DNA of 52,430 bases from Candidatus Hodarchaeum mangrovi (GTDB taxonomy: Archaea > Asgardarchaeota > Heimdallarchaeia > Hodarchaeales > Hodarchaeaceae). Under the pieces are notes generated by a model, which saw nothing but the letters and a program-made list of their open reading frames with translations, made no database searches and was not told where the DNA came from. The stretch spans positions 1-52,430 of the forward strand of contig JAEOUE010000138.1 of the NCBI GenBank assembly GCA_016839515.1, written 5' to 3'. This document shows positions 1 through 52,430 of the stretch, piece by piece. Position numbers and translations under genes: made by a program. Each line of letters begins with the position of its first letter. Position 1 is the stretch's first letter.

Positions 1-66
1 AAAGCGAAATATACTAGAAAAACACATAGTAGAAAGATGAATTTTCCAACATTTGGTGAGAAAAAG

Positions 67-1257
67 ATGCGTGAAGTTGTAATAGTTGACTATCTTCGAA
101 CTCCATTCTCACGTTCACGACCAAACGACCCCGATCGTGATAAATTGAATGAATTTCGAATGGATGTACTAGCAGGGCGCTTAATTCGCGAGATGATCAA
201 TCGAAAAGGTATCGATCCTAAAGATATTGGAGATGTTCTTGTAGGTGCCGCTTTTCAAATCATGGAGCAGTGGTTATATGGAGGAAGACCTATTGTTGCC
301 TTAGCAGGTCTTCCTGAATCAGTTAGTTCTCAAGGTATTGACAGACAATGTGGTTCTTCGATGAACACGATTCATACAGGTGCAATGCAAATCATGACTG
401 GTTATTCCGATGTAGTTGTCTCTGCTGGTATAGAACATATGACTCATATTCCAATGGCCAACAATCCCAATATCGATCCTCCTACATTTCTTGCTGCTGA
501 AGAACAATATGCAAAATATGATTTTGCGACAGGATTTGTTATGGGATTAACAGCTGAAAAACTTTTCAAATTAGCTGCTAAAGAATATGGGTTAACTCGT
601 GACGATTTAGATCAATATAGCTTAGAATCTCATGAATTTGCAGCAAAAGCTCAGGACGAAGGCTTTTTCAAAGATGAAATCATGCCAATTAAACTTGCTA
701 ATGGAGAAATATTTGATATTGATGCCTCTGTACGCCGAGGAAGTACAATGGAAGCCATGCGAGGATTAATGCCGTCATTTGATTTTGAAGGTGTAATAAC
801 TCCTGGGAATTCGTCTCCTCTCAATGCAGGTGCCACAGCGATGATTTTAATGTCTAAAGAAAAAGCACGTACTTATGGATTAGAACCACTTGCAACCATT
901 AAATCATTTGGTTGGGCTGGTGTAAATCCAGGTATTATGGGTCAAGGTCCTGTACCTGCTTCAAAAATGGCTCTAAAACATGCGGGTCTTGAAGCAAAAG
1001 ATATTGATTTTTGGGAAATCAATGAAGCTTTTGCAATAGTTGCTCTAAATTGTATTAAGCAACTTGATATTGATAGGAACAGAGTCAACGTCAAAGGTGG
1101 TGCATTAGCTTTAGGACATCCTCTTGGTGCTACAGGAACACGATTAGTAGGAACATTAGCTCGTATTCTAAATTGGGAAGATGGAACATATGGATTAGCT
1201 AATGCTTGTATAGGTGGTGGTCAAGGAATCGCTACTGTATTACAAAAAGGAGGTTAA
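67..1257 (+). CDS. Acetyl-CoA C-acyltransferase (thiolase)
   Basis: RTPF N-terminus, catalytic Cys in RQCGSS, NEAFA, GHPLGATG and CIGGGQG motifs. Start moved from 37 to ATG 67, which follows a GGTGAG SD at 55-60. Confidence 0.95.
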   Translation: MREVVIVDYLRTPFSRSRPNDPDRDKLNEFRMDVLAGRLIREMINRKGIDPKDIGDVLVGAAFQIMEQWLYGGRPIVALAGLPESVSSQGIDRQCGSSMNTIHTGAMQIMTGYSDVVVSAGIEHMTHIPMANNPNIDPPTFLAAEEQYAKYDFATGFVMGLTAEKLFKLAAKEYGLTRDDLDQYSLESHEFAAKAQDEGFFKDEIMPIKLANGEIFDIDASVRRGSTMEAMRGLMPSFDFEGVITPGNSSPLNAGATAMILMSKEKARTYGLEPLATIKSFGWAGVNPGIMGQGPVPASKMALKHAGLEAKDIDFWEINEAFAIVALNCIKQLDIDRNRVNVKGGALALGHPLGATGTRLVGTLARILNWEDGTYGLANACIGGGQGIATVLQKGG

Positions 1258-1296
1258 TCATTTTTCAATAGTAAATAAAGGAATAGGTGAAATAAT

Positions 1297-3282
1297 ATGA
1301 AAGTAGATGATATTAAACATGTAGCAGTCATAGGAGCAGGCGATATGGGGCATGGTATAGCTGAAGTTTGCCTTATGACTGGTTATACTGTATCTATGTA
1401 TGATATTAAAGATGAATTTGTTGAAAAGGGTAAGAATCGGATTGATTGGAGTTTAAAAAAACTCGCGGAAAAAGCAAGAATTTCTGAAGGAGATCATAAA
1501 CGTTTCATGGCGAATTTAACGATTTCTACAGATTTGAAAGAAGTATGTAAAAATGCAGATATTGCAATTGAAGCAGCTCCTGAAAATCTTGAGTTAAAAA
1601 AGAAAATATTCAGCGATCTTGATAAATATTGTCCAAAACATGCTTTATTATGTTCTAATACTAGTAATATGAGTATTAAGGAAATTGGTGAAGCAACAAA
1701 GAGACCAGAGAAAGTAGCTGGTTTACATTACTTTAATCCTCCTGTATTAATGCAATTGATCGAAATCGTTAAAAGCAAGAATACATCTGATGAAACTATT
1801 CAATTATTAATTGACTTTGCCAAAAAACAGACAAAAGATCCTGTAGTTTCGCTAGATAACCCTGGATTTATTGTAAATCGTATTAATGCGATTACTATGC
1901 TACTCATTCATCAGATGTTAGACAGAAAGGAATACCCTCCTGCTGAATTTGATGCCGCAGCCCAAATGATGGGGATGCGAATGGGTCCTTATGAATTAAT
2001 GGATTTTGTAGGCTTAGATGTAGCTTATCACTCAATGAATTATCTTGCAGATCGACTGTCCCCTGATTACAAACCTACACCATTAATGCAAAGGTTAATT
2101 GATGAAAATAAGTTAGGTAAAAAAACTGGAGAAGGAATTTATAAATGGCCTTCTGACGGTGGACGTCCCGAAATTGATTTATCTAAGGCCTGTAACTTTG
2201 ATATCATGAATCTAATGCGAGTACAAATTAATGAAGCTGCAAAAGTTTTAGAAGAAGGTATTGCACCCCGAGGTGCAAAAGACATTGATACTGCAATGAA
2301 GAAAGGAATGAATAATCCTTTTGGACCCTTCGAATTAGCTGAAAATGCTGATTTTAAGGAACTTACTGAATATATGGACAGTTTAGCGGACAAATATGGA
2401 TTAGAAGTCTTTAAAGCTCATAAATGGGTTAGAGATGGATCATTAAATGAAAGAGCAAAAGAAGCAGTAAAAGCTGAAGCAGCTAAGAAAGCAGGACCAG
2501 AATTTGATAAAATTGAAATCGAAAAGGATCCTGAAAACTTTGTGACAACTCTGTGGTTAAATAATCCCCCAGTTAACGCAATCGGGGGTCAACTACTTGA
2601 TGAACTTAATAAGGCTCTTGATATTCTTGCTGAAGACTATGAAACTCGTGTTATTGTTGTTAGAGGTAAAGCTAATTGTTTTTCAGCTGGTGCTGACCTT
2701 GCAGGAGGCATTCCAGATAGTGCGTGGGCATTTAAAAACTATGTAAGAAAAGGTCAAACCACATTTAAGAGATTTCGAGAGATCCCAAAACCTGTTATTG
2801 CAGCTATTGAACGATATGCATTTGGTGGTGGTTTAGAACTATCCATGAGTTGCGATTTACGATACGCAAAGAAATCAGCAAAAGTAGGTCTAACTGAAGT
2901 AGGTCTCGGTTTAATTCCAGGGTGGGGTGGAACTCAATTGATGGTAAAACATATTGGAGTTGGAAAAAGTATGGAGCTAATACTTACAGCGGAACGGATT
3001 GAAGCTGAACGAGCGTTCAAAATGGGTTTAATCAATGGATACTTTGATGATGATGAGTTCGAGAAGAAAGTCTATGAAATCGCTAAGAGGATCGCTAAAA
3101 AAGTATCTCCTATCGCAGCAGGAATCGCAAAGCAAATGATCAATTACGGAAGTGAAATACCTCATGATATTGGTCTAATGCTAGAATCATACGGTGGAGG
3201 TCTAGTATTTACTACAGAAGATCTTCAAGAGGGAGTTTTTGCCTTCATGCAAAAACGAGATGCAGAATTCAAGGGACGATAA
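1297..3282 (+). CDS. Bifunctional 3-hydroxyacyl-CoA dehydrogenase / enoyl-CoA hydratase (dehydrogenase N-terminal, archaeal order)
   Basis: GAGDMGHG Rossmann motif, SNTS, GLHYFNPP, PGFIVNR; C-terminal crotonase motifs FSAGADL, AFGGGLEL, GLIPGWGGTQ. AGGTGA SD upstream. Confidence 0.95.
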   Translation: MKVDDIKHVAVIGAGDMGHGIAEVCLMTGYTVSMYDIKDEFVEKGKNRIDWSLKKLAEKARISEGDHKRFMANLTISTDLKEVCKNADIAIEAAPENLELKKKIFSDLDKYCPKHALLCSNTSNMSIKEIGEATKRPEKVAGLHYFNPPVLMQLIEIVKSKNTSDETIQLLIDFAKKQTKDPVVSLDNPGFIVNRINAITMLLIHQMLDRKEYPPAEFDAAAQMMGMRMGPYELMDFVGLDVAYHSMNYLADRLSPDYKPTPLMQRLIDENKLGKKTGEGIYKWPSDGGRPEIDLSKACNFDIMNLMRVQINEAAKVLEEGIAPRGAKDIDTAMKKGMNNPFGPFELAENADFKELTEYMDSLADKYGLEVFKAHKWVRDGSLNERAKEAVKAEAAKKAGPEFDKIEIEKDPENFVTTLWLNNPPVNAIGGQLLDELNKALDILAEDYETRVIVVRGKANCFSAGADLAGGIPDSAWAFKNYVRKGQTTFKRFREIPKPVIAAIERYAFGGGLELSMSCDLRYAKKSAKVGLTEVGLGLIPGWGGTQLMVKHIGVGKSMELILTAERIEAERAFKMGLINGYFDDDEFEKKVYEIAKRIAKKVSPIAAGIAKQMINYGSEIPHDIGLMLESYGGGLVFTTEDLQEGVFAFMQKRDAEFKGR

Positions 3283-3283
3283 G

Positions 3284-3310
3284 ATTCTTCCCTCTTCTTT
3301 TTTTTTATTT
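3284..3310 (+). terminator. Pyrimidine/oligo-T archaeal terminator after the beta-oxidation operon
   Basis: attcttccctcttcttttttttta immediately follows the stop, and the next gene is convergent. Confidence 0.55.
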
Positions 3311-3422
3311 CGAATAATAGAACACTTCTATCTGGGGTTTCAATTCCTCAAGTAATTTTTATAGGTATTTGATTTTTAATATAACCCTCTTTTAACTTTT
3401 GGAAATAGACTAGACATTTTAT

Positions 3423-4118
3423 TTAATCAATTTTACTATTAATCTCTTCGTTATTATTATGTTTATGTAATTTCTTTCCAAAAATTAGGGCTCGTGCTTT
3501 CGGTGCATTAGGCCACATTCCGAACCCCTCAGGGCTCTGATATAATAATTCAAATCCATATTTATAGTAGAATTGTATAGCTTTTTTGTTGTAAGAACTT
3601 GTTCCTAAATGGACTCCTTCAATATTGTGTTCACAAAGATGATTTTCAAATTTTTTCAATAATTTCGATCCAGTCCCTCTCCTTTGATAGAAGTCTAAAA
3701 TATCTATATGTAAATGTGCAGGGTACATCTTCTGGATGTCTCTTTCATTAGGAACAGGCGGAGAATTAGAAAATATTTTCCTAAAATGTAATACTGTTGT
3801 GAAAGTGCTTGGATGTCTCCAGATTGTGCTAAAAAATAATCTTCTAATGATTTTTGGCAGAATTAATTTTCTAAAAGCTTGATCTTGATCTTCTGAATCT
3901 AAAGATCCTAGAATATATCCAACAGCTTGCTGATGATTCTCTACTGCAATAAAACAGTTTTCCGGTTCATAATCCACATAATAAAGGCAGAATAATAAAC
4001 CAAATAAGTAGGGATCTTTAAAATACATTGAAGCACTCCTTCCCATATAACCTGTCTTAAAACAAATATTGATAATGTCCTCCCTAAATTGAGGTCTATA
4101 TTTAACTATCTCTATCAA
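3423..4118 (-). CDS. GNAT family N-acetyltransferase
   Basis: AHLHIDIL..YQRRGTGSKL acetyl-CoA motif A; GVHLG...N.KAIQFYYKYGF motif B. Confidence 0.88.
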   Translation of the reverse strand: MIEIVKYRPQFREDIINICFKTGYMGRSASMYFKDPYLFGLLFCLYYVDYEPENCFIAVENHQQAVGYILGSLDSEDQDQAFRKLILPKIIRRLFFSTIWRHPSTFTTVLHFRKIFSNSPPVPNERDIQKMYPAHLHIDILDFYQRRGTGSKLLKKFENHLCEHNIEGVHLGTSSYNKKAIQFYYKYGFELLYQSPEGFGMWPNAPKARALIFGKKLHKHNNNEEINSKID

Positions 4119-4147
4119 GATAAGTTCCCCTGATCATTAAAATAAGA

Positions 4148-4633
4148 TTAAAGAGTTTTTAATCCTTTAACAATGAGATTTGCAATATCTTTAAGATTCT
4201 CATGATCTATTTCATTAAAAGCATTCACTAAATCAGAATCTACATCTATTTGGCCTATAATCTGATGATTATTTTTAATCAAGACTACAATCTCAGAGCG
4301 TGTCTGTAATGAACAAGCAAGATAATTTTCTTCATTTCGAACATCTGCTATAATTTTATCGGTATTTCCTGTTACTGCTGATCCACAGACTCCCACACCA
4401 ACTTTTATGGTAGTGTGTTCAGTTGGTTTCCCCACATAGTACTCCAATTCTAATTGATCTTCAGTAGAGTTTAATAGATAAATTCCAGTCCAGTTAAAAT
4501 AAGAAATATTGGCTAGCTCATCTACTATTTTTTTATAAAGACTATAAGAAGTTGAAAATTGTTTTTCTAGAATTGATTTTTCAAATCTTGATTTAATTTC
4601 ATCAAATACTTCTTGTTTCAATTTCAGTTCCAT
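4148..4633 (-). CDS. msrC: GAF-domain free methionine-R-sulfoxide reductase (fRMsr/MsrC-like)
   Basis: NWTGIY, GVGVCG, YLAC...SEIVV, IGQIDVDS. Start set at ATG 4633 after an AGGTGA SD. Confidence 0.8.
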   Translation of the reverse strand: MELKLKQEVFDEIKSRFEKSILEKQFSTSYSLYKKIVDELANISYFNWTGIYLLNSTEDQLELEYYVGKPTEHTTIKVGVGVCGSAVTGNTDKIIADVRNEENYLACSLQTRSEIVVLIKNNHQIIGQIDVDSDLVNAFNEIDHENLKDIANLIVKGLKTL

Positions 4634-4649
4634 ACATTTCACCTTGTAT

Positions 4650-6104
4650 TCAAATTGATTCTATTTCATTAAATTTTTCAAGAACTGAACAAAGTACATT
4701 CCAGATTAATTCAACCGATCTAATATTAACACGTTCATCAGGTGAATGGGAGCCTTTAATTTCAGGACCAAAGGACACTATCTCAAGATCTGGTACAATT
4801 CCTTTGAATAAGCCACATTCTAACCCTGCGTGGATTGCTTTTAATTTTACTTCTTTTTGATATTCTCGGGAATACTCTCTTTGAACTAGTTTTAGAAGAG
4901 ATGAATTTAAATCAGGATTCCAACCTGGGTAAGCCTTTCCCAATTCGATTGATCCTCCTAACTTTTCACTTAACCGTTTAATTCTTGATCTGACATGATT
5001 TAATTCCGAATTAATTGAACTACGGCTACTTACTGAGATTTCTACAAAGTCTCCATTTGACTTTACTACAGCTAAATTGTTTGATGTTTCGACAAGATCA
5101 GGAATTGATTTTGAATATGTAAGAGGTCCATGTTCTATAGTAGATAAAAGTTCAATAATATTCTTTGATTCTTTTATGTAGGTCTTTATATTAGTCTCAT
5201 CTAGATTTATTACTATTTTTGGATCGATTTTTCTATACTGAATTATTTTTTCACGAATGATTTCAACTATGGCTTTTTTAGAATCTTTTTCACTTCTTAA
5301 TCCAAAATTAATTGTACAATCACGAGGAATGGCATTATGTGCACTTCCTCCCTGAATATTTTCAATGAATACATCTTTTCCTTGATTTTGAAGTTGTTCT
5401 ACAATATCTATACAAATTTTTATTGCATTCAATCTAGGCAAATGAATATCTATTCCTGAATGACCTCCTTTCAATCCATTTACTGATACTTGATAACCTA
5501 GAAGATCATTTGCTGGAAAAAGATTACAGGAGAAAGTCACTTTTGTGTCACCCCCACCAGCTGAACCTGTAGTAATCTCACCCTCATCTTCACTGTCTAA
5601 ATTTATTAAATTTTTAAATTGAAAAAAAGAGGATTTTAATGCAAAAGCTCCTGATAATCCTGTCTCTTCATCAACTGTTAGTAATATGTCAACAGGCCCA
5701 TGTTTAACAGTTGGATCTATTAAAACAGCTAAGATCATTGCCATACCAATTCCATTATCAGCACCAAGCGTGGTTTTCTCAGCCCTTACAAAATTTTCAT
5801 TTATAATTACTTGAATGGGGTCTTTATTAAAATCATGATTGGAATCAGGTGTTTTTTGTGCAACCATATCCATATGAGCTTGGAGAATTACTCCTGGAAA
5901 TGACTCAAATCCTTTAGTTGCATTTTGATGAAGAAGAAGGTTACCCACTTGATCTTCTTCAATTTTTATCTCGTTTTTCTTTCCCCACTCTTTAACCCAC
6001 ACTCGTATTAAATCCTCTTTCTTTGATTGTCTGGGAATAGAGGATATTTTTTCAAATAATCTCCATACATGATATGGTTTTAGCTCTGTTAATGATTTTG
6101 TCAT
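4650..6104 (-). CDS. pepD: Aminoacyl-histidine dipeptidase (M20C)
   Basis: QAHMDMV, TLGADNGIG, DEETG, NLDSE, GGHSG.DI, HAGLECG, HSPDE. Confidence 0.93.
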   Translation of the reverse strand: MTKSLTELKPYHVWRLFEKISSIPRQSKKEDLIRVWVKEWGKKNEIKIEEDQVGNLLLHQNATKGFESFPGVILQAHMDMVAQKTPDSNHDFNKDPIQVIINENFVRAEKTTLGADNGIGMAMILAVLIDPTVKHGPVDILLTVDEETGLSGAFALKSSFFQFKNLINLDSEDEGEITTGSAGGGDTKVTFSCNLFPANDLLGYQVSVNGLKGGHSGIDIHLPRLNAIKICIDIVEQLQNQGKDVFIENIQGGSAHNAIPRDCTINFGLRSEKDSKKAIVEIIREKIIQYRKIDPKIVINLDETNIKTYIKESKNIIELLSTIEHGPLTYSKSIPDLVETSNNLAVVKSNGDFVEISVSSRSSINSELNHVRSRIKRLSEKLGGSIELGKAYPGWNPDLNSSLLKLVQREYSREYQKEVKLKAIHAGLECGLFKGIVPDLEIVSFGPEIKGSHSPDERVNIRSVELIWNVLCSVLEKFNEIESI

Positions 6105-6236
6105 TATTTTTAATTCACCTTAGAATAATGTGGATATCCTTTTAATTCACTCATATTTGTTGGTAAATTCTCCCATCTTGTAAAATTTCAATAATAAAAT
6201 TTAATCTTTCCTTTGAATTTTTATGAATGTAGGTAA

Positions 6237-7451
6237 ATGGGTTTTAAAGTGTCCACGCTTCTTTCATTTAAACAAATTTCTGTTGTTAAGAATATTCCTG
6301 TTTATTATTTATCAAAGAATTGGGAATTACAACTATTAGCTGAAATTTTTCAGGATCCAACAAAACAATTAAGTAAAATTGCTATAGACCAAGAAAGAGC
6401 TTCATATCAATCAGTTTACTATCAAAGACCATGTCTTTTACAATTAGCAACAACTGAATATGTTTTTCTGATTGATCTTAATTCTATCAGGAGTTTAAAC
6501 TCATTATCCAATGTTTTAACATCATGCCAAATAACAAAAATATTTTTTGATTCACCATGGGATCTATTTTATTTTAAAGATTATCATAATATTGAAATAA
6601 GGGGAATTTTTGATATTCAAGCTGCTTCTTCACTTTTACAACGCTATCGCGCTACCATTAGTTTGGAAGACCTTGTTAATCAAGAATTAAAAATTCATTA
6701 TGTTAAACCTAAAAAACAACAAAAAAGTAATTGGTGTCAAAGACCTTTAACAAATTCTCAAATTAAGTATGCAAGCGAAGAAATCTATTGGTTTATTCCA
6801 TTATATAACAAAATATTAGATGAGATCATCAGGAAGAAAAGAGAATTATTTCTTTATTACATTCATAATCAAATTCAAGAAGATCTCCCATCTTTAGAGT
6901 ACAATCCTTTTTCCGTTATTCGAATCAAAGGTTTTAGTGAGTTAACTGAGATCCAAAAACTCCAACTCTTTAGAATAGCAAAAATTCGTGATGAAATCGC
7001 TTTAAAAAGGAATAAACCCTCCTTCTTTATTTTCAATAACCAAACTCTTATAAATTTAGTTATCGTGACTCCTGAAAAACGTAAAAAGTTACTACAACGA
7101 AAAAAATACCTATCTTCAGAGGACATAAAGGCAATTCATGAAGTTTTAGAGAACATAAAATCTCTCCCTTCTGAAACTTTTGAAGAAATAAGAGCAAAAC
7201 ATAACAATAATAATCCTCCTTTTAATGAATTGCCAGTATTAAAACAGCATTTATTGATTTGGAGAAATGAAATCAGTAAAGAGTTGAATTTACCAAAGCG
7301 CTTTATCCTCTCGAAAAGAGATCTAAACTTATTGGATTATTCAAATAAAAAGATACTTCTAGACTCAATTTGGTTTACAAAAAGATCTGATGAGATTGCT
7401 CAATACCTTACCAACTCTGTCACTACTTTTCTTTTGCAAGGTGATTCCTAG
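6237..7451 (+). CDS. RNase D / Rrp6-like DEDDy 3'-5' exonuclease with HRDC domain(s)
   Basis: IAIDQE (ExoI), CLLQLAT, IFDIQ, SNWCQRPL..QIKYA (ExoIII region); HRDC-like RDEIALKRNKPSFFIF and WRNEISKELNLPKRFIL. Confidence 0.8.
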   Translation: MGFKVSTLLSFKQISVVKNIPVYYLSKNWELQLLAEIFQDPTKQLSKIAIDQERASYQSVYYQRPCLLQLATTEYVFLIDLNSIRSLNSLSNVLTSCQITKIFFDSPWDLFYFKDYHNIEIRGIFDIQAASSLLQRYRATISLEDLVNQELKIHYVKPKKQQKSNWCQRPLTNSQIKYASEEIYWFIPLYNKILDEIIRKKRELFLYYIHNQIQEDLPSLEYNPFSVIRIKGFSELTEIQKLQLFRIAKIRDEIALKRNKPSFFIFNNQTLINLVIVTPEKRKKLLQRKKYLSSEDIKAIHEVLENIKSLPSETFEEIRAKHNNNNPPFNELPVLKQHLLIWRNEISKELNLPKRFILSKRDLNLLDYSNKKILLDSIWFTKRSDEIAQYLTNSVTTFLLQGDS

Positions 7452-7527
7452 ATTTAATTATGATTAAAGTATTATTTCATGTTAACAAGGAGATAAATAC
7501 TTCAATGTCTTTAAATTGTGACTTATC

Positions 7528-8274
7528 ATGCTTGAATTTAATCATAAATGTCCTATATGTTTGGAAAATGTGCAATATTCTTTTAACGAGAAAAATATTC
7601 TATCGAATATTTCTGTAAAGGTAGAATCTGAGGGTATAACAGGTGTAGTAGGCCCTAGCGGATCTGGAAAGACTACATTCCTTAAATTGATTAATAGACT
7701 TATATCTCCTACAAAAGGTCGAATTTTATTCAATGGAGAAGATACCACATTCATACCTGTTAAACAATTAAGGAAAAAAATTGGTTTAGTTCAACAAAGA
7801 CCTTTTCTATTTCCAGGAACAGTAAAAGATAACCTATTATATGGACCAAATATTTGGAAAATAAAATATTCTCTTGACGAGCTTTATTCGTTTCTATCTC
7901 GTGTAGCTCTCCCTCCTGAATTCTTAAATCTAAATGTAGAGAATCTCTCTAGCGGAGAACAACAAAGAGTTTCTTTAGGAAGGACACTTGCTAATAATCC
8001 TCAAATATTGTTATTAGATGAACCCACTAGCTCTCTAGATATAGTTTCAGAAGAAATTCTCGAAACTACATTACGAGAACTTGCACGAGAAAAGATTAAG
8101 ATCATAATTGTCACTCATAGTTTAGAACAGACTAAACGATTGACAGATCAGCTACTATTTTTAAAAAATGGAAGATTAATTGAAAAAATAAACACTAAAA
8201 CCTTTTTTGATAGATATGACGAAAAAGAAATTCGTCGATTTTTTAAAGCAAAATCTATTCATGGAGAAAACTAA
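7528..8274 (+). CDS. ABC ATP-binding protein, FetA/YbbL/STAR1-like
   Basis: GPSGSGKT, LSSGEQQR, LLLDEPTSSLD, H-loop VTH; paired with the FetB-like gene. Confidence 0.85.
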   Translation: MLEFNHKCPICLENVQYSFNEKNILSNISVKVESEGITGVVGPSGSGKTTFLKLINRLISPTKGRILFNGEDTTFIPVKQLRKKIGLVQQRPFLFPGTVKDNLLYGPNIWKIKYSLDELYSFLSRVALPPEFLNLNVENLSSGEQQRVSLGRTLANNPQILLLDEPTSSLDIVSEEILETTLRELAREKIKIIIVTHSLEQTKRLTDQLLFLKNGRLIEKINTKTFFDRYDEKEIRRFFKAKSIHGEN

Positions 8275-8276
8275 AA

Positions 8277-9071
8277 ATGATGATCTTACCAGGAATAGAA
8301 ATAATAACTGAGATCCTTCAACGTTTATCGATTTCTATTATTCTTTTAATTCTTTTAATAGCCTTAACTAAATGGCAACAAATTGGATTAGAAAAAATGT
8401 TTATCTGGAGTTTTACACGGGGTCTAGTACAAATTCTTATTATGGCATTAATTCTCGTTGTTATTTTTGCGATAACTGAGATTTTTTTGTTGGTAATTGT
8501 GTTACTATTCATGTGTTTCTTCGCTGCTTACACTGTTAAACAACGATTTCCTTATCCTAAGGTATTTCCTATAGAATCGATTGCTATCACATTTGGTAGT
8601 CTTTCTATTATCTCTATGGCTGTTATCTTAGAGATAATTCCTTTAAAAGGAGAATATATCATTCCTATGGGGGGAATGGTTATTGCAAATGTCATGGTAA
8701 TGACAGGAATTGTATTAGAACGGCTTATTTCTGATGTAAAAAAGAGTCAAGGGAATATCGAAGCAGCATTAAGTTTAGGTGATTCTCCTTGGAACAGTAT
8801 TAAGAGTATAACAAAGGAATCTTATCGTGCAGCAATGATACCAACAACAAATCGTGTTGCGGTTTTAGGCATTGTGACTATTCCAGGTTTAATGAGTGGA
8901 ATGATTATTGGAGGTGCAAACCCACTAATAGCAGCAGCATATCAAATTGTTATTTTTTTGATGATATTAACTTCAGGTTTCATCGGATCAATAATTCTCG
9001 TATTCTTCTTTATAAAAGAATTATTCACAAAAGAAGAGCAATTAAACCTTTCCTTACTTCAAATGTCTTAA
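8277..9071 (+). CDS. ABC permease, FetB/YbbM (UPF0014) family
   Basis: RGLVQI, YIIPMGGMVIAN.M, IEAALSLG, GIVTIPGLMSGMIIGGANP..AA.YQI. Confidence 0.88.
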   Translation: MMILPGIEIITEILQRLSISIILLILLIALTKWQQIGLEKMFIWSFTRGLVQILIMALILVVIFAITEIFLLVIVLLFMCFFAAYTVKQRFPYPKVFPIESIAITFGSLSIISMAVILEIIPLKGEYIIPMGGMVIANVMVMTGIVLERLISDVKKSQGNIEAALSLGDSPWNSIKSITKESYRAAMIPTTNRVAVLGIVTIPGLMSGMIIGGANPLIAAAYQIVIFLMILTSGFIGSIILVFFFIKELFTKEEQLNLSLLQMS

Positions 9072-9255
9072 TTCTAAGATAATATTTTAAAAAATCTATC
9101 AGATTCATCACAAATAGATAAACACTAGATTATTCATTTTCAAATGAGTAATCTTACTATATAGAGTACTGTTAGGTAATTGATTTCCTTATTTTTCTTA
9201 TAGGAATTTTAAAAATCTCCTATTTTTTTGTTTTCCTGGTGGCATTATTTTCTAA

Positions 9256-9290
9256 ATTTTTTATATATTCAATAACCTGAAGAGAGGAAA
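9256..9290 (+). promoter_or_regulatory. TATA box and SD for the DUF47-ABC operon
   Basis: TTTATATA at 9260-9267, about 27 nt before ATG 9295; GAGG at 9284-9287. Confidence 0.5.
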
Positions 9291-9294
9291 ACTC

Positions 9295-9984
9295 ATGGTT
9301 GAAAAGAGAAGTTTGCTACATTGGTTTAAAGCAAATAAAAATATAACAGTTAAGGGAATCTTAATTGAGCACACAAAAGCTGTGGAAAGAACATGTAGCG
9401 AATCTATTAACTTATACAAAGCATTGAAAGGTGAACTCACTCAAAATCCTGTCGAGATAATAAGTAAAATATCTGCATTTGAAGAACAAGCTGATCAGCT
9501 GCAAGATGTTTTGGCAGAAAGAGAGCTCATTCATGGGGAATTCCCACCAAATGTTCAAGAAGATCTGTTTAGGATGATACGAAGAATTGATGAAGCAGCA
9601 AATTGGATTAAAACAGCCTCCAAAAATGCAAATTTGGTTCTTAACTTAAAATTAAATTATCCTGATAAATTACACGATTATCTTATTCAATTATCAACAA
9701 TAACTAAAGATTCTGTTGAGATTTTTTCTAAAACCCTTCAATATCTAGGAGTAAATGATGATAAGGTTATTTCTAATAGAAATAAAATAGAAAAACTTGA
9801 ACGTCAAGGTGATGAGGTATATTACCTTGCCAAAGAAACAATTCTTAAACTAGGAACCCAGCTCGATAATGCAATTTTATTTCTTTCCTTAGATACAGCA
9901 AAAGCACTTGAGAATGCTTCTGATGCCTGTAGCAAGGCCTCAGATTATCTTTACTCTATTGTTATGGCAGCACCAGTAAGATAG
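9295..9984 (+). CDS. DUF47 / PhoU-like phosphate transport regulator (copy 1)
   Basis: Two helical repeats, each with E..AD/GD (FEEQADQL; LERQGDEV) and a D/E.xxD segment (IDEAAN; LENASDAC). Confidence 0.82.
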   Translation: MVEKRSLLHWFKANKNITVKGILIEHTKAVERTCSESINLYKALKGELTQNPVEIISKISAFEEQADQLQDVLAERELIHGEFPPNVQEDLFRMIRRIDEAANWIKTASKNANLVLNLKLNYPDKLHDYLIQLSTITKDSVEIFSKTLQYLGVNDDKVISNRNKIEKLERQGDEVYYLAKETILKLGTQLDNAILFLSLDTAKALENASDACSKASDYLYSIVMAAPVR

Positions 9985-10003
9985 TTTTAAAAGGCGAAAA
10001 GCC

Positions 10004-11701
10004 ATGACCAAAAATATCAAAAATTATAGGTCAATTAGTATTATTGACTATCTTTCTGCCCTAAGTAGTAATAAGAAAATTATAAATGCTTTCTATATCT
10101 TGATTCTAATTTTTTTTCTATTTCTAATTCTAACACCAACAATATATGTATTATTTTATCTTTTTGAGAAATTTGATCTTGTAATCGCTTATTTTCAAGC
10201 AGAACCAGAATCATTCACTATGATTGCTGAAGCTTTGTATTATTCAGTTAGTGTTGCAGTTATTGTTTCAATAACTGACCTGATATTTGGTATCCCTTTG
10301 GCTTGGATGTTAGTACGAGGAAAGCTTTCTGTACGGGTTCAAAATATCCTAAATACATTCATTGAGCTTCCTTTAGCTGTTCCAACAGCAGGACTTGGTC
10401 TTTCGGTTGCATTGTTTTGGGGGAAGGTGCCTGATGTTACTGCTCCACCTTTTTCTTTAGGAATTATCACTTCTGCTCTTCCAATACTCATTCTATTTCA
10501 TTTTACTACTACTTTTCCTTATGTAGTTAGATCATTAGCGGCAATTTTAGAGGAAATTGATGTCTATCTTGAAATAGCAGGTCGAACATGTGGAGCCTCA
10601 GCTTTTACTGCAGCTCGTACAATCACAATGCCATTATTTCGTTCAGGTGTTGTCACTGCTTTAATATTGAGTTTAGCAAAGAGTCTGAGTGATACAGGAG
10701 GGGTCATGGCAGTTCTATCTGCAACCCAGATTTCTGTATGGACTGGAACAGTTTTAATTGGAACCTGGAAACACGACATTGACATTGTTAAAGGAATTAA
10801 TCTTGATTTAATTCCCCCTTTAGCATTTTTATGTGTTACAATGATATTAATGGCACTTATTTTAATGACAGCATCACGATTAATTGTTAGAAAGGGAAAA
10901 GTTCCGGTAAAAAGAGTCTGGACAACAACTGAAAAAAAATTGAGTTCTGAATTTAGTGTAAAGTCTAGAAATATAATAACACTTCTTTTCCTCACCTTTT
11001 TTGTCATTGTTCCATCCTTCTTCCTAATATTATATATACCAATTGGAATAACTGGGCCTCCGTTAATCATTGATTGGGGACGATTTGTTCAGAGTATTGT
11101 CAATTCATTATTGGTAGGTGGTATAGCAACTTGTCTGAATGTCATTCTAGGAGTTCCTATGGGGATTTTTATTTCTCGAAGGAAAAGTAGATTCAGTAAA
11201 TTTTTTGATATATTGGTTGATGTTCCTTATGTTGTCCCATCGTCTGCTTTGGGTTTTTCTGTCGGATTATTTTGGGGTGGGCAACAATTAATTGTGAACG
11301 AATTATTCTTTGTTATAATGGCTCATTCAGCTATGACTTTCCCTTTCATTGTCAGAAATGTTATTGGAGGATTAGAAGATTTAGATTTATCCTATGAAGA
11401 TACTGCAAGAACCTTAGGAGCGAAATCTTTTCACATATTTACTTTAATTACTTTACCAATAATAAAATTCTCAATTATTGCAGGAATAATTATGTCTTTT
11501 ACACGAAGTGTAGGAGAAACTGGTGCAACTTTAGCTGTTGCTTCAAATTTTGAAACTGCTCCTATATTTATTGTAAGGTTGATTGGTGAAAATCAATATT
11601 TTGGAGCTTCTCTGGCAATAATCGTCTTAATCATAATTACTAGTCTAGTAATATTCACGTTACGAGCAGTTTTCGGACAGAAAAAGACTAAGAGGGAATA
11701 A
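10004..11701 (+). CDS. Fused double ABC importer permease (CysT/CysW-, ModB/WtpB- or FbpB-like)
   Basis: Two permease repeats: ELPLAVPT...EIAGRTCGAS and DVPYVVPS...EDTARTLGAK (EAA loops), with SFTRSVGETGAT. Confidence 0.88.
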   Translation: MTKNIKNYRSISIIDYLSALSSNKKIINAFYILILIFFLFLILTPTIYVLFYLFEKFDLVIAYFQAEPESFTMIAEALYYSVSVAVIVSITDLIFGIPLAWMLVRGKLSVRVQNILNTFIELPLAVPTAGLGLSVALFWGKVPDVTAPPFSLGIITSALPILILFHFTTTFPYVVRSLAAILEEIDVYLEIAGRTCGASAFTAARTITMPLFRSGVVTALILSLAKSLSDTGGVMAVLSATQISVWTGTVLIGTWKHDIDIVKGINLDLIPPLAFLCVTMILMALILMTASRLIVRKGKVPVKRVWTTTEKKLSSEFSVKSRNIITLLFLTFFVIVPSFFLILYIPIGITGPPLIIDWGRFVQSIVNSLLVGGIATCLNVILGVPMGIFISRRKSRFSKFFDILVDVPYVVPSSALGFSVGLFWGGQQLIVNELFFVIMAHSAMTFPFIVRNVIGGLEDLDLSYEDTARTLGAKSFHIFTLITLPIIKFSIIAGIIMSFTRSVGETGATLAVASNFETAPIFIVRLIGENQYFGASLAIIVLIIITSLVIFTLRAVFGQKKTKRE

Positions 11702-11702
11702 A

Positions 11703-12920
11703 TTGAGTAATGGAAACGAGGAATTATACGATAACGGAGCAACAAAACCATTAGTTAAAGAATACCTTCCTTGGGATCTTGCAGGACAGAGTGAATTCCG
11801 AAAATATCTATGGAATTTATATTCTAAAAATTCTATAAAGATCCGTAACCTAACTGTGAAATTTGGTAAGAAAGTTGTTTTGGATAACATTCATTTAACT
11901 ATCCATCCTCAGGAATATCTAGTTATTTTAGGTCCGACAGGTGCTGGAAAAACAACGCTGTTGAGAACAATAGCTGGATTAATAAACCCACACACGGGAA
12001 GAATTTCTCTGGGTGATTTTGATTTATTAAAATTACCACCTGAAGATCGAGAAGTGGCATATTTACCTCAGAATTATTCACTATTCCCCTATTTAAATGT
12101 ACGTGATAATATTTTATTTTCTCCAAGGGTTAAAAAGACGAAGACCGAAGAAGAAATGTCTCAATTAGTTACTGAAGTCTTAGATATGGTTGGACTAAAA
12201 GATCGTTATGATGCTTTTCCTAATGAATTATCGGGGGGAATGATGCAACGATGTGCGTTAGCACGTGCTATTGCTGCTGATACAAAAATCTTTCTATTAG
12301 ATGAACCATTAAGGGCTCTAGATGCAAGACTAAATATCCAATTAAGAACAGAAATTCGAGCATTGATAAAGGAACTAGGTATAACCACCTTACATGTGAC
12401 ACATGACCAAGATGAGGCTCTTGCTGTTGCTGATCGTATTTTAATTCTGAAAAATGGAAAAATTTCTCAAATGGGGAAACCATACAAAATCTATGATAAA
12501 CCTCAAAATTATTTTTCAGCTTATTTTATTGGAGAATCCACAATTTTTGAGGGAGAGGTTACAGAAGTCACTGAAGAATGTACATTTGTAACACTTGTTT
12601 CAGGTCATAAATTATTGTGTAAGCCCTCAGAATTAAAACCAGGAGATGTTGTTAAAGTTCTTGTGAAAACTGAAGATATTACAGTAAAGAAGTCGATAGA
12701 AGAAGTGGAAGATTTCACAGGTGATAATTCGTTTCAAGGGATAATTTCTGATCAAATTTTCCTTGGAAAATTTACAAATTTATTGATTCAAATAAAAGAC
12801 ATAACCCATCCAATTATTGCACGGATTTCCTCATACGATAGTGATATTTACAAAATTGGGGATGAAGTAATTGTATACATAAGTCCGCATAGCCTCAATC
12901 CTTATGAGAGGGAAAGATAA
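11703..12920 (+). CDS. ABC importer ATP-binding subunit with TOBE domain (CysA/PotA-like), about 45-aa N-terminal extension
   Basis: GPTGAGKT, LSGGMMQR, LLDEPLRALD, VTHDQDEA. Confidence 0.9.
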   Translation: MSNGNEELYDNGATKPLVKEYLPWDLAGQSEFRKYLWNLYSKNSIKIRNLTVKFGKKVVLDNIHLTIHPQEYLVILGPTGAGKTTLLRTIAGLINPHTGRISLGDFDLLKLPPEDREVAYLPQNYSLFPYLNVRDNILFSPRVKKTKTEEEMSQLVTEVLDMVGLKDRYDAFPNELSGGMMQRCALARAIAADTKIFLLDEPLRALDARLNIQLRTEIRALIKELGITTLHVTHDQDEALAVADRILILKNGKISQMGKPYKIYDKPQNYFSAYFIGESTIFEGEVTEVTEECTFVTLVSGHKLLCKPSELKPGDVVKVLVKTEDITVKKSIEEVEDFTGDNSFQGIISDQIFLGKFTNLLIQIKDITHPIIARISSYDSDIYKIGDEVIVYISPHSLNPYERER

Positions 12921-14014
12921 TGCCAAATATTATAATTAAAAACCTTTCCAAAACTTTTGGGCATGTAAAAGCTCTAATTAAAGTTAATTTAGAAATTCAG
13001 GACCAGGAGTATGTTGGCATTCTCGGACCATCGGGTTGTGGCAAAACTACTCTAATAAACTGTATTACAGGGATTGTAGAACCTGATGAAGGATCAGAAA
13101 TTCTTATAGATGGAAGGAATATAATAGATCTTCCCATTGAAGATCGTGGTTTTGCAATGGTATTTCAAAGTATTACTTTGTTTCCTCATATGACAATTAA
13201 AGAAAATGTTGAATTTCCAAGTAGAATGACCGAGGTTTCAAAGGAAGAGATTGATAAAAGGACAATTAAAGCGTTAGAACTGGTTAATATATTAGCAGAA
13301 AAGAATTTGTATCCTCGTCAATTATCGAGTGGTGCCCAACAGGCAGCAGCAGTAGCTAGAGCGATCGCAAAAGGATCCAAGCTATTAATTCTTGATGAAC
13401 CAATTTCTGCTTTAGATGCTAAAGTAAGAACAGATCTACGTTATAGAATACGAAGTCTTGTAAAAGATCTTGGATTAACTGCCATTCATATTACTCACGA
13501 CCAACAAGAATGTCTATCAATCTCTGATCGTGTAGTATTAATGAAAAATGGGCGCATTCATGAGATTAATACTCCAAAAAATATGTACGAATACCCTAAT
13601 TCACTATTTACTTTGAATTTTGTAGGAGAAACAAACTTTATTGAAGGCTATATCTCCGATAAATTTGATGGTTCTGTTCAGCTTAAATTAAGAAATGATG
13701 TTACTTTAAAAATGAAGAATCAAGAGAATAAAAATATTGGTGAACCATTAGTCTTGGCAGTAAGACCTGAGAATGTAAGAATAAGTAGGAGAAAAAGTGG
13801 TGAAGAAAGCATTAAAGGAAAAATAATTGACTCTAGGTTTGCAGGAAGTTTCTATAGATTACAAATTCGATTGAGAACTGATGATATTATACTAGCGGAC
13901 TTCAAAGGGCCATTAAAACTAAATACATTGGTATATGTGTCATTTGACCCTTTAAGAACACAATTATTCCCCGTTCCCGAAGATGGATTAATGGAGGAAA
14001 TTTCTCTTGAGTAA
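12920..14014 (+). CDS. Second ABC importer ATP-binding subunit with TOBE domain
   Basis: GPSGCGKT, LSSGAQQ, ILDEPISALD, ITHDQQE, VRPENV; TAATG coupling to the previous gene. Confidence 0.9.
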   Translation: MPNIIIKNLSKTFGHVKALIKVNLEIQDQEYVGILGPSGCGKTTLINCITGIVEPDEGSEILIDGRNIIDLPIEDRGFAMVFQSITLFPHMTIKENVEFPSRMTEVSKEEIDKRTIKALELVNILAEKNLYPRQLSSGAQQAAAVARAIAKGSKLLILDEPISALDAKVRTDLRYRIRSLVKDLGLTAIHITHDQQECLSISDRVVLMKNGRIHEINTPKNMYEYPNSLFTLNFVGETNFIEGYISDKFDGSVQLKLRNDVTLKMKNQENKNIGEPLVLAVRPENVRISRRKSGEESIKGKIIDSRFAGSFYRLQIRLRTDDIILADFKGPLKLNTLVYVSFDPLRTQLFPVPEDGLMEEISLE

Positions 14015-14723
14015 AAAAGAAAAAAGTATGCTGAAATGGTTTAAAGAAAGAAGAAATACAAAAATCAAGCAGCTACTTTTACAACATGCAATAAAGGTCT
14101 TTGATGCTACTGCAGCTGGACAAGAATATCTAGATATAATCACAAGAGAGAATAATCCTCAAGATCCAAGATTAAAATCTATAATAAATCGAATTATAAG
14201 TTTAGAACGTGATGCAGACAAAATCGAGATTAGGTTAGGAAATGAGATTGCAAAGGGTTTTTTACCCTCAACAATACGTCAAAATTTATTTCGATTGTTA
14301 AAATCTGATGATTCAACAATCAATTTAATGAAATCAAGTATGAAATCATTGCATTTGCTGAATAATACAGATGATGAAGTCCCTATAAAAATTTTGGAAT
14401 ATTTTAAACAACTTTTGAATTTAATTCACGATTCAATTAGAATAGTTTGGATTTCGATTGAAAATCTTGGAGAAAATGACGAAATTATACTCTCAAATAA
14501 AGAAACAATCCTTGAGAACGAAAAAAAAGCAGATACTTTATTTTTAGAAGCAAAAGAAAAGATTCTAATTGGAAGAACACGAAGAGAACCTTTTTCAGCC
14601 ATTTTAAGTTTAATAGAGATCGCCACTGATTTGGAAATAGCTACTGATTCAGTTCGTGATACTGCTGAATTCTTAGTCGTCATTGTGAAAATAGGAATCG
14701 CAATTAATAAAGAAATCAAATAA
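14007..14723 (+). CDS. DUF47 / PhoU-like protein (copy 2)
   Basis: LERDADKI, NEKKADTL, LEIATDSVRD; N-terminus (SMLKWFK) resembles copy 1 (SLLHWFK). Confidence 0.8.
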   Translation: MSKKEKSMLKWFKERRNTKIKQLLLQHAIKVFDATAAGQEYLDIITRENNPQDPRLKSIINRIISLERDADKIEIRLGNEIAKGFLPSTIRQNLFRLLKSDDSTINLMKSSMKSLHLLNNTDDEVPIKILEYFKQLLNLIHDSIRIVWISIENLGENDEIILSNKETILENEKKADTLFLEAKEKILIGRTRREPFSAILSLIEIATDLEIATDSVRDTAEFLVVIVKIGIAINKEIK

Positions 14724-14807
14724 ATAAAATGAATCATGATCTTTGGATATAATGAAAAGAAATTTAAAATTTTCTTCCTTATATCGAAGATAAATAGAGA
14801 AGAAACA

Positions 14808-15383
14808 TTATTGCTTTTTTAGAATTCTGGAAACAAAGAAAAGAATGATGAGGAACTCTGAAAGATAGAATGAGGGGAAATAAACCTCATGAGGGGAAGT
14901 ATAAAAAATGTAATCCTTCCATTCATCCCAATGGACATAAACCTTATTAACCTGACCATAAGCAATGACTTCTCCAACATCTATAGCTGTTTGATCTACG
15001 ATTAGAACAATTCTGATTCGAATATTATTAGAAGGACAGGTGATATTAACTATCATATAAGAATTAGGAGATAGAGAAACAGGTAATCCATCCTCCTTAA
15101 TCTGTTGTTGTTGTGTCGAAGCAACACATTCCGTTCCTAAAATAGTGAAATTAAGAATGATCTCCTCTATTTTAAACGTTTGAGAACCATTATTGGCAAT
15201 ACCTAAAGAGAATTTACTCGAGGAGTAGAAGTCACCGTGACCTCCTTCTCCAACTGGACATGAACCCCAGCTAATGGTATGATTAAAAATAACCAAATCA
15301 ATGTCAATCTCATTCGTAGAGGAGACACTACCAGAGAGAAGAACCAAGACAAACAAAAATATTGTGATTAAATATTTCATCAT
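14808..15383 (-). CDS. Secreted hypothetical protein with signal peptide and C-terminal membrane anchor
   Basis: Hydrophobic N-terminus, beta-rich core, C-terminal FPSF...FLIILFFVSRILKKQ. Confidence 0.65.
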   Translation of the reverse strand: MMKYLITIFLFVLVLLSGSVSSTNEIDIDLVIFNHTISWGSCPVGEGGHGDFYSSSKFSLGIANNGSQTFKIEEIILNFTILGTECVASTQQQQIKEDGLPVSLSPNSYMIVNITCPSNNIRIRIVLIVDQTAIDVGEVIAYGQVNKVYVHWDEWKDYIFYTSPHEVYFPSFYLSEFLIILFFVSRILKKQ

Positions 15384-15731
15384 AGTTCAAACGGATAATT
15401 CTAAAGGAAATATGAAAAGACCTGTAGAATATTTGCTTTTTGCACTTATAAATTTTTATTTTAATAAAGCTCTAGAAATTACTAGAGTGGATGAAATTCT
15501 TAGTTAAAGCTAAATTAAAATGACTAAACGAGATAAATGAATTCATTTCTCTTTTTCTAACTGAAAAATGTAAAGGAATTCATCAAAAATTGTATATGGG
15601 AGAAATCTAAATTCTATACTATTAGCGAGAATTAAGGTAGATAAATAACTTTAAATCTAAGCGTGTAAGAGTCAGCCTATTAGACAATATTCAAGTCTAA
15701 ACTTAAAATAATGAGAAAAGGTGAAAAATAA

Positions 15732-15935
15732 ATGGGTGCATTTCAAAATGCTCGTGTACAAAAATTAATTCAGAATGCGGGTGCTTTTCGAATATCTAAT
15801 AAAGCAATTCTACAAATGAACGAAATTTTAACTGATTATGGAACAAAAATTGCTAAATATGCTGTTGAAATAGCTAATCATTCTGGCAGAAAGACAGTTC
15901 AAGAATCAGACATAATATTAGCCAGTAAAAGATGA
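15732..15935 (+). CDS. Archaeal histone (HMf-like, tailless)
   Basis: 67-aa histone fold: GAFRIS.KA, IAKYAVEIANHSGRKTV..SDI.LA. AGGTGA SD upstream and T-run downstream. Confidence 0.92.
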   Translation: MGAFQNARVQKLIQNAGAFRISNKAILQMNEILTDYGTKIAKYAVEIANHSGRKTVQESDIILASKR

Positions 15936-15940
15936 ATTCT

Positions 15941-15962
15941 ATCTTCTTTTTTTTTGATTTTA
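15941..15962 (+). terminator. Oligo-T terminator of the histone gene
   Basis: atcttcttttttttttgatttt directly after the stop. Confidence 0.55.
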
Positions 15963-16127
15963 TGACTATGCATTAAATTAAACTAATTGAAAATAATTCC
16001 CTTCCTATCAATACTAATTATCTTCAAACTGATTTATATTTTAAAAAATGCCATTTATTGATAGCAAACAAAAAAGATATATACCTTCAATAAATCAAAA
16101 AGAGTTTCTAAGATAGAAGGAATTATT

Positions 16128-16808
16128 TTGAGTAAAGAATTTTTAATGATTATCCATAAAACTTATTTAGATATAAGAAAAAGATTATTAGGATCTTTTA
16201 AAGGTGTTTTACTAGGATTCTTTGTTATAATTTTATTTGGTTTTTCCGTTTTCTTAATAAAACCTGATTTCGATATTTTTGATAATAGAGAAATTGAGGG
16301 AGAGGAAAATGATTTTAGCAGAGGTCTTGGATCCCCTGCCCAATCCATTATAATAATTTCAATTGTACCATTTGTTATATGGATTTATTTTAAGGAATTA
16401 ATTCAATATTTATTCTCATTTATCATGAATTATACAAATGAAAATACATCATTGACGATATGGAAAGAAAAAGAAATTTCAAAATTATATAAAAGCTATT
16501 ATTTTAAAATTAAAAGTATTTTCCTAAATATTCATTGTATTGGATGCATAATTTCTGTTTGTTTAGTATTTTTACATATGTATGGGCTTTTTAGTAATCA
16601 TAATGGTATTTCTTTTCTTTTTGCATGGATTGGGTTATTATCAGGAATATATATTTCCTTAACAGGTCTTATTATGCGTTTCCCTTGGAAAAAAGAAGCA
16701 AGAATTATCAGGAGATTTAAGAGAATTAGTCGAATGATTCATTTACAATTATTTATAGCAATTTTAGGGATAATTTTGATTCAAATTCATACCTCGTTTG
16801 CTGATTAA
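16128..16808 (+). CDS. Multi-pass membrane protein with paired intramembrane histidines (possible cytochrome b-like)
   Basis: About 5 hydrophobic segments; H-x13-H (IHCIGCIISVCLVFLH) and H-x15-H (IHLQLFIAILGIILIQIH). Confidence 0.55.
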   Translation: MSKEFLMIIHKTYLDIRKRLLGSFKGVLLGFFVIILFGFSVFLIKPDFDIFDNREIEGEENDFSRGLGSPAQSIIIISIVPFVIWIYFKELIQYLFSFIMNYTNENTSLTIWKEKEISKLYKSYYFKIKSIFLNIHCIGCIISVCLVFLHMYGLFSNHNGISFLFAWIGLLSGIYISLTGLIMRFPWKKEARIIRRFKRISRMIHLQLFIAILGIILIQIHTSFAD

Positions 16809-16950
16809 ATCTGTCCTTAAATCCAAAAGATTTTTTTAAATCCTCAATGAATAAAATATCAATGAAGACAGATTCTTGAACCTTTTCCATTGATTATGTC
16901 TCAAATGAACAGAAATTTATATCAGAACTAATAAATTAGGTGTACAAGAA

Positions 16951-18135
16951 TTGACATCACAATCCCCATTTTTTGAAATAAACCGTGAGGAATTTAATAA
17001 AGCTCTGCCATTATGTGCCGAATCAAGACATTTACAATTTACTATTGAAGCTGCTATGCATAAATCTCCTATGAGAATTTGGCTTGATAACCGAAATCAT
17101 CCTACGTGTGGTTTCATGTGGGATAATGCATGGATTTGCTATTTTATTGGAAAACCTTTAAATTCAACATTTATCATTGATTCTATTGAATTCATTAAAT
17201 CTGAGATAAAATCTCATAATCTAGCAAAAAATATTGCATATTTGAAAATTAGTTATTCTTCTCCAGAATGGGAAATATTTATTGAATCACAACTTCAAGA
17301 ATTAGTTCCTTTAAAAGAAGAACGGGTATTTTTAGTTTTAAAAGATTTAAAAAACCCAGAATGGAGTGATATGGTTCAAAATAATTATAAAATACAAAAA
17401 ATTACTCAAAAAATTCTTTCAAGTGATATTGATGGAGTAGAATCGATTAAAGATGAAATAAATCAAATGTGGGAAAATAGTAATGATTTCTTTAATTTTG
17501 GATTTGGATATTATTTACTTAAAGAAGAGGGCAATAAAAAGTCAATTGAAGGGTGGTGTACAGGAGAATATTTCAGACATTTAGGGAATTGTGGAATAGG
17601 AATAGAAGTATTTCCCGGATACCAAAAAAGAGGCTTTGGAACAGCTTTAGGCTCTGCATTTGTACAACATGCACTTTCTATAGGAATCAAGCCGTTCTGG
17701 GAAACATCACAATTTAATGAGGCCTCAATACGAACAGCTAAAAAAATCGGTTTTTCTCCTATTCAATATTTCAGTGTATACATATGTGCTTTTCAAAATA
17801 TCGAAGCTCATAGAGCTAATTACTATTTTAAACTTAAAGATTATAATAATGCTGCTCGTTGGTACGAAAAAGCAGCTGTAAATAATGAAAAGAAATTATG
17901 GTATTATTACAATGCTGCATGTTCATGGGCTTTAGTAGATGAATTAGATAATGCTTTTAGAAATTTAAAAGAAATACTAAAATTGGAATTTACATTAATA
18001 GAACTGAAAAAATTTACTAGATACCTTAAAGATGAAGTAGAATTTATTAATCTTCACAAGTCCCCAAAATGGAATATCCTTCTTGAAGAAATCGAGAAAA
18101 AGGAAATTTCCTATGAAAAAGAGAAATCGAGATAA
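16951..18135 (+). CDS. GNAT acetyltransferase fused to a C-terminal TPR-like domain
   Basis: IGIEVFPGYQKRGFGT...PFWE...NEASIRTAKKIGF; TPR-like YNNAARWYEKA...YYYNAACSWAL. Confidence 0.8.
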   Translation: MTSQSPFFEINREEFNKALPLCAESRHLQFTIEAAMHKSPMRIWLDNRNHPTCGFMWDNAWICYFIGKPLNSTFIIDSIEFIKSEIKSHNLAKNIAYLKISYSSPEWEIFIESQLQELVPLKEERVFLVLKDLKNPEWSDMVQNNYKIQKITQKILSSDIDGVESIKDEINQMWENSNDFFNFGFGYYLLKEEGNKKSIEGWCTGEYFRHLGNCGIGIEVFPGYQKRGFGTALGSAFVQHALSIGIKPFWETSQFNEASIRTAKKIGFSPIQYFSVYICAFQNIEAHRANYYFKLKDYNNAARWYEKAAVNNEKKLWYYYNAACSWALVDELDNAFRNLKEILKLEFTLIELKKFTRYLKDEVEFINLHKSPKWNILLEEIEKKEISYEKEKSR

Positions 18136-18141
18136 AAGGGA

Positions 18142-18885
18142 TTAAAGTAGATAGTTCTTTTTGGTTCCATAAATTATATCTTTAGCTTCTTCTAAATGAG
18201 ACTGAAAAAAAATCTCATCATATTTAGGTTCAGAAGAAGCCATAATCTGAAGAACACCTGTTGTCCGAAATCCCCCACGATTCAGGGCTGTAATTAGTTC
18301 CCGATCAATTGATGGACAAACAATGGAATAAAAAATGATTTCATCAAGAGAATAGGCATATCGTTCCCATATTTGGTTTTTTTCAAGAGAATTAATTACT
18401 CTTTTTCTTACATACTTCCAATTTTGGGTAAGTTCAAGCTTTATACGATCGATTAATAATATTAAAAGGTCAATATTACTATATATTGTCCGAAATGAGG
18501 AAATAACAGCAATAGGATAACATGGAGTATTTTTTTCATCGTGATAGACTTCTAACTCATCTTGACTAAAACTAAAGGGAACTAAAATATAATAACCCCG
18601 TATAATAACTATAATTTCACTTGTTTCTGGATCCTCACCCCAAAGAGTGAAAAGACGCGCACTTTTAGGATCAATATCAGGTATATCAGTAGCCCAACTT
18701 TGAATATTGGTAAAATCAAGATGGATTGGTCCTAAATCGGCAAGAACTGTTGCAGCATCGACACTTTTCGTTTGATAATATCTATCGATAACCGATTTAA
18801 GCTCAAATCGAACAAGACGATCCCTTTCAATGGAATGCTGACGCCCATCATAAAACCGTAGATTTTTAATTGTTTCCGTACTCAT
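18142..18885 (-). CDS. Hypothetical protein (possibly a degenerate GNAT-like fold)
   Basis: Long clean ORF. Start moved to ATG 18885 to leave room for a divergent promoter. C-terminal ELITALNRGGF weakly recalls GNAT motif B. Confidence 0.6.
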   Translation of the reverse strand: MSTETIKNLRFYDGRQHSIERDRLVRFELKSVIDRYYQTKSVDAATVLADLGPIHLDFTNIQSWATDIPDIDPKSARLFTLWGEDPETSEIIVIIRGYYILVPFSFSQDELEVYHDEKNTPCYPIAVISSFRTIYSNIDLLILLIDRIKLELTQNWKYVRKRVINSLEKNQIWERYAYSLDEIIFYSIVCPSIDRELITALNRGGFRTTGVLQIMASSEPKYDEIFFQSHLEEAKDIIYGTKKNYLL

Positions 18886-18933
18886 AGGCTTCAACCCCAA
18901 AATATTTAATTTTAAATTAATCGATTCCAATTG

Positions 18934-19518
18934 ATGAAAATACTTCTAAGTGCTGATTTCCACGGAGATTTTACACGACTTTTTCAGATTGCCAAGAATG
19001 CGGATATTTGCCTCTGTACTGGTGATATATTTGATTATCATCAATATCCAAAAAATTTTTCCTTTCCTATACCTTTTTATAGTATTAGAGGTAATAAAGA
19101 GATTTGGGGGGCCAATAACTTGGAAAGCAGATTGCATTCTTATAATAATTTCCATTGGTTACAAGAGTCTTATGATGAATTAATCGAATTAACTGGAATG
19201 TCTTTATTAGGAATTAATCACAATGAAACAAATAAATTACCTTCAAAAGAATATGATATGGTAATCTCTCATCAACCTGCGTACGGGTTTGCTGATCAAT
19301 GTAGTGATTCTTTCCATATAAAAATGATTAAGAATTGCGGAAGCAAAAATATTCGAAGATTAATAGATGAAAATCCTCCCAAGCTTTTTATTGCAGGTCA
19401 TGTGCACTATTTTCAACACCAAATAACTGATACGACAATATTTTATACTCTCGGACCAGCATTGACAAATCCTGTTTTAATACTTGATAAAAACAAGATA
19501 AAATTGTTTAATTATTAA
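18934..19518 (+). CDS. Calcineurin-like metallophosphoesterase
   Basis: ADFHG, TGDIFD, RGNKE, ISHQP, AGHVH. Confidence 0.88.
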   Translation: MKILLSADFHGDFTRLFQIAKNADICLCTGDIFDYHQYPKNFSFPIPFYSIRGNKEIWGANNLESRLHSYNNFHWLQESYDELIELTGMSLLGINHNETNKLPSKEYDMVISHQPAYGFADQCSDSFHIKMIKNCGSKNIRRLIDENPPKLFIAGHVHYFQHQITDTTIFYTLGPALTNPVLILDKNKIKLFNY

Positions 19519-19806
19519 TTATGGTTGGTTTTTAAGGTCACGATAATATTTAAGAATTTCATCTATTGTATCTTTTCCACCAAAACCGAGAAGGAAACCA
19601 ATAAAAAGCCCAATTAGGGGATCCGTTAGTTGTAACCATGTACTAATAATCAATCCGAGGATAATAGCTAAAACAGCTGAAACAGCGAATTTTGCTTCGA
19701 ATTCTAACTTTTCTTGCTTTATTTTAGTTTTACGTAGATATTGAGAAAGAAATCCTCCAACTGCTCCTATAACTGATCCAATAATAATTGATAATTCAAA
19801 TTCCAT
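19519..19806 (-). CDS. Small three-TM hypothetical membrane protein
   Basis: Three Gly-rich hydrophobic segments; GGTGA SD upstream of the ATG. Confidence 0.65.
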   Translation of the reverse strand: MEFELSIIIGSVIGAVGGFLSQYLRKTKIKQEKLEFEAKFAVSAVLAIILGLIISTWLQLTDPLIGLFIGFLLGFGGKDTIDEILKYYRDLKNQP

Positions 19807-19946
19807 ACTTTTTCACCATTTTATGATGCATATTTAGAGATTTATGACAAATTCATCCTTTTTTAAAAGAAATTTATTTCTAGGAGAAGCTTTTTATCCT
19901 ACTTAATAAGATCCTCAGTAAGATATGCGAAGTATACGTATTAAAA

Positions 19947-20584
19947 TTACAATTTTTTATTAAAAACAAGTTCTAACGTATGTTCTATTCCAAATTCAGG
20001 AGAGGTTCTAATTGATCTTTGAACGTTTAATAAAGAAAGTCCTAAGGGTATAAAAATTTTACATATTTCCTTCTCTGAGTATCCTCGAGAATACATTATT
20101 TTACCCATAATATTAACAATAGTTTTTGTATCTAGATCCTCTTCAGGCTCAAATGGTTCATTCAAAGATAGATAGAAAAAACCTTAATGTTGTAAGGAAT
20201 GTACAATTCTTTTTGCTGCAGTATTGAATCTTGGGGTGTCAAATAGAACCATTGAACACTATGTTAAAACGCCTCCAAATTTGGCTTCAAAATTCATTTC
20301 CAACCTAGATAATTCCGAAATTCTGCATTTGGAACATTCTATCTAGCAATTTGAATCATACAGGAAGATATATCAATTCCAATAACAGAAAAGTTACTAT
20401 CGACAAGAACTTTAGCAAAATGAATTCCAGTACCTAAACCGATACCTAGAACTCGACATTTTGGTTTCAATTGGCCATAAAAATAGTCAAAAGTTTTAGT
20501 AAGTTTACTATGTCCACTTGTAGCATAATGATCTGCAACACGATTCCATGCGATTCGATTTAATTCCACAATATCTTGTTTCAT
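19947..20584 (-). pseudogene. Decayed class I SAM-dependent methyltransferase
   Basis: N-part WNRVA..Y...VLGIGLGTG...VIGIDIS..MIQIAR* reads on as NVPNAEF; after a frameshift EMNFEAKFGGVLT*CSMVLFD...RIVHSLQH*GF; after another frameshift FYLSLNEP, which joins ORF 19947..20165. At least 3 stops and 2 frameshifts. Confidence 0.78.
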
Positions 20585-20620
20585 GATAATAAACTTAATC
20601 AGAATCAATCAAAATGCTAG

Positions 20621-22855
20621 TTACCAGGTAGAAACTACTTTTTTTAGATTGTCAATATTCAAATAATCAGTTGTAAATGCTTTTTGCTGCATTTTTTTCG
20701 ATAAATAATGGTCATAGCGTTCTAATAGAAACTTCTCATTTGAATCAATAAGGTCTTTAGGGGAATTAACTGATTTTACAATGTTTTTGAGAAGCTCTGT
20801 TAATTCAGAAGGATTATTGATATCCTCAGAATCAAAGGTTATGAAATACGGTTCAGGATCAATTCTGGGAGGTGGACGAACATGAGAAATACCATAATCC
20901 TTTCCAATAAATCGCAATATACGATGTAAAGTTTGGTACTCTATAGTCCCGACCCAAGGAAATAAAGCAAACCGTTTTCCAGACAATTTGAACACAACCT
21001 CAGTGTCCAAATGATTTTTCGATCCCCACGTCCGAGCTTCAGTAATCCGTCTTTTTGCACCATCTTGAAGATAACCATAAAGGGTATTTTCAAGTAAAAT
21101 CGAACGCATTTTTTGCAGAACTTTAGTGTGAGTATCAGGACGGCGGCCAGGCCAGACATAGAAAGCACGTTCAATTTTTTTTACCAAAAGAAGCTTTTGA
21201 TGAGGATGAATTTCCGTTACTTCCCATGCATCACCAGCAATGAGAACAGTTTCACCAGGAAATAACATTCGATCAATGTGACCGAGTTCTCGTAAAGTGA
21301 CTTCTTCTTTAATGCTGAATTCCACAGAATAATCACGAAAAACAGCATAAAAACGAAAATTTCGAACAATTTTTTCTCCTGTTAATCCAACAATTAACCC
21401 GCCATCTTGTAATTGTTCAATATGATTGATAGAAATCAGATGTTGGATTAAATCACGGAAAGTATTTTGATTGACATATTTGAAGGGTGATAAAGTTAAA
21501 ACACGGTGAGCTAAGCTTGCAGGTGATAGCTCCCCACTACTGGCAAGAATACTCATGGTTTGATGATACAATAGACTAATCGGAAATTTTAGCTGAATCG
21601 CAGGTTCAATCCATTTTTCTTCTAAATAGAGCTGAATTATACTAATTGTCTGTAAAAAATACCATGGAAGTGTTCGGGTAAAGGAAACTTTCTCTGAAGG
21701 AGGGTCTTCTGATATGACAAACATCATTTCAGAAGGCTGATTCAAGCGTCGTCCCGATCGCCCAAGGCGTTGTACAAAGCTTGATACGGAAGAAGGAGCA
21801 AGCAGTTGAATAATTCGTTCGATTCCTCCGATATCCATACCTAATTCAAGAGTTAAGGTTGCAGCAGTAACATGAGGTTCATCATCATCTTTCATAAAGG
21901 TTTCAGCTGATTCACGAAGCAAATTAGCGATGCAAGAATGATGAACGTGGTATCTATCAGGATATCCACGGTGTAAAGCAATCTCTCGAAGTCCTCGTGT
22001 TACCAATTCTGTTGCTTCTCTTGTATTAGAAAAAATAATCACTTTCTTACCCAATGTATTTTCAAAAATATACCGATGTGAAGGGAGAGCCTCCCCAAAA
22101 ATAGGTAGAGTTTCTCTTGTGGTGGCTCCGATCCAAGTTGGTTCAAGAAAGTGTTCTACTGCCAATCTAATCTTTCGGGGTGGTTCAACAATATCAGGAA
22201 CAATGACTGGAATATTTGTGCCTGAAGCGAGCCAATTTGCTGCATAGGAAGGATCCCCAATTGTAGCTGATAAACCGATTCTACGGGGAATACGGTCAAT
22301 TTCCCGTGAAACCCTCTCCAATTGAGCTAAAATTTGTCGGCCACGATCACCACCCATAAAACTATGAACTTCATCAATTATTATAAATCGTAAATCCCCG
22401 AAAAGTCTGCATATTTCTAGTTTTTTGTTAATCAAGATACTTTCGAGGCTTTCAGGAGTTATTTGTAGTATGCCACGAGGATTTGCCATTAATTTATTCT
22501 TATGACGTTGATCAACATCACCATGCCATCTATATACAGGAATATTAGCCTCTTTTAAAAGGTTTTCAACTCGTTTAAATTGATCATTAATCAATGCTTT
22601 TAAAGGTCCAATATATAAAATACCAAGGCTAGAAGCTGGGGAAGCATCTAATAATGTTAATGCTGGAAGTAATGCTGCTTCTGTTTTCCCTGAAGCGGTA
22701 CCAGAGCATAATAATAAGTGTGAATCCGAGTCAAAAATGGCTTTTGCAGCTTCAATTTGGATTGGACGGAATTCTTCCCAACCCTCTTGATAAATCCATT
22801 CTTGAATCCAGGGTGTAAGACGGGAAAATTGTTCAGAACCAGCCAAATTTACCAA
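20621..22855 (-). CDS. Lhr-like DEVH-box SF2 helicase, Shango SngC-like (copy 2)
   Basis: Q-motif FRPIQ, GTASGKT, PLKALINDQ, TPESLE, DEVH, SAT, TLELGMDIG, QRLGRSGRR. Confidence 0.9.
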   Translation of the reverse strand: MVNLAGSEQFSRLTPWIQEWIYQEGWEEFRPIQIEAAKAIFDSDSHLLLCSGTASGKTEAALLPALTLLDASPASSLGILYIGPLKALINDQFKRVENLLKEANIPVYRWHGDVDQRHKNKLMANPRGILQITPESLESILINKKLEICRLFGDLRFIIIDEVHSFMGGDRGRQILAQLERVSREIDRIPRRIGLSATIGDPSYAANWLASGTNIPVIVPDIVEPPRKIRLAVEHFLEPTWIGATTRETLPIFGEALPSHRYIFENTLGKKVIIFSNTREATELVTRGLREIALHRGYPDRYHVHHSCIANLLRESAETFMKDDDEPHVTAATLTLELGMDIGGIERIIQLLAPSSVSSFVQRLGRSGRRLNQPSEMMFVISEDPPSEKVSFTRTLPWYFLQTISIIQLYLEEKWIEPAIQLKFPISLLYHQTMSILASSGELSPASLAHRVLTLSPFKYVNQNTFRDLIQHLISINHIEQLQDGGLIVGLTGEKIVRNFRFYAVFRDYSVEFSIKEEVTLRELGHIDRMLFPGETVLIAGDAWEVTEIHPHQKLLLVKKIERAFYVWPGRRPDTHTKVLQKMRSILLENTLYGYLQDGAKRRITEARTWGSKNHLDTEVVFKLSGKRFALFPWVGTIEYQTLHRILRFIGKDYGISHVRPPPRIDPEPYFITFDSEDINNPSELTELLKNIVKSVNSPKDLIDSNEKFLLERYDHYLSKKMQQKAFTTDYLNIDNLKKVVSTW

Positions 22856-25056
22856 TCCTTCACCATTTGTTTGAGATGTGGTAAATCTAAGTGATCAAAA
22901 ATGAATGATTTTTGTTGGAGAGTTAATGGAAGATATTCATCAAATTTATTAATCAATAATTTTTCTTTTTCATCATAAAGCATGTGTTCATTTGTGGTTA
23001 TGACTAATGATTGAATATATTCTTCTATTGTTTTAAGATCCATTGGTTCACACTCGAAACGCAAATAATAAGGAGATTGTCCACTAATTTTTGAAAATTC
23101 AAGAAAATTTGGATCACTAGTCTTTAAAACACGTTCAAGAGTCCTATATGCAGTAGTTCCAAGCCAAGGAAATAGGCAATATTTACCTTCTGCTAGCATG
23201 TATAGGTATTGAGAATCAAGATTGACTTCTCGGGCTAATTTTCGAGCTTGATTTAGACGTAAACTAGCACCAGGCTGGAGATAACTATATTCGTTAATTT
23301 CAAAAAGAATCTTACGGATTTTCTGAACAACTCTTGTGTGAATCGGAGCTACATCGCCAGGCCATATATAACGCATTCTACCAGCAACTTTTTTAACTAG
23401 CATTACTCTTTGTTTCGGTAAAGCTTCTTGGACTTCCCACATAAATCCTGCAAGTGGAAACCGTTCTCCTGGAAGTAAAAGGCTTCCTAATTTTCCTATT
23501 TCATTTGCACCTTGTTTAACAGTCCATTCCACAGAGTCCTGAAAAACTGCATAGAAATGATAATTTCTAATGATCTTTTCTCCTTCAAGTCCGACTATTA
23601 ATCCCCCATCCTCTATCTGTTCAATATGCTGGATTTCAAGTAAATGTTGGATTAATTCATTGAAATCATCCTGTGTGATTTTTCGGAAGGGAGGTAATTC
23701 AAGAAGTCGTTTAGCCAATCCTTGAGATGATAGTTCTCCGCTACTAGCCAAAATGCTCATAGTTTGATGATATAATAAACTAAAAGGATAGCTAGGTGGG
23801 GGTAATGGCTCAATCCATTTTTCTTCAAGGTAAAGTTGAATTATTGCAATGGATTGTAGAAGATCCCAGGGAAAAAGATAAGGTAAAGGTTTATTGTCAG
23901 AGGGTTCATCCTCTGAATGTACAAAAAGTATTTCAGAAACATTTGATCGTCTGCCTGATCTGCCTAACCTTTGTAAAAAACTGGTAACAGATCTAGGAGC
24001 ATTAAGTTGAATGATTCTTTCTAAAGTACCAATATCTATCCCTAATTCTAAAGTAATGGTGGCAGCGGTCGTTGTAGGATATATATCTTCTCTCATGCTT
24101 GCTTCAGTACTTTCTCGTAAAGCTCCTGCAATGCTTCCATGGTGTACATGATAATTATCTGGTTGACCTTTTCGTGCAGCTACATCTCGTAATGTAGCAA
24201 TCACACTTTCAGCTTGTTCTCTTGAATTTGTAAATATCAAGCTTTTCTTACCTAAGGTCTGTTCGTATAGAAAGTCAATTGCTGGAGGAATATTCTTAGT
24301 AGATTTAAATATTCGTGTAGCATAAGGATTTAGTTGAGAGGGTATTGGATTAGGATTTATAAAATGCTCTACAGCAAGCCGAATCTTCTTTGTTCCTCCC
24401 CCTACTATTGGAGTCTGAACCTTTTCACTTGTACCTGAGGCCAACCATGTTTCAGCAAGAGAATAATCACCAAGTGTAGCAGAAAGTCCAATTCTCCGGG
24501 GATGATATCCAATTATGGAAGCAATTCTTTTCAATTGACTTAAGATTTGGCTACCCCTATCACTATTCATAAATGAATGAACTTCGTCTATGATTATAAA
24601 TTGGAGATCGCCTAACATTCTTCTTATTTCAAGGTTCTTATTTATTAGAATGCTTTCGATTGACTCTGGTGTTATTTGCAAGACCCCAGAAGGATTTTTC
24701 ATCAGTTTCTGTTTTCGATCTTGGGGAACATCTCCATGCCATCTCCAAACACGGATATTCGCGTCTTCTAATAGACCTTCCAATCTACTAAACTGATCAT
24801 TTATCAGTGCTTTCAACGGGGAGATATATAAAATACCGATTGTTGAGGAGGGTTTTTCATACAATAGAGTTAAAGCTGGTAAGAATGCTGCTTCAGTTTT
24901 TCCTGAGGCAGTACCTGTTGATAGAAGTAAATGATCACTTGAATTAAAAATAACATCAGCTGCAGCAACTTGAATCTCTCGTAACTCTTCCCACCCTGAG
25001 GAATATATCCATTCTTGAATAAACGGAGCAAAACGATTAAAGAGATTATTACTCAT
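22849..25056 (-). CDS. Lhr-like DEVH-box SF2 helicase, Shango SngC-like (copy 1)
   Basis: LREIQ, GTASGKT, PLKALINDQ, TPESIE, DEVH, SAT, HHGS, TLELGIDIG, QRLGRSGRR; ATGA overlap with the ATPase gene. Confidence 0.9.
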   Translation of the reverse strand: MSNNLFNRFAPFIQEWIYSSGWEELREIQVAAADVIFNSSDHLLLSTGTASGKTEAAFLPALTLLYEKPSSTIGILYISPLKALINDQFSRLEGLLEDANIRVWRWHGDVPQDRKQKLMKNPSGVLQITPESIESILINKNLEIRRMLGDLQFIIIDEVHSFMNSDRGSQILSQLKRIASIIGYHPRRIGLSATLGDYSLAETWLASGTSEKVQTPIVGGGTKKIRLAVEHFINPNPIPSQLNPYATRIFKSTKNIPPAIDFLYEQTLGKKSLIFTNSREQAESVIATLRDVAARKGQPDNYHVHHGSIAGALRESTEASMREDIYPTTTAATITLELGIDIGTLERIIQLNAPRSVTSFLQRLGRSGRRSNVSEILFVHSEDEPSDNKPLPYLFPWDLLQSIAIIQLYLEEKWIEPLPPPSYPFSLLYHQTMSILASSGELSSQGLAKRLLELPPFRKITQDDFNELIQHLLEIQHIEQIEDGGLIVGLEGEKIIRNYHFYAVFQDSVEWTVKQGANEIGKLGSLLLPGERFPLAGFMWEVQEALPKQRVMLVKKVAGRMRYIWPGDVAPIHTRVVQKIRKILFEINEYSYLQPGASLRLNQARKLAREVNLDSQYLYMLAEGKYCLFPWLGTTAYRTLERVLKTSDPNFLEFSKISGQSPYYLRFECEPMDLKTIEEYIQSLVITTNEHMLYDEKEKLLINKFDEYLPLTLQQKSFIFDHLDLPHLKQMVKDW

Positions 25057-26387
25057 ATTTGAAATTCCTCATATTCTGTTCCACTTACTTCATCATCTTT
25101 ATTGAGTGTTTCCTGAGGTCTAAAATCTTCACCACTAATCAATTCTAACAATGTTTTTTTATCTGCTTGTTTTCGTAATTGATTAAGCAAAAAAATGAAT
25201 TCTCTAACGAATTCACGTGGTGTCAGTAATTTATCAGCTCCAATACGGCTGACCATGATTTTTATAAATTCTTGAATCTCTGAATCATTGATTAAAGATT
25301 TATAACTATAATATTTTTCATGAATGACGATAATTTTTGTTAGTAAAACAAAAATTTCTTCTAATGTTAATCTTTCAAGTTTTATAACAGGACCAGAAAA
25401 ATCCTGAATTCCTTCTTTTAAAAAACGACTGCCAACAAGGCGGGAATGTAGTGCTTTGTAGGAATAAAGTCCTCGGCGCTTATCCTCTAAAAATTGGGGT
25501 GTACCTCCAATAAAAACTCCAAGATATTCAGCTTTTCCCTGAAGAGTATCATTATACATTGTAAGTAATTTTTCGTAGTTGTTTACTCTTGATGTAGTAT
25601 GAGTGATCTTATAAAGATTTACTGCCTCATCAAAAAAGACCAATAATCCTTTATATCCTATCTCGGTAACAAAACGAGCCATTAGCTTAATATAATCATA
25701 CCAATTATCATCAGTGATTATAATACTCAAACCAGGAATAGCATTTCGAGCTTCTGTTTTTGTTGGATATTCTCCGCGTAACCACTTTAATGCTGCCTCT
25801 TTAATGCTATCATCTTGTGTTCTGTGTCCATGCCAATAAGTTGAAATGACATTTGCGAAATCAAATCCATGAACTAAATCTTTAATAGTTGATATTGCTT
25901 CGAGAATTTTCTCATCAACTTTCTCTGTAAATAATGTATCTTGTGGTTTAATTCCTTTTGCTACAACTTCACTTTGAATTGAAGATATCCATTTTTCTAA
26001 AATTGCTGTTAAAGCTCCTCCATTGGGTCTTGTTTTTGTCGAAAGGTTTTTCATTAATTCACGATACGTTGCGACTCCCTTTTCCCCTGCTCCAATAAAT
26101 CGTCGTTCTGGGGAGAGATCTACATCACAAACAACAAATTCCTGTTGCATAGCGTAATTTCTGATTAATTGAATCAAAAAACTCTTTCCAGAGCCAAATC
26201 GGCCTATGAAAAACCGAAAACCAGCTCCACCCATTTTGATATTCTCTAAATCTTCAATAATTGATTCAATTTCCTCTCTTCGCCCCACTGCGATATGTTC
26301 TAATCCAATTCTTGGAACGACTCCTGCTGATAATGCTTTAAGAATAGTAGCTGAGACTCGTGATGGAATACGTATATCATGCGACAT
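25053..26387 (-). CDS. DUF2791 / BrxD-like P-loop ATPase, Shango SngB-like
   Basis: AGVVPRIGLEHIAVGR..E, Walker A GRFGSGKS, DLSPERR, KWLRGE, Walker B LLVFFDE, NYEKLL..YND.LQG, TPRE. Confidence 0.9.
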   Translation of the reverse strand: MSHDIRIPSRVSATILKALSAGVVPRIGLEHIAVGRREEIESIIEDLENIKMGGAGFRFFIGRFGSGKSFLIQLIRNYAMQQEFVVCDVDLSPERRFIGAGEKGVATYRELMKNLSTKTRPNGGALTAILEKWISSIQSEVVAKGIKPQDTLFTEKVDEKILEAISTIKDLVHGFDFANVISTYWHGHRTQDDSIKEAALKWLRGEYPTKTEARNAIPGLSIIITDDNWYDYIKLMARFVTEIGYKGLLVFFDEAVNLYKITHTTSRVNNYEKLLTMYNDTLQGKAEYLGVFIGGTPQFLEDKRRGLYSYKALHSRLVGSRFLKEGIQDFSGPVIKLERLTLEEIFVLLTKIIVIHEKYYSYKSLINDSEIQEFIKIMVSRIGADKLLTPREFVREFIFLLNQLRKQADKKTLLELISGEDFRPQETLNKDDEVSGTEYEEFQI

Positions 26388-26402
26388 TTTGGACTACCTA
26401 TG

Positions 26403-29400
26403 TTATGAAATAATAAATTCAAATTCCTCTTTATATTCCTCTATCAAGGTAAAATGTTCTGAATCAATAATTAAATCACCAATGATCTCAAGGGCAATTT
26501 CATTCATCTGCTCTATCATCGTTTGGGGTAGAAGTAATTGTTCATCAGCTATTTTTGTTATCAATTCTATTAAATTTTCAGCCTTAAGGATAATTTTGAT
26601 TATTTGCTGCTGATTGGAAGTCAATGAATGCCAAAGTTCAAGTAATGATTCTCTAATACTGATATTTTCATTAAGAGGGGTTTTCAAGTTTTCTATAGAA
26701 GTATGCTTGGCCTCTTGTAATAAATTCTTGGTTTCTTTGTCATCTAATTCTTCAAATTCCTCACTAGTACTTAATAATGATTGAACTACTTCTGAATCTT
26801 TAGTTAATTTTCTAACTTGGGTTCGATCTAAATTTATTGTACCTGATTGAACTTCTAATGCAATTTGCGAAATTTCTGGGGTCAGATCTAAATTAAAAGC
26901 TTCTAGGCAATAGTGATCTATTATTGCTCTTATCTCTGGTATTTCAAGATTTACTTTTAATGAACCTTTGGTTGAATCAATAGCTGCTTCTCTTAATCTA
27001 TTTTGAATATATTTAAGGATATTAATGAGTATTTCCTTTAAAATAGGTGGATAGGAAGTAAAAGTAATTATTTTGTTTTCGCCATAATATCGTGCTCTTG
27101 AAAAAGGTATTCGTTTCTCTAAAACAGCATTAAAATATTGAAAAAGGTTTTTTTCAAATCGGTTTTTATAATAAGAGAGGATTTTTTTCATAATTGCCTT
27201 AACATGCCGATTAAAAGTTTGTTTATCAAGACGTTGATAATATGGAGTTTTGGAATATCCCAGCCAATCATAATAAAGATCCAAGTCAATTTCAAATTCA
27301 TTGGTTAATGTTTGTGATATTAATAACTCTCTGAGTTCGTCAACTATCTTCTTAAGACGTTTAGTGTTTAACCATTTATCAAATTTTTTTAATACGGCAA
27401 ATTGAATATCTACTGGAGTATCTTGTACAATTAGATATTCAATTATCCACTCTGGAAGTAGTTCATCAAGTTGTGAATATTCATTTCGATAATTAAGCCA
27501 TAATACAAGTAAATTTTGATAACCTGATAAAACAGATTCAATTCCTAGATTATTTATAATTTCATAGGCATAGAGTAAGATATATCCTAATTGAGTTTCA
27601 ATATACCGTTCTTTTCTAATATTAGCGCGAAAAAAATAATAATACTTTAATTGTGATTCTGTCATCTCACGAAAATCTGGTCGATAAGCATAAAGAGGAA
27701 CAAGATTTATTGGTTGATCTATACTGCCTTTTTTAATATTTTTTTTCGCAAATTCGATAAAGGATAATGTCTCTTGAGGTTCTCGTTCTTTATAATATAA
27801 TAAAAATCTCGTTACTTGGTTTTCTATAATCTTCTCGATATCTTTATCCAAAAAATTACTTTTTCTAATGTCCTTGAATCTATAATATAACTTTAATTTG
27901 TTTTCTAGCTGCCTTATAATATCACTAATAAATGACAGTAGAGGTATATGTTTAGAATATGGATATAATTCTACTACTCTAGTTGGTTTTAATGCTGCTC
28001 TCTCAAAGGCAAATCTTGGTTTTTTAGATGGTTGGAATTTCTCTAAAATTCCTCCTCCTTCAATATCTATTAAGTATTTATCAATTTCGTTCAAAATTTG
28101 AGGAATAAGATCATTTAAAATATCAGTTTTTATAAGATAAAATGGTGAATTAAATAAATCATTATTTCCAAGAGTATTTATCCATTCAATTGGCATTTTG
28201 TTAAATGAGACCTTAAAGATATTTAAGATTGAATCTAATCCCTCAATAATATACTCTGTAGGATTTACTAATATCTCTGTTAAAATGTCTGTACTTAGAT
28301 CTTGAATTTCATATAATAAAACATAATCTGTTATCCATTGAATCAGATACCTATCTAGTTTAGGAAAATGTTTTCGATAGTTGATCCAAATGGTAGTAAG
28401 TTCATTAAATCCTTCTCTATTTCCCTTCTCCAAAATATCATAAATTAAGACAAAAATATAGGACAAATCTGTTCTAATGAAATTGTTTGCACGAATTTCT
28501 TCAACCCAATAGTCGTACCATGTTCTCTGATCTTCTGTCATTGATTGAAGAGTAGGCCAATATTGTTTAAAGGGAACAAATCTTGGTTTTTTTGATATTG
28601 GTTCTTGTTCTTCTTTTTGGAGAATAGTATCAAAATTATTTTTAGTGCTTTCTTGAAAAAAAGCCTTTTGATTTGTAATATTTTTCGACATTGTCTTCAT
28701 TTTATAATCTAATAAAGTCAATTCCTTTTTAAGATCAAGAGGTTGAATATCAACCCCAGAAAAATTGGTAGATTGTGAATTTAAATTTATTTCATATTCT
28801 GCAAATCTAGGTTCCATTTTAGTATCGTTAGATTCTTGAATATTCTCAAAGGTATTGTGGAAGAAATTATTGATTATAGTTTGAATTTCTAAATCGAGGA
28901 ATAATTTCTTAATGATTGGTCGTCTTTGAATTTTTAATTCAATATAGTTTAAAATTTCTGACAGAATCCTCTTTAATTCTACGTTTGATGCTAACCATTT
29001 GAAATATTGGTCAATTAAAATTGTTGGAGTAATTTGAGGAGAAACTATTAGATTAAATTTCGAATTAGGTTGATAAAATTGAAAAATTCCAACATTCTCT
29101 GTTTTTTCATAGTGTTCATTAATTTTTTCAATAATTGGAGTTACAATTTGTTGCATAGTATGGAAATTTCCACTTTTACAATAATCACTCCCATAAACTG
29201 ATGAATAGACTATATAATTTAACATTTTAAGAGGAAATTGAGTTCTAAGGCATTCCAAATACTTAAAGAGAAATAATTTAACCTGTCTATCAGATATGGA
29301 ATATCCTTCAGTACCAACTAGAGTTCCTTTAGGATTTAAAATGAATTGACCTTTTGAGTGAAAATATCCCCAAATCATTACTTCTACTATAATTTTTTGA

Positions 29401-29549
29401 GGAGCCGTGCTATCTTGTGCACTTTTTTTGTATACGTGCCCTATAACTTCAACTGTTCTTGCTTCTTCTCCTTGATCTTCGAGAACTGGGACTTTTATTA
29501 TGATTGAAAAAAATTCTCCTTGATTGACTGTCTTTCCAGGATGAACCAA
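26403..29549 (-). CDS. TerB_N / TerB_C domain protein, Shango SngA-like, with duplicated TerB_N and a long unique N-terminus
   Basis: Two copies of VP..Y.P....M...Q..Y.....IR......T.L.YI....Y.I; C-terminal INLDRTQVRKL..DS..V..LL...IEQMNEIALEIIGDLIID. The true start is probably upstream (29660-29676). Confidence 0.82.
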   Translation of the reverse strand: MVHPGKTVNQGEFFSIIIKVPVLEDQGEEARTVEVIGHVYKKSAQDSTAPQKIIVEVMIWGYFHSKGQFILNPKGTLVGTEGYSISDRQVKLFLFKYLECLRTQFPLKMLNYIVYSSVYGSDYCKSGNFHTMQQIVTPIIEKINEHYEKTENVGIFQFYQPNSKFNLIVSPQITPTILIDQYFKWLASNVELKRILSEILNYIELKIQRRPIIKKLFLDLEIQTIINNFFHNTFENIQESNDTKMEPRFAEYEINLNSQSTNFSGVDIQPLDLKKELTLLDYKMKTMSKNITNQKAFFQESTKNNFDTILQKEEQEPISKKPRFVPFKQYWPTLQSMTEDQRTWYDYWVEEIRANNFIRTDLSYIFVLIYDILEKGNREGFNELTTIWINYRKHFPKLDRYLIQWITDYVLLYEIQDLSTDILTEILVNPTEYIIEGLDSILNIFKVSFNKMPIEWINTLGNNDLFNSPFYLIKTDILNDLIPQILNEIDKYLIDIEGGGILEKFQPSKKPRFAFERAALKPTRVVELYPYSKHIPLLSFISDIIRQLENKLKLYYRFKDIRKSNFLDKDIEKIIENQVTRFLLYYKEREPQETLSFIEFAKKNIKKGSIDQPINLVPLYAYRPDFREMTESQLKYYYFFRANIRKERYIETQLGYILLYAYEIINNLGIESVLSGYQNLLVLWLNYRNEYSQLDELLPEWIIEYLIVQDTPVDIQFAVLKKFDKWLNTKRLKKIVDELRELLISQTLTNEFEIDLDLYYDWLGYSKTPYYQRLDKQTFNRHVKAIMKKILSYYKNRFEKNLFQYFNAVLEKRIPFSRARYYGENKIITFTSYPPILKEILINILKYIQNRLREAAIDSTKGSLKVNLEIPEIRAIIDHYCLEAFNLDLTPEISQIALEVQSGTINLDRTQVRKLTKDSEVVQSLLSTSEEFEELDDKETKNLLQEAKHTSIENLKTPLNENISIRESLLELWHSLTSNQQQIIKIILKAENLIELITKIADEQLLLPQTMIEQMNEIALEIIGDLIIDSEHFTLIEEYKEEFEFIIS

Positions 29550-29920
29550 ACCAAAGGCAATCCGTGGTGGAGCAGGAAAAATGTCATTAAATGGTTCAAA
29601 AATGTCTGATGAACTTTCTGTATTCTCTAGTTCAGAAATTATCCTAAAAAGTGGTTCCGTTAGGGGGTTCCTCCATGATTAGATTATAACTTTAAAATTC
29701 TTTACTATAGAATAACAAATTATAGAGCTTAAATAATTGTCAACATTCTTATATTTCTTTTAATCCCTTTCTTCAAAAATATATGAGTTTCATTTTAATC
29801 TTTCAAATATCCTATCTCATTTTTTAGATTATATAATAATATTTTACTATGAGACAAGAGATAAGGCCCTGATAAAAACCTGAAACATCTGAAAACGACT
29901 TTCACTTCATCTATAACATT

Positions 29921-30184
29921 TTATTCAGCTATAACATCTTCATTATTATCATAAGGTCTATTAACCGTGGGATTGAGGGAGATTCGTTTGATTTTCCCTT
30001 TTTGAGGTTCATAAAGCACACCTCTTCGAATAAGAATCCTCAAAACATTAAGGATCGTATTTTCAGAATAACCTAGCTGTTTTATTTCGCTGATAATTTG
30101 AAGACTTTCAATAGACTTATTTTTTGATCGATTAAAAATAGCATTCAGATGTTTTTCTATTTGTTGAAAATCAGGGATACTCAA
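29921..30184 (-). CDS. Small stand-alone winged-helix protein (MCM/RPA2 C-terminal WH-like)
   Basis: IISEIKQLGYSENTILNVLRILIRRGVLYEPQKGKIKRI matches the L...G..YEP..G....V/I pattern. Confidence 0.6.
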   Translation of the reverse strand: MSIPDFQQIEKHLNAIFNRSKNKSIESLQIISEIKQLGYSENTILNVLRILIRRGVLYEPQKGKIKRISLNPTVNRPYDNNEDVIAE

Positions 30185-30427
30185 CTTCCAACATCCTTTA
30201 AGAATAATAATCTACAAAATAGTTCTTTTCACTTTCTTAAAAATTCATCTATATCATGACAAACAATTTATCTACTTTAGGTGAATCAAGAAGCTATTTG
30301 CCATAAAAAAAGTCTATTTAACTAATTGAATATAGTTATTCATAGAGAGAAATTATTGGCTTTTAGGAATTAAATTAATTTAACTGAATGCAATACGAGC
30401 TAGAATTTCAATTAGGTGCTTATTCTT

Positions 30428-32356
30428 ATGCCTGAGGAGCCGAAAATAGAAAGAGAAAAGCAGAGAAAAGATGTTGATATAGATTTAGTTAAAATTACTG
30501 AACGAATTATTAAAGGCGATCCTAAAAGTAAAGAAGAACTAAAAAAACATATAAAAATGCTCAAGGCTGATATTCAACAAAAAGAATGTGAATCTACCTT
30601 AAGTAAGAATATAAGTATTAATCCAACATTAGCTGTACAAGTAAATGATTTAATAAAGAGATTAAAGGCTTTTTCCAATATAGAACCCCAGACAATTGAT
30701 GCATTAGTAAATCAGTTTAACTCAAGTCTTATAACATTAGAAAAGGATATAGAGAAAGGAGTTAACGAAATAACTCAAGAATTTATAGTAGAAACTCCCA
30801 AATTAATAAAAAATCAACTCGATATTGTGAAAACGATCATTCTCAATCTTAAAAATGCTAGTACTAAAGCTATTGAAGAACAATCATATGATAAAGCAAT
30901 AGCTATACTTAATGATACCAAAATGAATATTTTACCCCTAATAGGTAATACTCAAGATATTCCAGAGCAAGAGAAAATAGACTTAAAAAGATCAATTCTT
31001 AATGAATTAGGTAATGCTCTTATTGAAAAAGGAATGATCGATGATGCAATTTGTGTTCTTGATGAGACAATTAAGACATTAGAACCTCAGATAATTGTCT
31101 CAAAGAAGGAGATCAATTCATATTTAGAAGTACAAGTAAAAAAAAGTCTGTTGTTAGTTCAATCAGGCGATTTTTCAAGAGCAATCGAAATTTTGAGTTC
31201 ATTACATGACAATTGCTGTGCTGATGAAGGAAACCCATCCATTTTGGGGGAAATTCAACGAGGCTTGGGAATGGCATATCGGGGGATGGGATCCTATGAT
31301 CTTGCCTTAAAGCATTTTTTAGCAGCTCAAGATCATTTTACACAAAACAACGATTTTGAGGGATTCAATTCAGCGTTATGGGGGCAAGGAATTTTACATT
31401 ATCTTCGAGGGGAGTGGAATGAGGCCCAAGAAATCTGGCGGAAATTAAAAGATTTTTATGAAAAAAGATCCCCAAAAATGCTTTATAAGTTATATTTTGA
31501 GTATACACGAACACTTCAGTTATCTGGTGATTTTACTACGGCGGAGGAAATGTTAAAGAAAGCAGAAAATATTCTAAATGATAATTCTATCAGTTTACAT
31601 CATTCATCTAGAGCTTATATATTTTTAGCTTTTGCAGAGCTTTTTCTTATACAGAATCGTGTCTCTGAAGCCTTAAATGCTATTGAATCGGTTAGATCTT
31701 ATTACCAAAATGCTGATACTGAAACACTCAAAAAACTTCCTAATGAATTGAAAATACTTGATATCGAAACAGAAATTTTATGTAAACAAGAAAAAACTAT
31801 CTTAGCACGAGAAAAATTAGTGAAAGCATTTTCAACATGTAAATCAAATTGGGATTATGCCAAATATTTTCGAATCCTTTCTCGTATTGAAAAGCATGAA
31901 ATGAATTATGGAGAAGCTATTAAAGCTTTGGAATCTTCAATTGATAAAATAAAAGAAATTGGAGCCACAACTTATTCTGATCAGCTTTTGTTAATAGAAT
32001 TGCTTATAGATATGGCACGAATCGGAAATCAGAAAGCATACAGCAAAGCAGTAAATCTTCTTCAAAAGATTGAATCTGAAATTACCAATAAAAATCTCCC
32101 AGTAATAGATTTAGAGTGTAAATTGATGAAAGGCTTACTGACATGGAGTCAAAATGAATCAGAAAAAGCATTTTCTATTTTCACCCAAGTAGTAGATTCA
32201 GCAGAACAACTTAAATTATACAGGCTTAAGAGTAAAGCTATTGAAAGTATGAATGCAATTGAACATCAAGATCAGCAATTAAGTTCCTCTACGAGGGAAA
32301 AATCAGTATTTCGTTATTTAGATGATGCTCGTCGTATATTAGGAGAATATTCCTGA
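30428..32356 (+). CDS. Tetratricopeptide repeat protein with N-terminal coiled-coil
   Basis: Repeats such as LGNALIEKGMIDDA, LGMAYRGMGSYDLA, GILHYLRGEWNEA; AGGTG SD before ATG 30428. Confidence 0.8.
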   Translation: MPEEPKIEREKQRKDVDIDLVKITERIIKGDPKSKEELKKHIKMLKADIQQKECESTLSKNISINPTLAVQVNDLIKRLKAFSNIEPQTIDALVNQFNSSLITLEKDIEKGVNEITQEFIVETPKLIKNQLDIVKTIILNLKNASTKAIEEQSYDKAIAILNDTKMNILPLIGNTQDIPEQEKIDLKRSILNELGNALIEKGMIDDAICVLDETIKTLEPQIIVSKKEINSYLEVQVKKSLLLVQSGDFSRAIEILSSLHDNCCADEGNPSILGEIQRGLGMAYRGMGSYDLALKHFLAAQDHFTQNNDFEGFNSALWGQGILHYLRGEWNEAQEIWRKLKDFYEKRSPKMLYKLYFEYTRTLQLSGDFTTAEEMLKKAENILNDNSISLHHSSRAYIFLAFAELFLIQNRVSEALNAIESVRSYYQNADTETLKKLPNELKILDIETEILCKQEKTILAREKLVKAFSTCKSNWDYAKYFRILSRIEKHEMNYGEAIKALESSIDKIKEIGATTYSDQLLLIELLIDMARIGNQKAYSKAVNLLQKIESEITNKNLPVIDLECKLMKGLLTWSQNESEKAFSIFTQVVDSAEQLKLYRLKSKAIESMNAIEHQDQQLSSSTREKSVFRYLDDARRILGEYS

Positions 32357-32357
32357 T

Positions 32358-33854
32358 CTATCTTCCATATAACTTACTCATTGTTTCTAGTTCTTCTCCG
32401 TATTCAGGAGTGAGCTGATCCCATTTAAACCTCCATTGCCAATTTCCAGTTTCACGACCAGGTAAATTCATCCTTCCCTCCGTATTGAGTCGCAGTAGGT
32501 CTTGTAAGGGAATCACACTCATATTAGCAACTGAAGCCCATGCTAGGCGAATTAAATCACCTGTTATATCCTTCCCATTTGATTTTAAGTAATTCAAAAC
32601 ATGATCTTGGACTTCTGAAGGAGCAGATTCAAACCAGCTTTTGGTAGTATCATTATCATGTGTACCTGTATATATAATACAATTTTTCGTATAGTTATGT
32701 GGGAGATATCGATTCTCAAAATATTCCGATCCAAAGCCTCCAAAGGCAAACTGGAGGACACACATCCCTGGGAATCCTGTTTTTTGAAGCAATAATTCTA
32801 CAGCAGTAGTAATGACTCCTAAATCCTCTGCTATAATTGGTAAAATACCATATCGCTGTTTTAACCGTTTAAAGAAGTCATAACCTGGTCCCGAAATCCA
32901 GTTACCATTGGTTGTTGGTTCTGAAGTAGGAATACGCCAATAAGCTTCAAAACCACGAAAATGGTCAATTCGTAATATATCAACAAAGGAAAATGAATGT
33001 AAAATTCTTAAAAACCACCATCGATATTTTTGGCGTTTATGTACATCCCATCTGTAGAGAGGATTACCCCATCGTTGTCCTTCGGTTGAAAAATAATCAG
33101 GAGGTACTCCTGCTATATATGTCATTTCTCTCTGTTTATTTAATATAAATAAACTTGGGTTTGCCCAGACATCAGTTGAATCAAAGGCAACAAATATTGG
33201 GATATCGCCAATAATTCGAATATTTCTTTGATTTGCATAATTTCGTAAATCACTCCACTGTTTAAAGAAAATGAACTGCACAAACTTCTGAAATAAAATT
33301 TCTTCATGATATACTTTAGTCCAAGAATCTAATGCCTTTGATTGGCGATATTTTAAAGAATCTTCCCAAATATTCCAAGGTTTAAAATTATTCGATTCCT
33401 TTATCGTCATAAAAAGAGCAAAATCATCTAGCCAATGTTTTTGCTTCTCTTGGAAAGAAACAAATTCTTTATGTAAGAAATGACTTGAATTGTGAGAGAA
33501 ATTATGAAATGCTTGCTTTAATAATTCCCATTTGTAAGGAATAACTATACCATAATCGACCTTTAATTGGGGAAATCCTTTATCTTCTATTTCAGATAAA
33601 GAAAGAAGTTTAACTTCTATTAATTTCTCAGGGCTAATTAAAAAAGGATTTCCTGCATAGGATGAAAAAGAGCTGTAGGGAGAGTCTCCATATCCAGTAA
33701 TTCCAAGTGGTAAGACCTGCCAAAGACGTTGTTTATATTTATACAAAAAATCAATAAAAAGGTAGGCACTATTTCCGAGATCTCCAATACCGAACTGGCT
33801 AGGAAGGGATGTGGGATGTAATAAAATTCCACCAGAGCGATTATTATTCCACAT
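32358..33854 (-). CDS. malQ: 4-alpha-glucanotransferase (amylomaltase, GH77)
   Basis: GILLHPTSLP, WQVLPL, AGVPPDYFS..GQRWGNPLY; catalytic RIDHFRG, IAEDLG, GTHDNDT. Confidence 0.95.
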   Translation of the reverse strand: MWNNNRSGGILLHPTSLPSQFGIGDLGNSAYLFIDFLYKYKQRLWQVLPLGITGYGDSPYSSFSSYAGNPFLISPEKLIEVKLLSLSEIEDKGFPQLKVDYGIVIPYKWELLKQAFHNFSHNSSHFLHKEFVSFQEKQKHWLDDFALFMTIKESNNFKPWNIWEDSLKYRQSKALDSWTKVYHEEILFQKFVQFIFFKQWSDLRNYANQRNIRIIGDIPIFVAFDSTDVWANPSLFILNKQREMTYIAGVPPDYFSTEGQRWGNPLYRWDVHKRQKYRWWFLRILHSFSFVDILRIDHFRGFEAYWRIPTSEPTTNGNWISGPGYDFFKRLKQRYGILPIIAEDLGVITTAVELLLQKTGFPGMCVLQFAFGGFGSEYFENRYLPHNYTKNCIIYTGTHDNDTTKSWFESAPSEVQDHVLNYLKSNGKDITGDLIRLAWASVANMSVIPLQDLLRLNTEGRMNLPGRETGNWQWRFKWDQLTPEYGEELETMSKLYGR

Positions 33855-34379
33855 CTAAGCTGATTCCTCTAGAAGCTTTTTAATATCATCCCAAAACCAA
33901 TCATTTTGATATATAGGATATTTCTTTTGTAATTGTTGAATTTCAGATTTTATATTCTCAGTTAACTGGTATTCTGTAGATAAATGAATTGGACAGTTAT
34001 CATCAAGAAAAATTTTACCAGTAATAAAAATTGGGTAGTATTTGCAATAAAGTGGTTTTTTATCGTGAATTTTACAAATCAATTGAGAATTCAAATACGG
34101 ACATTTAATTTCATGATAAAAAATACCCCCTCCTTCAGTTAAATATAAACCTCGATAATCTTCAAATAAATATAATTCATCTGGATTCAAAACAATGTAC
34201 ACATGTTTACAGCACTCATTCTCGGTAAAATCTATGCAATTATTACAAGGATTGGAGTCCTTCAATTTCTTCGAATCCAAGAATTTTACCTTCTTCGAAA
34301 TAATTTTAATAATAGTCAATAGAGGATTAGAACGACCAAACTTGAAAGATGTGGTTTCAACTAATCTGTCTCGAAACAT
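33855..34379 (-). CDS. YkgJ-family cysteine-cluster (CxxC...CC) protein
   Basis: CNNC...CC, CPYL, CKIHDKKP..C..YP. Start uncertain. Confidence 0.75.
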   Translation of the reverse strand: MFRDRLVETTSFKFGRSNPLLTIIKIISKKVKFLDSKKLKDSNPCNNCIDFTENECCKHVYIVLNPDELYLFEDYRGLYLTEGGGIFYHEIKCPYLNSQLICKIHDKKPLYCKYYPIFITGKIFLDDNCPIHLSTEYQLTENIKSEIQQLQKKYPIYQNDWFWDDIKKLLEESA

Positions 34380-34446
34380 TATTGGGTTTTTATATAAAAA
34401 GCTAATTCTAATTTTCTGGATTCATATGCTTTTTTAGGTGGATAAA

Positions 34447-34791
34447 ATGTCAAAAGTTGATGAATTTAATCAATATCGTGAGAAATTAAATGAAATAATC
34501 CTATTAAAAGGAAATAAAATTACTAAACGATTTTTCAATCTTGATACCAATACCTACCAAGATGGTGCACTTACATCAAAAACTAAGGAACTATTAGGCC
34601 TTGTGGCTAGTCTAGTACTGCGTTGTAATGACTGTATAAACTATCATATCCTTCAATGTCATAAATTAGGAGTGACAGAAGCAGAATTTTATGAGACATT
34701 TAATGTTGGGCTAATAGTGGGTGGTTCTATAGTTATCCCTCATCTTCGTAGAGCGGTAGAAATTCTAGAAGAATTAGTTCAACAGGAGTAA
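34447..34791 (+). CDS. Carboxymuconolactone decarboxylase / AhpD-like protein
   Basis: GAL..KTKELLGLVASLVLRCNDCINYH...VGGS; AGGTGG SD before ATG 34447. Confidence 0.88.
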   Translation: MSKVDEFNQYREKLNEIILLKGNKITKRFFNLDTNTYQDGALTSKTKELLGLVASLVLRCNDCINYHILQCHKLGVTEAEFYETFNVGLIVGGSIVIPHLRRAVEILEELVQQE

Positions 34792-34800
34792 GAAAAGTCC

Positions 34801-35574
34801 TTAAAGTTCAATCTTGTAGTAAACTCGTTGACGAGTTCCAATAGAAATGGTCTCAGTAGAAAAATTAAAATTAGCCTCATTAAACAATTTATTTATCTCC
34901 TCAACTAAACTAGGTATTGTTAATTGAAAATAGACTTTAGGAGGAGACTTAAAAGATTGAACTTCGTCTAGTAGGTTTACAATAAACTCATGGCCTTTTT
35001 TCCCACCAACAAGTTCAATTTTTTGGCCAGAGAAACCTTTCTTTGATTGAAGCGCATTATAATATTCCTCATCATACTGAGGAGGATTTGTGACTATAGC
35101 ATCAAACTTGTCAAGGGATTCAAACAAATGTGTTAATATATTTCTTTCAGAATTAGAGTATATTATTGAAATTTTGTTTTCTAAATTATTTAACTTAATA
35201 TTACTTATTGCAGATTCATAAGCCAATGGATCAATCTCTGTGGCGACGACAAAACAACCAATTCGAGCTAACATTAAAGCTAGTATCGCAGAAGCACCTG
35301 TACCAATCTCTAAAATATTAATAGGAGAGAATTGAAGAATCCATTCAATAAAAGACCATCTACTACAAATTGTTGGAACCAAAAATCCTTGAGGAATAGT
35401 AAATTCTAATGAAAGAAAATCTCGTAAAATTAATTGATTATAGAGAAGCAAAGATTCAGGATTTCCTAGATTAAGTCGATTATTCTGAAGATACTTTCTA
35501 AATTCAGGATATTTTCTCGCAGCCTCCTTGATGGGTAATCCACAAGGTTTGGCTGGAAGTCGGTACTTCTCCAA
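34801..35574 (-). CDS. RlmF/METTL16-related RNA m6A methyltransferase
   Basis: YN..IL......F.IP.G.LVPT..SR, LEIGTGASAI, VATEID, TNPPQY, E..GG. Confidence 0.78.
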   Translation of the reverse strand: MEKYRLPAKPCGLPIKEAARKYPEFRKYLQNNRLNLGNPESLLLYNQLILRDFLSLEFTIPQGFLVPTICSRWSFIEWILQFSPINILEIGTGASAILALMLARIGCFVVATEIDPLAYESAISNIKLNNLENKISIIYSNSERNILTHLFESLDKFDAIVTNPPQYDEEYYNALQSKKGFSGQKIELVGGKKGHEFIVNLLDEVQSFKSPPKVYFQLTIPSLVEEINKLFNEANFNFSTETISIGTRQRVYYKIEL

Positions 35575-35614
35575 GAAAACAATTTCTCCATAAAATTTAT
35601 CTATTTAAAATATA

Positions 35615-36526
35615 TTATTCTATATCTGATAGAAAATTCGAATATTCTGACATAATTGCTTTAGCTTGCTTTTTCTTAATATTTGGGCTAGTATGGTCAA
35701 ATCCTTCAAATTCAATAAGTTTTGCGCTTTTAAATCTAGAATTAAGATCTCTTGCAAGTTCAATCGGAGTAGTTTTATCATGAGTACCATTAAGTAATAA
35801 TATAGGTAAATTTTCTATTGATTTGATACAAGAAGCATAGAAGGGAATTTCTTCTTGTATATCTTGAGCATAATATCTAAAAAGTAGCTCAAGTGTTCTA
35901 ATTGGTGTTCCATCAAGCAAAGGTAAGATTCTCCGTTCCAATATCCAATGCATTATTTTTTCTTTTAAACTTAAATCTGAATATTCCTTTTGAAATACAG
36001 CAGGAGTATATATTGTCCTTACAATTCGTTTATAATTCATTGAATTGATATTTTCAGAGAATATGTCATTTAATGTCTTTAAACTTTCATAACGTTCTAT
36101 AAAAAGATTATCATCTGAATTAAGTTTAGGATAAAGAAGGTTAACAATTCCATATCCTGCAAGACTCACTACTCTCTTTGGATATAATCCTGAAAAAACT
36201 TGAGCTACCATGGATCCTTTACTTACACCAAAAAGGTGAGCTTTTGAAATTTCTAGAAAATCTAATAACCCTAGAAGTTCGTCTGCAAGACCTTGAAGAG
36301 TAAATTGTTCGTTTTTTGGGGAAGACTTACCAATTCCTTGATAATCATAGAGAATATAAGGGTAAATGTCTTTTGTTAATTCACGAAATGCAGGTAAATA
36401 CGTGGATAGCCATTGCTGATAGTTGAATATTGAACCATTGAGAAAAATAACTGGAATTTTGCCTTCCTTATCATTTTTGTAAAAGTAATCAATCTCAATT
36501 TCACATTTAATATTGGCTATTGGCAT
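35615..36526 (-). CDS. Alpha/beta-fold hydrolase
   Basis: YDYQGIGKS, nucleophile elbow GVSKG, GTHDKTT, FDH. Confidence 0.85.
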   Translation of the reverse strand: MPIANIKCEIEIDYFYKNDKEGKIPVIFLNGSIFNYQQWLSTYLPAFRELTKDIYPYILYDYQGIGKSSPKNEQFTLQGLADELLGLLDFLEISKAHLFGVSKGSMVAQVFSGLYPKRVVSLAGYGIVNLLYPKLNSDDNLFIERYESLKTLNDIFSENINSMNYKRIVRTIYTPAVFQKEYSDLSLKEKIMHWILERRILPLLDGTPIRTLELLFRYYAQDIQEEIPFYASCIKSIENLPILLLNGTHDKTTPIELARDLNSRFKSAKLIEFEGFDHTSPNIKKKQAKAIMSEYSNFLSDIE

Positions 36527-36552
36527 TTAATCACCTTTTCATTCAAGAAAAT

Positions 36553-38256
36553 CTATGAATCCCATTTTCCTTCAGATCTTAGTCTTTGAACAATTTCCTC
36601 ACCTTGTTGTTTTAAAGCCATATAATCAGTTTTACCAACTCGTGTAAGAGGAAGAGTGCCTGTCTTTACGATTTCAAAATGGCTAGGACGCTTATATGCT
36701 GCAATATTTTTAACTGCCTCTTCTAACTCTGTTATTGAAAGATCCTGTTCTTCGTTTTTTTCAACAAAAGCCATAATTCCTTCAGTAAAAACCTCATGAG
36801 GAATTCCCACGCAAGCAATATTACCTACTTTTCCTTTGAAAGATTGGGCAATAAAATCCTCAACTTCAGTCGGAAATACATTATAACCTTTTGGTTTAAT
36901 TATAAACTTAGCACGTCCAGCAAACTGAAGTCCTTTGTCATCATAGGATCCTAAATCACCAGAGTAACAATAACCATCAGTTGAAATGGTTTTTCTTGTA
37001 TTTTCTTCATCATCGAGATATCCAAGGAATACTTGGGGTCCCGAAAAGCAAATCTCCCCAACTTCTCCAGGATTTTTTTCATCACCAGCTGATCCATCAG
37101 AATTCATAGGATCTCGAATTGAAATAGGACTAATAGGCATGTCATAACCAATACTAGCTAAAATTTCATCAACAGTGCCACCATGAGGAGTATAGGTCAG
37201 AAAACCAGCGCCTTCAGTCAATCCAAACCCGGATCCAAATTTAGGAGCCATGGTTGATAATTTTTCAAGGAAAGGGCGAGTTACTGCTTGGCCTCCATAA
37301 ATTGCAAAACGTAAAGATGAAAGATCAAATGTTTCATAATTCAGTAAACGCCATTGCATGGCAAAAAGCGCTGGAATCTGCCCTAAAACAGTTGCTTTAT
37401 ATTTTTGAACTGCATCTAACGTTTTTTCAGCATCAAAGATATGAAGGATCAGACTTATCCCTCCTCCATAAATAGTTGTGGCTAATTGTTCCGTAGTACA
37501 ACCAACATGGCTTGGAGGAAGGTTTACACACATAATATCATTTTCATCCATGCCAAAACCAACTGCCAGCCCTATATTTTGTACTAAAATATTCTCATGA
37601 GAAAGTAGTGCAGGCTTAGGAAATCCCGTGGACCCAGTTGTAAAAATAATTAAACATGGATCCTGCTTATATACCTGTTTTTGAGCATTCCTCAATTTTC
37701 CTGTAAGTAATGCTTTAATATAAGTTCCTTTAATTCCCTTAATAAATTCTGAGATCCCAATTGCTCCATCCATAATCAGATCTTCTTCTTTTTGGAATTG
37801 TACCCAGTACTGGCAGATATTTTTATGTTCTTTCATCACCTCAGCAACTATTGGCCGAAAATCTGCTCGTTCAGTTTTTCCTAAAAAGAAGTATACCTTT
37901 GGTTTTATTTTTTCGAAATTTCGACTAATCTCTTGAGTTTTTAACCTTAGATCTAATGGAGCAATAACAAGGCCAATCCGGTAACAGGCGTACATCAAAT
38001 AGATATGCTCTTTCAGGAGAGGAAGTGAGGTTGCAATAATATCTCCTTTAGATAATCCCAGCGAAAGAAGTTTTGCAGCAAAAGCTTTAGATTTGGTGGC
38101 AAAATCCTTCCATGTAACTTCTTCCCCAGTATCATATTCTATTAATGCAATTTTGGAGCCTTTTTGTTTGGCATAGAGATCTACATAATCAAACATCCGT
38201 GGAAGTAGTTCTTTATGTCTTTTCTGACATTCTTCATCCATTTTTGGGTCTTTCAT
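36553..38256 (-). CDS. Class I adenylate-forming enzyme (acyl-CoA synthetase)
   Basis: FTTGSTGFPK, GFGLTE, GYL, SGDLG, GRAK..I..KGYNVFPTEVE, VGK. Confidence 0.9.
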   Translation of the reverse strand: MKDPKMDEECQKRHKELLPRMFDYVDLYAKQKGSKIALIEYDTGEEVTWKDFATKSKAFAAKLLSLGLSKGDIIATSLPLLKEHIYLMYACYRIGLVIAPLDLRLKTQEISRNFEKIKPKVYFFLGKTERADFRPIVAEVMKEHKNICQYWVQFQKEEDLIMDGAIGISEFIKGIKGTYIKALLTGKLRNAQKQVYKQDPCLIIFTTGSTGFPKPALLSHENILVQNIGLAVGFGMDENDIMCVNLPPSHVGCTTEQLATTIYGGGISLILHIFDAEKTLDAVQKYKATVLGQIPALFAMQWRLLNYETFDLSSLRFAIYGGQAVTRPFLEKLSTMAPKFGSGFGLTEGAGFLTYTPHGGTVDEILASIGYDMPISPISIRDPMNSDGSAGDEKNPGEVGEICFSGPQVFLGYLDDEENTRKTISTDGYCYSGDLGSYDDKGLQFAGRAKFIIKPKGYNVFPTEVEDFIAQSFKGKVGNIACVGIPHEVFTEGIMAFVEKNEEQDLSITELEEAVKNIAAYKRPSHFEIVKTGTLPLTRVGKTDYMALKQQGEEIVQRLRSEGKWDS

Positions 38257-38413
38257 TTAGAAAACCTCATATTGATACGCTTTAACTACATATCCTTTCA
38301 TTAATCATCTTTAAGCTTTTTGATGAACAAAAATTTAGTATCAGAAATAATTCTAGACCAACTTGTCTAATCAATAAAAGTCAAAAAAAGAGCATAAAAG
38401 AGAGAAATCGTAG

Positions 38414-39469
38414 TCAAATTTTTTTTTCGGAATCAATGGTCTGAATGAGCTGATCAACAGAAAATTTATATCCAACCCATATTTTATAAGGTTTAAAACC
38501 CAAACGTCGATTAATAGAAATCATTGGTTCATTGACCAGGGCAAAATCAGTACCTATGGTAGTTGCTTTAGGAAAATTTTCTTTAATATAAGTAAGCATT
38601 TCTGCTTTCAACCATTTCCCCAGTCCTCGACCCCGATATGCTACTTTTACTCCTGTAAGTCCTTGAAAAACAATAGTTTGACGATCAGGATAATAATATG
38701 TCTCAGTTAAGCCACTAATTGTCCCATCTCCTTCTCGTGAAATTATAGTCGTCCAAATAGTACCTAGCTTTTTATGCCGAGCTTCGTGATTTCTTCTAAC
38801 TTCAGGAGTCTCATTGACTTCCCATTCCAGATCTTCCTTAGGAACTTGGTTCATTACTTCTGTGTAAATCTGGCTAAACTCCTTAATGTCTTGTTCCGGT
38901 ACAGTTTCAAAATACTCGAGTTTTACATTTTCAGTTCGTTGTTTACCTTCAGAACACCATGTTTGTACCATTTGCCAATCAACATCAGATAATTGAAGGC
39001 GATTTTCTTCTTCTTTAGAGGCTTTTTGACCACCTAAGTGCTCAAAAAAAGAACTAGAATTGTTTGGAGTGCCCCAGCTCTGAAAAATAGATTTTCCTTC
39101 TGTTTTTGCTTTCATTACCATATTCCGTAATAATTCAGTTCCAAATCCCCTTCTTCTATAATTTTTACGAATAGAAATGTCAGCAAAAGCAATATTTTTA
39201 TTTGCATCATATGCAGGTGAAGTTTTTTTGTCAAATTCTAATCTTCCTATCCCTACTAAGTGCTTTGTTTCTTGATCATATGCTAACCAATGATAATACT
39301 GATAATGAGGACTAGGTATAAGAATAAGCTTTTGGAGCATTTCAATTGAGGGACAGGGATCATCAGGAGATAATTCTTGAAAGATTTCAATATAATGACT
39401 ATAATAATCGTCCCAAATCTTCTGTGAAGCATTCGGTGGATCAAAAAGCTCAATTGAAAGTTTTACCAT
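38414..39469 (-). CDS. Tandem-GNAT acetyltransferase
   Basis: YRRRGFGTELL and LTGV..AYRGRGLGKWLKA...N.PM..IN..LGF. Confidence 0.88.
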   Translation of the reverse strand: MVKLSIELFDPPNASQKIWDDYYSHYIEIFQELSPDDPCPSIEMLQKLILIPSPHYQYYHWLAYDQETKHLVGIGRLEFDKKTSPAYDANKNIAFADISIRKNYRRRGFGTELLRNMVMKAKTEGKSIFQSWGTPNNSSSFFEHLGGQKASKEEENRLQLSDVDWQMVQTWCSEGKQRTENVKLEYFETVPEQDIKEFSQIYTEVMNQVPKEDLEWEVNETPEVRRNHEARHKKLGTIWTTIISREGDGTISGLTETYYYPDRQTIVFQGLTGVKVAYRGRGLGKWLKAEMLTYIKENFPKATTIGTDFALVNEPMISINRRLGFKPYKIWVGYKFSVDQLIQTIDSEKKI

Positions 39470-39563
39470 AAGAAAGTCCTTCTGACTTATAATCTTGAAA
39501 GTTCTTGAAAAATAAAATTTTTTGGTTTTACTTTAGATCACATTAAGATTTTCTGAATCTTTC

Positions 39564-40070
39564 TTAAACATTCTTAATAATAAAAAATTGTCCTCTTTGG
39601 TACTTTACTACCTGATAACCTAAGTTTGCAAAAATTATAGCGAATATTAAAGATATTCCTGCAATTGGAAAAAATATAAATGTAAAAATGAGTTCAAATA
39701 AAATGAGAATTGCCGCTCTAGGAGCAGATTCATATAAATCACGAGGAGGAATAGTCAATAGATATAAGAGATAAATAAAGAATAAAATAGCATGAACAAT
39801 CCCGATAATCAACCCAGAAATGAAAACAGTACGTAATCCTTCTCTTCGATCATGACTCAAATAACTAGCTACAAATGAACTTAGTGCAGCAGGCAATGCA
39901 CATAGGAAAAATGTAAGGAAGATAATAGCTAAATTATATAGACCTGCTAGATTCCACTTCAGTATGAGTATGATGATAAACCCTAGATTAAAGATTAATG
40001 TTGTGTAGAATAAAATTATTCCAATTAATCGAATACGAATTTTTTTTGACAATGTAAGGTGACATACCAT
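39564..40070 (-). CDS. Hypothetical membrane protein (about 4 TM)
   Basis: Four long hydrophobic segments. Confidence 0.6.
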   Translation of the reverse strand: MVCHLTLSKKIRIRLIGIILFYTTLIFNLGFIIILILKWNLAGLYNLAIIFLTFFLCALPAALSSFVASYLSHDRREGLRTVFISGLIIGIVHAILFFIYLLYLLTIPPRDLYESAPRAAILILFELIFTFIFFPIAGISLIFAIIFANLGYQVVKYQRGQFFIIKNV

Positions 40071-40257
40071 TTTATAGACTATTTTTGGAATGTCAACTAT
40101 AAATACCTTCTTATCTGTATAGTAAAGTATAATACAAAGCCTAGTTGATTATTTGAGGTACGATCTTTTAATATAATCAAATTTGTCCAAAAAAAGGATT
40201 ATTCAAGGGTAATAGAAGTATCCTCTTATAATACTAAAAAGGATTCAATATTATTTT

Positions 40258-40276
40258 GGAAAAGTTTATATATACC
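40258..40276 (+). promoter_or_regulatory. BRE-TATA archaeal promoter
   Basis: ggaaaagTTTATATAtacc: purine-rich BRE directly before a consensus TATA box. Confidence 0.55.
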
Positions 40277-40338
40277 ATTAATTTTGATATTATTAACATA
40301 GTAAAAAACACATTATTTTTATATAAAGGGTAGAAAAA

Positions 40339-40458
40339 ATGATCCAAAATCAAGTTATCGAAATTAGCCCTTCAGAAAAGCAACCATTGATTTCAGGTAT
40401 TATCCCATTATTGATTGCTTTACTCACAACGAAATCTGAAGACCCTGATAAAAATTGA
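40339..40458 (+). CDS. Putative 39-aa small protein MIQNQVIEISPSEKQPLISGIIPLLIALLTTKSEDPDKN
   Basis: ATG..TGA read directly from the sequence; preceded by BRE-TATA and AGGG, followed by a T8 run; short hydrophobic core. Confidence 0.45.
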   Translation: MIQNQVIEISPSEKQPLISGIIPLLIALLTTKSEDPDKN

Positions 40459-40776
40459 AAATAATAGTGTACATTTTTTTTATAATTTTAACTATCTTAA
40501 ATTATACTTACTACTTTAGCGCACCTATTCAAACTATCGAAAGAATAAGAAATTTTTATCCGAGAACAGAAAATAGTGAACAGTTATCAGATCAGAGATG
40601 TTTTTATCTTAAATCTAGATGAAGAATTTTGTTTCTCTATTGTCTATTAGATTGTTTGAGTATTTATTCTCAAGTTCTTTTCATCTTATCATCTTTATTA
40701 CATTAATTTCAAATATTTTTAATTAAATATATGAAAGACCATCCTAGATGTTTTTTGAAAAAAAAGATAATAGGAA

Positions 40777-42084
40777 TTAAACTGGTTTCAGATAACCCCA
40801 TTTCTCTAATGCCCGTTTTAATTCAGGGCTAGAGCGAGCCTTCTCTTCTAGTGTTATGTTTTCTTTCCATGCTTCAATTGCTTGAACTGTTGCTTTACTC
40901 CCAGCATATGTACCATCTGGATGACCATGAATACCTCCACCAACCTGTAATACCATGTCAGTCGTTCCATACACGGTTAAAACTTCGGGTAACACTCCTG
41001 GATGCAATCCTCCTGATGCACAGGGCAATGTTGCTTTCATCGTTCCCCAAGATTGAGATAGGTGTCTTCCTTCATCTTCTAAGATTTCTTGATTAAGTAA
41101 TAAATCGCGCATATCAAGAACATCCTGTTTTGGGCTATCTAATTTACCTACCACGGTACCAATATGGATAGTATCCACTCCAATTAGTCTCATTAATTTT
41201 GCAAGAAAGTACATACTAATTCCATGATTAGAATGCTTTGTAAAAGTTGCATGCATAGCACGATGAGCGTGAATTGCCATATCTAAATCCCCGGCTAGAT
41301 TACGCATTGTTTGTACAGCAGAAAATCCAGTTGTTACAATATCAACCATGAAGTATTTAAAGCCATTTTCATGAATGATTTCCACTCTTTTCTCCATTTC
41401 ATGTGTTTCAGCTGTTACGTTGATCAAAGCATCTTTAATTTCTCCAGTTTCTTGTTCTGCTTTATCACGGGTTTTAGCCAGTTGCTCAACTCGATCTTTA
41501 AATTTATTAAACGATTGAGAGGTTAAATTTTCATCATCTTTAATTAAGTCCACTCCTCCAGTCCAGGCATCCCACCCTACTTTACAATGTTGTTCAACAG
41601 TCATTCCAATCTTAGGTTTAGGGACACAGGCCAATAAAGGTCCTTCTTTTTTAAATATTCGTTCAATTGCCTCAACTCCCATATTTGGACCAGGTGATCC
41701 TTTAATATATTCAATAGGTAAAGAAGTATCAATTAAGCGTAAATTCTTAACCGCTTTCATCCCAAAAATATTACCTGCAATACCTGACATGAGTTGAGGA
41801 ATATTATTAAGTTCCCATAATACCAGAGGATAGGAGATCTTAACCAAGTTGTCAGTATTCCAGAACGATCTCCCTCTCATGCTATAAATTCGATCATCAA
41901 GAGTTTCTAACGTAGTCCAAGTCCCAATTGAGGATTCAGAAGCTAATCTTCCTATTGTATCATCAATTGTAATCTCATCTGCTTTATCAAAGTAATAAAG
42001 CGCAATTAATTCATCGCTTTTTGGTTTATATCCCCGATCGATGAAATCATGATACCATTCAATTTTTTCTTTGTCATTGGTCAT
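40777..42084 (-). CDS. rbcL: Ribulose-1,5-bisphosphate carboxylase, form III (archaeal)
   Basis: ASESSIGTW, AGNIFGMK, VPKPKIG, DLIKDDE, HAHRAMH, loop-6 GTVVGKL, SGGLH, GGGIHGHP. Confidence 0.93.
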   Translation of the reverse strand: MTNDKEKIEWYHDFIDRGYKPKSDELIALYYFDKADEITIDDTIGRLASESSIGTWTTLETLDDRIYSMRGRSFWNTDNLVKISYPLVLWELNNIPQLMSGIAGNIFGMKAVKNLRLIDTSLPIEYIKGSPGPNMGVEAIERIFKKEGPLLACVPKPKIGMTVEQHCKVGWDAWTGGVDLIKDDENLTSQSFNKFKDRVEQLAKTRDKAEQETGEIKDALINVTAETHEMEKRVEIIHENGFKYFMVDIVTTGFSAVQTMRNLAGDLDMAIHAHRAMHATFTKHSNHGISMYFLAKLMRLIGVDTIHIGTVVGKLDSPKQDVLDMRDLLLNQEILEDEGRHLSQSWGTMKATLPCASGGLHPGVLPEVLTVYGTTDMVLQVGGGIHGHPDGTYAGSKATVQAIEAWKENITLEEKARSSPELKRALEKWGYLKPV

Positions 42085-42314
42085 TTCTTAATACTCCATA
42101 GACATAATCATTAACTAAAAATAATGAATGTATATTTAATTAACAATCTTAAGCAATTTTTGAATCAATTAAAACATATTTTGTTGGAAATTAGCAAATT
42201 ATTTGAGAATGAGGTATAAGAACACGACCAAAATTACAATTATAAGGGAAAAATATAATGAAATTGTCTGGTTTATCGAATATTCTTATTAAATAATTGT
42301 CGAAATGAAAATTT

Positions 42315-43373
42315 GTGAAAACGATTCATCAAATTTTTTATCAAAATGCTCAGGATATGAACCAGATCCCAGAAGAGAGCGTTGATCTGGTTATCACCTC
42401 TCCACCTTACCCAATAATTGAAATGTGGGATGATCTTTTTGGAAATTTAGATTCAAATATCAGATATGCACTCAACTCTGGAAATGGTGATCAAGCTTTT
42501 AAGTTAATGCATCAACAGCTGGATAAAGTCTGGAGAGAACTTTATAGAGTCTTAAAAAAGGGTGGTATCGTCTGTATTAATATTGGTGATGCTGTAAGGA
42601 CATTTAACAAAAAATTTTCACTTTATCCAAACCATTCCCGAATTATTCAAGTTTTTCGAGAAATTGGGTTTAATAGTCTCCCAGTGATCATCTGGACTAA
42701 ACCAACCAATGCTCCTAATAAGTTTATGGGGTCTGGTATGCTCCCTCCAACCGCCTATGTTACTTTAGAGCATGAATACCTACTAATATTTCGTAAAGGT
42801 AATAAAAGAGAATTTCTTCTTTCTACTGATAAAGAGCGGCGAAGAAGTAGTGCCTTTTTTTGGGAGGAGAGAAATGTATGGTTTAGTGATCTTTGGGATT
42901 TGAAAGGAGTTTCACAACAGATGTCCTCAGCTTTAGGAAGAGATAGAAGTGCTTCTTTTCCTTTTGATTTAGCCTATCGTTTAATCAATATGTACTCAAT
43001 TCAGGAAGATTTAATTTTAGATCCTTTCTTAGGAACAGGAACTACAAGTCTTGCAGCTATAGTATCTGGGAGAAATAGTATTGGATTTGAATTAGTTGAT
43101 GAATTAGCTCCAATAATCACAGAAAAACTCCAAAGTGCTAGAATGATGTCTAAGTCTATAATTGAGCAGCGGATAAGAAATCATAAACTCTTTATTCAAC
43201 AACAAATTGAAAATGGTAAAATAATGAAGTATATAAATGAAGTATATAATTTTCCTGTAATGACGAAGCAAGAAGACCAAATTCGATTTCAAATCGTCAA
43301 TGAAATTTTAGTCAAAGCCAAGAATACTTTTGAAGTATTCTATGAATCTTACAAGATGCTTTCAGATAATTAA
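42315..43373 (+). CDS. Orphan beta-class amino-DNA methyltransferase (m4C-type SPPY), M.MthZI/Zim-like
   Basis: TSPPY precedes DPFLGTG; family blocks KFMGSGMLPP.AYVT.EHEY.LIFRK, SAFFWEERN.WFSD, AYRLINMYS. Confidence 0.88.
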   Translation: MKTIHQIFYQNAQDMNQIPEESVDLVITSPPYPIIEMWDDLFGNLDSNIRYALNSGNGDQAFKLMHQQLDKVWRELYRVLKKGGIVCINIGDAVRTFNKKFSLYPNHSRIIQVFREIGFNSLPVIIWTKPTNAPNKFMGSGMLPPTAYVTLEHEYLLIFRKGNKREFLLSTDKERRRSSAFFWEERNVWFSDLWDLKGVSQQMSSALGRDRSASFPFDLAYRLINMYSIQEDLILDPFLGTGTTSLAAIVSGRNSIGFELVDELAPIITEKLQSARMMSKSIIEQRIRNHKLFIQQQIENGKIMKYINEVYNFPVMTKQEDQIRFQIVNEILVKAKNTFEVFYESYKMLSDN

Positions 43374-43603
43374 TTAACATCTTTCATTAATCTATCAGAT
43401 AAATTGATTTATAATTTCCTCTATGGAGAAGAATGAGTCACACGAATCTTTAAAATATCCATCAATAAGACTCAAAATTTGATTTATCAAAAAACCTCTT
43501 AGTTATCATTCTTTTGAGGCTTATATTTTAAATAAACATATAAAAATGTACTATCTTATCGAAGTTCCTTTTTTTGTAATTAAAATTAGTATTGATTATT
43601 TAA

Positions 43604-44491
43604 TTAAGCGTATTCTGGGAATAAAGGATTTGCATCCATTCTGGCAAGATTATTTATTAAAGAGACCTGTGCTTCTTTAGCCATTGAACCATAGTTCTCG
43701 TGTTTCCTTAATATTAAAGGCCATAAATCAACATCACATGCAATTGAATATGTTGTAACCCCATTTTGAGAGAGGGTAAAATTTATTGCTCTTTGAATTA
43801 ACTGTTCTTCTTCTAGGGGTTTATACCACGTTCCATAATTCTTTGGTCCCTGCCATCGTGAAAGAGTAATTGCTTTAATTGCGATTAATCCTAAATCAAG
43901 CTCTTGAACCTTTTTTAAAAGTAAGGAGTAATCGTTTTGAGGTGTGGGTTTTATCATAGCTGTAGCATAAACTGGAAATAGGACTGTACTGAAATCGTCA
44001 AATAAATCTAACGCTTTTAATAGAATTTGTACATCATTATGTCCTGTAATTCCAATATGTTTTATAAGGCCAGTTTCTTTAGACTCTATAAATGCTTCTA
44101 TGGCCCCATTTTTTTCCATTATTTGGTTCAATTCTTCAAAAGTAGAAACTGCATGGAATTGATATAGATCAAAAGATTTTACACCCAATCGGTTTAGTGA
44201 TTGCTGAAGTTCCTTTTCTGCTCCTATTTTTGTTCGATCCATAGTTTTTTCTGCAAGGAAAATCTTTGATCGGATTTTCGGCATCCAAGGTTGTAAGCGT
44301 AATTCTGCTTCTCCATATGTCGGTGCAACATCAATGAGATTGATACCAGCATCAAGCGCACCTTGAATTGCTAAATCTGCCACTTGTTGATGTGTTTCTG
44401 GATATTTTTCATGTAACCAACCTAAACCACATCCTCCTAAGGTCAAATAACTAGCATTAAATCCTGTTTTTCCGAAACGTCGAAAATGCAT
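43604..44491 (-). CDS. Aldo/keto reductase
   Basis: RRFGKTG, GINLIDVAPTYG.AE, LAEK, SL.RL...FDLYQFH, IGITGH. Confidence 0.9.
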   Translation of the reverse strand: MHFRRFGKTGFNASYLTLGGCGLGWLHEKYPETHQQVADLAIQGALDAGINLIDVAPTYGEAELRLQPWMPKIRSKIFLAEKTMDRTKIGAEKELQQSLNRLGVKSFDLYQFHAVSTFEELNQIMEKNGAIEAFIESKETGLIKHIGITGHNDVQILLKALDLFDDFSTVLFPVYATAMIKPTPQNDYSLLLKKVQELDLGLIAIKAITLSRWQGPKNYGTWYKPLEEEQLIQRAINFTLSQNGVTTYSIACDVDLWPLILRKHENYGSMAKEAQVSLINNLARMDANPLFPEYA

Positions 44492-44599
44492 TTTTTTTCC
44501 TCTAGTAATGAAACATTTACTGATTTGAATATCAGATGAAATAAAATAATTTATTCTAGTTCAAAAACCTTATTTGATGTATTATTAGTCAAAACTTGA

Positions 44600-45535
44600 G
44601 TGAGGTTAATGAGACATATTCTGCTATTCAGACCATTCTTTGTTGTATTTTTTTATTTAGCTATTGTAATGCCCTTTTTTTCGAGCTTAAATATCCAATC
44701 CGGTGTATTTATCGTGGAAGCACAAATTAACAAACAGGAAATTACTTTAACTAATCCTATCTCATTACTTTTTGAAAATAAATATCACAATCTTTCAGAG
44801 GTATATATGGAGCTTGAAAATTTTAACAACTCTGCTCCACAGTTAATAGATTATGGCAATATTGGTTCATCATATTATAATAAAAGTATCCCTTTAATTA
44901 CTCTTACTAATGAGCAAATTCCATCCTATAGTAAGGGTAAAACCTATATTGTTGCTCATCACCATGCACGTGAGCACTGTACAATCGAACATGTACTACG
45001 ATTAATTCGTGATCTGGTAAATGGTTTTGGTACTGATCCTCAAATCTCAGAACTTTTTAATAAATATATTATATATATTATTGTAACTTTAAATCCAGAT
45101 TCACTTGATATCGTAATTTATGACAATGAATGGATTCGAAAGACCGCTAAACCAATTGACGATGATGGGGATGGTTTAATTGATGAAGATGGACCTGATG
45201 ACCTAAATGAGGATGACCGGATTACAGAGTATGCAGTTAGAAGATATGATGAGGATTTTTGGACTTATTTTACTGAAGGGATAGATAATGATGGAGATGG
45301 AAAGGTAAATGAAGATTGGATTGGGGGTGTGGATCTAAACCGAAACTATCCATTTCATTGGAATGATTCTAATGCAGATTCAGGAGCAACAAGCGATAAA
45401 TCCTCCTTCACTTATCCAGGAGAGAATCCTGCCTCTGAAAAGGAAACACAAGCATTAATGGATTTTGCATCAAAACATAACTTTACTCATGCTCTTTCTT
45501 TACACTCTGGAACAAATACCTCTGTTTTTGATTAG
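44600..45535 (+). CDS. M14 zinc carboxypeptidase, N-terminal part (ends at an in-frame TAG)
   Basis: Signal/TM segment, HHARE, LNPD, RK, GVDLNRNY, YPG..PASEKET, SLHS; DxDGDG repeats. Confidence 0.85.
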   Translation: MRLMRHILLFRPFFVVFFYLAIVMPFFSSLNIQSGVFIVEAQINKQEITLTNPISLLFENKYHNLSEVYMELENFNNSAPQLIDYGNIGSSYYNKSIPLITLTNEQIPSYSKGKTYIVAHHHAREHCTIEHVLRLIRDLVNGFGTDPQISELFNKYIIYIIVTLNPDSLDIVIYDNEWIRKTAKPIDDDGDGLIDEDGPDDLNEDDRITEYAVRRYDEDFWTYFTEGIDNDGDGKVNEDWIGGVDLNRNYPFHWNDSNADSGATSDKSSFTYPGENPASEKETQALMDFASKHNFTHALSLHSGTNTSVFD

Positions 45536-45571
45536 GGATGGACATATGATATCCATCAAGCTGAAGCATCA

Positions 45572-46288
45572 ATGTATACTTCCATTCTATATGAATTTCA
45601 ATTAAGAAAACTACTTCCTGAATCTTTTTTTTTAAAAGAAAGTGAAATCTCATATACTGTTGCAGGATCATGGGATGATTGGACATATGCTACACAGCAT
45701 ACTATTCCAATGACACTTGAGATGTACCATCAAAAGGATTCGGAGGTTTACACTTATCAGGGATATAATGGAACTCACCATATTTTTGAATTTAACACCA
45801 TGTTTGAATATTTTGCTCCACCCTCGGATAAATTAGATACATTACATGCTGATATCATAAATTTTGAACTATTTTGGCTTGGATTAACCCCTTTTATTGA
45901 TTTAGATAAATATGACAATTATTTAGAGAGTAATGGGGATAGTCGGATGGTTTTACACTTATTCTCTAACTCACGGTTCTTTAATACAACTGATATTCCC
46001 CAAGTTGTGATTACTCCCTCACATACTGGGATCATAAAGGAGTATCCTACTTCCTTAACCACTCTTATGCCTAAAACTGTTACCCTTCTTCCAATCATAA
46101 TATCAAAGGATATTCCAAAAGATTGCTATTTTGATATAAACGTAACTTCAGAATGGGCGGGGGATTTTCACATGCGTTTTTTGTTAAAAGAATCCCAAGA
46201 AAAGATCTCAGGGTTTTCTACAGCTTTAAACACTGGTGCTCTAATAACTCTAGTTTTTTATGTGAAGAAAAAGGTAATTAAAGGCTAA
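45572..46288 (+). CDS. M14 carboxypeptidase C-terminal part with membrane anchor (same frame as 44600..45535)
   Basis: YTVAGSWDDW.Y...TLEM carries the M14 catalytic-Glu region; offset from 44600 is 972 nt (in frame); C-terminal SGF-hydrophobic-KKK. Confidence 0.7.
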   Translation: MYTSILYEFQLRKLLPESFFLKESEISYTVAGSWDDWTYATQHTIPMTLEMYHQKDSEVYTYQGYNGTHHIFEFNTMFEYFAPPSDKLDTLHADIINFELFWLGLTPFIDLDKYDNYLESNGDSRMVLHLFSNSRFFNTTDIPQVVITPSHTGIIKEYPTSLTTLMPKTVTLLPIIISKDIPKDCYFDINVTSEWAGDFHMRFLLKESQEKISGFSTALNTGALITLVFYVKKKVIKG

Positions 46289-46354
46289 GTCTAAATCAAA
46301 TAATCGTTATCGTTATTAGAACCATAATAGATTTGTAGAATTTATAGTATTATT

Positions 46355-46395
46355 TTAATAAAAGAAAAAGGGGAAAAGAAAGGAATTATCCTTTC
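46355..46395 (-). terminator. Hairpin plus U-rich terminator for the surface-protein gene
   Basis: Inverted repeat GAAAGGA-atta-TCCTTTC (46378-46395), followed on the minus strand by ttttcccctttttctttt. Confidence 0.55.
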
Positions 46396-46416
46396 ATGAA
46401 AATCTGATAATCTGTT

Positions 46417-48885
46417 TTATAATCCTCTGTGAGTCTTAAAGTAGTAGAAAGCACCAGCTCCTCCAGCAGCAACAACAACCACTATAGCAACCAAAAATAT
46501 AAAGGAAAGATCAATTGCTCCAGAAGGAAATTCAGACGGTATTATTTCTTCGAATAGAAAATCAGAACTTTTTGTTTCTCCTGTGAGACGTTCTGGATTC
46601 CAAATTTGAACATCAGTCAAATTAAACGTCAAAGGGTTAACTGAAAGCGCTTTAATATCAATTTCTAATGTACAATTAGCAAATTCACCGCCTCCGAGAT
46701 CAGTTCTTTGAATATCTGCATACAAATATGATGTAGGAGAAACAGTAAGAACTAACAAGTTGATCCATTCATATGTTTCAGTAGAACCAGATGTTTCAGA
46801 ATTAAAAACTTTAATATTTCCCAAGTTACCTCCATTTATGTTTATTCCCATGAATGTTGCATTCAAGTCACCAACACTTGTGTAATTACCCTTTAAATAT
46901 AGAGTTATGTTATAGAGTCGGCCCTGATTCATTGATAACGGGATACCTAACACTTGATCATTATCTGTTGTAAAGTCATCATTTATGTTAGATTGTCCGT
47001 TTCCAGAAACTACAGGAAGATTGGAAATAATTGTTCCTGTACCAAGGTATGTTCTTGCCATGATATCATCATGGAGAGGGTAGTAATTTAGAGGATGACT
47101 TAAAGTAAAAATTAAGTTTGCAGAAAAAGATGAAATGGATCCGCTTAGGTTTACAGCGTTACTTGGTCTAACGACAATAATTGGAATTTCCTTTGGCCTA
47201 CTAGGCATAAATTCTAAGATTTCAGTATTGTTTACGGCATAAGCTATCCATGTATCAGGAGCTGATTCTCTATTTCCCATGGCAACACTTGTAATGCCTT
47301 CTGAAATTAATTCATTATATTTAGCAACTGTTTGAAATTGATAGGTAATTGATTCATTTTTGTGGTCAAAAGTTGATACATTCACCCGATTAATGCGGTT
47401 AAATAGTACAAGTGATTCAGGAATTTGGAATGCGATTACACTCTTTTGATTCATTCCCAATGATAGGGAAGAGGACAATGTTTGGACTGGTACAACATGG
47501 AACATTATTACATCACTCAATGTATAGGGATCTAGGGCGTAATTTCCAGCAGGAACATATATCCAATTTATTCCTGACAATCCAGGGTCATATAAATTAC
47601 CTGATTCACGATAGAAGTCTCCTTGATCTGCAATATAAACCCAAGGGGTTTCAGGAATACCACTTTCTGCAAATATGTCAAAAGTGGGACTTAATCCTGT
47701 ATAGTTAATAGCCATCATTGATGGACTGTTTAAAGTAAAAACATATCGTGTCCCGCTTACAAGGGTTGTATTAACATTTAATTCTAAATCTGCAGTACCA
47801 GCAGTTACTGCAACATTTCGAAGATAAATCGTATATTCCTGATTTGTATAACCTTTAGAGTATAATACAAGAGTCAGTTTTGTATCTAGTACAGCTCGAA
47901 CTAACAGTCCATTTTCATTTAAAGACCCACTAATAACTTGAAAATTATCACCTAAAAGGAAGGGAACTGTTTGATTTGTTGATGGATCTAGATCGTTCGT
48001 AAATAAATAAATTCTATAATACTCTCCTTCAAGCAAAGGAAGCGAAAATTGACGTAAACTGAATCCAATTTTCTTATTGATATCTTCTGCTGTTAGTTCT
48101 TTATCAGGTAATGGACTAGGAATGTCTTGAACAATTTCAGATCCAAATGTACTATTCACTGGTATCGTTATACTTGACCGTGATCCCATTTTGTGAGGTG
48201 TTAATGATACAATCGTGTTACTATCTACCTCGAAAGTGAATCGTAGAGTCATTTCGTCAACTGGAAAGACAGGAATAGTTTCCTTCCATACACCTGTTAA
48301 AGGACTTCCAGGATAAGGGAAAATTGATGTCTCAAAGGTTAGAGTTCCCTCAGCGGAATCATCTTTGATGTCAACATCTAAATAAAATGGACTACTCGAA
48401 TTTATCATCCCAATATATTCAACACTGTCTTCTGCTAAGAATGTAAACTTATAATTCATGTGTAAACTTATTGGCATTAATTGCTTTGTACTATAGCTTG
48501 CCTCATCGTCAGTTGAAGTTCTTACTACACGAGACAATTCTTCATCTTCATAGAATGGATGTAATGAGTTACGAGAATCACTAGATTTTAAACTATTAGG
48601 TAAAAGTTGACCTGGGTCACGATTAGTGGTCAGAGTATTAAAAATACTTGACGAAGCGGATGAATACTGCAAAGTCGTTGGTAATCCTCGATAAGTTATA
48701 TCAGGAAAAACCGAACCAGGATTTATTATGTAATAATCCCAGTCATCAGGCATAGAACTAGGAGTAAAAGTATCCTGTTCTTCTGAAATATCAATTATTG
48801 GTGTTTGTGCCGAAATTTTAATAATAATAAAAGAAGAAAATATTGTTATAACAAATATGCAAAAAATAAGATTTTTAGATTTCAT
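46417..48885 (-). CDS. Large secreted type-I membrane/cell-surface protein
   Basis: Signal peptide, S/T/N-rich beta-strand body with many N-x-S/T sequons, C-terminal TM plus basic tail. Confidence 0.78.
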   Translation of the reverse strand: MKSKNLIFCIFVITIFSSFIIIKISAQTPIIDISEEQDTFTPSSMPDDWDYYIINPGSVFPDITYRGLPTTLQYSSASSSIFNTLTTNRDPGQLLPNSLKSSDSRNSLHPFYEDEELSRVVRTSTDDEASYSTKQLMPISLHMNYKFTFLAEDSVEYIGMINSSSPFYLDVDIKDDSAEGTLTFETSIFPYPGSPLTGVWKETIPVFPVDEMTLRFTFEVDSNTIVSLTPHKMGSRSSITIPVNSTFGSEIVQDIPSPLPDKELTAEDINKKIGFSLRQFSLPLLEGEYYRIYLFTNDLDPSTNQTVPFLLGDNFQVISGSLNENGLLVRAVLDTKLTLVLYSKGYTNQEYTIYLRNVAVTAGTADLELNVNTTLVSGTRYVFTLNSPSMMAINYTGLSPTFDIFAESGIPETPWVYIADQGDFYRESGNLYDPGLSGINWIYVPAGNYALDPYTLSDVIMFHVVPVQTLSSSLSLGMNQKSVIAFQIPESLVLFNRINRVNVSTFDHKNESITYQFQTVAKYNELISEGITSVAMGNRESAPDTWIAYAVNNTEILEFMPSRPKEIPIIVVRPSNAVNLSGSISSFSANLIFTLSHPLNYYPLHDDIMARTYLGTGTIISNLPVVSGNGQSNINDDFTTDNDQVLGIPLSMNQGRLYNITLYLKGNYTSVGDLNATFMGININGGNLGNIKVFNSETSGSTETYEWINLLVLTVSPTSYLYADIQRTDLGGGEFANCTLEIDIKALSVNPLTFNLTDVQIWNPERLTGETKSSDFLFEEIIPSEFPSGAIDLSFIFLVAIVVVVAAGGAGAFYYFKTHRGL

Positions 48886-49135
48886 CTTGTATCCTCATAC
48901 CATTATAAGAATTTTTTAAACAGGTAGATTTAGGACTCCTCTTTTATATAGCTTGAGAAATAAAATTGTAATTCTGGTCTCTGATCGATTTTTCTCAAAT
49001 TGCCCACTTAGAATATAGAATAATCAAAAATAAGTCTTGAATTAGAAACAATACTTCCTTCATGATAAAGTGGAATGACTCACTAAAAATGAAAATATTT
49101 CAATCATTTAGTAATGGGAATATTTCTCCTATATT

Positions 49136-50104
49136 TTATCTCGTTATTTTACCTGGTAAATAAAAATGATATCTTTTTCTAAATAATTTAGTCAATATCC
49201 ACCGATCTAAACGACGGGCATTTTGAAAAATAATCCAGATCTGTTTGTCCTCATCGTAATAGCTTTTAATTTCTCTATATGATAATGGTTTAACATTTAG
49301 TAAGGGATTTTGAGCTAGAAAATCATTCACAACCTTAATTATAACGGGAATAATGTCTTTTCGCTGTTCTTTGAAGAAATTAGCTATTAAATCGATAATA
49401 ACTAATCTTAGATCATAATATCGTCCAACAACATCCTCTAAAAACAGTGCTTTTAATACAAAACGCAAATATGTAGGTGCTGATCTCAAAAATAATACTG
49501 GTTCCATAGCATCAACCCCATTTATACGAAACAGTGGAGTTGAAGTGTCTAAATATGATAATTCTGATTTTAAAGTAATTTTAGGATCATTTGCATTATA
49601 TCCAATGATACTCCAATTTGAAATCTGGCCATCAATTCCGATTTTTAATCTTGTGTGCTTCTGGTTATTATAGAACCAAATTTTAGCTAATTTTTGAAGA
49701 ATTAGCAAAATAAAAATCCTTACTTCCTCATTCGTGGCAACATGGATAATTTTATTCCCAATTGAATTAGGATCTATTTTTTGTTGAGCGCAGTAAAGGC
49801 AAATCGGACCGTTATAGTGAGGTTTTAACCAATAGGCATCATAGGAAGGAACAGGAATGTCAAGGCGTGATAAGATTTCATTATATAACCGATAAGCTTT
49901 CACATGTCTTTTAACCTGTTGGATACTTTCAAATATAGGTAATCGTTTGTATGCAATACTTGGATTATCCTGAAACTCAAATACTAAGGAAATTTCTCCA
50001 TACCCTAAAATATTAATCGGAATTCTACTTTTATCAGGATTCAAGGTATCAATTGTGTTTTCGAACTTTCTAATAAGATTTTGATTAATATTCAAGCAGA
50101 ACAC
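49136..50104 (-). CDS. DUF6206-like protein with protein-kinase-like motifs
   Basis: LGYGEIS, AYKRLP, YC.Q, GIDGQISNW, YLDTSTP, RYYD.R.V..DL.AN..KE. Confidence 0.7.
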   Translation of the reverse strand: MFCLNINQNLIRKFENTIDTLNPDKSRIPINILGYGEISLVFEFQDNPSIAYKRLPIFESIQQVKRHVKAYRLYNEILSRLDIPVPSYDAYWLKPHYNGPICLYCAQQKIDPNSIGNKIIHVATNEEVRIFILLILQKLAKIWFYNNQKHTRLKIGIDGQISNWSIIGYNANDPKITLKSELSYLDTSTPLFRINGVDAMEPVLFLRSAPTYLRFVLKALFLEDVVGRYYDLRLVIIDLIANFFKEQRKDIIPVIIKVVNDFLAQNPLLNVKPLSYREIKSYYDEDKQIWIIFQNARRLDRWILTKLFRKRYHFYLPGKITR

Positions 50105-50162
50105 TTCACTAAGAACTTTTCATTTGAAATCAATTGAGCTTTTACAAACTTTGCTCCCACAA

Positions 50163-51950
50163 TTATCCAGATGAAGTTTTCTCAAAAGATTCTTTCCATA
50201 ATTGTTGCATCTCAATACTTGTCTTTAACAATTCCATCAAAGACCCTGAAGCATCAAGATGTCCATTCTTTAAAACTAATATTTGATCTGCTTTCGCAAG
50301 AACATTTTTTTTGTGGGAAACAACTAGAAAAGTTTTATTCAATTTTCTTTCAAATAATCTTTTCCATAATAATTCTTCTGTTTCAACATCTAATGCACTT
50401 GACAAATCATCTAATACAAGTAATTCCGCATTACTGAAAAGCATTCGTGCAGCAGCTAATCGTTGTTGTTGACCACCAGATAATTTTTTTCCTTTAGGGC
50501 CTACTAAGGTATCTAATCCATTTTCTAATTCTGTTAAATCCTCTTCAAAAACAGCTAATTCTAATATTTCAGATATTTTTTGATCCGTGATTTGAGATCC
50601 AAGCATTAAATTATCTCTTACAGAAGCTGAAAGTAGTATCGGAACTTGTGGGGTGTATGCAGAATGGGGGGGGACAAAAAAATCTGAAGGATGGTCTACC
50701 TGCACATCATTCCAGAAAATATTTCCCTGTGCAATTGGTAATAGACCTAATAAAGCTTTTATCAAGGTAGATTTTCCAGAACCTACACGTCCTGTGATCA
50801 CGGTTAGAGTACCTCTTATAATCTGAAAAGAAACATTCTCAATCCCATGACTTGTACCTGGATAAAGAAATGTCAAGTTTTTAACTAAAATGCTTTTTAA
50901 CTGATTGTTCTCTGTAATTTTCGGGACAATAATCTCTGGAAATGATTTTTTTAGGAAAAGTTCTTGGTCCTTGACTATATCATCACTTGGAATATTTTGT
51001 TCATCACTGACCATAAAAGTAATCATTCGTTGATAGGCTACTTTAGTTCTATGATATCTTGCTATTGATTCACCAATATAATTAATAAACGCGGTAATCC
51101 ATCCTAATAAATACTGAAATAATGCAAAATCACCGATATGAAATGTACCAGCAAGCATAGGTTCCCTAATAAGGATAAACATTATTCCAGTGGCTAAAAA
51201 AACAATAAAAGTACGTAAAGCCCTCAATAATCCACCAAAAAATTCATCATTAATTCCTGCTTTCGCTCGTTTATCATTGATCCCTTCAAATTGCTTTAAA
51301 ATATTCTCTTCTGCGGTATTTACCTGAATACTTTGAATAGAGGTAAATATTTCTCTTATCGTACTTGTAACTTCTCCAGTAGCCTTTCTATGTTCGTTGC
51401 GGTAATAAACAACTTTTTTACGCAATGAATTGACAAAAACTATTACAAAAATAAACGGAAGGAACACAAAAAAAGTGACTTGGACATTTATTTGAAGCAT
51501 TAAGAAAATAGCAATAATACCAAACAAAAAGAAATTCGAAAGATCAGCTATGGCAATTGGAAAATAAGCAGCTTCACTTGCGTCTTGACGAAAGCGTGAA
51601 ATAGCTTCTCCAGCTGCGAAAGCTGGAGGTAAAGCGCCATATTGACTGTACAATCCCTCCATCATATTTTTTCGTAATAAAAGACGATTGGCCAGGAAAA
51701 ATCTATTCTGTAAAATAACCCATGTGACATCAAAAAAGATTTGGAGAATATTATTGACAAAGAAAATGATTATCAAGATCCAAATATCTAAAGTAAAGAA
51801 ATTATTAGCTTCTAAGATGTTAAATATTTCGCGGACTAATAATGCTCCAAATAATGGGGTTATAAAAAACAAAAATGATTGTAACCAGACAAAAAAGTAA
51901 AGTTTTGGCATAAAGAGGATTTGCTTTTTCATATATTGAAGAAGATTCAA
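50163..51950 (-). CDS. ABC exporter half-transporter (TMD plus NBD)
   Basis: N-terminal TM helices; GRVGSGKS, LSGGQQQR, VLDDLSSALD (Walker B Glu replaced by Asp). Confidence 0.9.
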   Translation of the reverse strand: MNLLQYMKKQILFMPKLYFFVWLQSFLFFITPLFGALLVREIFNILEANNFFTLDIWILIIIFFVNNILQIFFDVTWVILQNRFFLANRLLLRKNMMEGLYSQYGALPPAFAAGEAISRFRQDASEAAYFPIAIADLSNFFLFGIIAIFLMLQINVQVTFFVFLPFIFVIVFVNSLRKKVVYYRNEHRKATGEVTSTIREIFTSIQSIQVNTAEENILKQFEGINDKRAKAGINDEFFGGLLRALRTFIVFLATGIMFILIREPMLAGTFHIGDFALFQYLLGWITAFINYIGESIARYHRTKVAYQRMITFMVSDEQNIPSDDIVKDQELFLKKSFPEIIVPKITENNQLKSILVKNLTFLYPGTSHGIENVSFQIIRGTLTVITGRVGSGKSTLIKALLGLLPIAQGNIFWNDVQVDHPSDFFVPPHSAYTPQVPILLSASVRDNLMLGSQITDQKISEILELAVFEEDLTELENGLDTLVGPKGKKLSGGQQQRLAAARMLFSNAELLVLDDLSSALDVETEELLWKRLFERKLNKTFLVVSHKKNVLAKADQILVLKNGHLDASGSLMELLKTSIEMQQLWKESFEKTSSG

Positions 51951-52430
51951 GCTAATACCTCCTGAAGCCCAGTTTTTAATAATTGAGAATATTTTGAATT
52001 AAGGTCTTGCTTTAATTCCTCACGAGCACCATATTCAACAATTTCACCCTTTTCAAGGAGGAGGATTTCATCAACCTCTTCTAAAGTACTTAATCGATGT
52101 GCAATTATTATGGAGGTTCGTTCTTTCAATAAACGAGAAACAGCTTGATCAATCAAATTTTCTGTTACAGGGTCTAACCGAGACGAAGCTTCATCTAATA
52201 TCACTATCTTAGGGTTTTTCAAGAATACACGTGTCAAAGCAATTAATTGTGCTTCCCCAGCTGAGAACCCAGATTCCCCACTCAATAATTCAGTATTTAA
52301 TCCTTCAGGAAGCTGGTTATACCATTCTGTCAGCTTTAATTCATGAATAATTTGAAGAATCTGAGTATCACTGATTTTAGGATTGAAAAAACTAATATTA
52401 TCCCGTAATGACGCTTTAAACAATTCAACC
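51947..52430 (-). CDS. ABC exporter half-transporter, C-terminal NBD (truncated by the window edge)
   Basis: FSAGEAQL, ILDEASSRLD, IAHRLST; ATGA overlap with the next gene. Confidence 0.88.
   Translation of the reverse strand, partial: VELFKASLRDNISFFNPKISDTQILQIIHELKLTEWYNQLPEGLNTELLSGESGFSAGEAQLIALTRVFLKNPKIVILDEASSRLDPVTENLIDQAVSRLLKERTSIIIAHRLSTLEEVDEILLLEKGEIVEYGAREELKQDLNSKYSQLLKTGLQEVLA

Follow-up and report, generated by a model that had tools for sequence, protein, structure and literature searches.

Four adjacent genes on the minus strand of a 52,430-nt stretch of Candidatus Hodarchaeum mangrovi DNA (hereafter the window) raise a simple question: do they form an undescribed defence system, as the first-pass annotation of this DNA proposed, or are they a variant of a known one? 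The known candidate is Shango, a three-gene anti-phage system (SngA-SngB-SngC) described in P. aeruginosa PA14 and E. coli, which reportedly lowered phage plating in both species (PMC10250203; 10.1101/2022.05.11.491447). All three Shango models of PADLOC (PDLC03958-03960) are matched in the window, in the order A-B-C: SngA at 1.8e-74 (in two stretches, the best of which aligns aa 591-1044 with positions 81-524 of 528 in the model), SngB at 5.1e-178 (positions 4-429 of 439) and SngC twice, at 1.5e-232 for sngC1 and 8.8e-218 for sngC2, with the model covered almost end to end by each helicase. Pfam places TerB_N in SngA (two stretches, 5.2e-31, 108.4 bits for a cut-off of 25), together with TerB_C (PF15615, 1.9e-09, 38.3 bits, cut-off 26.3), BrxC_BrxD (PF10923, 4.1e-160) in SngB, and DEAD plus Helicase_C in both SngC1 and SngC2. 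The two resources thus agree on the products originally proposed (a TerB_N/TerB_C protein, a DUF2791/BrxD-like ATPase and two Lhr-like DEVH helicases) and on their Shango-type identity and, judged by these matches, whose values lie far beyond chance, the four genes are a Shango-type operon. The claim of an undescribed system is not supported, since the locus is a Shango variant and an enrichment of Shango in Asgard genomes has already been reported (PMC11291487). By its gene content, it is a four-gene subtype of the known family (SngA, SngB, SngC1, SngC2) and not a separate new system; it departs from the original three-gene composition in that SngC is present twice and, in our reading, a caller that works with HMMs and asks for the three core genes would still label it Shango.

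The operon shares with three-gene bacterial Shango the same three protein families, their order, their orientation and the tight coupling of the genes (Table 1). Unlike its bacterial counterpart, it consists of four genes, with the helicase present as two paralogues that are 53% identical over their full length, its SngA has two and a half TerB_N modules where the bacterial protein has one, and its host is an archaeon. In the ORF table, the four minus-strand frames are contiguous and co-oriented in the order A-B-C-C over positions 20621-29549, and their junctions, re-read from the sequence, are those given at the outset: a 15-nt gap between SngA and SngB (CATAGGTAGTCCAAA), an ATGA overlap between SngB and SngC1, and a 7-nt overlap between SngC1 and SngC2. 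This last figure applies if sngC2 starts at TTG 22855, and becomes a 2-nt gap with the TTG at 22846, the start implied by a stored 741-aa copy of SngC2 (P0219).

Table 1. Features of the Shango-type operon and of its SngA protein, in positions of the window
Feature	Position	Strand	Basis
sngA: TerB_N/TerB_C protein, 1048 aa, TTG start	26403..29549	-	PADLOC SngA, Pfam TerB_N + TerB_C
sngB: BrxD-like P-loop ATPase, PF10923 (formerly DUF2791), 444 aa	25053..26387	-	PADLOC SngB, Pfam
sngC1: Lhr-like DEVH helicase, first paralogue, 735 aa	22849..25056	-	PADLOC SngC
sngC2: Lhr-like DEVH helicase, second paralogue, 744 aa (741 if start at TTG 22846)	20621..22855	-	PADLOC SngC
Operon 5' non-coding region or leader, including out-of-frame ATG 29676	29550..29920	-	Sequence and ORF table
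SngA aa 92-235: partial (distal-half) TerB_N-type module	28845..29276	-	Custom profile, E 1.3e-11
SngA aa 312-493: TerB_N module 1, extra copy	28071..28616	-	Local TerB_N profile 5.9e-42, model 14-198
SngA aa 594-794: TerB_N module 2, collinear with canonical SngA	27168..27770	-	Local profile 1.7e-33
SngA aa 897-1041: TerB_C domain	26427..26861	-	Pfam PF15615, 1.9e-09

Can the look-alikes of Shango be set apart from it? The BrxD-BrxHI module of BREX shows the same ATPase-helicase pairing and, in PADLOC, SngB matches BrxD at 8.1e-49 (behind the 5.1e-178 of its Shango model) and the helicases match BrxHI at 2.7e-123 and 1.2e-113. Nevertheless, a TerB_N/TerB_C protein stands where the BREX core would, and genes of the PglZ, PglX, BrxC, BrxA or BrxB type were found neither by Pfam in the window's 39 remaining ORFs nor by PADLOC in 23 of these. 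Against the NCBIfam BrxD equivalog, SngB scores 168 bits, below the cut-off of 350. The helicases have in common with Lhr/Lhr-core and YprA (MrfA), which are repair helicases, an SF2 DExH core, and, among solved structures, these are the closest to them in sequence (E 2.8e-28 to 5.6e-24 for 5v9x, 7lhl and 6znp; nearest to SngC1 are Lhr 5v9x and 7lhl, at about 1e-28, and YprA 6znp). The match, however, is limited to the RecA core (aa 7-381) and the operon partners differ; moreover, with 213.7 and 203.2 bits for TIGR04121 (cut-off 850) and 181.7 and 165.4 bits for PRK13767 (cut-off 849), both helicases score about a quarter of the cut-offs or less and fall outside the Lhr and ligase-associated DExH equivalogs. 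As for the Ter tellurite-resistance cluster, Pfam at E<=0.01 found TerB_N and TerB_C but no TerB (PF05099) in SngA, and no ter-cluster neighbours among the 39 other ORFs.

Duplications had been proposed in both the TerB and the helicase components, and both are present in different forms: the helicase occurs twice as a gene, while the TerB duplication is internal to the one SngA protein, which has a half module in addition. TerB_N module 1, whose best Pfam stretch is aa 319-431, and module 2 are 33% identical over 108 aa (E 3e-16). Pfam returned nothing at E<=1 on aa 1-300, a region that had been considered as a new sensor domain; a 302-position profile that combines the four full modules found in the window SngA and in its nearest full-length relative, P0304, identifies it instead as half a TerB_N-type module, matching profile positions 148-295 (E 1.3e-11), and finds the equivalent half module in P0304 (4.2e-13) and in P0305 (4.5e-09). 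Two TerB_N modules were seen in none of the 75 bacterial SngA-position proteins of the sample. Multi-module SngA proteins do exist outside that bacterial sample. A protein-atlas search with P0304 retrieved only TerB_N/TerB_C clusters (scores 0.83-0.85), at best a lead. No enzymatic domain was found in SngA, nor any PDB relative by sequence. Nothing supports a membrane surveillance through SngA either, no transmembrane helix being found in any of the four proteins (the highest 19-residue Kyte-Doolittle mean in SngA is 1.26).

The remaining three proteins retain the signatures of their enzyme families. SngB carries a Walker A motif (GRFGSGKS) and a Walker B motif (FFDE), with G65, G67, K68, D253 and E254 invariant in 28 aligned homologues, so that by alignment its ATPase motifs are intact. 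In SngC1 and SngC2, motifs I, Ia, II (DEVH), III and VI are all complete, and the same five recur in each of the other 14 complete archaeal-clade rows that were compared; P0245, a further row, is without its N-terminus. Over 30 columns that discriminate the clades, the bacterial consensus is followed by SngC1 in 11, by SngC2 in 10 and by neither in 9, an even split which argues that neither helicase is decaying, and both copies look active.

The history of the helicase pair was approached through a careful tree of 30 rows, with which a quick tree of 49 rows agrees. The archaeal SngC proteins form one clade (100/100), within which a C1-type clade (7 rows, 98/95) and a C2-type clade (8 rows, 100/100) are sisters, and the branching order inside the one mirrors that inside the other. 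As read from these two paralogue clades, the duplication is old. Two Asgard contig labels are each shared by an SngB and one helicase of either type ('6 contigs, longest 49979' by P0003, C1-type P0122 and C2-type P0242; 'longest contig 34866' by P0002, C1-type P0125 and C2-type P0244), which suggests that SngC1 and SngC2 have probably been inherited together for a long time; going by the matching labels, the two-helicase layout is apparently common to a small group of related Asgard contigs. It may not be universal in the archaeal clade, since two C2-type proteins, P0131 (which shares its contig label, 73777, with SngB P0004) and P0129, have no C1-type partner among the best 120 matches, and the Bathyarchaeota protein P0124 lies near the base of the clade.

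Is the operon at home where it is found? SngB and the two helicases have their closest relatives among proteins with the labels Hodarchaeales, Promethearchaeota, Heimdallarchaeota and Thorarchaeota. A taxonomy look-up places Candidatus Hodarchaeales and Promethearchaeota in Promethearchaeati, the kingdom of the Asgard group, to which the labels Heimdallarchaeota and Thorarchaeota belong as well. The window also encodes an archaeal-type, type III RuBisCO scoring above its NCBIfam cut-off, and the two observations together support the Asgard background first suggested. Novelty cannot be claimed for it: the archaeal setting of Shango is not new, given the enrichment already reported for Asgard genomes (PMC11291487), and a haloarchaeal plasmid carries a canonical three-gene Shango. 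The GC3 of the four operon genes (0.19-0.245) falls within the spread of the 34 remaining genes (0.221 +/- 0.029), by which contamination or recent transfer is not indicated. The suspicion of an artefact, with misassembly, collapse or expansion of a repeat, or contamination by a bacterial contig as the source of the second helicase or of the entire operon, could draw on the resemblance of the window to a metagenome-type contig and on bacterial SngB (57-59%) and SngC (about 53%) being only slightly more distant than the Asgard ones. Yet the helicase genes, 71-76% identical in DNA over their best repeat, are too diverged for an assembly duplication, each helicase is matched by orthologues of its own in further assemblies with Asgard labels, the operon matches its flanks in GC3 and these flanks hold the archaeal-type RuBisCO, all of which makes an artefact extremely improbable.

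The surroundings of the operon are those of ordinary cellular genes. Pfam found no integrase, transposase or recombinase among the 39 other ORFs, and PADLOC on 23 neighbours gave, as the sole strong defence-type match, a type II DNA methyltransferase at a distance of 12.8 kb, besides three weak, partial or generic ones (PDC-S10, mad2 and a BrxHI model matched at its C-terminal end), which upholds the initial view that integrases and other defence genes are missing nearby. A flanking mobile element was likewise discarded, there being no integrase and no flanking direct repeats beyond chance-size matches. The genomic setting is, in short, a housekeeping one and not a defence island, and this setting, together with the ameliorated composition, is compatible with domestication, without showing it. 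Under such a domestication, the operon would no longer serve defence but chromosome maintenance (e.g., repair or R-loop removal), a role for which the likeness of the helicases to Lhr and YprA/MrfA, the fully ameliorated codon composition, the neighbourhood lacking integrase, transposase and defence island, and the long retention of the pair in a small archaeal clade could be cited. Nevertheless, the Shango models give all four proteins much higher scores than any model of a repair helicase does, the NCBIfam Lhr-type equivalogs reaching only about 165-214 bits (cut-offs near 850), and SngA evolves fast (37% identity to its best full-length relative, against 73% for SngB), a pattern typical of defence sensors. 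Defence systems also occur outside islands, and Shango is counted among the defence systems enriched in Asgard genomes (PMC11291487). Domestication appears, on the whole, improbable.

The possibility that the two-helicase layout is a common one, raised together with the locus itself, finds no support: it was found in 1 of the 61 bacterial Shango loci listed and in 0 of 616 plasmid records, and is rare outside the Asgard group. The single bacterial case (L035) belongs to a Bacillota MAG (JAKPGJ010000008.1) and has the order SngA-SngB-SngC-SngC, with helicase genes that overlap by 11 nt and motifs intact in both copies. It resembles the window in gene order, in the overlap of the helicase genes and in the integrity of both copies, and differs from it in having a short SngA (512 aa) with a single TerB_N and in lying 3 kb from a viperin-like gene. 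Its two helicases are each other's sisters (100/100), which makes this duplication independent of the archaeal one. The same locus, with two helicases and one module, disposes of the idea of one TerB_N module per helicase, in which two modules would dock two helicases.

Why should a Shango operon keep two helicases? They could be alternatives to each other, sub-functionalised so that each works separately with the one SngA and SngB, which would broaden the spectrum of nucleic-acid substrates or viruses recognised or allow escape from viral inhibitors of one copy. Both have full catalytic motifs, and they diverge most where specificity for partners or substrates would be expected: their identity falls from 65-70% in RecA1 to 30% in aa 211-260 and 28-35% in aa 601-735. 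An independent second origin of the duplication fits an arms-race benefit as well as it fits a heteromer. However, the C-terminal divergence is not specific to the paralogues, the region being as variable within their clades (37-39% identity) as between them (32-34%), and the 7-nt gene overlap and the mirrored trees point to a pair that is made in stoichiometric amounts and inherited together, so that alternative helicases seem unlikely. With Pfam at E<=1, the C-terminal 133 and 143 aa of the helicases yield sub-threshold noise only.

As the best explanation, we favour with moderate confidence, on the sequence evidence assembled here, a four-gene Shango subtype in which a scaffold, a switch and paired helicases cooperate. 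By homology with the three-gene system, the operon would function in antiviral defence, presumably hitting viral nucleic acid directly and not by way of cell killing; no recognisable nuclease, toxin or membrane segment is found in the four proteins. SngA would be a non-catalytic, repeat-built scaffold or sensor, and SngB an ATP-driven switch or loader, as is assumed for its BrxD relatives. The Lhr-like helicases would be the working end, translocating on, unwinding or stripping replication or transcription intermediates of the invader. SngC1 and SngC2, as co-translated paralogues, would act jointly, as the two motors of one heteromeric unit, instead of standing in for each other, although this heteromer is something that we purely infer. 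A stronger version, in which the four-gene Shango of Asgard archaea is a subtype of its own that cannot do without both motors, with a SngC1-SngC2 heteromer on an SngA scaffold loaded by SngB, and in which Bacillota reached the same solution independently, is tentative and somewhat doubtful. If it were true, helicase dosage or pairing would be the functional core of Shango, which would give the first mechanistic handle on this defence family. The family is widespread, SngB relatives being present on 686 of the 72,556 PLSDB plasmids besides the reported Asgard enrichment. A helicase pair kept intact for so long, with an independent bacterial case beside it, points to the helicase as the part of Shango under selection for elaboration, and two separate copies offer a clean genetic test by inactivating each in turn. 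As to annotation, calls of Shango in Asgard genomes can conceal a four-gene subtype with a multi-module SngA. As far as the evidence goes, none of this bears on eukaryogenesis.

A minor matter is where the operon begins. Its 5' end had been set at position 29676, where an ATG does stand, although in a frame other than that of the TerB ORF and with a TAG after 10 codons. A longer SngA starting from this ATG by way of a frameshift was considered and rejected: the upstream peptide is unlike the N-terminus of P0304, the BLASTP alignment does not begin before aa 59 of the protein that starts at the TTG, and P0305, an SngA fragment from elsewhere that is 88% identical, has the same start residue. 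The sngA frame itself is open from 29678, which is weak evidence for coding, since, the window being AT-rich, about 18% of all its 43-codon stretches are free of stops. A sigma-70-type promoter scan, with a model that is not applicable to archaea, gave 47 hits for 46.1 expected from shuffles. The first ATG, GTG or TTG of the frame is TTG 29549, and the 43 codons upstream of it show no similarity to the N-terminus of P0304 (their score is reached by 441 of 2000 shuffles). Given these dissimilar codons, the out-of-frame ATG and the residue at which P0305 begins, the 5' end of sngA is most likely at 29549, 127 nt short of 29676.

The locus is a true Shango operon. It belongs to a four-gene subtype that is rare and appears to be typical of a small clade of Asgard archaea. 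Of its four minus-strand ORFs in 20621-29549, the first two are 15 nt apart, the second and third overlap by 4 nt (ATGA) and the last two by 7 nt; the last junction becomes a 2-nt gap if sngC2 begins at its second TTG, as implied by a stored 741-aa copy (P0219). Pfam assigns TerB_N (two stretches) and TerB_C to the first, BrxC_BrxD (PF10923, 4.1e-160) to the second, and DEAD plus Helicase_C to each of the others; all four match PADLOC Shango models, with BrxD and BrxHI as second-best, clearly weaker matches. Since layout, spacing, Pfam and PADLOC agree, the four co-oriented, tightly spaced TerB, ATPase, helicase and helicase genes described in the first-pass annotation are confirmed, except for the 5' boundary. 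This had been placed at 29676, where the ATG lies in another frame and reaches a TAG after ten codons. The earliest start codon of the SngA ORF is TTG 29549, and a fragment from elsewhere, 88% identical to SngA, has its N-terminus at the same residue. For the 43 open codons 5' of this TTG, no resemblance to the nearest full-length relative was detected (score reached by 441 of 2000 shuffles).

Coordinates of the operon genes and neighbouring features
Feature	Position	Strand	Details
sngA	26403-29549	-	1048 aa; PADLOC SngA 1.8e-74
sngB	25053-26387	-	444 aa; PADLOC SngB 5.1e-178
sngC1	22849-25056	-	735 aa; PADLOC SngC 1.5e-232
sngC2	20621-22855	-	744 aa; PADLOC SngC 8.8e-218
Calcineurin-like phosphoesterase	18931-19518	+	1.1 kb beyond sngC2; PADLOC candidate family PDC-S10, 4.7e-12
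Class I SAM methyltransferase, two pieces	19947-20183 + 20339-20608	-	different frames, directly after sngC2
87-aa ORF	29921-30184	-	co-oriented with operon, 371 nt upstream of sngA start
Type III RuBisCO	40777-42084		541.9 bits (NCBIfam cut-off 497.45)
Type II N6/N4 DNA methyltransferase	42315-43373	+	PADLOC MTase_II 7e-148
822-aa ORF	46417-48885	-	no Pfam, NCBIfam or PADLOC match

Two reports (PMC10250203; 10.1101/2022.05.11.491447) describe Shango as three genes, for a TerB-like protein, an ATPase and a helicase, whose activity against phages ranges from modest to clear; two others (10.1101/2025.09.30.679545; 10.1101/2024.10.26.620412) treat its mechanism as still open. Shango is reported to be enriched in Asgard genomes (PMC11291487), so the archaeal setting is already in print. 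No description of a two-helicase or multi-TerB_N Shango was found in the literature searched, which comprised few subscription journals and a key supplement in part.

How common the two-helicase arrangement is, a check proposed in the first-pass annotation, was addressed by scanning genome contigs with an alignment of 28 SngB sequences, which gave at least 582 confirmed matches. Among the matches listed, 80 loci were kept, all bacterial; 68 of the 80 have a SngC match (at least 400 aligned residues), and a second helicase occurs in one of the 61 SngC loci with room for one. This locus (L035, Bacillota MAG, JAKPGJ010000008.1) reads SngA-SngB-SngC-SngC by PADLOC, and its helicase copies are mutual sisters (100/100), so the duplication there is independent of the archaeal one. 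At L035 13838-15241 (+), the distance between the two-helicase Shango and a gene for a viperin-like radical SAM protein (PADLOC pVip 4.2e-16) is 3 kb; this setting is a defence island, unlike that of the window's operon. In plasmids, SngC-type matches (E<=1e-100) fall at 616 places in 616 records, and therefore no record holds two SngC at this threshold, which a strongly diverged second copy could escape. In six loci (L008, L033, L060, L062, L064, L071) with a SngB-like ATPase 49-57% identical to the window's, SngC is not detectable in the 4.6-10 kb downstream; the ATPase is also found outside Shango-type operons.

The closest relatives of SngB are Asgard-labelled (69-73% identity), followed by bacterial proteins (at most 59%). 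A 40-row tree groups the five Asgard-type SngB in a single clade (100%) within an unresolved bacterial radiation, and since the tree is unrooted no direction of transfer is claimed. This clade is far from the SngB of a haloarchaeal plasmid (L081, Halocatena salina, NZ_CP096023.1, 58893-64754), where a canonical three-gene Shango comes immediately after two genes, a BREX-5 pglZ and a helicase-related one. GC3 is even across operon and flanks, and an assembly artefact is very unlikely. The window has no tRNA or Rfam match. The operon's neighbours are metabolic genes, and domestication of the operon for chromosome maintenance is possible. The claim that integrases and other defence genes are absent nearby holds: no integrase occurs among the window's neighbouring genes, and the single strong defence-type match, the type II DNA methyltransferase, is 12.8 kb away. 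The methyltransferase gene is flanked by the RuBisCO gene and an aldo/keto reductase, and no adjacent restriction enzyme was recognised. The SAM methyltransferase pieces look like a pseudogene, the first 89 aa matching positions 31-80 of 216 in NCBIfam NF043040 and a 78-aa piece lying further on. The PDC-S10 match of the phosphoesterase may be a generic domain match, and the 87-aa ORF, which matches MCM C-terminal winged-helix domains weakly and below threshold (5e-4 to 7e-4), is possibly a small DNA-binding regulator.

The duplication proposed earlier for both the TerB and the helicase parts is borne out. SngC1 shares 53% identity with SngC2 over the full length (396/741), and both have motifs I, Ia, II (DEVH), III and VI. 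Searching each against a clustered protein collection yielded two archaeal sets: C1-type (P0122, P0123, P0125, P0126, P0127, P0128; 58-59% identical to SngC1 and 48-53% to SngC2 by BLASTP) and C2-type (P0129, P0131, P0241-P0244; 56-61% to SngC2), with which P0245 (55% over 91% of SngC2) falls in trees. Where labelled, these relatives are Promethearchaeota, Hodarchaeales, Heimdallarchaeota or Thorarchaeota. A careful tree of 30 rows (all 16 of the archaeal clade, both L035 copies and 12 bacterial helicases hand-picked from more than 200 matches and the 68 locus helicases, the remainder excluded) supports the archaeal clade at 100/100, the C1-type clade at 98/95 and the C2-type clade at 100/100. 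Its C1-type and C2-type halves are mirror images, the window's copy pairing in each with an 'lgn' protein, separate from a tight group of five or four members; a quick 49-row tree agrees. The helicase duplication is therefore older than the split of the window's lineage from those relatives. Matching labels are indirect evidence that both types occur together in Asgard relatives, where they may also be adjacent: SngB P0003, C1-type P0122 and C2-type P0242 share '6 contigs, longest 49979', and P0002, P0125 and P0244 share 'longest contig 34866'. Evidence against a clade-wide rule for the pair comes from C2-type P0131 (with SngB P0004, label 73777) and P0129, with no C1-type partner among the best 120 matches listed, and from Bathyarchaeota P0124, weakly attached to the C1 side (88/72, careful tree).

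No nuclease, toxin or membrane segment was found in the four proteins, and the likeness of SngC1 and SngC2 to Lhr and YprA is confined to the motor core. On this basis, the helicases would be the effectors and SngB would act as a switch or loader driven by ATP, with SngA as a scaffold or sensor built of repeats. SngC1 and SngC2 may act jointly, as a heteromer, the main rival being sub-functionalised copies used alternately. The heteromer is favoured by the translational coupling of the helicase genes, the long co-retention of both copies, their intact motifs in spite of sequences that have diverged symmetrically (of 30 discriminating columns, 11, 10 and 9) and the independent origin of the two-helicase layout in Bacillota.

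By a local TerB_N profile, SngA has two full modules (aa 312-493 and 594-794), mutually 33% identical (E 3e-16), while aa 92-235 resemble the distal half of a TerB_N-type profile derived from the full modules in P0304 and this SngA (E 1.3e-11). SngA thus consists of roughly two and a half modules together with TerB_C, a layout identical in P0304, its best full-length relative (1153 aa, 37% identical). A novel N-terminal sensor domain is ruled out, aa 92-235 being the half module. Ter domains were reportedly analysed by Anantharaman, Iyer and Aravind in 2012. By the local profile, the 75 bacterial SngA-position proteins have one module (66) or none (nine) and never two, and Pfam on 19 of them is consistent with this. 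Pfam finds two or three TerB_N stretches in 9 of 13 scanned top SngA representatives, a set biased to multi-module proteins by a query that has two modules of its own, and one of them, P0312, has four modules by the local profile; TerB_N multiplication thus recurs elsewhere. Such multiplication does not go with helicase number, as the single module of L035 shows.

The SngA-like proteins P0308-P0312, P0316, P0328 and P0345 have between two and four TerB_N modules, and P0316 also carries a TM2 membrane domain. Four cyanobacterial loci (L001, L002, L010, L033), whose gene 5' of SngB is without a TerB_N module by the local profile, represent a short-SngA form of the operon; in L001, the sole locus of the four for which Pfam was applied to that gene, the matches are to TerB_C and coiled coils, and SngC is still present in L001 and L002.
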